Shown piece after piece: positions 1 through 64,000 of a stretch of DNA of 64,000 nucleotides. Position numbers and translations under genes: made by a program. Below the pieces are notes generated by a model, which made no database searches, was not told the origin of the DNA, and saw nothing but the letters and a program-made list of their open reading frames with translations. Each line of letters begins with the position of its first letter. Position 1 is the first letter of the stretch. Origin of the DNA: Somniosus microcephalus (Eukaryota); contig CM126233.1 in the NCBI GenBank assembly GCA_052327205.1, positions 36,146,001 through 36,210,000 of the forward strand. Direction: 5' to 3'.

Positions 1-1027
1 TTCGCTGCACTCCCTCCATGGCAAGATCATCCTTCCTCAGATAAGGCGACCAAAACTGCACACAATACTCAAGGTGTGGTCTCACCAAGGCCCTGTACAA
101 CTGCAGCAAGACATCCTTGCTCCTGTACTCGAATCCTCTTGCTATGAAGGCCAACATACCATTTGCCTTCTTAACCGCCTGCTGCACCTGCATGCTTACC
201 TTCAGTGACTGGTGCACAAGGACACCCAGGTCTCGTTGCACTTCCCCTTCTCCCAATCTATTGCCGTTCAGATAATAATTTGTCTTCCTGTTTTTGCCAC
301 CAAAGTGGATAACCTCGCATTTATCCACATTATACTGCATCTGCCCAATCACCCAACCTGTCCAAATCACACTGGAGTTTCTCTGCATCCTCCACACAGC
401 ACACACGCCCACCCAGCTTTGTGTCGTCTGCAAACTTGGAGATATTACATCTAGTTCCCTCGTCTAGATCATAGGAAACTCTCTGGTATCCGGCACCGAC
501 GGGACCGGGATGGTGCCGGTTAATTAAAAATTCTGGATGACAGAGGGTTATCTACCAAGGCTATTTTTAACAAACAAAGAGTCAGACTCCTGTTATTGAG
601 GTGTTCAGACTTCTGACAGTGCCAAGAAGCCGAGTAGTGGCAGTTTGGAAAACTACCCCCACTGACTAACTCGGCCACCGCGGGAGACTCAGACTTGGCA
701 ACATTTCCGGTTATCGAGGTGTTTTCGGAGTATGAATTTTGCCGGTTAAGAGAATTCCGGATATTTAGGTGCCGTTTAAACAAGAGTTTCCTGTATATAT
801 TGTGAATAGCTGGGGTCCTAGGACCGATCCCTGCGGTACCCCACTAGTCACTGCCTGCCACTCGGAAAAAGACCCGTTTATTCCAACTCTTTGCTTCCTG
901 TCTGCCAACCAGTTCTCTATCCAAGTCAGTACCTTGCCCCCCAATTCCATGTGCTTTAACTTTGCACGCCAATCTCTTATGCGGGACCTTAATCGAAAGC
1001 CTTCTGAAAGTCCAAATACACCACATC
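1..1027 (-). mobile_element. CR1-clade LINE ORF2 fragment, interrupted by a MITE at about 472-793
   Basis: ORF 765..1145 contains WIENWLADRKQRVGINGSFSEWQAVTSGVPQGSVLGPQLFTIY (CR1 RT). Bases 1-470 are near-identical to the CR1 copy at about 62285-62765. Confidence 0.9.
472..793. mobile_element. Tc1/mariner (Tigger/pogo-like) MITE
   Basis: Imperfect TIRs (t)AGGAAACTCT..TATCCGGCACC and GGTGCC..AAGAGTTTCCTG followed by TA; inserted in a TA-rich spot of the CR1 copy; termini shared with the element at 47100-47432. Confidence 0.75.
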
Positions 1028-1039
1028 TAAAGTAATTGG

Positions 1040-1303
1040 TTGGCGGTTTAGAGGGGATTTGAGGAGACATTTTTTCCACCCAGAGGGTGGTGGGGGTCTG
1101 GCACTCACTGCCTGAAAGGGTGGTAGAGGCAGAAACCCTCATCACATTTAAAAAGTACTTGGATATGCACTTGATGTGCCGTAACCTACAGGGCTACGGA
1201 CCAAGTGCTGGAAAGTGGGATTAGGGTGGATAGCTTTTTGTCAGCCGGCACAGACAAGATGGGCCGAATGGCCTCCTTCTGTACTGTAAATTTTTATGAA
1301 TCT
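1040..1303 (+). mobile_element. CR1 LINE 3' end fragment
   Basis: FFTQRVV..W.SLP-type ORF2 end plus the GGCCGAATGGCCTCCTTCTGT 3' UTR motif. Confidence 0.75.
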
Positions 1304-1829
1304 GAAAAGAAAACACCCCAACATTAGCACCGAGTAGGACCATTATATAATGGGAGCAGGCAGACTGGGCCTCGACCACGGTCCGAATTCAGTGCAGGGT
1401 GAGGGGAGGCAGAGGTAACAACCACTTGTACTGTAAGTGCCTTTAAGTCACAAAATGTCCATAAGGGATGTTTTCAAATTGGGGGGGGGGGGGGGGGGGG
1501 CAGCAGACATTACAGAAAGTGACTAAAAGGTGCAGTCGGAGAGGAGGATGTTGAGGAGGCCTTTGAAGGTCGAGAGATGCAGGGAATTTCAGAGAGCTCA
1601 GCAACATGGCTTAAAGTACAGCCACTGACGGTGGAACAAGCTGCATAGAAGGCCAGAGTACGAAAAGCAGAGGTCACGAGCTGGGTTGTAGGGCTACAGA
1701 CTCACGATGCTCAGCTTCATCAATTGTGTCCCATACTCACCCGCTCACAGTTAGTGTCTGGTCCTGCTTAATTATTATTCCCTTCTCAAGCCACTGTCAA
1801 TGAATGGCTGGACTAGACAAAACCACAAA

Positions 1830-2152
1830 TGCATGTTATTTTCCATTTGTGGGAAGACCAAAACTAGAGGTTATAAATATAAGATCATCACCAATAAATC
1901 CACTAGACAATTCAGGAGAAACTTCTTATCCAAAGAGGTGAGAATGTGGAACTCGCTACCACAAGGAGTAGTTGAGGCAAATAGCACAGATGCATTTAAG
2001 GGAAAGCTAGATAAGTACATGAGGGAGAAAGGAATAGAAGTCATGCAGCTAGGGTGAGATGAAGAGGGCTGGGAGGAGGCTCGTGTTGGGCCTGGACCAG
2101 TTGGGCCAAATGACCTGTTTCTGTGCTGTCAAATCTATGTAATTCTATGTAA
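1830..2152 (+). mobile_element. CR1 LINE 3' end fragment
   Basis: ORF 1800..2057 KTRGYKYKI...RRNF...MWNSLPQGVVEANSTDAFKGKLDKYM; tail ends in (TCTATGTAA)n. Confidence 0.8.
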
Positions 2153-3039
2153 CTTCAGCAGTGTGCCAGGCTGGTGTAGTCGGATCCAACCTTCACCCAT
2201 GAAGAGTTTACTGGCCACCTCTATAGAGTCAAATAAATTGTTTCACACTTGAGAGGTCGAGCCTTGTGCAGAGGCCTGTTTAAGAATTACCAGCTTCCCA
2301 CTGGTGTTAATCAAGTACCATAGCAACTCAATAAGAGAGCGTCCAACAAATTTCGCTCTTTCAAACTTCTCATTCTCTATTTCCTTCAGCTTATTAAAGC
2401 TCTTTAATATTCAGAAACCTAGGTGAAAAGCCAAGGCCCATAGTTCAGGACACCACCAAGGTTGAAAGGAGTAGGAGAGAAGACAAATTAAATCAGGACG
2501 TAGTGGGTAAGGGACACCAAGCTCGGAGATTGCAGGAGAAAAGGATGAGTGAGGAAAGGTGAGAAGTTCAATGGTTTTACGGTCCGGAGAACGAATGAGT
2601 TAGAGTAGGAGATGGGGTGAGAAGTCTCGATTTCAGCATGTGCAGCAAGGAGGAAGTGTGTTTGGAACAGAACTTTGGGGACACAAGGGAAAACATTCTA
2701 AGTAAATTTTTGTTGGGTCAAAATTCTTCAGCTGCATGACAATGCTGTGAGGATGTTGCGAACTCTCCCATCCCGAGCTGGACAGGTGGTGAATTGGCTG
2801 AATACACACGTGGAGCCCGGCAGAAAGTCATTTTGTGATCCATCGTGTGTTACCCTCTGAGCCGATACTACAGGTCAGTTCACTGAATCGTGACATAGCC
2901 CACAATCTTCTGAGGCAGAGAAGCAAGGGTGTTACCAACTGAGCTAAGCGGACACTTCGGTGTAACTTAATAAGCCGATCAGACGCAGAAGCGCAATGCC
3001 AGTGAGTCACTATTTCCCCATCCTGCCTGAAGGTGCCGA

Positions 3040-3400
3040 CTCTGACTGGGTCCATTCCTACAGACAGCAGCTGCCCTCTGGTATCTCAACCAAGTGGCCT
3101 GTTTTCGTAGGTCAGCCTAGACAATTATTGTAAGCAAGGTCTTCGATCATGGGGGATGTCACTGGTGAACCCGATCCTGTTGCCCACATTCGCACATGGA
3201 TTTTCTAGAATGCATGTAGTCCAGAGCAAGAACCCCAGCTGATTATGCCTCCCTCTGCCCCCTATCCCGAGGAACTGACGGCAAATGCAGAACCTCTCCT
3301 GCTGCCTCCAGCAGATATTAGCTAACTCAGGCCCAACTAGTGATTAAACCAGAGACCTTCTTGGACTGTGGCTCAGAACCACACTGGGCCACTACATACA
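3040..3400 (-). mobile_element. AmnSINE2-like tRNA-derived SINE
   Basis: Shares the blocks caagtggcc / gcctagaca / gatcctgt / gaaccc..gctgatt / agctaactcag with many other copies in the window; family name from recalled consensus. Confidence 0.6.
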
Positions 3401-3439
3401 ATTCAATTGGAACAGATTTTTTGCACCTTACCCAGTTAA

Positions 3440-3668
3440 GATTCTGGGATTCTCTACCCCAGAGGACTGTGGATGCTCAGTCGTTGAGTATATTCAAGAC
3501 AGAGATCGATAGATGTTTGGGCACTAAAGGAATCAAGGGATATGGGGATCGGGCGGGAAGGTGGAGATGAGGTAGATGATCAGCCATGATCTTATTGAAT
3601 GGCGGAGCAGACTCGAGGGGCTGAGTGGCCCACTCCTGCTCCTATTTCTTATGTTCTTATGTTCTTGC
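3440..3668 (+). mobile_element. CR1 LINE 3' end
   Basis: WDSLPQRTVDAQSLSIFKTEIDR, the GATCAGCCATGATCTTATTGAATGGCGGAGCAG motif and a (TTCTTATG)n tail. Confidence 0.85.
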
Positions 3669-6077
3669 GTTTATAGCATTAGCTTGCTCTGTATCGGGCA
3701 ATGTTTTTTGTCCTCTGCAGGTAGTGCTAGCAGACAACACACAATGACTAGGAAAATTTGTAGTGAACAAATAAGAGGAAGTACCTCCAAAAGGAATCCT
3801 CGCAAAGCATGTCCATCCTCAATGTTATCTGCAATGTGCTTTGAATAATGAGGCTTTGTTTGTAAGTTCCAAGTTTAATAACTTCTCAAACAACAGCAGT
3901 ACAGCATATAAAATAACTCCTCTCCCAAACAGTTACTTGTTCAACACAGAGCTCAATATATCCCAGAACTATTCTCTGCAGAAGTGGAAACATCCCCTTA
4001 ATCAAACAGGAATCTACCATTCCCTCCATTGAACACATTAATGGGACTGGTAACAGCCAACAATGTTCTAGAGCTATTGAAGGGTTCCAAAGACTCCCTC
4101 CTCCCAAACAGTGTCTGCTCTTGTGTCCTTGAACCTGCATGATGTCCACTCCAACTGGTTGTTTCTATCGAGGACAAGAACACTCCTCAAAACCCAGGGC
4201 ACCTCCTCAGACAACAGTGAAAAAGGTTGTTAGCCACTCAACTGTTACTAAGGCTTTGTTTAAAACCGAGAAGCCTCAGTGGCAGGCAAAATCCCGACTG
4301 GGTAGGGCACCAGCTCGGTTGAAAAGAGTGAAAGAGAACACAAGGTAAACCAAGAAGTAGTTAGGTGACACTATACCCATATTTTAAAAGCCTATTGATT
4401 AAAAGGAGGAAGAGTGTAAGGAAGGTGAGGAGTTGCACCATTTTTGAAATGCTGGGCAAGAATGAGTTAAACCTAAGAGACGGAGTAACAAGTCTTGATT
4501 GCAACACAATGAGGATACAGGAAGGGCATGTGGGATGGTATAACTGCATGTTACAAGGAAGAGAGGAAAGTTCAGACAAAAAGCTAGAGAGTCAAGTATT
4601 TAGTTTGCTGTTTCTTGCTGCAGTGATTCGTGTCCCCAAAAATACAATTAGGCCAGTGCCAAGATCAAAACAGACAGGAAAACAAGAGTCTGACAGTCTT
4701 GCATTTTTGGGTGGGGTGGGCGGGAATCCTGTGGTTTTTCCATTCTACCTTGTTGCTGGTCCTTGCACCAAGATGATTATTTTGGTTAAATAAATATTCA
4801 GCTGAATTAACAAGAACTCAGCACAATTGACAAAACAAGTATCACAATGAGAAAATTAAGGGTTAAATAACTTTTCCCACAGGTACATGGCTTGAGGGGG
4901 AAAAGCATTATTCAGCGCTACGCAACAGAGAGTGACTCAGAGGTAGCGAGGGAGAATCTGCAATTGGGCAGGTGGAGCCAGAGCACTCAAATATTTGGTG
5001 AATAAACTGAAGTAATATGTAATGACAGTGGTTCCCATAATATGGGCTCAGGAGCTGTTTGAGGGCTACATCTTGGTCACTTGTGGCCCTAGCAGAGTTG
5101 CTGCTCACTGTGTCACTAGGCATCTAATCATGTTATGCCTGGCTGTGAATGTTAATTGAGCTGCGATTCAGTGCTGCTCTCTCTCTCCTTTTTCCTGGCG
5201 ACCAAACAAAAAAAAAAGGCAAGGGAATGTTATTCAGAGTCAAAGGTGTCTTAGTTTCCATATGACAGACACCTAGGGATCACCTACTCAATACCAAAGT
5301 TGAAATTCACCACTAAAATGTGTTGCCTTGGCCATCTGGAGCACATCTCCCCCTCTGATTAAACTGCAGGAGCTAAATGCAGATCAACCTACCACAACCA
5401 GCACATCCAGACAACAGATGCATACTCACCACTGCCAGACCCCCAGGTAATGTTTTAAAGAAGATTTGAAAGGGATAATTTTCCAAGTATGCAGGAGTGG
5501 CAAGGAACCTTGTTTGCTGCTAGCTACTGGCAGAAACCATGGACACAACAGAGATTCAAGAAGTTAGAGGTTTTTTCACCAGAGCTTTGAAGGTTAAAGA
5601 TAGAGGACTTTCAAGATTTTGAAGGGTTCTGATGAGGTAAATAGCAAGAGATTTTAAGACAGTAACAAAGATTCCTCCTATACCGAAAAAGACTTTACTT
5701 GGACAGAGAATAGGACCTGTGCCATCATGAAGATTGAGTGAAAGTTGCCCTTTGTACTTGGAATGATGTTCAGCAGTGATGTTAAACAATCTGCAGTATT
5801 TGCAGTGCACATTTTCAAAAGGTTTTAATAAAAAAAGATAAACTTATTAAAAATTAACCTTCATCAGCTTAACTTTGAAATGCAAACAAAATACTTCTGG
5901 TGTTTGTCTTTAATCAATAGGGTCAGTAGGTCTCTGGCTGCCTTCAGAATGATACAAAAAGCATGAGGAAGTGAGTTTAGATCATGAAGCTTATTTCCTA
6001 AACAAATCCTTCAAGGGAAAGAATGAATAAAGGATTCACTGAACAATATTTTTGCTGCTCTGGTTTAAGAGTGCAAA

Positions 6078-6490
6078 CAAGAATTTGCATTTATATGGCA
6101 ACTTGCCACATCCTCATCGTGCCTCAAAGTGCTCGACAAACCAACTACTTTTTTTTGGTTCCGTCACGGTAATGCGGAAAATTTCTGTATAGCAAGATCC
6201 CGAATACAGCGTTGAGATGAATGAGTTAATGTTATTTTGCTGGTGTTGGTTAACAGGGCACCAGTAGATACACTTTCTGCTTCTCTTCAAGTAGTGCCAC
6301 GAGTTCTTTACATGTCCACCCAAAGGGGTGGATTGGTCCGGGTTTTTAAATCTACTCCAACAATGCAGCACTCCCTCAGTATTGTACCGGAGTGTCAGCC
6401 TGGATTATGTGCTCAAGTCCTATAGTGGGGCTTGAACTCACAACATTCTGACTCAAGTGAGAGTGCTACCAACTGAGCCAAGCAGACACG
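6078..6490 (-). mobile_element. Deu-domain SINE (SacSINE1-like)
   Basis: tRNA-like head on the minus strand (GGCTCAGTTGGTAGCACTC...GAGTTCAAGCCCC), the Deu core ACTGAGGGAGTGCTGCATTG and an L2-type tail (ATATAAATGCAA). Confidence 0.75.
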
Positions 6491-6584
6491 TAGAAAGTCA
6501 TCTGGCGTCAGCTGCACTTGCAAACATAAACAAGCTTACAATTGCTGTTGTCATGGAATCAGAGACCCTACTTTCTGACAGGTC

Positions 6585-8083
6585 TTTTTAAAAATTCATT
6601 CATGGGATGTGGGCGTCGCTGGCAAAGCCAGCATTTATTGCCCATCCCTAATTGCCTAGAGAAGGTGGTGGCGAGCCGCTTTCTTGAACCGCTGCAGTCC
6701 GTGTGGTGAAGGTGCTCCCACAGTGCTGTTAGGGAGTGAGTTCCAGGATTTTGACCCAGCAACGATGAAGGATTGGCGATATATGTCCAAGTCAGGATGG
6801 TGTGTGACTTGGAGGTGGTGGTGTTCCCATACGTCTGCTGCCCTTGTCCTTCTAGGTGGTAGAGGTCACAGGTTTGGGAGGTGTCGTCAAAGAAATCTTA
6901 GCAAGTTGCTGCAGTGCATCTTGTAGATGGTACACACTGCAGCCACGGTATGCCATGGTGGAAGGAGTGCAAATCAAGTAAGCTATTTTGGCCTGGATGG
7001 TGTCAAGCTTCTTGAGTGTTGGTGGAGCTGCACTCACCCAGGTAAGTGGAGAGTATTCCATCACACTCCTGACTTGTGCCTTGTAGATGATGGAAAGGCT
7101 CTGGGGAGTCAGGTGAGTCACTCACCACAGAACACCCAGCCTCTGACCTGCTCTTGTAGCCACAGTATTTATTTGTCTGGTCCAGTTAAGTTTCTGGTTA
7201 ATGGTGACCCCCAGGATGTTGATGGTGGGGGATTCAGCGATGATAATCCTGTTGAATGTAAAGGGGAGGTGGCTAGATTCACTCTTGTTGGAGATTGTCA
7301 TTGCCTGGCCCTAGTGTGGCGTGAATGTTACCTGCCACTTGTCCAGGTCTTACTGCATGGACTGCTTCATTATCGGAGGAGTTGCGAATGGAACTGAACA
7401 CTGCAATCATCAGCGAACATCCCCACTTCTGACCTTATGATGGAGAGAATGTCATTGATGAAGCAGCTGAAGATCGTTGGGCCTCGGACACTAACCTGAG
7501 GAACTCCTGCAGTGATGCCCTGGGGCTGTGATGATTAGCCTCCAATAACTACAACCACCCTTGTGCTAGGTGTGACTCCAGCCAGTGAAGAGTTTTCCCC
7601 GATTCCCATTTTACTAGAGTTCCTTGATGCCACACTCTGTCAAAGCTGCCTTGATGTCAAGGGCAGTCACTCTCACCTCACCAATTCAGCTCTTGTCCAT
7701 GTTTGGACCAAGGCTGTAATGAAGTCGGGAGCCGGTTAGCCCTGGCGGAACCCAAACTGAGCATGGGCGAGTAGGTTATTGATGATTAAGTGCCACTTAA
7801 TAGCACAGTCAACGACACCTTCCAACACTTTGCTGATGATTGAGAGGAGGCTGATGAGGCGATAATTGGCCAGATTAGATTTGTCCTTTGTGGACAGGAC
7901 ATACCTGGGCAGTTTTCCACATTGTCGGATAGATGCCAGTGTTGTAGCTGTACTGGAACAACTTGGCTAGAGGCGTGGCTAGTTCTTGAGCACAAGTCTT
8001 CAGCACTACAGCCGAGATGCTGTTTGGCCCCATAGCCTTTGCTGTATCCAGTGCACTCAGCCATTTCTTGATATCTCGCGGAG
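6585..8083 (-). mobile_element. Degenerate Jockey-group (CR1/L2-related) LINE, RT region and 3' end
   Basis: ORF 6852..7121 HLTPQSLSIIYKAQVRSVMEYSPLTWVSAAPPTLKKLDTIQ with many frameshifts; 3' tail GGCAATTAGGGATGGGCAATAAATGCTGGC..GCCAGCGACGCCCACATCCCATGAATGAAT. Confidence 0.8.
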
Positions 8084-8715
8084 TGGAGGGATTTGAAAAT
8101 AAGGATGAGAATTTTAAAGTCGAGGCTTTGCCAGACTGGGAGCCAATGTAGGCCAGTGAGCACAGGGGTGATGGGTGAACGGGACTTGGTGCAAGTTAGG
8201 ACACGGGGCAGCCGAGTTTTGCATGAGCTTAAGTTTCTGGAGGGTGGAATGTGGGAGGCCGGCCAGGAGTGCGTTGGAAGTCAAGTCTAGCGGTAAAAAA
8301 GGCAGAGGAGGGTTTCAGCAGCAGATGAGCTAAGGCAGGGACGGAGTCGGGTGATGTTACGGAGGTGGAAATAGGCGGTTAATGATGGCCGGAAGCTCAT
8401 CTCAGGGTCAAATAAGACATCAAGGTTGCGAACAGTTTGGTTCTGCCTCTGACAGTTGCCAGGGAGAAGGGATGGAGTCGGTGGCGGGGACCAAAGACAA
8501 TGGCTTTGGTCTTCTGAATATTTAGTTGGGAGGAAATTTCTGCTCACCTGGTACTGGATGTCGGACAAGCAGTCTGACAATTTAGTGAAAGTGGAGGGGT
8601 CGAGAGGGGTGGTGGTAAGGTAGAGTCAGGTGTTGTCAGCATACATGCGGACGATGTCTTTTCGGATGATGTTGCCGAGCGGAAGCATGTAGATGAGAAA
8701 TAGGAGGAGGCCGAG
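8084..8715 (-). mobile_element. L2-clade LINE ORF2 C-terminal fragment
   Basis: SDCLSDIQ...QTVRNLDVLFDPEMSF...AYFHLRNITRLRPCLSSSAAETL and LHWLPVWQSLDFKILILIFKSLH motifs. Confidence 0.85.
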
Positions 8716-8994
8716 CGGCATAGTAACAGAGAGAGGGGCTTATATTCCTAGAGGCGCAAAGAACGCCTCAATTTCACTCCCTGCTCCCAGAGCAAAATGC
8801 ACTTACAGTAAATAGCTGCAGCTAGTGCCAATTCCTTCTGTCTGTAGGCTGATTTAATCCACCTATACACAACATTGCACTTTTAAACATGTCTGGTGAC
8901 TAGGATCTTGTACTTTGTGAATTGGGAATAGGATGTACAAGGAATTTCAACGTACAGCATAATACCATTGCATTACCCACCTACTTATTTGTTG

Positions 8995-9302
8995 TTGTTG
9001 AGCGAGATGTTAAACCAAGGCCCCTGCTGCCTGTTCAGGTGGAAATTAAAGACCCCATGGCACATTTTCCAAAGGGCAGGGAGTTCTACCAGTCTCCTGA
9101 CCAATCAATCCACATCACCAAAACAGATCAACTGGTAATTCACCCCATTTGCTATTTGTGGGATCTCGCGGGGCACAACTGGCTGCCACGTTTGCCTACA
9201 AAACGGGAGATTGCACTTCAAGTGACTCAGTAGCTGTGAAGCCCTTTGAGATTTCCCAGAAATGCAAAAGGTGTTACATAAATGCAAATTCCCTTCCTTT
9301 TC
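8995..9302 (+). mobile_element. Deu-domain SINE (SacSINE1-like), 5'-truncated
   Basis: GAGATGTTAAACCAAGGCCCC...CAGGTGGA..TAAAGACCCCATGGCAC core and an ATAAATGCAA tail. Confidence 0.7.
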
Positions 9303-10084
9303 CTTTAGTAAAACTACAAAATGCCTGGGACTTGAACCAGTGTTGCAATTTTAGTACCTTTCAGATTGAAATGCAAACGGCACAGTAGCCACCCTTCTAG
9401 CAGCTCAAAGATTCAGTAATAATGACATTATCACAGCAAAATGTCAGCAACCTCCTACAAAATGGCAATGAGATAAACGGCCAGCTTTTTCCCTACTTAA
9501 TGTGGTGGGAGGAATGTTGGCTGGGGCAGAATTACCACTGGTTGCCAAGAAACCAGTTCAACAAAATAATTAAAGCAAAGAGCAGCACTTTAAATACAGA
9601 ATTCAGCAACAGCGACACACAGAGGTGAAAGCACATCATTACATACCTCCACCAGAACTATTTTGTGACAACCTTGTATTGGGCCTCCAAGTTTTTGTCA
9701 CTACTTAGCAAGTGTGTCGGCAGGATATTCCATGGGTTGCTATTGTTGCACATGCCATGATATTTCAGGGATCACACAAAGTTTAAATCCATATTCCCAT
9801 TAATCTGTAGATATCTTGAGTTCCAGATACCAACAGATCTTGCTCTGATTTAGAATTTATCCACTAATGAAATAACAGCACTCAAAACAACCCTTTCCAA
9901 ACCTCCAGGCCCATGAAATTCAATAATGGGGTAAAGAAGAAATATAAGCACGCATAGGATTGATGTGCCTGGGCTTCAAGGGCTGTATTTCCAGGATAGA
10001 GGCCACAGGTTGAACATCTGTGCTCTTGATTACTGGATAGGAACCAGCCAGTCCACAGGTCAAATTATAGAAATTTAAAGCACA

Positions 10085-10260
10085 GGAGGACATTCAGCCC
10101 ACCCTGTCTACACAGTGCTAGTTCCTCCCCCGAAGAGCTATCTACTTCATTCCTGCTTCTGTCAAGCGTGGAGGACATTCAGCCCACCCTGTCTGCACAG
10201 TGCTAGTTCCTCCCCCAAAGAGCTATCTACTTTATTCCTACTTTCCTGCTTGTCAAGCGT
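10085..10260 (+). repeat. Tandem duplication (about 85 + 91 bp) of a CR1-tail-like segment
   Basis: GGAGGACATTCAGCCCACCCTGTCT...TGTCAAGCGT occurs at 10085-10169 and 10170-10260. Confidence 0.85.
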
Positions 10261-10579
10261 TTTTCCGAGTCCCTCAAAGATCATGCTGCTGGCACGTGGC
10301 TCCACGTGAACTGTGACCCGTGATAATTCGGCCAATCTTCCCTCGACCCCAGTAAATGTGTCGGCAGGGTGCAGCACGAGCTGTTAGAAAGAAAAGCACA
10401 GCTTTTAAATAATTACTCAGTCAGGAGCCATCCACCCTCGGATGGAGTATCTCAACAATTCTGGCACTGCATTTTCACTCCTGAGGGAGGAAAAAAAAAA
10501 AATATACTCATCTTCCAAGTTGCATGACCAATATTTGGTCTACAACCAGTCATTGGGGTTAGGGTGGGAAAATGAAATG

Positions 10580-11178
10580 ATGTAGATGATCAGCTATGAT
10601 CTTACTGAATAGCGGAGCAGGCTCAAGGGGCCATATAAAAACGTAAGAAATAGGAGCAGGAATAGGCCACTTGGCCCCTCGAGCCTGCTCCACCATTCAA
10701 GATGATCATGGCTGATCTAGAGCTCAAAGCCACTTCCCAGCCCGCTCCCCATAACCCTTCACTCCCTTATCTTACAAATATTTGTCTATCTCCGCTTTAA
10801 ACGTATTTAATGACCCAGCCTCCACGGCTCTCTGGGGCGGAGAATTCCACAGATTTATGACCCTCAGAGGAAATTCCTCCTCGTCTCAGTTCTAAAAGGG
10901 CGACCCTTTATTCTGAGACTGTGCCCCCGAGTTCTAGATTCCCCCACGAGGGGAAACATCCTCTCTGCATCTACCCTGTCGAGCCCCCTCAGTATCTTAT
11001 ATGTTTCGATAAGATCACCTCTCATTCTTCTAAACTCCAATGAGTATAGACCCAGCCTGCTCAACCTTTCCTCATAAGTCAACCCCCCCCATCTCAGGAA
11101 TCAACCGAGTGAATCGCCTCTGAACTGCCTCCAATGCAAGTATATGGCCTACTCCGGTTCCTATTTCTTATGTTCTTC
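10580..11178 (-). mobile_element. CR1 3' fragment (minus, about 10636-11142) nested inside a plus-strand CR1 3' tail
   Basis: ORF 10864..11082 MTYEERLSRLGLYSLEFRRMRGDLIETYKIL; the plus-strand tail is split between ...GGCTCAAGGGGCCATAT and ATGGCCTACTCCGGTTCCTATTTCTTATGTTC. Confidence 0.8.
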
Positions 11179-12035
11179 TCAATAGAGATACATACGTTAA
11201 ATGAAGAGGCCATGTGTTCATATAAATTACCAGCGATGGCTATTTAAGCACAGTATAAATGGGTTCAAGAACCAAGTGAAATTAGTTCTGTAGATAAAAG
11301 GGATATAGTGAGAAGGATTGGTTGTTGGCTTTCTGCTGTTCCCAAAATGCTTTTGTATGACTGCACTATAGTTTCAGCAAGCAATTATTTACAGGAACAG
11401 GAGTAGGCCATTCAGCCCATCAAGCCTGTTCCACCATTCGATTAGATCATAGCTATTCTGTACCTCAACTCCATTTATCTGCCTTTTCACAATATCAGCC
11501 TGCTCGCCTCACCCAATGAAAAAAGTTAGCAGTGAGATTTGCTCAGAAACCTGCCTTTTCTCTACCTCTGGTACTTTTCAAACAAAATGTTAAACTCAAG
11601 AGTAAATTACATTATACCCCATGGAGACTAAACAGATAAAAGGATCTTCCAGGCAAAACTCCAAATAATCACAAATATAGAACAGAGTATATTTAATAAG
11701 TTGGCTGTCTACCTCGCTCTCTTCACAGAGCCTTCTAAGTTTTGCCTTATATAATCAACACACTATGCTCCAAGGAATCACAACACCACCATCCCATAGC
11801 CCAACCCCTCAAGATCGGTGCAATGTGGCAACACAGGAGCTCCCGCTACACCAGTTGTCTCGACTGAGCTGTAGTGCAGTCATAACTGTAACTTTCATTA
11901 CAAAGCACCGACTTAAAAAACATAGCTGGTCAATCATCTGCAAAAAGACTTAAAACATCTTCCTGAAAAGTTTTGACTTTCATCACATAGGTTAGAGAGA
12001 AAGAAAATACAACATCGTTTTGCTTTGAAACAGTC

Positions 12036-12041
12036 TTTAAT
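12036..12041 (-). terminator. Distal polyadenylation signal ATTAAA of furin
   Basis: Minus strand reads ...TATTTAATGGATGTGGAAATATTGTCATAGATCTACTTAAAGAAATTAAAGACTG..., then GATGTTGTATTTTCTTTC about 20 nt downstream. Confidence 0.65.
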
Positions 12042-12479
12042 TTCTTTAAGTAGATCTATGACAATATTTCCACATCCATTAAATAATAATGAGTAATTTG
12101 TTTTAAGCCATTTTTATATTACAAGAAAATTACTGTGCACTATATAATATTGTACAAAAATATGTCTGTTCACTTATCTTAGTAAATCATCCACAATATC
12201 AGCATTATAGCAATAGGACTTCACATCACAGCAAGCAGCCAGCATCTCGTGGTTTAGTGCATTGCACTGTGGAATAAGACTGCAACAGAGTTTATGTAGC
12301 CCTTTCAATTTAATGTTTGTGAATGGTTTTGGGTGCTGCACATTTCTCTCCTCTGCCTCCCCCCACCCCCTCTCCTCGACCACCTTCTCCCCAATTTTCT
12401 CCCCATCTCTCCCAAAGGCTTGACTCACTAGGGAACGTTTCCATGGGTGCTAGCTGCTCTCCAGTCTTTTGACAAATGT

Positions 12480-12815
12480 CTTCAGGTGCAAGCTTAGGCA
12501 AAGTGCGTTGATAGGCTATTTGACAACAGCAGGCATCACAATAAGTTTGATGCACTCCTAAATCGTCATCCACACGTGCATTTTTGCAACAGAAGTCACT
12601 GGATAGCAACTGGCGCAGGGACTCTGATTTCCACTCCTAATTTCACCACCAACCTCAGGGGCATGAAGGCCAACTGTAGTTCCACCTTGCCTGGAACTAG
12701 CTGACTCAGCTCAGACTGAGAATCAAACATAGGACCTCCTAGTCTGTATGGCTCATTGCTACCCTGCAGAATGCTTTTACTCACCAAGCCCTTGGGAGAA
12801 TCTCCTAAGTAGCAT
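12480..12815 (-). mobile_element. AmnSINE2-like SINE within the putative 3' UTR
   Basis: Blocks gtcactggatagc, gaggccaactgtag-like, agctgactcag and gtctgtatggctca shared with other copies. Confidence 0.6.
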
Positions 12816-14519
12816 TTCAATTAAAGATTTGACTGTGTGAATGGTTTCTGGGCACTACAGTTAATGCATAAGACAAGATTTGGAATGATAATACATTAGT
12901 GCAATGCAGCTACACATTATAAGGAGAGGGAAGAAGGGGAAGAGGAGATCATCATAACCCACTGAAGTGTCGTCATTTATTGTGAACTACCACTACACTT
13001 AATCTCAAAATGTGCAAACACTTCTGCAACTTTGTTTTTACCGAGTTAGAACAAAGCTCAATCATGACTGATCGATCACCGGGAATGCATGAAACTAATG
13101 ACTACCAGCACATTGCCAACAAATCAATGAGCGCGCCCCTGGTACTCTGGGGTAACTACGGCTATTCATTTAGAGTTTTTGCACAGTAAACTGTCACCAT
13201 TAAGAGTTGTGCAAAAGGATCAAAATGACCAGATTGATGTCTTCAACCTCAATTTTATTTGTACGATAGTGTGCTAATAATTTCTTCAAAAAAAAAACAC
13301 CCAGAACAGTATTAAGCTATTTTACCAGCTATTTCCCCCAGCCTTGCAACAAAAAAAATTTGGTTTGTGTTTTAACACAGTGGGGGTAGGAACACCAAAT
13401 GCTGGAACAAATACCACAGAATAGTGCTGATTTGTGGGGTAAACCATCCAGGGTTCAGCAAAAAGAGTCAGTCTAAAGTGCGTTGACAAACATGGGAACT
13501 TGGAGCGATTCAACAGTGAAAAGGTGTTTTGGGAATGGACGAACAAATCAGAGAGTCTAAATTAGTCACTTTTAATGGTGCAACAGGCAAGATTATCCCC
13601 TCCTTTCTCAGTCCAGAGCACACCAAATTATTTGTAAAATGGCCGTGCTTTAGAGGAAAGAGAAACACGGCACCAAACCAAGCGATCAGGTGCAGCACAG
13701 GTAGGAACGGAACTTGGGTATAAAGACTTGTACAAGGATTCGAGAATCACCCGTACAAGAGCAGACTGCTACAATGCAACACCATTTTAAGTATAGCTCT
13801 GCGTCCCCTTCCCTCCACCCCCCATCCCCAATATCCCACAATGCACTGCAAAAACATAGTAGTAGCGTAGGCAGTCATTTCCTCGCCTCATCCAACAAAG
13901 CACCGGGACAATCAACTCAGCTCAGGATTCCCCTGATGGACGCATACATACTGCTCGATTCCTTTACACATTAAGAGGTTGCATATTATCAAATCATGGT
14001 TTATAATAATATATATATTACAATTATTTACAATTACTTTTCATAAATTCATTGATTGACAATCATATACCTGCCCCCACCAAGGCCCACAATCATATTG
14101 CTTTATTAAAATAAAAGTCACATGGTGCCATCACTTTACACAAGTTCAAAGAAGCCACACTGAACCAGCACTGCTTAACAATTGGGATTTCAGTAATGCT
14201 TTTGCACCACTGTTTTAGTGCTCCAGATTCACAATAATAGAAGGGAAGAGAATATTGTGCATATTAAAATAGTGCAAAGTCAATAGTTGACACAATCATG
14301 ACTTATGTTAGCAAGGTTGTTACACTACACACGACATCCTCAGGGGTATAGAGTCCAGACCATAACTTCCATACTCAGGCCCGATTGACTTTGATTGATA
14401 GGGAACATTCTAATCATTTCATCTGAAAAACTTTAAATATTTAAACCCCCCAACTGCTCAACATGGTTTGCACAGTGTCAAAGTGGTGACTTTTTTCCCC
14501 TCATTGTAATTTTTCTCCC

Positions 14520-14790
14520 CTCATCTCCTGAATGTGTCAATTCTTAATGAGGTATGATTCTACGAAGGTTGGTTCACCTAGGTGGCCCTTCTCCATACGA
14601 AAGCCTAGTGAAAGTCAGCAGGTTTTCAGCAGTAGAGAGCATCACAGGTAAGTCCAGACCCATCCTTACCAGACACCCCCACACGTGCTCTTTCTAGCAG
14701 GGGTCACTGGGCAACAATCAGGAGCAGGGACCACGACAGACTTTGCAGCTTCCCTAATGCAGGAGTACCGAGGCCAATCAAAAAGAATGT
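14520..14790 (-). mobile_element. AmnSINE2-like SINE within the putative 3' UTR
   Basis: Contains ctagcaggggtcactgg..caatcaggagcaggga and gaggccaat blocks. Confidence 0.6.
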
Positions 14791-16299
14791 TATAATCAAG
14801 GATAGGGCTTCGATCACACAGTTCATGGGTAATGGTAATTTCAAATGAGGTCCAACAGAATCTCTCTCTCCATTTCACATGGCTTGTTAGAACTTTGTGC
14901 AAGGCTGTGATACAAGCACAATGCTTCACTGAAGACATCACTCCCATTTAGCAAGTTATCCTGCAGAACAAAATTAAGTTCCCCCCAACATGCACCACTG
15001 TATACTTCTACATCCTGTTTTAAAAAGAGTATTTTCAACTTTTAAAATTCACCCAAATTCTACCTATCCACTGGCAAGATGATATTCTGCTTTCAATTTT
15101 GGCTGAAGCCAACAATGCATTCCACCCTGCCACTCCCGGGCCCCCCAATCTCTACACTTGACAAGTTTGAAATCAGTCTCCTGCCCTATTAATTCAGGTG
15201 AAACCAGTAACTCAACATTTACACTGTTATAACTCAACATGAGTAATATGAAGTTGTGTGAAGGCATCATTTTCCCACTAGGATTTTGGTGAAGTGCAGC
15301 AGCAAGTGAGAGAGAAATGTTGATATATGTCCACTTGAACCGTGAGGGGAAAAACCCACCTACCTGTGCATTAAACATAGATTCTGTCCTTCTAGATTTG
15401 GGTGTTCCAGGGAGAGCATTTCTGCAACACTAGGATGAAGTACTAAAGGGTACTAAAGGGAACAAGTTTGCCACTGGCTGGGCAAGAGGTGGGAGCAATC
15501 TGAGGTGATGAATATGGCACAGCACGGATGTGCTGGTTTAAGTTTGATTTTTTTCTGTAGTGTATTAGTGCCATTATGCTAAATAAGCCTAGTGACAAAC
15601 CAATTGGGAATAAAAAAGGATCAGTAGCCCACTTCCAAATATAGAGCAAATGGATCGTTTGATGGGGTACAGAAATACACATCTATAGCAGATCCAACAA
15701 AGTTGTGAGTATTATTCTCTGACCAACCTTCGAGCTTTTCTTTCAAATGTTCAATGCTTAACATTTTTATCCATAATTGCTGATGCATTATAGAACCAAG
15801 AATAATGCAATTTTATAACGCGATTCTTCTGAGACAGTTGCCCTGCTGCATTCCAGGAAATCTGGATGTAATCAGTGAATCGCCCCGAGAGGGATCCAAT
15901 GGTCTGAAGGTTTTTTTTGTCCCAAAGTCCTGAACCCCCATTTCAGTTTAATACCCCCACTTGGGGAAAAAGACAACATTCCCCCCACCCGAATGATGTT
16001 TTGTGCTCATTGTATTTTCTTACAGACAGACATACAGCAGAGAAGATAAACATTTTTCACAGCTAATAGCCATAAATTTCAGCACAGCAGATTATCTTGG
16101 GTCAGGAGGCACGAATGGTAAAAGGGAAAAAATAAAATTGAAGTGACTAAGGAGGTAGCCGCACTGGCCAGAGGGTGGAAACTATAAAACGGTTCAGAAC
16201 AGGCCCTGTCCAAGGTTTTGTTTTGTAACTCTGCTAGTGTCCAGATTCCTGCAGCAGCAGGCATGCTCCGGTCAATTTCATGTTCATAACGGGGAGGAA

Positions 16300-17012
16300 T
16301 GTTGGTGCTTGGAAATGGAACACTTTCCATTTTAGATAGTCTTTGTCAGCATCAAACACTCCCACGGCGGGTACAGCACGGGTTAGATACAGAGTAAAGG
16401 TCCCTCTACACTGTCCCATCAAACACTCCCAGGGCAGGTACAGCACGGGTCAGATAGAGTAAAGCTCCCTCTACACTGTCCCATCAAACACTCCCAGGGC
16501 AGGTACAGCACGGGTTAGATACAGAGTAAAGCTCCCTCTACACTGTCCCATCAAACACTCCAGGGCAGGTACAGCACGGGTCAGATACAGAGTAAAGCTC
16601 CCTCTACACTGTCCCATCAAACACTCCCAGGGCAGGTACAGCACGGGTCAGATACAGAGTAAAGCTCCCTCTACACTGTCCCATCAAACACTCCAGGGCA
16701 GGTACAGCACGGGTCAGATACAGAGTAAAGCTCGCTTCACACTGTCCCTTCAATTGGCCTCGGCTACAGAACACCACCGCCTACTATAGCAGTATGACAT
16801 TTTCCCCCCATTTCCCACGCCAGCGTGACCTTTAAAATGAGATTGCCAATTTAGCACCTTGGGTCTGTGTCCACTCGGAATTAAATCAAGACTCCTTTCA
16901 ATTAAGGCCCTTACAACCAGATAGGAGACTGCGATCCCATCAGCCTGGGCTAGATTTGGGCTCAAGTGGCAGAGTGAAAGGACACTGTCTAACCCACTGG
17001 GTCACCCATTCC
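16300..17012 (-). mobile_element. LF-SINE-like tRNA-derived SINE with an internally amplified tail
   Basis: Minus strand: CCTTTCACTCT, AAATCTAGCCCAGG, GAAAGGAGT, TTCCGAGTGGACA, TTGGCAATCTCA, GAGGCCAATTGAAGGGACAGTGT...CCCGTGCTGTACCTG. These blocks are colinear with the LF-SINE consensus as I recall it. Related copies at 17470-17740 and 60880-61160. Confidence 0.55.
16351..16748. repeat. Minisatellite, 6 units of 65-67 bp
   Basis: Unit ATCAAACACTCCCAGGGCAGGTACAGCACGGGT(T/C)AGATACAGAGTAAAGCTCCCTCTACACTGTCCC starting at 16351, 16418, 16483, 16550, 16616 and 16683. Confidence 0.97.
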
Positions 17013-17469
17013 ATCAGTAATATTTTCTTTAAAATGCAGAGATGCCTAAATACTACTCCTTGGTGCATATTTAGAAAAATATGGTTCAACAAAAGTACTT
17101 GTGTACCTACAATTCCTGGATACCAAACTTATTGCAACAGACAGTACTCGTTAATAAGAAAATGTGAATCAATATTAAAAATCACATTTAGTGCCCAATT
17201 TCAGCCTGTTCAATTTGCTCTGCTTTACTGGCCAGCTGTGACAGCATTTCCTGATCAGGTTTCCCTGACAATATACAGTGCGCTTATAGCGAATTCCTTT
17301 GGTTAAAGTAACATGGCACTATTTGAAAATGACGCAGTGTTAAGTAGGAGCAGGAATTCTGGCAACTATACAAAGTGCTATTAAGGTGGGTTGCATTAAC
17401 AGCTCAGTAACTTGTGGTGTGCAATAAATATTTATACTACTTAGGGGGCATCTTTTGTGCCCGAAGTGG

Positions 17470-17740
17470 TGTTACTGCTCGGGAATTAGTTGGGCCAGGT
17501 AAGCCCTCTCTACTGCACTAAAATGAGACTTTTCCATTTCCTGCACCATCCTCTGGTCGGTCACGGTGAGAGCACCAATTCAGTGGGAGGTTTTGTGCTT
17601 TAGGCCTCATGTTATTTAGGATCCTATGCATGGGATCCTTACAGCTGGCAGGCAGGAGACCTTTGCCCCATCAGTCTAGCCTGGATTTGAGCCCGGGTCG
17701 CAAGTACGAAAGTATATCGTGCACTACATTACCAGTTCTC
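17470..17740 (-). mobile_element. Second LF-SINE-like copy (degenerate)
   Basis: ccttacag..ggagac..ccccatcag..gcctggatttgagccc aligns with 16909-16965. Confidence 0.5.
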
Positions 17741-17934
17741 TGCTGGAACTCCATAGCTCGTAAACAACTGGGTCACAAGTGAGTTGTTTAGATCGAGCAT
17801 ACAACAAATATAAAACTCTACTATATAGTGTGGTTCGTCTTCAACGTCTAATTATTTTATTTGCCCCAAAATTGAGAGTCCAATCTGCTCTGGAAAGGTG
17901 AAGTTCTTGCCGAAGAACCTAATTTTATTTTTAC

Positions 17935-18290
17935 TTCTTTCCTCTCCTGAAGTTGCTGACTGTTGCTGGGTGGCTGTTCCACAGGTGCTGTCAGCCTGTC
18001 GCTACCTCACCCAAGGGCCAATCTTCGTATCTGTCTTTCGATAGGAAGTATTATCAGGTTAGTCAGCCAGGCAGGTCTTCATGGCAAGCCCAAACTTGAC
18101 TCAAGACATCCACATGCACACTTTCAGCAGGAGGAACTCTGCTGGATTTGTTTCCCTCCCTAGCAACCACCCCCCCCCTCCCCCCCACACAGCACCCTAA
18201 CTCAGTGCAGACTAGGGATTGAATCTGGGAGCTTACTGGTCTGAATGCCTCAGCACCACACTGGGAGGAGATCCACCCAATGCATCAGAA
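17935..18290 (-). mobile_element. AmnSINE2-like SINE within the putative 3' UTR
   Basis: Blocks acctcacccaag.ggcca, cactttcagcagga and ctaactcagtgcagactagggattgaa. Confidence 0.6.
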
Positions 18291-18932
18291 TTCATGGAGA
18301 GAATTTTTTTTAATTAATCCAAACTTCAGTTAGAGTTCAGTAAGTGTTATAAGGGTGGAATTTAAAAAAAAAAAATAATTTTAAAGTGCAAAAATGGTAG
18401 CCCTTGAAACCAACGCTACTGCTACAACACAAAAACAGGTTATGACACTTTACTAAACATCAGTAAGGCTTCGGCTCCCTTCAATCATGTTGTGATTAAA
18501 ATAATTTTCTGAAGGTCTTCTAAACTGCAATTTCAAGTTCCTCACAATTAAATGATGTAAATTTACATTTCAATTTTGGACACAGATAATTTTGGGAGTC
18601 ATAAAATTTCCATCATTACTGATTTCATTGAATTGTAAAAAAAAACCATTCCATTCCACTTTACCATTCGATGGCCCTGACCAGGTTTTGCTGGGAACTG
18701 AAGTCACCAACGTACCTCAGTTAAGAGCTGTGAAAAATGCCCAATTTCCAGTATTGTCAACAGTTCAGATACAAGGGACTGTGTCCAACATCACTTCAAA
18801 TACCCACCTTCCAGATAAAAGTGGGTGTGTGGATTTCTTGTCCCCTAAAGACACCTTTCCCTGAAGTCCATGAAAATGAGACACACATAACCCTTCATTA
18901 GCAACGGGATGGAACATTTGAAAAGAGGAATA

Positions 18933-19501
18933 TTAGAGGACACTTTGTATTTTCTTTATAAATGCCATTCTCTCACATTGGCCCTCAACATCAAATTCTT
19001 CACAATCCGATTCGGATAAATCCCCGTCCTTCCAGGTGTCAGAAATTCCTTTGTAAGATATAATCTCTTTGCCGTTTTGTAGCGTGTAGACTTTGACTTT
19101 GCTGAACTGGAATCCTGACCGGACCTGAAGAACTATAAATATTATAAAAAATACCATTATAATGAAGGCACAGATGGTCAACGCAAACCAGACAGGTATA
19201 TGCGACTTGGTGAGCGGTTCAACAACTTCCTCATCCTCCAGGGGCGATTCCCTGCTGACTTGCATCTGGGGTGAGCAGCTCAGCTCAATTTCATTGTAGT
19301 GCGAGTGAGGGAGGCAGGAAAGGCAGCGATTGGCAGTAAACCCGTTACACGTGCGGCAAGAAGCATGACAAGGAAGGCAGGCCAACACTTGCAGAGATTC
19401 AACGGCGTTTTCCATGGGGCTTTCGATGAGTCCTTTATAAAAGCCCGGGGGACATTTTTCCACACAGCTTTGCTGATGCAGAAAAAATATACCTTCACAT
19501 T
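18933..19501 (-). CDS. FURIN: Furin last coding exon (exon 16 equivalent: Cys-rich region, TM helix, cytoplasmic tail, stop)
   Basis: AG at 19502-3; ORF 18933..19544 gives CEGIFFLHQQSCVEKCPPGF...CLPCHASCRTC...WFALTICAFIIMVFFIIFIVL...YKGI...SESDCEEFD...AFIKKIQSVL then TAA. Confidence 0.96.
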
Positions 19502-20309
19502 CTGAGAAGACAGAATAGGAGAGAAACAAATACTTCAGGAACAATTTCAGCAGTGATGACTCTTCAGCTATAGTGAGGCTCTAAACAGAGAAGGCAAAGG
19601 GATTCTGCCACGGTATAAAACACTCCCATCATTTAAGGTTAGATTGGATTGAAGTTCTAAAACAAGATCCAAGTGGCTCAGTCACAGATGGTGAGATTAA
19701 CTTTGGTTTAACAGACTGAAAGTTTGAGGAGTCTGTATAATATTTTAAACAAGACTCCATACATACTTTTACTGTGTTCACTTAAACAGTAAACAAACAA
19801 TTAGAGATTTTGACCGTACAAACTTCGGTTGAGTCTGCAGAGAACATTTAAAGCAGTATAATGAGGGTGAAGTACTGGTGACAGAGGAGAATGCAGTTTG
19901 AGGTAATGAATTAGGAGCAACAAAAATGAAGCATTTTAGTCTAAAATCCATTATGGTACTGGGTGGGTTCTTTGTATCACACTACATACGGGGTTAAAAG
20001 CCAGTTTCAATACAATATACCCAGATTATTGCTATTACAGGGGTTGAGGAAGGCGCCAAGGCATTCAATTCAACACAAGCATCTTGTTGGTTTTATGTGT
20101 ATATATAAATGTTTTTAGTAGGGCTTTAATTTTTCCCAGTTATTTTTAGAAAAGTATTTTTTGCTTATCTTATTCAAATTGAGTAGTCCATCTGAAGCCA
20201 TCAGCGAGCAACAAGACAGATCCTGGAGACTCTGTACGTTGTCAACAACAATGGGCCACTTTAAGGTTAATATTCAGGGAACTCATGTCAAATCCAATTT
20301 AGATTGCAG

Positions 20310-20950
20310 TTTAACATAGCAAATACAGGAACAGGAGGAGGCCATTCAGCCCCACAAACCTGTTTTGCCATTCAATTAGATTATGGTTGATCTGTACCTC
20401 AAATTTATTTACCTGCCTTTGTTCCATATATTTACCTGCCTTTGTTCCATATACCTTGATACGCTTACCTAACAAAAATCTATAGCTCAGTTTTAATAGC
20501 TCCAATTATCCCAGCAACCAGCCTATTGGGACAAGTTCCAGATTTTCACTATCCTTTGAAGAAGTACTCCCTGATTTCACTCCCAAGTAGCCTAGCTCTA
20601 ATTTTAAGATTATGCCTTCTTGTTCAGGATTCCCCCACCAGGAGAAATAGTTTCGACCCTCTTGAACCGCGATCAGTTTAAACCCTTCAATTAGATCAAT
20701 CTTCTAAACTCAAAAGGAATACAAGCCAAGTTTTTACAACCTGTCCTCATAATTTAACCTTTTAAGCACGTGTCATTCTGGTGAATTTGCAGTGTACCCT
20801 TCCAAGGAAAATATCTTTCCTGAGGTTTGGTGCCCAAAACTGAACAGAGCAGTCCAAATGGGATCCAACCCAAACTGTTGAATATACTTTTGAATTCCAA
20901 CCCCCTCGAGATACATGCCAACATTTAGTCTTGAACTTACTATGAGCACA
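20310..20950 (-). mobile_element. CR1 LINE 3' fragment
   Basis: HLDCSVQFWAPNLRKDI (ORF 20762..21073) and the CR1 3' UTR motif. Confidence 0.8.
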
Positions 20951-21209
20951 AGCAAGAAATCCAATGGTGTACCAAATGAGCTTGGTAACAGTACTAGCAG
21001 CTTGTTCTACATTTGCAAATGTGGCGCTGGAGCACCAGCGACAAACCAGGGCAAATACATATTTTAGTTTCAAATAAAAACCAGAAAGAAAACAAAATTT
21101 AAAATAAAACTAATTTGGGGAGACTTCATCCAACAGTCCTTGTGAAGCTGGACACAACCAATTCTCAATCCAGCAATTTAGTAAGCTCACTGACCTTGAG
21201 GCATGAAAT

Positions 21210-21400
21210 TTAAAAAGCACTGGAAATATTTAGAGGGTCCATTATTATAGGAAAAGGGAAAAGGATTAACATTCAGACGGAAACCCTTAGTCAGAACTTC
21301 TGATGCAGGGTCTGCACCCGATGTCTTAACCTATCTTCTCTTGGTGTGCAGTAACTGGATTTTGTTTTCATTCCAGATTTCCCACATTTGCAGTTTTTCC
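21210..21400. mobile_element. Degenerate palindromic Penelope-type mini-element
   Basis: ctggaaatatt...ttaacattcaga..cccttagtcagaa|ttctgatgcagggtc..cccga..ttaacc...ttcattccagattt; same architecture as 25664-25972. Confidence 0.5.
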
Positions 21401-21939
21401 ATTTTACAAGAAATCATTGAATAAGAATCAATCTCCTACTCTATTTTTAAAATCGACAGTAGGGAAAAAAGGGTAAAAATGTGAAACATATTATAAAAAA
21501 ACTCCAAGACAAATTAAAATGAGAAAATAACCTGTGAGCTTCAAAGAAACCCATAAACATTAAAAAAAAAAAAAAAACCACCTATTAAAAAGTTCCCCGT
21601 TGAAACATGGCTCAAAAGGAAATCAAAACACCAGATTCCCTTTTCACTAAAAACTACATAAAATGGATCAAAAAGCAGATAACCTGTGTGCTTTAAAATT
21701 CAATTCAAAACAAAGCTGAGGCATTGTTTCCAAACCGTTTAGCAAGCAGGTTATAACGAATGATAAATTTACAAAACGGAGCGGGCTGTATCTGCAACCT
21801 GTTCGGTAGACAGGAGCCTTTTAAAATGCTCAACAGGGTGCATAAATTAAAAACAAACTTTGAAGTTTTTCAAAGCATTTCCCAATTATTTTCTTGTGAT
21901 AAAATCCAGGTGCCTGCTTCAATTGCTAAAACTTAGCAA

Positions 21940-22260
21940 ACACAGGCCCTTCTGGTGTCTACCCAAGGAGCCATTCATTGTGTGAGCGCTGAGACACTGA
22001 ATGCTGGCAGGTTATTCAACCATGCAGAGCACTTCAGCGGAGCTCACTCCCGTCTTCACACGGTGTCAACATGCAGGAGTCATTGGAGATTAACCAGGGG
22101 CGGGAATCCTGCCTGATTTCCCCCCCGCCCTAGCCCAGAGATGTGGACCTCAATTGCAGCATCCCTATTGCTGTCCAGCTAACTGAACACAGACCAGGGA
22201 TGGAACCTGGACAATCTGATCTGAATGAACTGCATTTACCCACTAAGCCATCAAGGGGCT
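21940..22260 (-). mobile_element. AmnSINE2-like SINE
   Basis: Blocks gtgtgagc..agacactgaatgctggcagg.tattc, gcgggaatcctg.ctgattt and aacacagaccagggatggaacctgg. Confidence 0.65.
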
Positions 22261-24473
22261 AAAAGTTTAAGATTTTAAACATATCAATAGTCCAACACAC
22301 ATTTTGAGAAATGGGGGATAAAGGTGTGTGTGTGCCTATAAACACAACTCCCTCTCCCTTTCTTTAACCAACATAAGATGTTGGTATTTGGTCATAAAGT
22401 TGGTAACAAGTCATCGGGATCTGGAGAGCTCAAATCACATTGAGCCTGGTCAGCAAACACACACTGTGCCAATTTATCCCCGAGAGACCAGTGACAGATC
22501 ATGGAGAAAGGGAGTCACTTTACTGAAAGTGTACAAGCAGAGCTCACTTTGAGAGAGCAAAGAGCCATTTCCCTTCTGACTGACAGACTGTTAAAGCTAA
22601 AGCAAATATCAGTTCTAACATCATGCAAGAAACCCTGCAAAAATGCATTAGTATTCACTGTAATGAAGTTGTCACAGCCAGTTAGTAATCGAAGTGCATT
22701 TAGGTTGTGGTTCTACCAAGCCACTATAAAAATAACAATTACTTGTGTAGCCTAGCAGTACTGTGCATGTAACACTGGCAGTGATTTGGCACCTGTATTG
22801 GTCAATCATAAGAATTAATACAGCCTGAATGTGAAACTGCCCAGTTCCACTGTGCACCAATGACCTCTACTCCCGGCCAATTCTATCCCCTCAAAACAGT
22901 TCATATCTTGCAGTTAGTGCTTCACGGAAGGATTCACGTCTAAGCCTCTTTCATATAAAACCCACCAATATCACAACTTTCCCTGTGCCGTTCTTGCCCA
23001 ATGACTGCTACTCTTCAAACCAAAGCCCAGATTCTCAAGAGTTCCAACCATCTGTCCATCAAATATCTTGTTTGGTTCAGTTGACTTGACTTTATTCTGT
23101 ACTACAGCCTCTAATCACCCTCCACACCCAGGGGCAGCTTTTCTTGTCTATCTGTGTCTCTAGTCAATACTATGGCCATGATTCCTCTGAACTTTCCGGT
23201 CTTGCTCCTCCAAAGCTGCAAATACATATTCTTTTTACTCACAGCCGTCTGATCCTGGGAAAGCACGTTAAACTTCACACCTACTTCAGCCTCCCTTCCT
23301 TTCTTTCCAAACTTGGAGTCATCTAATTACTAGTTCTCAAGTGACCTTATTTTCTCAAGTCTTTGTCAAGTCAGTGTTCAGCATTGAACCGTGGCCTTTC
23401 ACCTAGATTTTGTTAAGAAAAATTCTAAAAGCTAAAACACTAATGAACTGATTTAACATTTAAATGCTGGCCTTGCCAGCGACGGCCACATCCCATGAAC
23501 AAATAATTAAAAAAAAAAAAATCATTGCTTACGCGACATAACATGGCAATGACTGCAAGGTTAACATAACTATATAATCTGATGCGTTGGTTTCTAATCT
23601 TAGAGTCAAGTATTACAGTACGCTCTATGGGACGAAAGGTCCAAATTCTAGTAGTAATTTAACCCAGTTAGCACAAATGCTGATACTGGCACTTTTAAGA
23701 TTTAATACTTGTAAATCTTTCAGAACTATACAGAGCATAACCTCAAATTAGAGTTTATTAATAAATGGTCTTTTCTTTTTTATCCTTTCCCTTCACCCCC
23801 AATCACTCCACAAAACTCCATTCTTGGCTTTTTACAACCAGGTATGCAAAGGCCTCTTTACATGGGGAGCGTCAGCACCAGTCAGTCAGTCAGCCTGCAA
23901 CAGATAGGCCAATGACGGTGCAAGATGACCTCTGAACGACTGAGGCGCAACACGTAATTTGTGCAAGACACAACATAAAAGCCCAAGCAAAAACAATTCA
24001 CAACTCGGCAGCCAATGTGAGTGAGGTGCCACTATAAGCGTCTACTAACCACCGAAGGTTACCACTAGTCATTCAGGCTGGTAACTTTACAGAAAGTCTT
24101 CACTAAACTCTGTCCAAAGTTATGTCAATTTCATAGAATTAATTTGAAAGAATTTCCATTCATTAGTCATTTAATTCCGGATATATTTAAAAAGCCAACA
24201 ATTAAAAATAGGAGCACAAACCAAATCTGGAACTGCTCTCCCCTGGAGTCAGAATTATTTAACTTTCTGCTGTGTTTAGCACTATACAAATATCCATTAG
24301 ATATTCGTTCTGTAATACCGTGTTTTTTTTTGGGGGGGTGGGGGACAGCTTAAAGCTTTTCTTAATATATATTTGTAATTATTTGCCAGTTCCTGCTTGT
24401 AGAGGGCGCTCAGAGACAGAAAACTCCATCGCTCTTGCTAAATTCAATCCTCTGCTTTTTTTTGCTTACTCAC

Positions 24474-24599
24474 CCGCACACACTTGCTGAGAGTTCAGTG
24501 TCTTGCAGTTGGCGGGTAGCGAGACGTTGGTCAATTTCAGCTGGCTGTGGTTAGCCGGTGCCGTACCATACAGAACCAGTGTGAACTGTCGGAGGGTGC
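24474..24599 (-). CDS. FURIN: Furin coding exon (exon 15 equivalent)
   Basis: 126 nt, AG/GTGAGT; TLRQFTLVLYGTAPANHSQLKLTNVSLPANCKTLNSQQVCA(E). Confidence 0.94.
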
Positions 24600-24849
24600 C
24601 TGAATAGATAAACGAACGCACGTTTCTGTATTACAAAAAATTCTGCTACACATTGTTAGAAGCAGGCACGTTAAACAGTGACAACTAGGGCTGGAATAAA
24701 ACGACAAGAGATAGAGTGCAAAGACACTTCAATTTTTTGAAAATACAGATCAGGCCGAGTCAGCATCTGGAAGACAGCAGGCGAAGAGGAGAGACCAGTT
24801 TGGGTGTGGCCCTTTAATAGAACATTTTCCATGAAGGGTCACCACAAAC

Positions 24850-25212
24850 ATTAAGCTATCTTTTCTTGTCTGGATCCAGATCAAACTAGTTTTGAAAACT
24901 ATGAAGGGTTTAAAGGGGGTAAACAGTGAAAGATTGTTTCTGCTGGTTGGTGAGTCAGCAACATGGGGGTATAGATTGAAGATCATCACTAGGTGAATGA
25001 AGGAGGTAGTTGGAGAGATGTTTTCACATGGAGTATCATTAGGACATGAAATGTACCACAAGTGGCTATTGAGGCAGAAACAAGATTATCTAAAAGTGAA
25101 CTACATATTGGAAAAGAATATTAAAGGGTATGGGGAAAGTAGAGAAGAGGGATTACAGTAGCTGTTCCAACAGGCACAATCGCCTCCTTCTGTACTGCAA
25201 TTCCTATGATTC
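24850..25212 (+). mobile_element. Old CR1 3' fragment
   Basis: aagggtttaaag..gtaaacagtgaaagattgtttc..ggtgagtcagcaacatggggg and a cctccttctgtactg tail. Confidence 0.6.
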
Positions 25213-25278
25213 ACACATGGCCATTGGGGATGGGGTTTTTAGACTAGGTTATTTAATGCCAATTTTGGAAACACAAAC

Positions 25279-25403
25279 CATAATTATTTGCACCAGACGT
25301 ATTCTCCAATTCCAGAACCCATTCTCCTGATGGATTTTCATCCCATGAATGTGTAGTCATGAATGCCCAGTCAGTAAATCCCTCAGATGAGTAATCACGC
25401 TGT
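25279..25403 (-). CDS. FURIN: Furin coding exon (exon 14 equivalent; P domain)
   Basis: 125 nt, AG/GTTTGT (weak donor); QRDYSSEGFTDWAFMTTHSWDENPSGEWVLELENTSGANNY(G). Confidence 0.96.
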
Positions 25404-25704
25404 CTGCAGGAGATAAAAAACACAATTGTAAATTAGTACAAGCCCTTATGGTTCTTTCATCCCAAAATACCAATGGCATTATTTTCTTTTTTCTCTGCCC
25501 CAAAGGAAATAAATTGTTTTTTAAATAATTGTATGCATTCATTATTTCACTTTTGAAAGTATACTATGCAATGCTTCATATCCCCTCCCAATTTTACTCC
25601 TCACCATGCAAAAATCAGCATTCCACATACAACGGGTAAAGTCTATGCTCTATTGCGGAGTAAAACTCAGCAGGCCAGGGCAGCTTCTGTGGAGAGAGAA
25701 ACCG

Positions 25705-25741
25705 AGTTAATGTTTCAGGTCGAAGACCTTTCATCAGAACT
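25705..25741 (-). ncRNA. Minimal type I hammerhead ribozyme motif (furin pre-mRNA sense strand)
   Basis: Minus strand reads AGTT-CTGATGA-A-AGGTC-TTC-GACCT-GAAAC-ATT-AACT. Confidence 0.6.
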
Positions 25742-25858
25742 GGAAAAAAGCAGGAAATGGAAAGCAAGCTTAGGGGCTGGGAAAAGGAGGGGTCATCCCC
25801 TCCCCCTCCCCCTTTTCCCAGCCCCTAAACTTGCTTTCCATTTCCTGCTTTTTTCCCC

Positions 25859-25895
25859 AGTTCTGACGAAAGGTCTTCGACCTGAAACATTAACT
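25859..25895 (+). ncRNA. Minimal type I hammerhead ribozyme motif
   Basis: AGTT-CTGACGA-A-AGGTC-TTC-GACCT-GAAAC-ATT-AACT: conserved core, 5-bp stem II, stem I AGTT/AACT and a loopless stem III with one mismatch. Confidence 0.6.
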
Positions 25896-27298
25896 CGGTT
25901 TCTCTCTCCACAGAAGCTGCCCTGGCCTGCGGAGTTTTTCCGGATCTCCAGCATCCGCAGTATTTTGCTATCGCTCTATTGCTGAGTAATGGACAGGGAC
26001 AGAACGGGTGTAATTGTGATCTCCTGAAATCCAGCTCCTAGATCCCATTGAGCAAGAATTTAGGGCAGTGCTGTAGCCTCCTTCTGTCCTTGCAAGTCCA
26101 GGAGGTAAGAATCAAGGACTGTAAGTCATGGTCCCTCGTATCAGAGGCCAAATGCTACAGTAATTAAAGCGCGGGCTCCACATCAACAAGTAGATTCAAG
26201 TTTACTCTCTACAAAACATTGATAGAAAGACTCTCAAGATTGCCCCTGCAGTGCTCGGTCCAATAACTTGCTCTATTTACTCTGACAAAATGGGATGTAG
26301 GCCAGAAACTCCTTAATCACAAGGATCCCACATATCAGATTTACCCTCCTTGAACACCTCCCCTAAAAGTCAAACTCCTATAAACAGGATGACTCAGCTC
26401 ACCTTCACTCTGGGAAGGCTAAAATTTCTTTTATTTTAAATTACCAAAATAATTGGCTTGCTCTGATTATTTGTTTCAATTAAGCAACATTTGTATGTTT
26501 ACTTCTTTCTAGAGAGACAGGGTTCCAGCAATAGTCAGAGCTTTTAAAAAGAGCTGCATTTTCTGGAAAATGGAAACCAGCCCAATATTTCACAACATAT
26601 TTATAAACGCAAGCTCCATTAGCAAGACTTCTTCAAAATACTTTACAGTAGCACAGACTCGACACCAGTACAGTCACTTACTTTTCAGCTGCCATTGTTC
26701 TTGGCTTCTAACCCAGTGACATAATTTAGTAAAATGAGGTGTGGTACACATGGCGCCAGTGAGCGAGCTTTAGAGTGACTGTGGGGACTGAATTAAGGTA
26801 GTGGGAGTGGTACTCATGTGTACTGCCTCGTCAGTTTTGGTTGTGCCAGCAACGCTCACCCTAGTCAGGTGGGATGGAGCATGCTCCAGGTGACTGGCTT
26901 GCAACTTTAGACATGCCAGCCACCAGCAGCGAGCCAGTGATTGGGGACTGGATTTCTCATGGTTCATTCTCAGCAAATACATCATTCTCTCCCACTCCAC
27001 TATCTTCCACGGAGCCTTAATTGACCATGTTTGGGGAAAGGGGAGAAGAAAGTGGGTTATCCAGCCACCCCCACCCCAGGTTGCAATACTACAACAGATT
27101 GAACTTCAAACTCCTCTCGGTCAGATACAAATGAACAAAATGGAGTCAAACACAGAAAGACACTTAAAAAAAACACTACACATTATAGAATTGAGCGCTG
27201 ATTTCCATTATTCACAGGATATTATTCATAATTTTTGTGCAATTTATTCTCATGTCTTTTGAGTTACAGATTTCACCGAGTGATTAGAAACTTCATAC

Positions 27299-27478
27299 CT
27301 TGGTGCCAAAAGAGTTGATCTTGTCCCCATGGGGCTGGTGAGGTATATAGCCAAGTCTCCACGCCTGTTGTATGATAGTGTGATTCTTGCCTGCACATGT
27401 TCCAAGGACTGGATAAAATTTGAACTTTCAAGGCACGCATCAACCCTTTTCCGTATCTCTAATCGTTTACCAATATCC
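27299..27478 (-). CDS. FURIN: Furin coding exon (exon 13 equivalent; P domain, RRGDL)
   Basis: 180 nt, AG/GTATGA; DIGKRLEIRKRVDACLESSNFIQSLEHVQARITLSYNRRGDLAIYLTSPMGTRSTLLAPR. Confidence 0.97.
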
Positions 27479-27697
27479 CTAAAAAGATAAGTTGTACATC
27501 AGACCTGCAGAAATTCCTGAGCTCTGTGAAATATGCAAATGAAGTGTCACAATATCCATTTAAATCATCCATTAGCATGCAGAGTATAAACAAGATCAGT
27601 CAGTTGGGGCCCGGGGCCTCATAGGGCCTATGCAGGGCCAGCAATCTGCTGCGGTGCAAATCCCAGCTTGAATCCTGCATATCTCAGCTTCGCCCTG

Positions 27698-28078
27698 CTG
27701 GTAGAACTCTTGTATTAACATCAGACCGTTGTTGTTTCAAGCCCCACTGTAAGTCTTGAACACATAGGCTGACACACTAGTGCAATATTGGGGGAGAGTG
27801 CCGTATTGTCAGAGGAGTCATCCTTCAGATGAGCCGTTAAACAGAGATCCCACCTGTCTGCTCTGTTGTTTCAGGTGGGCTTTAAAAGATCCCACAACAC
27901 TGTTCCGAGAACAGCAGGGAGTGTCCGAGTCAACATCCCCTCCCCAAACACCACCAGAAACAGATTAGCTTGACATGCACCCCTTGCTGTGTGCAAACTG
28001 GCTTAAGTATCAACTCACTACATGAAGTGCTTTGGAACATTTGAGAGATGTGCTCGACAGTGCAAGTCTTTGCTTCAC
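27698..28078 (+). mobile_element. Deu-domain SINE (SacSINE1-like)
   Basis: tRNA head (TGGTAGAACTC..TTCAAGCCCC), Deu core CAGATGAGCCGTTAAACAGAG..CAGGTGG..AAAAGATCCCA and a tail. Confidence 0.75.
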
Positions 28079-29427
28079 TTACTGTGTTTAGCGTAAATTG
28101 CTGCTTGAATACTGCATTTTTACTTCCAGTCCTGGAGGCAGGTAGCAGTCACCAACATAGAGAACAAGAACGGTAGCAGCACATTCACTGCACAGACGAG
28201 TGGGAGCAGGACAGAACGGCCAGTGTGGAAAGCATAAAGAAAAGGGTAGAGGAATGCCAAAAGCGAGACCCGGGCAGAGGGACAACTACAACAAGCCACT
28301 TGCCCAAGTCACTAAGTTTTGTAGTTAAGAATTCTGCACACCAGGGGTGCTGGCCATATATTCTTCATCTTAAGGATGAAGTAGTACATACAGCTGGTAG
28401 CCTTTTGATCAGCAAGTCAAAACATCTGGTCAATGGAAAGCTTAAGACAGCCATTAGTGATAAAATATATAAGCAAACACATTTCCATGTAACATAAAGC
28501 AAATTAAATTCCCCAAATCACTGCTGAAAGTATGTGGTACACGATCACTTCTGGCTCAAACCACAGTTAGATTGCAGAAGCCAGCAGACCTGTAGGACAG
28601 TAAGCTCTTTGTCAACATGGAGAGTTTAAAATTAAGTTGAAAAGTTTGCTTTGCACTGGTTGCAACGATACTAGATGGTGCGAAGCTGAAGATGTATGGC
28701 TCTATCCCCCACAAAAAATGGTCCAACCAACTTCACTCCCGAGTTATAGTGCACAGCCTGAGTCAACACAAAACACAAAACCAAATCTAAATGTACACTC
28801 TCGGGAGCCGCAAGCCTACATTTCGTTGTACTGCACTTGTGCACCAACAATGACAATAAAGTTGATTATGATTATGTATAGAACAGGCAGGTAAGTTTAT
28901 TTAAACTTTCCTATCCTATTTCTACAGCCACGCTACAAACTCAGTCATCAAATTCCCATTACGTTGAATTCTCAAGAGGATATTCCTACATTCTTGACTT
29001 GCCGTTTCAATTGACGTCATGCTTTAATGATTATAATCTACTGTAAAGACTCCAGGCTTCACCTGCCAAGACACTAACAGTAGCTCAGTCATACACTGCA
29101 AATTGGATTAATGCGTTTTTAATGAAAATTATACTGATTAGATTATCCATATCACAGATACCAAAACATCTGCTGGCAAAATCCAGCAGAAGAGCGAATA
29201 GCGGTTTCAAAACCATCACCCAACTACTGCATCTGATGTTCCACACACTGCATGTATTTACATATATGCCCAGAAATTGTGCGGATATATTACTGTATAA
29301 ACACAATTTATCTGATGAAATTATGTTATTTTAACAGATGTTAATGCACTGGCACTCTTTAAAAAGTGGACAACGAAATTTTAAACAATGACGTTGGGTT
29401 CATATATCGCACAACAGAGTTAAGGGT

Positions 29428-29612
29428 ATGGTGGTATAGAGGTAATTAGCAATCCAGAGGCCTCGACTAATGATCCGTGGTTGACTCTTAACTGCCCTCG
29501 CAAGCCACTCAGCTGTATTCACCACCACCACCACCTTCGTGGGCAATTAGGGATGGGCAATAAATGCTGGCCTTGCCAGCGACACCCACAGCCCGTGAAT
29601 GAATAAAATAAA
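29428..29612 (+). mobile_element. tRNA-SINE fragment sharing its 3' tail with the LINE at 6585-8083
   Basis: GTGGTATAGAGGTAAT..AATCCAGAGG head remnant and GGCAATTAGGGATGGGCAATAAATGCTGGCCTTGCCAGCGAC..GAATGAATAAAA tail; tail-only copy at about 23461-23520. Confidence 0.7.
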
Positions 29613-31399
29613 CTTAGGTTACGAGTCACCCTCTCATGGTGCTGCACATGGAGAGTCAAGACCAAGTGTAGTCTTCAGGTGAAATGGGTAAGAGTCTGGG
29701 GCACACAGACATAATTCAGTCCCCAGTCAAAGTTACACAGTCTGCCCCTATTTTTATATTTCCATTATAAATTCCTATGTCCTCATTAATAAATGGAAAC
29801 GGGCCACGTAAACATGTCACGCTATAATTGCACCCTCTCGGCAGGGGGGGGCACTGAATAACCATCAGCAGCAGCAATCCTGGCCAATTTTCCCCTCCCT
29901 AATTTGAGGGGTTTTGGATGAGATCTGCTAATGAGACACAGGCCAAGTATCAAACCTGGGATCTTCCTGGGCTTCGCCGTTCACCTACTCTCCAGCTTAG
30001 TGACTTAAAAAAAAGTATTTGATATTTTTTCCTCCTTCAGATTAATCCAATAGAACCCAAAGTTTACATTCAAATACTCCAGACAGAATAATTTAAATGA
30101 GCAGAATAAGCTAGTAAAATGGTCAAAATGCTTCTGGGAAAAGTGTTTCGCAATAAAGAAATAATAGACTGGCTATTAAAGCCAGTGCTCAGGTTTACAT
30201 TTTTTTAAAAAAAATATTCCTGAATAAAAGTGTTTTGGCAAAAGCAACAAGAATCGTGGCAGATCTATTGCACACAGGTAATAGACAATTGTCCCTTCAT
30301 TAGAAACAGGTTATCAGCCAAGTCAGTAGCTTTAAAAAAAAATATACACACAGAGCTCACACACCAGCCTTTAACCTTGCTACTACACCGACAACCACAG
30401 TCCTGTGGTAACTGATCTGTTAGACACCCTGTCGCCACAAAAGACCATTCATTCCATGACCTGATTCAGCACAACTAGCAGTTATCCACAGACACATGAA
30501 ACCTAATTATGGGATACCCGGCACCAAAAGACATCAGGTACCAATTGTCAATTTCTTTTGGCTTCCGTGAATAAACTTTATAGTCAGACAGTTTTTTCAA
30601 AAAATGAAAATGCCACTTGGCTAAACATTCATTTACATCATGAAGCCTCAGGGTCATGCGCGAGTTGGTGACTTCACTTCTTGGCCACAAAACTGGCAGC
30701 ACAACTCAAGTCAGCTCGCGTGCCGACGTCAGGGCAGCGGTGAGGGGAGCGGCCCGTCTCGTCTCACACAGCTTCGACTGCACATTGCATGGGGCACGAC
30801 TCCAGTGCAGCGTCCAGCCTAGTTTCTAAACTGCTCAGGGGGTATGTCGGAGCCACCGGCACTTCAAGAACTCGTTTTGAGCGTGCCAACACTCCCCCTT
30901 GCACTCTTTCCAGCCCAGAACTGAGCCGTGTGCATGCATGGAGGGGTCTGTGGGACCAGATTCACAGCACGACAATATAAACAAGGTGCTGCCAGTTATG
31001 AATCGATGAGAAACTTTTGGGGAGGGGGGAAATAAAATCTAGTTTAAAAAAAAAAAAAACTTTTGGTGAAGGCTACAGTAGCAATTCTACAGCAACTTAG
31101 AATCTGCAAAGCTAGAAATCATCTCTGGTTCAGAGACATCGCTGCTTTAGCCTTTAAAATGGCTAGTTCAATGACAGCAGGCAATTTAATACGAAGAATA
31201 TTCAATAAATAACTCAACTACACACCCAATGACCAAAGACTGCTCAGCTGAACGGTTTAATTAATTTGATGCCAGAGATAAATACGGTTTGATTTTAACC
31301 AATCTAGGCTCGAGAAAGACAAACCTAGATTTAAACTGTTGATGCTGTGAATCAAAGTTACACAACAGTGAACAGAACTGATCTCTCACATGGGAAGAG

Positions 31400-32110
31400 G
31401 GACGGTACTTCTTATGGATGGTCAGTATTCTGACCAAATATCCTTTCGACACGTGAGCCTGGACAGTAAGTGTTGATGAGCTACTTGACCACTGAGGGAT
31501 GGGGGAGGGGGAACAGCAGTCAAGTCATGTCATGACACGGTAGCAATCAGGAGCAGAATGGGAAATGTTTGCTTTTCTAGGCTGCAAACACCAAGGTCAA
31601 ATATGCCAGCCCAGATAAGATTGGCTAACGTAGGTCAGGGATCAAAAATGGCTCATTATCATACGAAGCAGTGTCTTTACCAACAGTGCCACTGGGAAAA
31701 CTTTGAACCCTGGGATTTAAATAACAAAAAATTAAAGATGGATAACAGTGTGCACCCGTTATTAAATCAGACACAAAGCAGGTTTTCAAAGCTTTTCCTC
31801 ATAGCTCTTCTGGTTATGGTAGCGAGTAGCTGATTCCTGCACATCAAGTTTGATCCTTAATCCGAGCTGAAATGATTTAACTCAACTGGGCCTGTAGTTG
31901 GGGCGCAACTGATCTCACCACCACAGGTTTAGGGAGGGGAATCAGAGTTCTTGCGCTTGGTTGCTATCCTGCAGCCCTGATGGAAAGTGTGTGTGTAGAC
32001 ATCAGGCGAGGACAGGATTGGGCATGGCTGGGACATCCTCCAAGATCGAATACCTCATTGAAACTTACTGTCAAGTTTGACAGGTGGGTAGCCACTAGGC
32101 CGAAGTACTG
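31400..32110. mobile_element. Two AmnSINE2-like SINEs in opposite orientation (31400-31700 minus; 31800-32110 plus)
   Basis: gtgagcctggacagtaagtgt..gcaatcaggagcag in the minus copy; tggaaagtgtgtgtgtagacatcaggcgaggacaggattgggc in the plus copy. Confidence 0.6.
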
Positions 32111-32112
32111 GG

Positions 32113-32268
32113 GGACCCCCAGCACGAGGGAAACAGGCCCCCCCCCCACCCCGAGGGAAACCCTCCCCCCCTCCCCCCCCGCCAGCACGAGGGAAACCGA
32201 CCCCCCCCGCCCAGCACGAGGGAAACCGCCCCCCCCCAGCACGAGGGAAACCGCCCCCCCCCGCCCCA
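32113..32268. repeat. C-rich minisatellite, (C)n-AGCACGAGGGAAAC, about 5 units
   Basis: CGAGGGAAAC recurs five times, separated by C runs of variable length. Confidence 0.9.
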
Positions 32269-32491
32269 AAAGAGGGAGAAAACTGGTGGAAAAGGGAGGG
32301 GAAGAATCGTTCATGTAAATCAGTGGAAATTTATTCACAAACATCCCATTTTAGACACATTGCAATCCATACGGATAGGAACAATGAAGATAAGGATGAA
32401 CAATGAAGATAAAGACAAATAATGTCAAATTATGGCAGAACTCTGCCTGCAAATTTACAAGAGAAATCCTGACCAAAGAAGCTTCACTTAC

Positions 32492-32609
32492 TTTGGCTCA
32501 GAGGTGATAACAATGACACATTTCCGCTGATCTCCAAAGCTTGTCCAGTTCTTAGCTAATGCAACCATAGCTCCAGCATCAAGTAGCCCATACCCATAGG
32601 AGTGACTGA
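32492..32609 (-). CDS. FURIN: Furin coding exon (exon 12 equivalent)
   Basis: 118 nt, AG/GTAAGT; (V)SHSYGYGLLDAGAMVALAKNWTSFGDQRKCVIVITSEPK. Confidence 0.97.
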
Positions 32610-33059
32610 CTGGAAGAGAAGGAGGAAATAGCTCAGTAACAGATCGTGGCAATATTCCGGTCTGTTTTTGACAACAAGATTGTTTCAGGCCTTTTGTAAT
32701 ACTTTGAACACGATCCATAGCACAACTGCAAAGCAGCTGGAGGAGGGGGGTGGGAGCAAACAGAGGGGAAAAAAGAAAAACAGGATAGGAGAGTAAAGAG
32801 AAAAATCAGTCCTAAATATATCTACCCTTTATTGTCTGACAATTCGAAAGGATTCAAGTTGAAATTTTGTCTCCAGCACTGGTAAAGGAGTGGAAAATGC
32901 TGAAGGGTTAGCAGGTAAAGGACAGGACACCCATCAAATCTCTCATTCTGTCTGCGACATCCTAATTTATGCAGTAGAAAAAAAACCCAACAGGTTTGTT
33001 CTAACTGCCATTTTGTTCAGATGCTTTGGCTTTCTCTCGGTCTCCAGTGAGTGAAGGTA

Positions 33060-33275
33060 ATACAACAACTATTTGCATTTATATAGCACCTTTAACTTAG
33101 TCAAAATGTCCCTGGGTCCTTCACTGGAGCGATCACCTAACAAAATTTGACACCGAGCTGCAGAAGTAGACATTAGGACAGGTGACCAAAAGCCTGGTCA
33201 AAGAGGTAGGTTCTGAAGAGCCTCTTAAAAAGGAGAGAGAGGCGGAGAGGTTTGGGGTGGGAATTCCAGAGTTTA
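33060..33275 (-). mobile_element. L2 LINE 3' end
   Basis: ttgcatttatatagcacc...ggtgaccaaaagcctggtcaaagaggtagg; same family as 38878-39085 and 40310-40555. Confidence 0.75.
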
Positions 33276-33844
33276 TACAAAATCAATACAATATTATATG
33301 GAGGCAAGGTCGCCCAACATCCACAGAGCATGCAAAAAGCATTCACCGAACCTATAGGGTTCTCATCAACATGCTAACAAAAAGATGTACAGGTCTCAGC
33401 AAACCACAATTATAAGGCATTGAGTGGAGAAAAGATTACACAAGATTAAATTCTATAGACTACAGAGAAGGCAGTTATGGACAACCTCATCAAAATATAG
33501 ATTAAGCAGTAAAAGCAGAAAATTTATTCAAATTAAGCCAGGAAAATAGAACTAGTGAACAAACATTGACATTTTCTTTTCATTAATTTCAAACAGGGAT
33601 CAGGAAGAACTTCATTACTCATTGACAAGTATATGCAATAACCTGCCAGGCTTAATAATAGAGGCAAAAATGCTGGGAGTTGTACAAGTTACAGCTGGAT
33701 GCTGTGATAGGAGAGTTAGGGGACCACAGGGATAAGCTTCGATCAGCTGAATGGCATTTTCCTTTGCCCCTCATTTTTCTTTGATTTCCAGATGAGTCTC
33801 AACACGAGATGCAGGCAGACAAATCAAACAGTTGCTGTCGTTAC

Positions 33845-33948
33845 CTTTGCGGCCGACACCATTTGTAATCCAGTCGTTAGTGGAGAGGTGGGACGGTTTG
33901 GATGTCCGTACTACAAGGTGCTGCATGTCTCGCCAGGTCAGGTTTTTA
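33845..33948 (-). CDS. FURIN: Furin coding exon (exon 11 equivalent)
   Basis: 104 nt, AG/GTAACG; KNLTWRDMQHLVVRTSKPSHLSTNDWITNGVGRK. Confidence 0.97.
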
Positions 33949-34224
33949 CTAGGGAAGGAAAGAAAAAAAATATTTAATAAATGGTATGAGATTTTCAGCA
34001 TCACTAGTTACATGGCATGCAATTTTCAACATAATCATGCTTCGATTTCAGATTTTAAAAAAAATGACTTAAATGGCAAAGGACAGCAAAACCAATGCAG
34101 ATTCGTTTTTACTTAATTGGGTCCAGTATAGACCTTCCTCAAGCTACACTGCATTTCTGCTCATCTTTATCTGCACCGACACTGATCTTGTACAAAATCA
34201 CATCTGCAGAAATTCAAACTTAAG

Positions 34225-34640
34225 TCCTCCCCATAGCTCAGTGGGTAAATGCACCGTGTGGTGCGGTACTGAGAAATTTAGATCAAAAGGTGCCAGGTTT
34301 GATCTTCAGTCTGTTCGGAGGTTACAGACAAGGTAATCCTGGAAATAGTTGGGTTGCCACCATTGGCCAGAGCTCCTGTAAGCTTATGGGGCCGGGGGCG
34401 AGAAATCAGGGGAGGGAAGACAAAACAGCCAGGGATCTGACTCCTAATGAGTATCCAGTGACCTCTGCTGAAAAATGTGCAAGTCAGAGGCAGAATTCAC
34501 CTCAACTGATGCTTTCGCAGTCCAATAGCCTGCCAACACCCTGAGTCTAGGCTTATGTGAAGAATGACCATTTGAGTGATACCCACAGAAGTATGTCCCA
34601 GCAAGATCCAAGCACCTCTAGGACAGGAGGGAAGAAAATT
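34225..34640 (+). mobile_element. Near full-length AmnSINE2-like SINE
   Basis: A-box TAGCTCAGTGGG, degenerate B-box GGTTTGATC, and body TATCCAGTGACCTCTGCTG...AATAGCCTGCCAACAC...TCTAGGCT..GAAGAATGACCA. Confidence 0.65.
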
Positions 34641-34819
34641 ATGGGGGACATAATTATTGCAGCTCATATTTTGACAATTAAGTCACACAATTTTAAAAAC
34701 TGACAGTTTTGACAGAAAATGGCTACAATTTAAATACTGTATTTATTAGATCCTTAACTAGCACGGTGTCACGCAAGCATTATGCTAACAGCTGCGAGTT
34801 GTTAGACTGTGATGCATAC

Positions 34820-34920
34820 TTTGCCTCCAGTGCGAGGGCAATGATTCCGGCAGCAAGAGGAGCGGAGGCAGAGGTTCCGGTGTGCGACTCTGTACATTTC
34901 TGTCTGAGATCAGTGGTAAC
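34820..34920 (-). CDS. FURIN: Furin coding exon (exon 10 equivalent; catalytic Ser)
   Basis: 101 nt, AG/GTATGC; [33 protein letters not shown](N). Confidence 0.97.
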
Positions 34921-35019
34921 CTAAAAACAGAAATAAAAGCAACTGTTGTTACGAGGCATACGAGCAACCAAGACATGCAAGTATCTCAATCAGGTGCTAC
35001 AAACCGCCACCAAGTGCTA

Positions 35020-35150
35020 GGAGTCTGAAATAAAACACACACACTGCTGGAAATGCACAACAGGTCCGTCAGCATTAGCTCTGACAAAGGGTCTCAATCA
35101 GAAACATTAAATCGTCTTTTTTGTTTCAGACCAGATATGCTTGCTGTGAT
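35020..35150. mobile_element. Degenerate palindromic Penelope-type mini-element
   Basis: tctgaaataaaac..gctggaaatgcacaacaggtc..cagcat..CTGACAAAGGGTCTCAATCAGAAACATTAA; decayed hammerhead core. Confidence 0.5.
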
Positions 35151-35479
35151 CATGGGAACACTCTCAAAAATGCATGATATAGCACTTATACTTGGTTTAT
35201 ACAGTGTCCTCCCTGCTCCAACATTCAAGTCTATCTAGATGACCCAAAACTAAAGGCAGTTTGTACCGAGGGCTGGTCAGACAGTTGTTGCACACCAGCT
35301 GGTATTAATTAGCAACACACCAGAGGCTTACACAGGATGGGGTGGGAAAGAGATCAAAGTGCTCTCGTTCTGCAGCCACCACAGCTTTTAATGGGATAGC
35401 ACCACTGTGACTGTGTCTCATTTGTTGGAAACTTGCCTTATTGCATATCCAAAATAAAAAAAAATGTGCTTGTGATTGT

Positions 35480-35860
35480 CTCCCTTCCTAGAGGACACCG
35501 ATTCTAGCTGGGCAAGGAATCACAGTTACTGGTCATCCTCAGGTGGCCATTTTACACACACCAGCTCAAAACAGAGTGTCAACAGCCTATTTGACCGTGA
35601 TATGTATTGCAACCAAACCGGATGCTGTTTTCACCGGACATCAGCACAAGTCACCTGACAGCAACCAGGAGTGGGAATCCTGGCCGATTTTTACCTCCGT
35701 AAGAGACCCGAAGACCCATTGTAGCATCTTAACTGCTGCCCATTTCATATTTTAACTCAGAGACTGGAGATCAAACAAGGTTTGATCTGAAATGACCTCC
35801 TAGTCTGTGAAAGCATTGTTACTACATTGGAAGGAGCCTTTATACACTGGGCATTGGGAC
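35480..35860 (-). mobile_element. AmnSINE2-like SINE
   Basis: Blocks caggtggccatt, gagtgtcaacagcctatttgacc and gcaaccaggagtgggaatcctggccgattttt. Confidence 0.6.
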
Positions 35861-36392
35861 AATGGTCAGTGGAAATTTGAAAAGAGAACTCCATCTTTTC
35901 AAGCAAAACAAAACTCTTCACACTTTCAGGATTGAACAGCAGGTCAATAACAAGTCACGCAAAGGGTTTTCAGAAAAATCAACTGAAACTTAAAACAGAA
36001 GGATGAGACATGATTGAAGTTGCTTGAACACAATTGTAGACTGCTTAAATACACAAAAGCCTCTTATTAAATTACCAGTTAAGGAGAAGCAAAAAACAGA
36101 TGAGTCATCAGAAACAATTCCTCTTTCTTCGAGAAATCGAAGCAGTCTGACTCACGGCTGCTGCATGCTTCTATTGTCAAAATGAATGCTGGCGAGATAA
36201 AAACCTTCAACTACCCCATACCCTGAGTACAGATAAAAGAAGCAAGCATGTCGATTCATATTACATGGCAGCATGCTTGAGGTAATGAAGCAGGAAAGAG
36301 ATCTGGAGATTTCAGTGGACATGTTTAAAAAAGGTGGTTCAGTGTTCACAGGCAGCAAAGAAAACAATTAAATTGTTGGGTGTATAGATAAC

Positions 36393-36512
36393 TAGTTCTG
36401 AAACGTTAACTCTGTTTCTCTCTCCACAGATGCTGTCTGACCTGCTGAGTATTTCCAGCATTTTCTGTTTTTATTTCAGATTTTCAGCATCCACAGTATT
36501 TTGCTTTTGTAT
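36393..36512 (+). mobile_element. Single-arm Penelope-type terminus (same family as 25664-25972)
   Basis: AGTTCTGAAACGTTAACTCTGTTTCTCTCTCCACAGATGCTG..GACCTGCTGAGTATTTCCAGCA; a further opposite-strand fragment lies at about 38061-38118. Confidence 0.7.
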
Positions 36513-37644
36513 TAGATAACTAAATTGTTGGGGTGTACAGATAACTAAGAGTGTGACTTCTATGTCTTAAAAAATGTTGTAGCTGGCCTTGGTAGGGCAG
36601 CGTCTGGAGAACTGCATTTGGTTTTGGTCTCCATATTGCAGGGAATATGTAGCGTTATTGGAGAGAGTCCAGGAGCACCAATTCCTGAATTCCAGGGGGG
36701 GGGATGAGTTAGCAGAGAAGATCGCCTAGCTGGGACTTCACTCTGAACAGCAGGATAAGAGGGAGGACTTGACAGAGGTGCAAGATATTCATAGGTGTGG
36801 AGAATCTCATCCAGGAAGGTACTGCTGTTAGGCACAGGATTCAAGGACTAGGCAACAGGATTCAAGGACTAGGCAACAGTGTTTAAAGTTCAGCGTGTCA
36901 AAATAAAAACAGGAAATTTAGGCTTTTTCTTTAAATAAAAGGGTGATAGAATTGTGGAACAGATTACCAGCAAGGGTGGTGGTAGAGAACCATGGCAGGG
37001 TTTAAAAACATGCATTAGTTACAGGATAATAGTAAGGAAACTAATGGGAGGTTTGAATGGGTAGGTTACAAAGCCCAAATGATCTTTTCCTAAAACATTA
37101 CAGTACTACACCTAACCTTGTCCATTACTACCAGTTCAAATGTAATTGCACTCGTTTCTCTTTCCTACCCCTGGCTGAGATGGGCTAACTGGCGGTGATT
37201 ATCCAACCTTAGGATGCACCACACAGTAGATTTCATAGAATACAACCATAGAATTTAAGCACAGAAAGGAAACCATTAGGGCTATCGTGCTTGTTCCACT
37301 ACCAGCTTCACTCAGCTGTCTATTCCAATCCAGTTTTTCCCTGGTCTCACTGCGTGCCCTTTAATATTCTTAAGAGGCAAGTAATCTGTTAAACGCCGTG
37401 ACGGAATTTGCTTAATAGCCACTTGTGTAATGTAAAGTAAAACCTGCATGTGAAAAAAATATTCAGGCAACATTATTAGGCTTTTACCCAATTAAAAAAA
37501 TAAAGTTTTATAATGCAACATTTTGAAAACGGGCACTGATTATTTCAACGTTATTGCATCTATAACTGAAAGCAGGCATCCAACAAAAAGAGTTTAGAAC
37601 TTTGGGCAACAATAAAACTTTAACATGGAGTAACAGCTACTTAC

Positions 37645-37857
37645 AATCTGTTTTTCAAATTGACCTCCACTGCTGTACGTAGTAGCAAGTGTTGAGGAGC
37701 ATGCCTCACTGTACCACGGCACATTCCCATTTTGAGTTGTGCTGCTGATTGAAAGGGTGTAAATACTGTTTGTGTATCCGTCACAGTTACAGCTGTCGCG
37801 CTCCCGGCCACCATTCCCAGAGGCCCACACGAATATCGAGCCCAGACGACCACGTCC
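37645..37857 (-). CDS. FURIN: Furin coding exon (exon 9 equivalent; oxyanion Asn)
   Basis: 213 nt, AG/GTAAGT; [71 protein letters not shown]. Confidence 0.97.
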
Positions 37858-38199
37858 CTGCAAATATTTAACCAAAACAAGTCATGACCGTACACCTTGT
37901 GAAGTCCAATCTTGTACTGTTGTTGAACAAAAATTATCCAAATATAAATTTGGGCTACAAAATTGTGCACGTTTTCAGAAATGCTTTTTGCAATCAAACT
38001 ACTTGCATAGAATTTACAGTATAGAAACAGGCCTTTTGGCCAAACAAGTCTGTTAGTAACAACAGCTGGAAACACTCAGCAGGCCAGGCAGCATCCGTGG
38101 AGAGAGAAACAGAGTTAAGTCTATGTTCGTGTTTATGCTCCACAGAAATGCATATTCCACTGTACATAACATATCCTGCACAAGTAATATTTACTTTAC

Positions 38200-38372
38200 C
38201 TGAGAAATGCCTTTATAGAATGCTGCCTGTGCGAGTTTAGCAGGTCCATCCACTGTCTTCCCATCATCTTCTGGACCCCAGCTGGCACTGTAGATGTCAA
38301 TGTGCTGAGGGTACATACTGAGGGACTGAGCTTCCACGGCATCAGTCACCTCTCCATCCAGCATTCGCACGC
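38200..38372 (-). CDS. FURIN: Furin coding exon (exon 8 equivalent)
   Basis: 173 nt, AG/GTAAAG; [58 protein letters not shown]. Confidence 0.97.
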
Positions 38373-38877
38373 CTACAGAATCCAAAAAAACACACAAGTT
38401 AAAATGGTTGGACAGCCCAGAACGAACCATAAGAAAGTCCCAGGTTCAAAACTTAGTTGACAAACTATCAGAGGGGAAGGGGTGCTACAGAACAGAATAC
38501 ATAAAAGGGAGAGGGAAGAGAGAAACTAGAATTTCTGCTCTTCTATTATCCTGGAATTCCTGCTGGAAACACACATGTAAAAATAGTGTGTGATGAGGCT
38601 GGGGATGGCAGCCTCCACTGGCGAAGAGCCTGCCAGCACTCTGTGCACGTGAGGAATGTGATCAATCGTAAAAAGCAGTAGTGATGCAGAGGGAAGTGCT
38701 TTAAGCAAGTACGTCCGATTAAATTTAAACGGCTCGGTGTTTTTTAAAAGTCATTTTAAGAGTAACATAAACCTATGACGGCCTGAGATTTCATACCCGG
38801 TCGAACAAACAGTAAACAGTCGGCCATGAGCCGAGTCAGCAAGTAGCTGGAGAGAAAGCATGGTTTGGGAGCAGTCA

Positions 38878-39085
38878 ACAACAACTACTTGCATTTATAT
38901 AGCGCATTCAACGTAGTAAAAATGCCCCAAGACGCTTCACAGGAGCGATTATCAAATGAAATCTGACACCGAGCCACATGAGGAGATATTAGGGCAGGCT
39001 TGGTCAAAGAGGTCGGTTTTAAGGAGCTTCTTAAAAGGAAGAGAGGTAGAGAAGCGGAGGGGTTTGGGGAAGGAAGTCCAGTGCA
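38878..39085 (-). mobile_element. L2 LINE 3' end
   Basis: caacaactacttgcatttatatagcgc...gacaccgagccaca..ggtcaaagagg. Confidence 0.75.
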
Positions 39086-40309
39086 AGAAAAGGTCATTCA
39101 ACCCATCAGACCCCTGCCATCCAGAGTCAGTGTATCTCATCACGTCTCCCCCCCCCCCCCCCCCAACCCATTGGTCCCCATCTTTGAAGCACTCAAGTCT
39201 AAAAATGACTGTTGCTATTAGCATGCACCATATTCCGTTATCCACAAGTTCAGTGGAGGAGTTAACTTTTAAAATAAACTGGTTGATGTCTATATTAAAA
39301 TAGTGGACAAAAGAGTGTATTACAAACACAAGCGTTTGACCGCTAATATCGCCAACCCGGGGGGGGGGGGGGGGGGGGGGAAAAAGAGAAGAGAGCGAAA
39401 AAAAAGAGGACAAAGAATTGTTTTTAAAAAATTGACCACCATTTTCGCCCCTGGGTGATATCCACTTTCCTGTTGGAAGTGCCGTGTAAAGATTGGACTG
39501 AACTGTATTGCCCTTCATGGTTAAGTAGCATGTTGACACTCACTAACAAGGCTCACACCTAAACAGCCACCATTTGGGCAATATTCCAGAGGCAGACTGG
39601 TGCCTGAGGTACTGACCCCAGCAAGGAGGGGAAGGGAGGGAAAATGCAAACTGAAAGTAGATACAGCGCTTTAATATTCCAACGTGTATTCTGGTGTTTT
39701 CGATTAAACTAATTGCAGTTGCAGATAATACTAAACAGACTCATGGTCGGAAAATAGGGCACTGCATTTTATTCCTCAGATGCCTTACAAAACTTCTACA
39801 ATTACCATTGGCATCAGCTAGTAAAAAGGCTTTACATCCTCATCAAACCGGTTTGCTAGCAACTGAAAGGCAATCTTGCTGCCTACCAGTTGATAATTCA
39901 CAGCAGTAACACACATGCTGCTGTACAAACACATGAACTTTAGGCTTGTACAGCAGCCTACATGTAACTGCCATGAAGAGTTAACATTCTGTATCATTTT
40001 AAATGGGGATATTTTGGGCAAGTTCTGCACCCACCACCCCCCCCTTGTTTATTCCCTTTTTCTGTCCACTTGACCTTGGTGCAACCAAGATGGTGAGGAC
40101 TCCACACTGCTCCAGGCCACCAATACCCCTTGTAGTTGGGCAGTAAAGACTCTCATCTAATTCCTTTAGCTCAATGCTTCCCACTCAACATGGCCCAGGT
40201 GAGAAATTCATTGCAGTGGGGCTCAAAACATGCATGTTTCGGGAGATGATATTCCTTGCTACGGCGTTTTTTTGTTGCGGAGATAAGTAAAAGCAAGGCA
40301 GTACATAAA

Positions 40310-40555
40310 TAAAACAACAATTTGTATTTATATAGCGCCTTTAACATAGTAAAATGTCCCAAGGCACTGCACAAGAGTATTATAAGGACAAAAAATGTGA
40401 CACCGAGCCACCTAACGAGAAATTAGGGCAGGTGACCAAAAGCTTGGTCAAAGAGGAAGGTTTTAAGGAACGTCTTAAAGGAGGAAAGAGAGGTGGAGAG
40501 GCGAGAGGTTTAGGCAGGGAATTCCAAAGCTTTGGGCCCAGGCAACTGAAGGCAC
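40310..40555 (-). mobile_element. L2 LINE 3' end
   Basis: ORF 40380..40574 AFSCLGPKLWNSLPKPL, a typical L2 ORF2 terminus. Confidence 0.8.
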
Positions 40556-40779
40556 AAAACTTCACACTAAACATAAGGAATGGCCTGTCACATAAGAAAC
40601 ATTACTGGAGGCAGTGGGGGGGGGGGGAAATAATTACACTCACACTGATTTATCCAGTGTGGTACTTACAAAAACGAGAATAATCTCAATGGTCTACACA
40701 CTGCATCCTCTTTAGTCTCGGTGCACGCCAGATTCTCTCAAACACTAAAAAGCATCTAATAGAACAAACCTATAACCCC

Positions 40780-41070
40780 CACGGGCTTAGCAGGTAAATG
40801 CACTTCCCCGTGATAGAGCCACACAGGCCAGCAAGTTCCCTGGTGCCGAGTTGGTGGATCTCAGTCAGGACTCGGTCTTTACAATTGACCTCACCGACTT
40901 TAGGCTAGTGTGTGTGGCAGGCAGATTTAAAAAATAAATAAATTTCATCCAGGGCTCTTGCTTCTGATTGCGGAGACGCTGAACGGGATCGGATCTAGCA
41001 ATGATGCCCCAAATAGTCTGCCAGCGTTAGTTAATAAATGGCCAGTTGGGCTTTCACCACTAATAGAATC
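40780..41070 (+). mobile_element. AmnSINE2-like SINE (degenerate)
   Basis: ggtaaatgcact..gagccacacagg..gagtt..ggatctcag..acaattgacctca..aatagtctgccagc. Confidence 0.5.
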
Positions 41071-41152
41071 ATATCCCAGCAAGAATAAGTGTCTTCAGGA
41101 GAGGTTGGGGATGGGGGTAGAAAGAGAAGAATTAAACACAGTTGATACATAC

Positions 41153-41241
41153 CTCCAATTCTGGCATTGTATGCCACCCCCACACCACAAATCCCATTGT
41201 TGGCAGCAGCTGCCACCTCACCAGCACACCGTGTCCCATGT
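41153..41241 (-). CDS. FURIN: Furin coding exon (exon 7 equivalent; catalytic His)
   Basis: 89 nt, AG/GTATGT; [29 protein letters not shown] (ORF 41031..41270). Confidence 0.97.
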
Positions 41242-42139
41242 CTGTGAAGAAATGGCAAACACAAGAACACGACATATCATTCATTGTTCAAGCTATTACA
41301 CAAACAATTTATTTTATAAATGCATTTTCACATCCCCGCCTTCTCCTATCCCTTTCACTCCCATCTCCGTACAGTGCCTTTACACAGGCGCCATCAGCTG
41401 AAATGTGGAGCAACCCCCAGGGATCCCCCTGCAATAATCAATGCCAGTGAAACCTCATTGCACCGATGTGGTGGGGAGGGCAGAACAATTTATCAGAGTT
41501 GCCCTCACCTGGGTTTGAATCCCTCTGTTACCAAGTTTGTTACGCATCGTCAGGTCTGCAAGCAGCAGCGATAAACTTGCAATCAGTGGAACTTAATCCC
41601 AGTGTTACCAAAATGCTCCGTCCAGACAACCCATGCTGGAAGGACAGAATCTATAATTGCACTGTTTGGTGCTTTTCATTTTGAGAGAGAATTTCACACA
41701 CCCACCATTAAGAGTTTTACTGAAATTCCAGTGACAACACTAATTCACTGTTGCCTAATAGTAAGGTCCTTCTGGACAAGTACCAATTAAGACAAAACAA
41801 GGCAAATCTCATTAGCTTTCTTTTCAGAAGTCAGTTTATTTTCTACATTGAATTGTCCTACTTTCCTAATGCTGCTTACATGTTGCTGTTAAGTGCCAGG
41901 AGATTGGTACTCGAGCAGAGACCCCCGACCAACAAATGCTGCTCTCCTTGCCTTTTCCTTACAGTAGCCCTCGGGATCCTTGAAAGTGGTGCCAGGGATG
42001 ACCTGAAATTCAGGTCATTTACACTAGGGGTCTGGATCCTACAGATCTAATACGGTCACCAGATTCCTGTATTTGTCTATATGTGTTGACTTATTAGCAC
42101 GTTAATTCTGTTGCTATACACCAACAGTTTTTTCGTAAT

Positions 42140-42635
42140 CAGAATAGTACAGCACAGAAGGAGACCATTCGGCCCATCGAGTCAGCGCCGGCTCTTTCGA
42201 AGAGCAATCCAGTCAGTCCCACTCCCCGCTCTTTCCCCATATCCCTGCATTTTTTTCTCCTTCAAGTATTTATCCAATTCCCTTTTGAAGGCTACTGTTG
42301 AATCTGTATCCACCGCCCTATCAGGCAGCGCATTCCAAATCCTAACCACTCAGTGCATGAAAAAGTTTTTCCTCATGTCGCCTCTGGTTCTTTTGCCAAT
42401 CACCTTAAATCTGTGCCCTCTGGTTATCGAGCCTTCAGCCATTGGAAACAGTTTCTCTTTATTTACTCTATCTAAACCCTTCATGATTTTAAACCCCTCT
42501 ATCAAATCTCCTCTTGGCCTTCTCTGCTGTAAGGAGAACTCCAGCTTTTCCACATAACTGTAATCCCTCATCCCTGGAACCATTCTAGTAAATCTCTACT
42601 GTACCCTCTCCAAAGCCTTCACGTCCTTCCTAAAG
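42140..42635 (-). mobile_element. CR1 LINE 3' fragment
   Basis: ORF 42350..42583 MVPGMRDYSYVEKL..RGDLIEGFKIMKGLDRVNKEKLFP..TRGHRFK. Confidence 0.9.
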
Positions 42636-42822
42636 AAATGATAACAGTTTTCCTGTGGATAGCCAGCAGTCCTTTGGAAATTAGGACAGGGGTTCCCAGG
42701 GGTCCCCCCACAGGGAAACACCTGAAAACCACTGATATTGAGATGCGGTCACCTGCTGAAGTAAAATCATTTAAAAACCCCTAGATTCACCCTGCAGCAG
42801 GTCTTTCACTGCAGTGACCTAC

Positions 42823-42899
42823 CGGTTGTCATTGAGCTGTGTGTAACGAGGCTGAGGATCAGGGTCATTATTGTTCACATCGTAACTGGCACCTGGATC
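42823..42899 (-). CDS. FURIN: Furin coding exon (exon 6 equivalent)
   Basis: 77 nt, AG/GTAGGT; DPGASYDVNNNDPDPQPRYTQLNDNR. Confidence 0.96.
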
Positions 42900-43718
42900 C
42901 TGGAATAGGAAAGGAAAAGAAAACGCTGCTTTAGTTTCCTCTTCCCTATGTATCGCCAAACAGTGCCCCCCAGCAAGAACAAAGGATCGGATCTTGGTCG
43001 ACTCCTGCTAGCACGCTGTCAAAATTACTGAATGCTCAGTGATACCAACGGAGCAGAGACCGGTGAAAGGTAGTCAAGCAGACTTAAATATCAGACAACA
43101 CTGCTTTTTAAACTCATCTTTCGTCTACACCCCCTTCCCCCAGGTCCGGAAGTCAATAATGCATCACTAGAGTTTTTCATACTAAAGGGGAGGGGGAAAA
43201 TCAGGGCATAGAGAAAGGAGAGTATTTTTATTCAATGTACTAACTATGTTTGCTTCATCATGAAATTGGACATCAACTTTAAAAGTGAAATATTTGCCTC
43301 AATGTAGACGGAGCAGGCTGAATCTCCTTCACCCTGCTGAGCTGCTTGGATATCACAGACGTGCACTGTCCTGGAGCAGCTCCATTAAATGTGAAGAGGA
43401 TCTTAGCATCAGAATTTCTGGAGAGCCAAACGACCCACGCAAGCTTTGAGCTGATATTTTTTGGCAGTGAGCGGGTAGGGTTATGCATTGCAGAATTATT
43501 CACTGTTTATTGTGAACAAGTTAAACTCAGCTTTTATCACATGGGATTCTATGATTTTTTTCCCCTCAGTATTTTGGGGGACATTACACAATTCCATTTT
43601 TCCCCCTGAAAACCAGAAGTCTTGTTAATTAGCATTCCTTTTTCGCAGGATTAGGGTAGCTATTGTTAGTTTGAGTCTCTGGTACCAGCCTGAAAATATA
43701 ATAAATAGATCTACTTAC

Positions 43719-43847
43719 ATAATTAACTGCCAGGTCTGGATGATTCTTCTCAATTCCATCATCCAGAATAGAGACTACAACACCTTTCCCAGTATAACCC
43801 TGCTTCCAGGCATCTTGCACATTCAGGTCATGGTGATTCGTGTTATG
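43719..43847 (-). CDS. FURIN: Furin coding exon (exon 5 equivalent; catalytic Asp)
   Basis: 129 nt, AG/GTAAGT; [43 protein letters not shown] (overlaps ORF 43629..43820). Confidence 0.97.
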
Positions 43848-45546
43848 CTAGAAAATAGAAAAACATAGCAACAGTCAGCTGCCCTGCTTTACTTCACAAC
43901 AGTTTGAAGTTTTAATCCCAGCTTCAAATTGACTGTTAAATTAACATCCCTTTTGCCTTTGCCTTCTCCTCTAACTTTGCTCCCATTTCTTGCTGAGGGT
44001 CCTCAGATTTCTTTGAAAAGTTCCTTAGGACATTTTATGCGAAAGGTGCTATATAAATAAAGTAGTTGATGATTTATCTGGAATGTGAGCACTTGAGCAC
44101 GGTGTGCTGTTTTATTATCCACATTAGGTGGTACAACACAGCCGATTTAAACCTGAACACTGAATATGTACAAACTGACAATTTAATAAATGCACAAGAT
44201 TTATTTCCTTAGTGGATCGGTGGAATTATTACTGACTACACTGCGTAAACCTGGCCGATACCATCCTGGACATATTACAAGTGAAATGGCTCACAAATAT
44301 GTCACATTTGTTATTACCTAATCTACCTCACGCAGGTAGTGGTTTTCAATTAAGTTAATGGGCAAACAATGAACCGATTCTGAAAAACCAAGTTAAAAAC
44401 CCACCAGAAACAGTATATAGGTCAAAGCAAATCAGGAAGAGAGACACATATTTAGCACCCTAGGATACTTGTACAGGGCTTGTCTAAAAGTGCTCTTAGA
44501 CCATGTCAAGATGCATCTCTGAATTCCCATGGAGCCAATTAACCAACTGTGCACAAAACAGATCTAGAGCTTAAAAATCACACCAGCCCTAACCAAATGC
44601 ACTCCTGCTGGGTCTGTCTGAACAGGAAAACTATTTACAAGTTCAAGATTTGCTGAGTTCTTTGTACATTACACATTAATATGGGAAAGGGGGAATTAAC
44701 TAATACAGGTGATCAAAAATTACTTGGGAGCAAGGTTAAGGAGATAGTTAAATTATTTAAGGGGGGGGGGGGGGGTGTGAGAGCAGTTGCTGACGGCTGC
44801 TTTCTCAGAACTTCAAAGCTCCCAAGATTCATCAATCCTGGACAAAAACGTAATGCAAAACACATTGCTACAAACGTTGTGCTACTTCAATGGTCCAGTC
44901 ATAGGAACATAGAAACAGGAGGAGGCCATTCAGCCCCTTGAGCTTGTTCAGCATTCAATTAGATCATGGTTGATCTGCATCTTAACTCTACCATCTACCT
45001 GCCTTGTTTCTGTAACCCTCAATTCTTTTGTCCAACAAAAATCTCAGTTTTAACATTTTCAATTGACCCCCCCCCCCCCCACTGGCCTGAACAGTTTTGG
45101 GGGGGGGGGGGGGGGGGGGGGGGGAGGAAAGAGAAAGAGTTTCAGATTTCCCTTACTCTGTGAAGAAGTGGTTCTGACATCACTTGACTGGCCTAGCTCT
45201 AATTATAAGATTAGTCACTGGGATGTTTAACAGTAAAAAGGATACTTTCCCAATAAACAAAAGTCCACAAAATCTCTGAAGACAGCTACAGTGTTACATA
45301 AAATTAACAAATAGTCTTCTCAAACTCATCCGCACTATTTGTTTCAATATTCTTCCATTATAACTTGTTCCACAACCCCCATTCCTCTTTCGGTTTCTAA
45401 AAAAGAGTCTGCTGATTTCCTTACTTCCCCCTTGCAGTTCGTGGTATGGGAATCCTTCACCATAGTGATCAAAGGACCTTGGAATCACGGGGGAGAATTT
45501 GCATCTTTCCATGCCGGTGCCGCATAATGCAAAAAATACTACTTAC

Positions 45547-45642
45547 CAGGTACCACTGCAGCGAAAATTTGGGGTCATTTAGTTCTGTGTAAATATCCCG
45601 CTTTGTTCTTTTCTTAATTACTTGCTGTTCCAGCCATTTGAC
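45547..45642 (-). CDS. FURIN: Furin coding exon (exon 4 equivalent; pro-cleavage site RTKR|D)
   Basis: 96 nt, AG/GTAAGT boundaries; VKWLEQQVIKKRTKRDIYTELNDPKFSLQWYL. Confidence 0.97.
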
Positions 45643-46665
45643 CTATTTACAAAAATAAAACTGCATCTTAGGAAAAAGTAACAGTAAACTATTCATCTAA
45701 AAGATAAGCAATTCTGTTTAACCAGATTAAAAACACATCTAGTGTACAAATTGAAGGGGAAGGAAAGGGTGGCAGATTTTACATTCTGTTCAAAGCACTC
45801 CACCCATGTCTGAAAAATTTACAAATAATGCATTATTTAAAAAAAATATATAAAAATGGTTCAAAGTTTGTTGGCCCAATGGAAACGCAGCATTTTACAT
45901 CTGCTCCTTTCCAGATCACTACATATATTGAATGGCTGACATTCATTTTAACTGGAGAGACAATGTCAGCCGGATCAATTAAGCCATAACTACCAGACCT
46001 CAATGACAGCTACCAGCTGGGCATGCTGCGCACCCAGGCCATAACCGAGGGGTTTGGACAATATCGAACCACAAAGAGTGTCTCAAATTATCGGTATCTG
46101 AACCCTCCCGACATTATTACCTGCGATCACTCCTCACTCTACATTATTTCTTAATAAATATAATGAACTGTGAAGCCGAGGGCGGGGAGAAACGTTTCCG
46201 TTCCATTCAGGTTTTTGCTATTATGAAGATCGGCTGTCTACATGTTGTGGTATTCTCACCGAAGGAACAATTGTGACAAAGTCGCTGCACGTTTAGAGCA
46301 ATTGCCTGTTGCGTAAAAGGTAAACTAATTAATACAAGATTTCCATCTCTGCCCCGATATTGGACAGGTAGGAAGATCAGGTGAATTCACAGCAGCCACA
46401 CGTGGCAGCACTCTGATGACGTGCTACAAAAGTGGGCTTAACGGCATCTGTGGACAGTTAGTTAGATTTGCTTGGAGGCCAGCCCAAGAAGCCCAGGTCA
46501 CAAGGTTAGCAGTACTGGCAGTGAACACTTTAGAACCCGGCTGAGACTTTCATGGAGTGTCCTAATAGGCATTCGCATGGGCCACCCTTAGAACCTAAGA
46601 CAGAGCAAAGGCCCAAAATCACAGTTCTTCATCTGATCAAAAACATTCTTTTCAAGATGCTGGAG

Positions 46666-46696
<31 letters not shown>

Positions 46697-47099
46697 CTTA
46701 CATAACATAAGAATTAGGGGCAGGAGTCGGCCATTCGGCCCCTCGAGCCTGCTCTGCCATTTAATAAGATCATGGCTGATCATCGACCTCAACTCCACTT
46801 TCCTGCCCGATCCCCATATTCCTCGACTCCCTTAGAGTCCAACCTTGGCACTAAGGAGTTCTATTCCTAGTGGGGTTTTCTCCTTTACCCAATCCTTGCA
46901 TTTCTTTTCAGCAATTCTGTACAAGACACTCCATTCAAATGTTAGTGTCAATTGTTCTATGACTCCCTCGTAGTCCTTGCCAGAAAAGTCAGTATTTAAG
47001 CTGATGAGAAACGCACAATAGAAATCATTTTACTGGTGCTGCATAAAACTAAACTATTAATAAGTTTTCCATCCCAATATTCCAGATAGAAATCAGTTA

Positions 47100-47432
47100 C
47101 AGGAAACTTTCGTTTATCCAGAGGTTAAATGTCCGGAAAGCTCTATCTACCAGCAAAATTCAGGAGTCGGTTCAGATCATTTTTTTTCTTTTCGTTGCTT
47201 CTTTTCTCCAGTCCTGGCTCTGCCAGCGTCTCTGTAGCTAAGCAACAGCTTCAGCTAGACACTTGCAAGTTGCGCCGACTGTTTTGAAGCTGTTGCTAAG
47301 CAACAGGGTTTGTTGCTTCACATGGAGCTCTGAGCTCCGTATGTTTTAAACATTAGCGCTGGTTTCTACAGCAGTTTTGATCTAACGGCACCAGCTCGGT
47401 CCAGTCGGTGCCGGATAGCAGAAAGTTTCCTG
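47100..47432. mobile_element. Tc1/mariner (Tigger/pogo-like) MITE with TA TSD
   Basis: TA|CAGGAAACTTTCGTTTATCC ... GGATAGCAGAAAGTTTCCTG|TA. Confidence 0.85.
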
Positions 47433-49837
47433 TATATCCAAATCAGCCAGTCACACGTGGCGTCACTCAGATGACACGCTACAGAAGAGCCTGTACCTGC
47501 AATTGCATTACTCAACGCCAATCCCATCTCAGGTCAGACGACTCTCACTTGCCTCCTCCCCCACCCTACCTTGCTTCTCCCAAGGTGCTTTTACATTGCA
47601 CAAGATATGTGCTATTGCTGCCAGGTTTCCCAAACTTCGGTCTCACGCAACCCAAATATAAAACTGCTTAGCACCAGCTGTCAGGATGTAAGGAGCCCAA
47701 ATATACTGCTCCACTTGAGTGCTAAACCATCCGTCTCTCTGCAAAGCGCATTCGGTACACTGCAGTCAAAATAAAAACATGTTATTTGAAAGAGTGGGAA
47801 TGAGGGTGGGGGATGAGAGTCTTGTGAACTGGATAATCACCTGTTTTTGATGGTGGCCCTAGCAATTTTGAGGAATGAAAAGCAGTTTTTGGCTGCTACA
47901 GTTAAGGGTTGTGCATGATCGGGCCGGTTTCACACATGGACAGAGCCCCCTTTTTAAAAAAAAAAATGCATGCCCCCATCTGGGTTTGGACTGGGAGGTG
48001 AAATCCCTTAAACCAGGTCATCTGTTACTGATGGAAATTTCTCTCTCCTAGTTACTGAGTCTCAGCTCCATAAATATTTATACAAGTCAACAAAAGCAGA
48101 AAGAATGAAGAAATTATATTTGAAGATATGGGTTGGAATACAGCAGTGACTGGATAAGATAGGATCATGCGAGTGGAATGAACCAGCTATTAATAAAAGC
48201 CAAATATTATGCCATTTTTTTCCCCCCCACTGTAATCCCATTTAAAGCACCATACATAGTTTGATCTTATGGTTCCTGCATAGCTAAGCTCATTCCCATA
48301 ATAGATAGAATTGAGTTCAAGGTCCTAATGAATCAATTTCAATGCTTTAATGATCAGGCACAGTAAATCCATTTTAAGCTGCAGTGAAATTCAAAATTCC
48401 AGCATCTGTCCCCAGAATTAGAAAGCAATGGTATCCATCAACTCAGATCTCATAGCATTTGATCATGGTCTTGTGTAATAAGCAGTTGCCTGGGGATTGG
48501 AGGAGGGAGGAGAGAGGCAGTGTGAATTGAACTCTGAAGTTACATTCCACCCGTGCAAAAGAAATGGCATCATCTACCCATTTTGCATTTCATTGGTTCA
48601 GATTAATCAAACATGTTCGCAGCACAGGAGGCAGCCTTCAGCTCATCGTGCGCGTGCTGGCCCTTTGCAAGAGCAAAAATGCATTGAATCCTGCAGTTAG
48701 CTGGGCCGAACCCTGCCTCGCTATTGTTGACCCCTCTGTACTACGCTTCTCTGTTTCCGACCTCAGCCCTGGGCATCAGGGTCCTTTCCTCTCCTTCCTG
48801 CCCCCCTCAACCCCTCCCAATACCAGGCTCTGCTCCCTCCCAGGCCCAGATTTCACCTGCAATAAACAGCAAATAGCAATAGTATTTCAGAATGGTGAAA
48901 TGCTACACAAAGAGCACCTGGCACACGAGGACAAGTTACAAAACCTTGCAGCAAATTTCAGCATTCCGCAGCATTAAAGATCACATCTGGTCGGCAGATA
49001 CCAATTCTCAATTTTTCTTTATTAAAAATTAAAAGCTTTTGAAAGACAGATCTGTGATCCCCCTGGCCTCAGCCCAATGATTTAGTTCACCCTAACCGTA
49101 CTGTTCAGAGCTCCACCAACTTTTCAGGCCCTTTTACCAAACTGCCTCTGGGATCCCACATGAACGTACAAGAGTCCAACCTGAAATGTTAACAGTCCTC
49201 TCTTTTGGGTGTTGACACACAGCAGGCTCTGTTTTTATTTCAGAATGTGTTATTTTCCTCTTATCTCTACCAAGTCACATATGGCGTCTCCAATCTTTGT
49301 AAACCCATTATAGGTTCTCTTTAATTTGCGTTACTAGGGGGAAACAGACGAATTACTCTGTAGTTTGGCACCAATTGCTACTGCAAATGGAGTATCAGTT
49401 GTGGTTAAGTCTACAAATAAGTCCTTTATCAGCATGAATAGATAACAAAAGGACCGATCGTTTGAGAAAATTGCAAGCAATGTAATGCAGGACTTCAGTC
49501 TCTCTGCAAAGTGCATTCTGTACTCTGCAGTCAAAATAAAAACATTTGCATGTAGGATTAAAAAAAAGTCTCCTCCAGATGTCCTTCCCCGCCAAGTTGG
49601 AATGCAAACTTGGTTTTAATAAAGAAATCAAACCATCAGATTCTTTCATTGCACTGTACTTTGCAATAATACAAACCAAAAGGTTAACTCTGAGCAAAGA
49701 ACAAAAAGGGTTGAGGGGGTGACTGGCTGCTTCAGATTAGCATCCAGGAATGGAAAGAATACGCAAGGCATCTGTTCACTGAATGTGTCTGCAATCCTGT
49801 TGACCACTTCTGAGGTGTCTCTTTCGCACGAGACAGA

Positions 49838-50762
49838 GGGGATGATTTTCGGCGGCGCATTCAGGTGCTAAAGATCCTCAGAGGTGGCCAAGATTGGGTC
49901 TTGAGCTGAAACGCCGGTTTGGCCAGTGTTTAGCGCAAGGCGCCATCTTGGTAAAGGAGTTGAAGCCTGCACGAGGAGCAGCCACCTAGAGGCTCATCAA
50001 GGGGCCGATTGCCGCATAAAATGCCTGCTAGTGCTCATTAAGGAGGCTGCAAGGCATTTTGGTGGGTAGTGCTTGTTCCAACGCCCTCTCCTAATAGTAA
50101 CCAGCTGTTTGGGAGTAAACAAGGCACTGATGTGGATTTCAAGCACTACTTAAAGGGATACTCAGCATTTCATGTTCACTTGCTGAGGGAGCTGTGATAA
50201 GGACCCCTGAAACACATCAGGAGACTTTCTGGGACACTGTCAAGATATCAACACACTAGCAACATTTATTCCGGAAATTGATATTCCACCTTATTAGGAG
50301 TCACCGGAAGGGTGTGCTTGGTCTTGACGAGGAATGGGAGGAGGACATGAGGCCAGGCAGAGCAGCACCAGCTGCTGCAGGAGAGGGGGACAGGAGGGTG
50401 AGGTGGCGTCCTTCCCCCCTGCAGGTAAAAGACATCCCTCCTCCTCTGGACCTCCTCCACCAGAACCTCCAGTGCCAAGTCAGAGAACCTGGTGTGCCCT
50501 CGCCCCCGGAGCCATCCTGCAACATGCTGCTGTGTGCAAGCCTGCGCACGCCACACCTTCAGTGGAAGTGGGTGCGAGGAGCCCAAATATACTGCTCCAC
50601 TTGAGTGCTAAACTTGCAGGTGCGCGGTTTAGCACCTCCAGGCAAGTTGAAATTATGGTAATCAGCAATTAGGACCAAAATTGTGTGCCAAATCCAGACT
50701 TTCAAACAGGCGAGTCTTATTAGCACAGCACCTATTTGCACCCTTTGGCCAAAATAACCCCC
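49838..50762 (-). mobile_element. PIF/Harbinger-like non-autonomous element with a Myb/SANT-like ORF remnant
   Basis: TIRs GGGGATGATTTT and AAAATAACCCCC (10/12 match) with a 3-bp AGA direct repeat on both sides. ORF 50266..50586 contains TRFSDLALEVLVEEVQRRRDVFY, resembling the Harbinger Myb/SANT (NAIF1/MSANTD-like) domain. GC/CpG-rich relative to flanks. Confidence 0.7.
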
Positions 50763-51829
50763 AGAGTCTCCTTGGGGATTGGATTGCACCAATTTCACCC
50801 AGGCCTTCAACAAAGGAGGTGTTTAAAACCTTATAATCGATAAATTATCAACCCTGCAGAATTGAAGACAAATATCCTGGACACTCCAGTGAATAACCTA
50901 GGAGAAAAATCATGGGGGCATTAAGAAAGTGTTACTTTGATTTTCTTTGAATGCTTTTGTTTATTATAAAAAGAGAAATTATAAAAACCATGGAGAGAAA
51001 AAAGGCCGTTTGACTGGGTGAGGCTGTTGGAGGCAAGTGATCATGTGATTGAAACTTCCAGGAATACATCCAACCAGAGTTGGCAACCCTCCATGTAGGG
51101 GAAATGGAATAAAGCAGTACACCAACCTGAAGTACCACAAAAAAAGGTATGTGCATGTTGTATGCAGATGTTTGTAATACACCCAATTATGAAAGTCAGT
51201 GTCTTTACACCATATCTACTGCTAAAATAGACAGCATTTAATCAGTGGAGAAGGGTGCTGCAGTTACACTGCACCTCACTATGGAACTGCGAGAGGGAGA
51301 GGGCCTGCACCCACAACCAGCTCCACCTGTGGGCTCTACCAAGCAAGTGCCGACAAGGAAGTCAGCTCACCCGATTGTGCTACTCTCCTGCTTCTCTTAA
51401 TTAAAAGGAGAATTCACGGTGCCGAAAAGACTGCAGGTTACAGAATATACAGTGAACATAAACCACTTTCCTATTTATTTATTAAGGTAGACAAACTGTG
51501 GAACAAAAACAATGCAACCGGCATGTCTTGCCTGCTTTGCGTGGGAATATTTTTCAAATCTCAGGTCTAATATTTTGCATGTATTGTTTGCCTTTGCCAG
51601 CTGCATCCTGCTGGTTTATTCAAAAAGGGAAATAAACCCACTGCCTTTGTTACTTAAACAAAGTTCAACCAGCGTTCCTGTATTGTGTGTTTCCTTGATT
51701 GGTTTATTAACCTCCTCATCTAATTGAATGGAGATGCTAAATAATGGTGTCACTTATTGCTAAATACTAGAGTCGTCATTTTTTTTTTTTAAAAAGGCAA
51801 AATAAAACAGTAAATATTCAGGGACATTT

Positions 51830-52255
51830 CTCAAAGCACCAACTCTTGCTGGGATACAGTTCCAAGGGCTGCCGCCAGTACCTCACCCAAGTGGCAATTC
51901 TTCATAAGGAGGGAGTCACAGCTAAGCTATACACGGATCTCATCCAACTTCCACACGTGCACTCTCCACCAAGATAGTGAGCAGCAGTGGGACCCCTGGC
52001 TAATTTCTCCTTCCCCTCTCGCCAACTGAGCATCAAAAATTAATTTGCATGGGAATAATTTGCAAATCTCATGTTTAATGTTTTGCATGTATTGTTTGCC
52101 TCTGCCAGCTGCTGGGTTATTCACAGCATCCAACTGCTGTACCTGCCGAGATCAGTTAACCCATTGCAGACCAAGAATCGAACCAGGGGCCTTCCAAATC
52201 TTCTTGGTGCGTTACACTAGGCACCGTATTTACATACTGCGGTATTGGGGAGGCT
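51830..52255 (-). mobile_element. AmnSINE2-like SINE
   Basis: gtacctcacccaagtggcaattcttca...gagatcagttaaccca..gcagaccaagaatcgaaccagggg. Confidence 0.6.
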
Positions 52256-53542
52256 TCAAAGAATCATCTGTATATCTCCTGTGCAACAGACAATCTCAGA
52301 AAAAGTGCAAGACATGGATCAATTTTGAAATGGGTTTATTTCTCTCAAAAGGATTTGCTACACTCTTCAATATTCCAAGCAATTGGAACATTACAAAAGT
52401 CTATATTGTCAGGTATGCCCCTGCTGTGTGCATCCATCACTTTATTCTCAATGCCACTAAGATGTAGATGGTTAAAGTGACTGCTTCCAACAGAGAGTCC
52501 ATCCAAGCAGCGAGTGCTAAACTTTGCAGTCGTGCTCAGTCACCGGCTCGGCACCTAGGGTCGGAAACACTGCATTGCCAACCATGCTGCCTCCATTTCA
52601 AATTAGACTGTGCATCAAGTGGATTGAAGTCAGAATCCACAAAGCCATGGCCAGAAGCTGAAATGCACAAGCAGAATTCAGCCTGGAGTTCCTCAATTAC
52701 AACCACGGTGCTGTGAAAGCTGGGCAACACAAGCTGAAGGGAATGTGTTGGAGACTACGGCAGCACACTGAGGCCTCGAGTATAAAACTGCTTTAAAGTT
52801 CTCTCTTAATTCCCAATGGAATCTGAAGAATTAGCATGGGAGTGGAACCCGAGTTTCAGCCCGCACTCCCACACACTCAATTCTGGTTCCGCCCAATGGA
52901 AATAAACAGGCTCAGTAAGTTCAGCTCATATGTATTTGTAGGCTGGATTTTATTTGTGTGTAAAGCCTACTGAATTACAGCTACCAGGTCACAGGCACCC
53001 AAACTAGTCTGGAAACATTAGAGCAAGCAAATCCAATTCAGTACACAAAAAAAAAGTCAGGCTTTTGAATTGATCCAGGACTAGTTACCAAAACAGAGGT
53101 GTGATGAACCTGAAACATAAATGTGCTCAGAATACTACAGTAGGAATATTCTGTTCACTCAGTAACTACATTTCCAATTATTAATACACTGCCTTATGTG
53201 ATAGTCTTAATTCATCTCAAGTTGTTCCCAGCACCGGCGACAGGCCTGTAACCACTAGTGTTATACAGCTTAAAGTACTCCCTCCAGATACAATCCAAGT
53301 TTGGAAGAAGAGAATCTGTAATTGCACTGCTGGATGTGTTTACCGAAATTCTAGTGACAACACTGCTCATGTTTCCATGAACTCGTGCACAAGACCTTGC
53401 ATTTAACTTGTGAACACAGTTTTTAAACAGAAGCCAATTCCCAGGTTATTAGAAATGACTATAATTTTAAGAGCTGCAGCCACCAAAGCAAAGATCCAAT
53501 TTAATGTAAAAACTATGAATTTAAGCCTGGTCCCATGTGTAC

Positions 53543-53641
53543 CTGAGGGTCCTGTCGCAGTTTATGATGATAATGTGTGTGTTCGGTCAATGATCGTTTC
53601 ACCACCCCTTGATGCCGGAAATGATAGTAATCATCGAAAAT
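53543..53641 (-). CDS. FURIN: Furin coding exon (human exon 3 equivalent, prodomain)
   Basis: 99 nt between an AG at 53642-3 and a GT at 53541-2; translates IFDDYYHFRHQGVVKRSLTEHTHYHHKLRQDPQ, matching the furin prodomain (human IFGDYYHFWHRGVTKRSLSPH...). Confidence 0.95.
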
Positions 53642-54079
53642 CTGCAGAACACAAACACAATGAAGGCCGATTAATCCAAAACCAAAATATTAACTATAAA
53701 AAAAGTCAAGTTCTCTTATGTTCATCAAGTCAAACAAAAGTAACATGAAGCGGAGGAAATCTATGATGCTGTGCAGTATTAAGCAAGACAACTCGGCCTC
53801 TGCTGAGTGAGCCGATCTTAGTCCAGGCAACACCACAGATGCTACAAAGGGCTTCAGTGGCCCAGCTCCGACAGGATGGCAACCAGCACCTGTGGAACCC
53901 ATACCCAAGAGTTGACACCTTCAGGAGAGACACGGATTAGCCTCCAAAACAAACTTGCAATGTTCTAATCCAACCAATGTTCATTAATAACATTCTCCAA
54001 ATCACAAATACATTATCTAAAGATACAAGGTGATTTCAGAATACAGTAAATGTCTTATTTTTATGGCACAGATATGGCA

Positions 54080-55000
54080 AACTTCTCCCTCCCTTCTTGG
54101 CGGAGCTAGCGACCATTGCAGTACAGGGTACCTTACTCTAGCAGCCTTCTTCATATGTGACAGCAGGGTGGCAGGCTATTTGATTACAAAGGGAATCACT
54201 GCTGATCCTCATTTGATTCTCACCTAAGTCCACATCTAACCCTGGATTGTAAGCCTCCATAAGTCAAAAGGAGCAAAGGCCAATTGTAACCAACCGCCCG
54301 TTCCCCACCCCACCACTTCTCCATCGGAGATCTGCTAACTCTCAGATTTGGAATTGAACTTGGGAACTTCTGACGAGTGTGGCTTTGTGCCTTTACTGAT
54401 CAGACCCATCAGGGAGCTGATGGGCTCTTTTCCAAAATGGGGCTTTATCCCTCCCAGGGTATATAGACAGCCAATGGGCTCATGTAAAAACAGCTGGGCA
54501 TAAGTTGGAGGGCATGAAACAGGCAGGAAGGAGTCAGCCTGTAATCAGCAGAGCTTCTGGCTAGATCAAATATTTTCCTACTTGATCAGTTTATGAGCGG
54601 GAAAGTAAACTCAAACAAGCATCAAATGCTGCTTTTGAGAAAGCACACAAGGAGGAACGTTTCACTATATGCAATTAACCATTTCAACAAGTTTACACTG
54701 GCAGGCTTCCTTTGATGGTTCAGTTGATATGCGTCTGCTGTAACGGAGCCACACAGATCAAAAGGTTTACGGTTCAATTCCCAGTTGGTGCAGAGTTAAC
54801 GGATGCCAGCTGGGGCACTAGTTGGCCCCAGTATCCTTGGGCTATTAAAGGAAAATATTATAAAAGACCCTAGGATTCCTGCTTCTGATTATCCAGTGAT
54901 CCCTGCTTGAAAAGTACAAGTGCGCAAGAAAAGAGTCAGACTTGGGTATGTCATATGTGGTGGTAAACTAGCTTGCCGTCACTCATTGTCCAGGCTCCTG
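54080..55000. mobile_element. Head-to-head AmnSINE2-like SINE pair (54080-54420 minus; 54720-55000 plus)
   Basis: ggccaattgta..gagatctgctaactc..ttgaacttggga in the minus copy; ggttcaattccc..gagttaac..tatccagtgatccctgc..gccgtcactcattgtccaggctc in the plus copy. Confidence 0.55.
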
Positions 55001-57136
55001 ACTATTACAAGCCCTCCCAATTGCACCAGCTACAACCGACAGTCTTTATACGAGCTCCCCGACTCGTGGATATCCAGAAACAGCCCTCTCAAAACTGCAC
55101 ATGTATCATCTTGCATATGCAGTGTTAATAAATGGAATGCTACTATATATAAATGAGGTGCCTGAATGTAACGTGCAGCATTAGGAAAGAATTCACCAGC
55201 TCGCCTGATGGGTCAAAGCATTTCCCAGTGAGGAATGGCCATTTGGACGAGATACCAGAATCAACCAGCACACATGGTACCATATGCCAGCATGACTCAC
55301 TGCCTTTAGGATAAAGGAGGGAGGGGAGGAAACCAGAATTTGTTACTTGAATAAGATTTATAATATGAATGAAATCAAATTATTCAATCATCTAATTTGT
55401 TCAGGGGCTCCCACTTACTACAGTACTGTAATTGGGTGATGGGCTAAATCAACTCCTACTGCCAACTAAACATTCTGGCTTTATCTTCTCCATGTGCTTC
55501 TCCCGAGAGGAGAAACACTTGTGAATCATTTACACCCACAAACAACAGCAATATCAAACAATGTCCTGTGACTGCCTGCAGCTGTCTCCAATACTTCATC
55601 TTTGAAGTGACTGAACCATTACTCAGCCCATCACTGATGCAATCTATTTTTACAACTTTACAGCACTCATCAGTACTTGCACTGAACACTAAAGCATACA
55701 GCAAACATTAAACTATTGATAAAGTTGACCAAATAAACATTGAGCTATCACTTTTGCTAAATTGTTAAATACAGGAAAAAAAAAGTTAACTGGACAGCAT
55801 ATTCACCACTTAGTGAAGATACCCTGAATACCATAAACCACTCTTATTGTGCAATATTCTTAGAGCTGATGCTATTATGCAACTTACAGGAATTAGTTTG
55901 GAACGGAACACACAAACAAACATGACCTTGTTGGAATTCCGTCTCCTTTAGCATAGTTGGGTCAGTTTGTGAGCAAAAAATGTTGTGTTCATCAGAAAAT
56001 TGAGAAACTTAATTATTACACTTGTAATTAAGTGTCTAAGTTTATAGTCGAGTGTAGGCACGAGATGGAAATTATGCAGTAAGGGAGGAGAGAGAGCGCG
56101 AGTTCAATCTGTGGCTTGTAGGGCTGGAGGATTTAGAGATAGGGAGGGGAGAAGACACGGAGGGATTTGAAAACAAGGCTGAGAATTTTTAAATTGAGGC
56201 GTTGCCAGACCGGAGGCCAACGTAGGCTATGACTGGATAGATAAGAAATGGACCAATGGATTACAAGGCAATTGGCCAAATAAGGGATTTATGAACAACA
56301 AACTCCAGGAGCAGACTTTATCTGAAGCCCTCTTTTACATGACTACCTCATGTTCCTCTCCTTCTCAGTGCCCTCTATATATTTAGCCCTTGCTGCAAAG
56401 ATTACTGGTTTTGCTCAATTCTCTAATCCATGTGAATTTCTCTTTTATAGAAACTCCCAATTTTTCAGTAAAGTTTAATTCAGTTCAGTAGCTTTAGCAT
56501 TTTTTTTTTTTTTTTTACACATACAATACGTGTGCGCAAATAGCTTCAGGTTCTAAAATGTATAATTTGAGGTTATGAATAAATCCCAACATTTTACAGC
56601 ATCCATTAAAAATGTTAACAGGCAGTTGGTCAGTTCAAATGCTGAAATGCTATAATGGGCAGTTTATACACTGAAGGACTTTAGGGGCACTTCCAGCATC
56701 AGCTATTCTAAATGCTGGTTAGTGAGAGATGCTGAATTTTAGAAATAGATGTGAAAATCTGGAAACTTTTTTGACAATGCGTTATGTTTTAATTTACAGT
56801 AATTGCTGTAGTTGAAGCAAATGTCTAAAGCTAGTAAATTTAGGCTTGGTTGAAAAATTAAGAGTTCCTACAGCAAGGCAAATTCATACTTTACAGGCGA
56901 TGAACTACAGAGAACAAGCACTCTTTGTGAAATGTTTAACACATAAAGAGCACTTGTTGAGTAGAGAGGGATTACAAACTGGTTATTGAGGGATTCAGAT
57001 CATGTTGTCTGCTCTTGGAGTTGGATAACTGCCCAGTGATCCACTGTGTATATTATTTAACCTTACTCATTGTCACTACTTTTCTGCAACTATTGGATGA
57101 TGTAAAAATGCCCATTGCCCACTGGGACTTCCCACT

Positions 57137-57815
57137 GGAAGGTTAGTATGCAGGTACAGCAGGTGATCAGGAAGGCCAATGGAATCTTGGCTTTTATTGC
57201 AAAAGGGATGGAGTATAAAAGCAGGGAAGTCTTGCTTCAGTTATACAGGGTACTGGCGAGGCCACACCTGGAATACTGCGTACAGTTTTGGTTTCCATAT
57301 TTAAGAAAAGATATACTTGCTCTCGAGGCAGTTCAGAGAAGGTTCACTCGGTTGATTCCAGAGATGAGGGGGTTGACTTATGAGGAAAGGTCGAGTAGGT
57401 TGGGACTCTACTCATTGGAGTTCAGAAGAATGAGAGGCGATCTTATCGAAACATAAGATTGTGAGGGGGCTTGATCGGGTGGATGCGGGGAGGATGTTTC
57501 CACTGATGGGTGAGACTAGAACTAGGGGGCATAATCTTAGAATAAGGGGCTGCCCTTTCAAAACTGAGATGAGGAGAAACTTCTTCACTCAGGGTAGTAA
57601 ATCTATGGAATTTGCTACCTCAGGAGAGCTGTGGAAGCGGTGGCATTAAATAAATTTAAAACGGAGATAGACAGTTTCCTAGCTGATAAGGGAATTAGGG
57701 GTTACGGGGAGTGGGCAGGGAAGTGGACGTGAGTCTAGGTTTGGATCAGCCATGATCCTATTGAATGGCGGAGCAGGCCAGAGGGGCCGTATGGCCTACT
57801 CCTGCTTCTTATAGG
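57137..57815 (+). mobile_element. CR1 LINE 3' fragment
   Basis: ORFs 57115..57456 and 57461..57649: KANGILAFIAKGMEYKSREVLLQLYRVLARPHLEYCVQFW...; CR1 3' UTR. Confidence 0.93.
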
Positions 57816-58019
57816 ATTTGATGTTCTCATCCCCAACGCAAGCTGGATTTGCACCTGATACTAGAGTCCAAAATTTTTTTACAACAAGGGGAACTCTTCA
57901 AGTTTATCTTCAAGTGGCCCCACTACATTAATCAAGAATCAAGTGTTATGTTAAAGTGCTCAACAGCAGACTGATTATCCATTTAGAAAACCAGCAGACC
58001 TATGAATAAGGAATAGACC

Positions 58020-58460
58020 TGCTACACCTCAGTGGTAGCACTTTTGCCTCCAAGTGGAGGTTCAAGCTTCAAACTAGGGCTGGAATACATAACCTAGGCT
58101 GGCACTTCAGTGCAGCACTAAGGAGATACTGCATTGTCAGAGGTGCCATCATTTGAACAAAACTTCAAATCGAGGCCGGTCAGGTGGACAGAAAAGATCC
58201 CAAGACATTTTTCGAAGAGGAACATGGAAATTCTCCCAGTGGTCTCCCAAAATTAATCCTACAACCATTACCTCCAAAATAGATTAACTCGTCCTTTAGC
58301 CGATGTGTTATTTGTGGAACCTTGCTGTGCACAAACTGGTTACGGTGTTTGCCTACCTGAGAATAGTGACTGCACTTTGAAAGTAAGTCTTTGGCTGTGA
58401 AGTGCTTTTGACTTCCTGAGGATATGACAGGCACAGTATAAATGCACGTTCCTTTTTTTG
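58020..58460 (+). mobile_element. Deu-domain SINE (SacSINE1-like)
   Basis: CTCAGTGGTAGCAC..GGTTCAAG head, GCAGCACTAAGGAGATACTGCATTGTCAGAGGTGCC core and a TATAAATGCA tail. Confidence 0.75.
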
Positions 58461-59619
58461 CAATTTATGATAAATACATCTGTAGTTTTCCAAAATCCAC
58501 CATTCTAATTTTGGATGGCAGGGTGAGGGAGAGCAGTCCCACTTTGCATTGCACCAAATAATAGCATACAGAATAGGTCTTTGTATTACACAAAGCAGCA
58601 GCATCAGGTTCAGAATAACCTGCCAATAACAATATTTACAGGACTCAAATTACTTGGTGTTCTCATAATACTCAAGTTACTGTGTTCCTGTACAATATTT
58701 TAACAATGTCAAACAGAAAGATGCCACGTCTCATTCACATTATTGTGATAGCACAGTACAAAAAGTGCACCTGTACGTCACAAACATAGGTCATATTTAG
58801 AGTAGGATTCCAGGCCCATAGTTCAACCTTTTGATTTGAATCTACACAGGTGCACGGAGCAAATTTGTCTTACTTGTACAGTCAATAGAGCATGGCCACA
58901 TTGTTGTAATGATGCCACACACAAGGTTCAAATGAAAATCCAAATAAATCACCATGGTGAAATAAGAACATGAACTCAGAGAACACAATTTCACATACAC
59001 TTTATCCTACCACCATTATAAAATCTACCATGGCTGTGGATCTATTTTAATCAGCTATTAAGTCAAACCATCTTCACCATCAAACCAATGCCAGATTACA
59101 AAAGGTTTCAAGTTCAGTACCTAGTTGGCAAATTTAAATAACGGCCTACAGTTTGAGTCAAAAACAGAACCAGCATTAGTAAGAGTAAGGAGACAACTTG
59201 GACTGGTCAATGACGTTACGTTACTATTTTCTGTATAACTTCTATCAATTAATTTACTGGTTAGCAAATTCGAAATCTCAGGAGTGTATAATAGCAATAA
59301 AAAAGGTAGTAGTCATTTAAGAGGCAGGATTATATGAAGAATAACATTATAAAACAAAATAAAATGAGTGGGAACAATACAACAAGGCACCTGTGAAAGT
59401 GATTCTATAATACTAAAGAAAAAGAAAATTCTGGAACTGCACAACTCAATCAGCAATAACATTCCAGATGTAGGGTCACCATCTGAAATGTTAATGTGTC
59501 TTTTTGTGAAACTCCAACGGACGCTAAGCTTTCATAACAAATACAGAGAGAAAGGAAGCAGTTCGGAGGTCCTCAGCGCCTAGCTTGGGAAAAGGGAGGA
59601 TATGAAGGACAGTTGAGGG

Positions 59620-59850
59620 AAGAGTGGGCTGGCTATGGCACGGAGAGCACCATGTTTCTCTTCTAATAGGGTCATGGCATCTTTAACATCCATGTGGAGC
59701 AAGCAAACCGGGCCTCAAATTAACATCTCATCCAACCGTGACACATTTAACAATGCAGCACTCCCTCAAGTGTTGCCATGAAGTGTCAACCTTGAGTGAG
59801 GCTTGACCTTCTGACTCAGGAGAGTGCCACCGACTGAGCTAACCCGACAC
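59620..59850 (-). mobile_element. Deu-domain SINE fragment
   Basis: ttaacatctcatcc..caatgcagcactccctca..ttctgactcaggagagtgc. Confidence 0.65.
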
Positions 59851-60134
59851 TACAAATCAGCAGGAAGACAACCGAGGAAGGAAAGAAGTTTGAGGTCCTG
59901 GTAAAGAATGAGTTTGAGAAGGGCACACTGCAATGAGTCTTGATTTGTCAGTGAGGATGCAAGGAGAAGGTAGTTGTGTAGGATAGAAAAACTTCAAGTA
60001 CTGAATAATGGGAGAGGAAAGCTCAAGGACCAATGACTATGGTAGTAGTACAGGAGAGTGACAGAGACAAAGAATGAAAGAGAATGAATGAAGTTACAGA
60101 GCAGTACAACTGGGTAAAACTATAAAAAGCTAGA

Positions 60135-60536
60135 CTTGCGCTTTAAAGCACCAATGAAGTATAGTCACTGTTGTAATGTAGGAAACAACGGCAGCCAATA
60201 TGCAAAGCTCCCACAAACAGCAATGTGATAATACCTGTAATTAGATCATCTGTTATAGTGATGTTGGTTGAGGGATAAATATTGGCCAGGATACTGGGGA
60301 TAACACCCCTGCTCTTCGAAATAGTGCCATGGGATCTTTCACGTCCACCCGAGGGGGCAGATGGGGCCTCGGTTTAACGTCTCATCCGAAAGACGGCACC
60401 TCTGACAGTGCAGCACTCCTCAGCACTGCACTGGTGTGCCAGCTTAGATTTTGTGCTCAAGTTCCTAGAGTGGCACTAGTTGAACCCACGACCTTCTGAC
60501 TCAGGAGAGTGCTACCCACTGAGCCACGGCTGACAC
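60135..60536 (-). mobile_element. Well-preserved Deu-domain SINE (SacSINE1-like)
   Basis: Minus strand GTGTCAGCCGTGGCTCAGTGGGTAGCACTCTC..GGGTTCAA head and intact Deu core GAGGTGCCGTCTTTCGGATGAGACGTTAAACCGAGGCCCC..GATCCCATGGCACTATTTCGAAGAGCAGGGG. Confidence 0.85.
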
Positions 60537-60879
60537 CCTGTCAGACGTTTGTCTAACTTGTTTCCAATTCATACAATGCATTCAATTCCAGATTAGATTG
60601 CAGTATTCTAAATGCAGGACGAAAAGTGTGGCAATTGCTGCTTTAGAAGATTAAAAGCTTAAGAAATTTCCGAAACATGTGACATTGTACGTGGCTGCCT
60701 ATTAGGTTTCTTGAAAGATAGCTGTGCACGCATAATAGGCATGGCTGTGGCCCACGACCAGAGTAAAATACCACTATTGTAGCTCAGATTGTCTTGCAGA
60801 CAGATGATTAATAGTTCAGAGCTTGAAATAACAAGTTTGATTGTAAATGAAAAACACGTGAATTATATGAAGGGGAGAC

Positions 60880-61160
60880 ACATTCGTGTTGGGAAATGGA
60901 CACTTTCCACTTTGGACACCCAATCAGCATCTACACTAAACACTCCTAGATCAGGTAGCATGGTTAGATACAAGCCATAGCTCTTCTGACTCTGTCCAAA
61001 TATCCCTCACCTTCAATTGGAGCAAGGCACTCCCTGTTGCATCATGTGAAATCATTATTTTCCACACCGGCTGTTGTTTGCCTCTGATGGGGTTTACAAA
61101 ATTAGTGCCAGTTCTGTTCCATTGATCCCTGACCTTTTGGAAACTGGGTTGAAGATCAAG
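60880..61160 (-). mobile_element. LF-SINE-like 3' portion carrying a single copy of the minisatellite unit
   Basis: ggaaatggacactttcca..cagcatc..aaacactcc..caggtagca.ggttagataca..gctc..ctgtcc..cttcaattgg aligns with 16310-16417 and 16740-16757. Confidence 0.55.
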
Positions 61161-61807
61161 ATTTGGAGTTCCAAATGACAGAGTTATCTTCCCTATACTA
61201 AAGTAAAAGTTGTTACTTCACACGTTGGGTCTGCTTTCCTATCAGTTCCAGGCTGTTTAAAAGGGTCAGTGTCTACAGGAGCAGCTGCAACCAGAGCCAA
61301 GCTAATGGATTCAACATCAGTCATCAGATGTCAAATGTTTCTTTTGGTCCATTATAAACACAAGGTTTTCTTGAAACATTCCGCAAGGCCTTCTCCACCA
61401 TCACCAAGTAGCACAAGATACTGTAATCATAGTATTAGGTCCTCACTATCAGACTGCTTCAGCTGCACTGTTTATTCAGGAAATATTTTACACAGCACTC
61501 GCTCACACGGGGAAAGATTCACAATCATCCAGAACATTTAAATGGCCGCAACTGGACCGTCAATGTAACTGCACAGTAAAGCAATGAGGGAGCTCGCCAC
61601 TCAGTATCCACCTGACCAGAATAGAACTTTATTAATTCACGAGTTGTTCCAACACCAGCATTAAACAGTACGCTCTCCAATTCATTCTTTCCCAAGGCCT
61701 CAAATCCTAACCTCTATCAATCTTCCATTCTTCCACATGCTTTTGACACTCAAGCTTGCCATCACCCAACTACAGCTTCTCCACATCTCTCCTACACTTT
61801 TCAAGCT

Positions 61808-62776
61808 TAGAAACATAGAAGATAGGAGCAGGAGTAGGCCATTCGGCCTTTCGAGCCTGCTCCGCCATTCAATGTGATCATGGCTGATCATCCAAATTCA
61901 GTACCCTGTCCCTGCCTTTTCCCCATATCCCTTTAGCCTCAAGAAATATATCCAACTCTTTCTTGAATATATTTAATGAACTAGCCTCCACCACCCTCTG
62001 TGGCAGAGAATTCCACAGGTTCACCACTCTCTGGGTGAAGAAATTCCTCATTTCAGTCCTAAATGGCTTACCCCTTATCCTTAGACTATGACCCCTGGTT
62101 CTGGACTCCCCGGCCATCAGAAACATCCTTCCTGCATCTAGTCTGTCCAGACCCGACAGAATTTTTTAGGTTTCGATGAGATCCCCTCTCAATCTGTCTA
62201 AACTCCAGTGAGTATAAGCCCAATCGACACAATCTCTCCTCATACGTCATTCCTGCCATCCCAGGTATCAGCCTGGTGAATCTTCGCTGCACTCCCTCCA
62301 TGGCAAGAACGTCCTTCCTCAGGTAAGGTGACCAAAACTGCACACAATACTCAACGTGCAGTCTCACCAAGGCCCTGTACAACCGTAGCAAGACATCCTT
62401 GTTCCTGTACTCGAACCCTCTTGCTACGAAGGCCAACATACCATTTGCCTTCTTAACCGCCTGCTGCACCTGCATGCTTACCTTCAGCGACTGGTGCACA
62501 AGGACACCCAGGTCTCTTTGCACTTCCCCTTCTCCCAATCTATTGCCATTCAAATAATAATCTGCCTTCCTGTTTTTGCCACCAAAGTGGATAACCTCGC
62601 ATTTATCCACATTATAGTGCATTTGCCATGTTTCTGCCCAATCACCCAACCTGTCCAAATCGTACTGGAGTTTCCAGACATCCTCCTCGCAGCTTACCCT
62701 CCTGCCCAGCTTTGTGTCGTCTGCAAATTTGGAGATATTACATCCAATTCCCTCGTCCAGATCATTAATATATATA
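61808..62776 (-). mobile_element. CR1 LINE 3' fragment (about 970 bp)
   Basis: ORF 62086..62658 [16 protein letters not shown]...QRDLGV...LYRALVRLHVEYCVQFWSP; intact 3' UTR and (TTTCTATG)-type tail. Confidence 0.93.
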
Positions 62777-64000
62777 GCTTGTGCTGTTCTGTGCTATGGG
62801 CCTTAGCCTTTATCGAAGTTTATTTTTAAAAAAAATACTGCTAGGAAGAACTAGGTTTAAAAAATGGCAGCTTGGCACCAAATGCTGAGTGGGTGACTTA
62901 ACTATAATTTTGCTGTTCAATGCAAGAACTGAAAAAGGTAAGATCAAGAAGGTACCACCCCATCCCATTTAATTCACCCCCCTCGCATTTTCTTTGGTCC
63001 ATTCTTCAGGTCCAGACAACTTTAGCCTTCCTTCTGCCTAGCCATCAAACTTACTTTTCTCTACTCCCTCCTGAATCAAATGTCTAACATTTTTGTGAAT
63101 GCTTCAGCTTAATGCACATTCATTCCACTAGGTGACAGTCTATTGCACATGAATTTTAAGTGTGAAATAGGTACTTCAGTGCGCTTGTCTCAATTACGTT
63201 CCCAGTGAAACACAAAGAACCCCTCTATACCCACCACACCAATTTCAGGATTTTGAAAACCATCACGTTTCCTGCACTTCTCCCTCAGTTCCTCCCCAAC
63301 ACCTCCCGCTTTGAGATGTCCTGAAGTTGTGAGGTGCTATATACAGTAAATGCAAGTTCTTTCTTTATCTATTATCCCGAAGCCACGAGTGTAATACTCG
63401 TGTCATTTAAGTGGAATTCATTCTTAAAGCAGCACCAAATTCATAATATAACAGCAGCATTATAAACACACACACACATCCTGCTCAAGATCACGATCCA
63501 GTAACCACAGAAGGAAGTGTATGTGTTGAGGTCAAGCAAGATCAGCATATATTTGGATGTCGGGCTCAGCTGTGATGTCCTGTCCCAACCCCTTTAGGTG
63601 TGAACAGCCCAAGGTGCTCAAATTCATGGAGGCGCTAAACAAGTTGAAGTGCACCATTACAATTATTTGAGAATCGCACCTTATTGTAGCGGCAATGAAA
63701 CAGAAAAGGCAGACTTGCTATTCGAAGATCAAAGGATGGTGGCCTAATTAAGAGCATCTCTACAGGATCAACTGGAAAGGGGGGGGGGGGGGGGGGGGGG
63801 GGGGAGATAGGAAAAGAAAGAAGAGTGAGGCATTACCAATTTCAAGCATGTATCAATCTACTTCAACAGTTGCCCCAACCATACCATAAGTAACTTGGGC
63901 ATCATGCCAAGGATTCAAAGTGAGATGATGAAATTCTCCTCTCTACATATTTGGGCTGGAGCTCCTCCAATCACACTCTTCAAATATAATTTCCAATATT

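Follow-up and report, generated by a model that had tools for sequence, protein, structure and literature searches.

Background

In the Penelope-like insertions described by Arkhipova in 2013 (PMC3846280), an inverted pLTR completes the insert, a 31-bp tail is optional, duplications of 8–10 bp flank the ends, and the palindromic junctions are read as products of self-priming. The same insertion scheme is given by Craig in 2021 (PMC8557442), with a tail of 30–40 bp that is often present at one end. The minimal hammerhead was defined by Cervera and de la Pena in 2014 (PMC4209133) as a motif in which the G10.1–C11.1 pair and a palindromic 15.2–16.2 are conserved. According to the same survey, single minimal motifs do not cleave and dimers cleave at low levels, and in Schistosoma dual minimal hammerheads lie on opposite strands, 100–700 bp apart; the text consulted here makes no mention of cartilaginous fish. 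For Poseidon, Frangieh in 2024 (PMC11167929) describes a protein that nicks and extends both strands, with two reverse transcription start sites bounding the tail and a hammerhead that is dispensable for insertion in vitro. Animal non-LTR retrozymes are composed of direct tandem repeats that give rise to circular RNAs (PMC7229834; bioRxiv 10.64898/2026.07.22.740005).

The locus analysed here occupies part of a furin-type gene intron within a 64-kb stretch of DNA (the window). It is a single 309-base insertion with a 17-base target duplication, made up of two head-to-head ends of a high-copy repeat and likely representing the dead stub of a 5′-truncated Penelope-like retrotransposon, with hammerheads that are predicted not to cut. 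A Penelope-like origin had been proposed in a sequence-only reading of the window, and it is supported by the architecture (PMC3846280, PMC8557442, PMC4209133).

As in EN+ Penelope-like insertions of the type of Pen2a_Av from Adineta vaga (PMC3846280; PMC8557442), a terminal copy is inverted head to head, a tail of 30–40 nt is found at one end, the target-site duplication is proven by an empty site, the junction is palindromic, and the terminal repeat contains a hammerhead motif. Unlike these insertions, it has no ORF between the arms (an extreme 5′ truncation), resides in a vertebrate host and is flanked by a duplication of 17 bp rather than 8–10 bp (PMC3846280). With Poseidon PAc of Anolis carolinensis (PMC11167929) it shares two boundaries separated by a tail, whereas PAc is autonomous, was tested in vitro and has an ORF that starts in the hammerhead. 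It resembles animal retrozymes (PMC7229834) in being non-coding, Penelope-related and endowed with a type I hammerhead, but comprises one inverted pair instead of direct tandem repeats that each hold a complete hammerhead. As a lone copy, the insert is of little importance and a routine instance of a pattern already described; it is also a clean, dated fossil of Penelope-type integration, with a proven duplication and both junctions readable.

Architecture of the insertion

The host gene encodes a proprotein convertase on the minus strand, with Peptidase_S8 and P_proprotein exons (Pfam matches in 4 of 7 frames). Its best match among solved structures is furin (E 1.3e-39), which makes it furin-type, paralogues also being possible. 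The furin intron named in the sequence-only reading thus holds as an intron of a furin-type gene, with the correction that the gene runs on the minus strand. Downstream of its last exon, a tandem repeat at 16463–16835 appears as repeated translations in the ORF list.

Table 1 Coordinates of the insertion, its motifs and the host intron (window positions)
Feature	Position	Strand	Remarks
Host intron between two P-domain exons, furin-type proprotein convertase	25404..27298	−	243 nt separate the end of the element from the true acceptor
Left copy of the 17-bp target-site duplication	25647..25663		G at 25657 versus T in the right copy; site empty in organisms C and D
Tail-less inverted arm	25664..25792	−	Sense in the host pre-mRNA; microhomology of 2 nt to the duplication (25662–25663)
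Branch-point-like motif (A at 25707), pyrimidine tract and AG (25688–25687)	25687..25711	−	Candidate acceptor; complete pairing within the hairpin predicted
Minimal type I hammerhead motif	25705..25741	−	C3 at 25737; A, not G, at 16.2 (25711); predicted cut 25709/25708
Loop at the inverted junction, 4 nt	25793..25796		From the arm alignment
Direct arm	25797..25938	+	5′-truncated at a C-rich run
Minimal type I hammerhead motif	25859..25895	+	C3 at 25863; A at 16.2 (25889); predicted cut after 25891
One-sided 34-nt extension, Penelope-type tail	25939..25972	+	Internally ~21 nt shorter than the copy at 36395–36517
Right copy of the target-site duplication	25973..25989		Version that aligns to the organism C empty site

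The direct repeat that flanks the inverted arms has an identity of 16/17, and a repeat of equal quality was found at 1 of 400 random window positions. The arms pair as 25662–25790 with 25808–25938, with 4 substitutions and a single 2-nt indel separating them over 131 columns; the pairing reaches the 4-nt loop if nine additional bases on the right side are treated as a bulge. Folding of the element RNA yields −260.8 kcal/mol (z = −28), a stability equalled by none of 100 shuffles. The inverted arms and the 17-bp repeat with its single mismatch were found as first described, apart from the extension on the right arm, which is without counterpart on the left. The duplication may comprise 21 nt if a one-base insertion is included. 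The combination of inverted copy, one-sided 34-nt tail and duplication corresponds to that of published Penelope-like insertions (PMC3846280, PMC8557442).

At the tail-less junction, the target site and the element share an 8-mer (25654–25661, 25928–25935 and 25980–25987), a degree of sharing matched by 77 of ~20,000 random 17-mers in a post hoc comparison. Within this 8-mer, the left duplication (25657) and the right arm (25931) show the same T-to-G change.

Long inverted arms and a flanking duplication are also the features of a MITE or a foldback DNA transposon with long terminal inverted repeats. Such an origin is extremely improbable, since the ends are asymmetric, with the tail on one side only, the 5′ truncation points vary, and a single-arm copy elsewhere in the window possesses its own duplication of ~30 nt. 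The duplications of LINE-type endonucleases span a range that includes both 17 bp and ~30 bp, which would suit a SINE or LINE 3′ end carrying a chance hammerhead-like motif and inverted by LINE-type twin priming; moreover, the searches described below (window tblastn and tail-frame protein search) tied no Penelope ORF to the arm family. However, when twin priming acts on one RNA, the segments copied are adjacent and do not overlap, whereas the arms duplicate the same 129 nt, and no poly(A) or short-repeat tail is present at 25972. The motif layout is, in addition, that of Penelope-like elements (PMC4209133), and the SINE or LINE reading is very unlikely.

Empty sites in related organisms

Contigs of four public sequencing runs (organisms A, B, C and D) were aligned onto the stretch. 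A 5,545-nt contig of organism C aligns over 25002–25646 and resumes directly at 25973 with zero bases between, and thereby lacks exactly 326 nt, the sum of the insert (309 bases) and one repeat copy. For organism D, a contig contains 30 bases at a place where 31 are predicted from an empty site. The direct repeat is therefore a true target-site duplication, and the orthologous sites of both organisms confirm the target-site-duplicated insertion that had been proposed. In organisms A and B, one of which may be the source of the window, both filled junctions are seen, with no contig spanning the whole element; the insert is a presence/absence marker that separates A and B from C and D.

The flanks in organism C differ at 63 of 1,473 aligned bases (4.3%), and the insertion is therefore young; the divergence between the arms fits neutral decay since that event. 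These observations also bear on whether the element has been exapted as a regulator of furin pre-mRNA, by means of a ribozyme cut, an edited hairpin or an alternative acceptor. The proximity of the true acceptor (243 nt) and a duplex of 130 bp whose sense arm holds an acceptor-like site would suit such a role, which is nevertheless highly improbable given the absence of the element from organisms C and D, the former with so small a flank difference, and an arm divergence of the extent expected from neutral decay.

Hammerhead motifs

A minimal-hammerhead descriptor with a stem check, composed after the motif had been seen, matches exactly two sites in the 64-kb window, one in each arm, and gave no matches in 100 dinucleotide shuffles. 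Both arms carry the CUGANGA and GAAA boxes, the UH site, helices I and II and an unpaired base before helix II. This is the minimal type I layout, in agreement with the hammerhead core on each strand noted in the sequence-only reading. In the Rfam comparison suggested there, hammerhead models gave no match at E up to 1 over the whole window, where the 17 Rfam matches are all sub-threshold miRNA hairpins. Among these, the hairpin at 39892–39978 has weak matches (E 0.35–0.83) that are probably due to chance.

As in the minimal hammerheads of metazoan Penelope elements (PMC4209133), the core boxes are combined with a 4-bp helix I, one unpaired base between positions 9 and 10.1 and a helix III devoid of a loop. 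Unlike these, both arms have A10.1–U11.1 in place of G10.1–C11.1 and a non-palindromic C15.2–A16.2 in place of the palindrome for a dimeric helix III. The G–C pair is found in an older copy at 21296–21330. Across the window copies, 15.2–16.2 reads CG, TG or CA, a set that appears to be the signature of CpG decay from CG; CG is retained in the copy at 36398, and the arm-family base at 16.2 is inferred from three window copies. Two further CpGs are intact in both arms, and the shared CA was therefore likely present in the template, with later gene conversion as an alternative source. The derived changes common to both arms agree with the proposal, made at the outset, that one arm was copied from the other or homogenised with it, and a template shared by the two arms is supported.

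Folding of a single arm gives a probability of 0.92–0.99 for stem II and of only 0.02–0.26 for stem I. In the whole element both stems fall below 0.0001 on either strand, as predicted earlier for sequestration in the pre-mRNA hairpin. The stems also remain below 0.0001 in a nascent chain that ends right after the motif: the motif is predicted to be sequestered even there because a head-to-head pair always makes the antisense arm first. Each of the two motifs carries damage and, by prediction, is trapped within the hairpin; the insert is probably inert. In an alignment of 17 rows that mixes two unrelated families (five window copies and 12 of the 37 loci of the metagenome family described below), 90.4% of 136 cells are paired and both partners vary in 4 of the 8 pairs, with 59 of 500 shuffles scoring as high.

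The repeat family

The arms are members of a dispersed and very abundant family. Between 11,969 and 20,209 contigs per run align on the stretch in the four runs, nearly all of them on the arms, and the summed depth, which is not a copy number, is ~1 million over the motif against 6–17 in the flanks. Of the joints, 15 are listed and 189 more exist; 14 of the 15 listed, in contigs from other loci, connect a left-arm position at 25701–25740 to a right-arm position at 25858–25943, with joint sides of only 18–35 letters; both orientations therefore occur within one contig.

Further copies are found in the window. A decayed head-to-head double hammerhead at 21207–21400, ~4 kb from the insert, comprises a minus-strand motif (21266–21298) and a plus-strand motif (21296–21330), with a tail on the plus arm only. 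At 35024–35130, a minus-strand tail fragment is joined to an inverted, decayed plus-strand hammerhead, forming an asymmetric fold-back. The region 36366–36547 contains a single arm (36395–36517) within a ~30-nt direct repeat; its hammerhead copy at 36398 retains GAAACGTT and is missing the CUGANGA box and stem II, possibly through deletion between two CTGA words. A short minus-strand copy at 38064–38118, in the sense orientation with respect to the host gene, has its start no more than 2 nt from where cleavage is predicted, and its acceptor-like AG is changed to GG.

The fold-back is a recurrent product of the family and not a unique design. The sequence-only reading had instead envisaged a distinct palindromic element with a ribozyme core on offer whichever strand is transcribed; that such an element is special, or its ribozymes useful, is not supported. 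A rival explanation is a dedicated, non-autonomous, retrozyme-like unit that is transcribed and reinserted whole and uses a ribozyme on either strand. The derived changes common to both arms would suit such a unit, as would a contig of organism D from another locus, which spans a similar hairpin centre (25734–25839, with 14 differences and 5 gaps), as expected also from a palindromic master copy. The fold-back centres, however, vary in 14 of the 15 joints listed and among the window copies, the helix III palindrome is absent from both motifs, and both motifs are predicted to be sequestered. There is also no tandem layout, the defining trait of animal retrozymes (PMC7229834; bioRxiv 10.64898/2026.07.22.740005). 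Nor is a ribozyme on each strand special, since dual opposite-strand motifs are already described (PMC4209133) and the antisense arm is always transcribed first. A dedicated palindromic element is accordingly very unlikely.

Exact-pattern scans for the arm family gave no match in viral contigs or metagenome contigs. A tblastn search of the window with the frames of L033, a metagenome locus described below, returned one chance-level match (E 0.45), and of 15 candidates from a protein search with a 43-residue open frame through the tail none passed, which is weak evidence. In literature listings, no description of the arm family in sharks was found; the supplements of PMC4209133 and bioRxiv 10.64898/2026.07.22.740005 may list such motifs.

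Proposed mechanism of integration

For a Penelope-like insertion, the structure may be accounted for by the following steps. An element-encoded endonuclease would nick both strands, 17 nt apart, and reverse transcription would begin in the tail and halt after ~180 nt at the C-rich run. The second arm would be made in the same event, with a slight preference for a cDNA that folds back and copies itself over the nearly as probable use of the other nick to prime on a second RNA, and the ends would be joined via 2-nt microhomologies. Self-priming is favoured because the arms end within 4 nt of each other, while the tail-less left end and its 2-nt A/U microhomology suit priming from the second nick; more than one copy is needed to decide between the two. 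Nicking and extension of both strands, as in PAc, would explain both junctions. Within pre-mRNA of the host gene, the two arms would anneal as one long hairpin and conceal the ribozyme and the acceptor-like site.

The template likely carried the CpG-type G-to-A change at 16.2, and cleavage was therefore likely unnecessary for the jump. A ribozyme mutation common to both arms agrees with the dispensability of cleavage for insertion in vitro.

An acceptor-like site overlapping the hammerhead

The likeness of the minus-strand segment to a branch point and acceptor (Table 1) was judged against the splice consensus. The predicted cut site of the family lies 2 nt ahead of the branch-point-like A, which is itself 20 nt ahead of the AG, and in older family copies an ATG follows the AG. 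Three sense-oriented copies cover the acceptor-like site, an anecdotal number: the AG is absent from two (38118 and 21298), and the third is the hairpin-protected copy in the furin-type intron.

A speculative and very unlikely reading places the hammerhead at the branch point of an intron that belongs to the Penelope element itself, so that ribozyme folding and U2 binding would be mutually exclusive and would constitute a splice-or-cut switch. Fold-backs would then be tolerated in host introns as their hairpin hides the portable acceptor, whereas single sense copies would have to lose it. For Drosophila virilis, the reported intron end is the 5′ side of helix I and not a position past the cut site (PMC4209133). 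Should family members turn out to have a functional splice acceptor joined to their ribozyme, the importance would be greater, such copies being very numerous in introns.

An unrelated family with the same motif layout

A looser motif scan identified 43 metagenome and 3 genome loci. These were rejected as members of the arm family for want of a blastn match; 37 of them form one unrelated family, and 9 were excluded because stem II was unconvincing. The 37 loci (within L001–L043) make up an AT-rich repeat family of eukaryotes, found in metagenome assemblies, whose minimal hammerhead layout is the same, and are an analogue of the arm family rather than proof for it. A 4-bp stem II is formed in 35 of the 37 loci although those bases were left free in the scan, and all 37 have G at 16.2, where A was permitted, and CG at 15.2–16.2. 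Inverted partners are present in three loci (L001, L013 and L023). One further member, L033 (L033:1-2224), runs into a broken RT-like ORF (RVT_1, E 7.5e-9), which a DKG-like motif suggests to be of Penelope type; the start of this broken frame corresponds to the optional tail of the copies.
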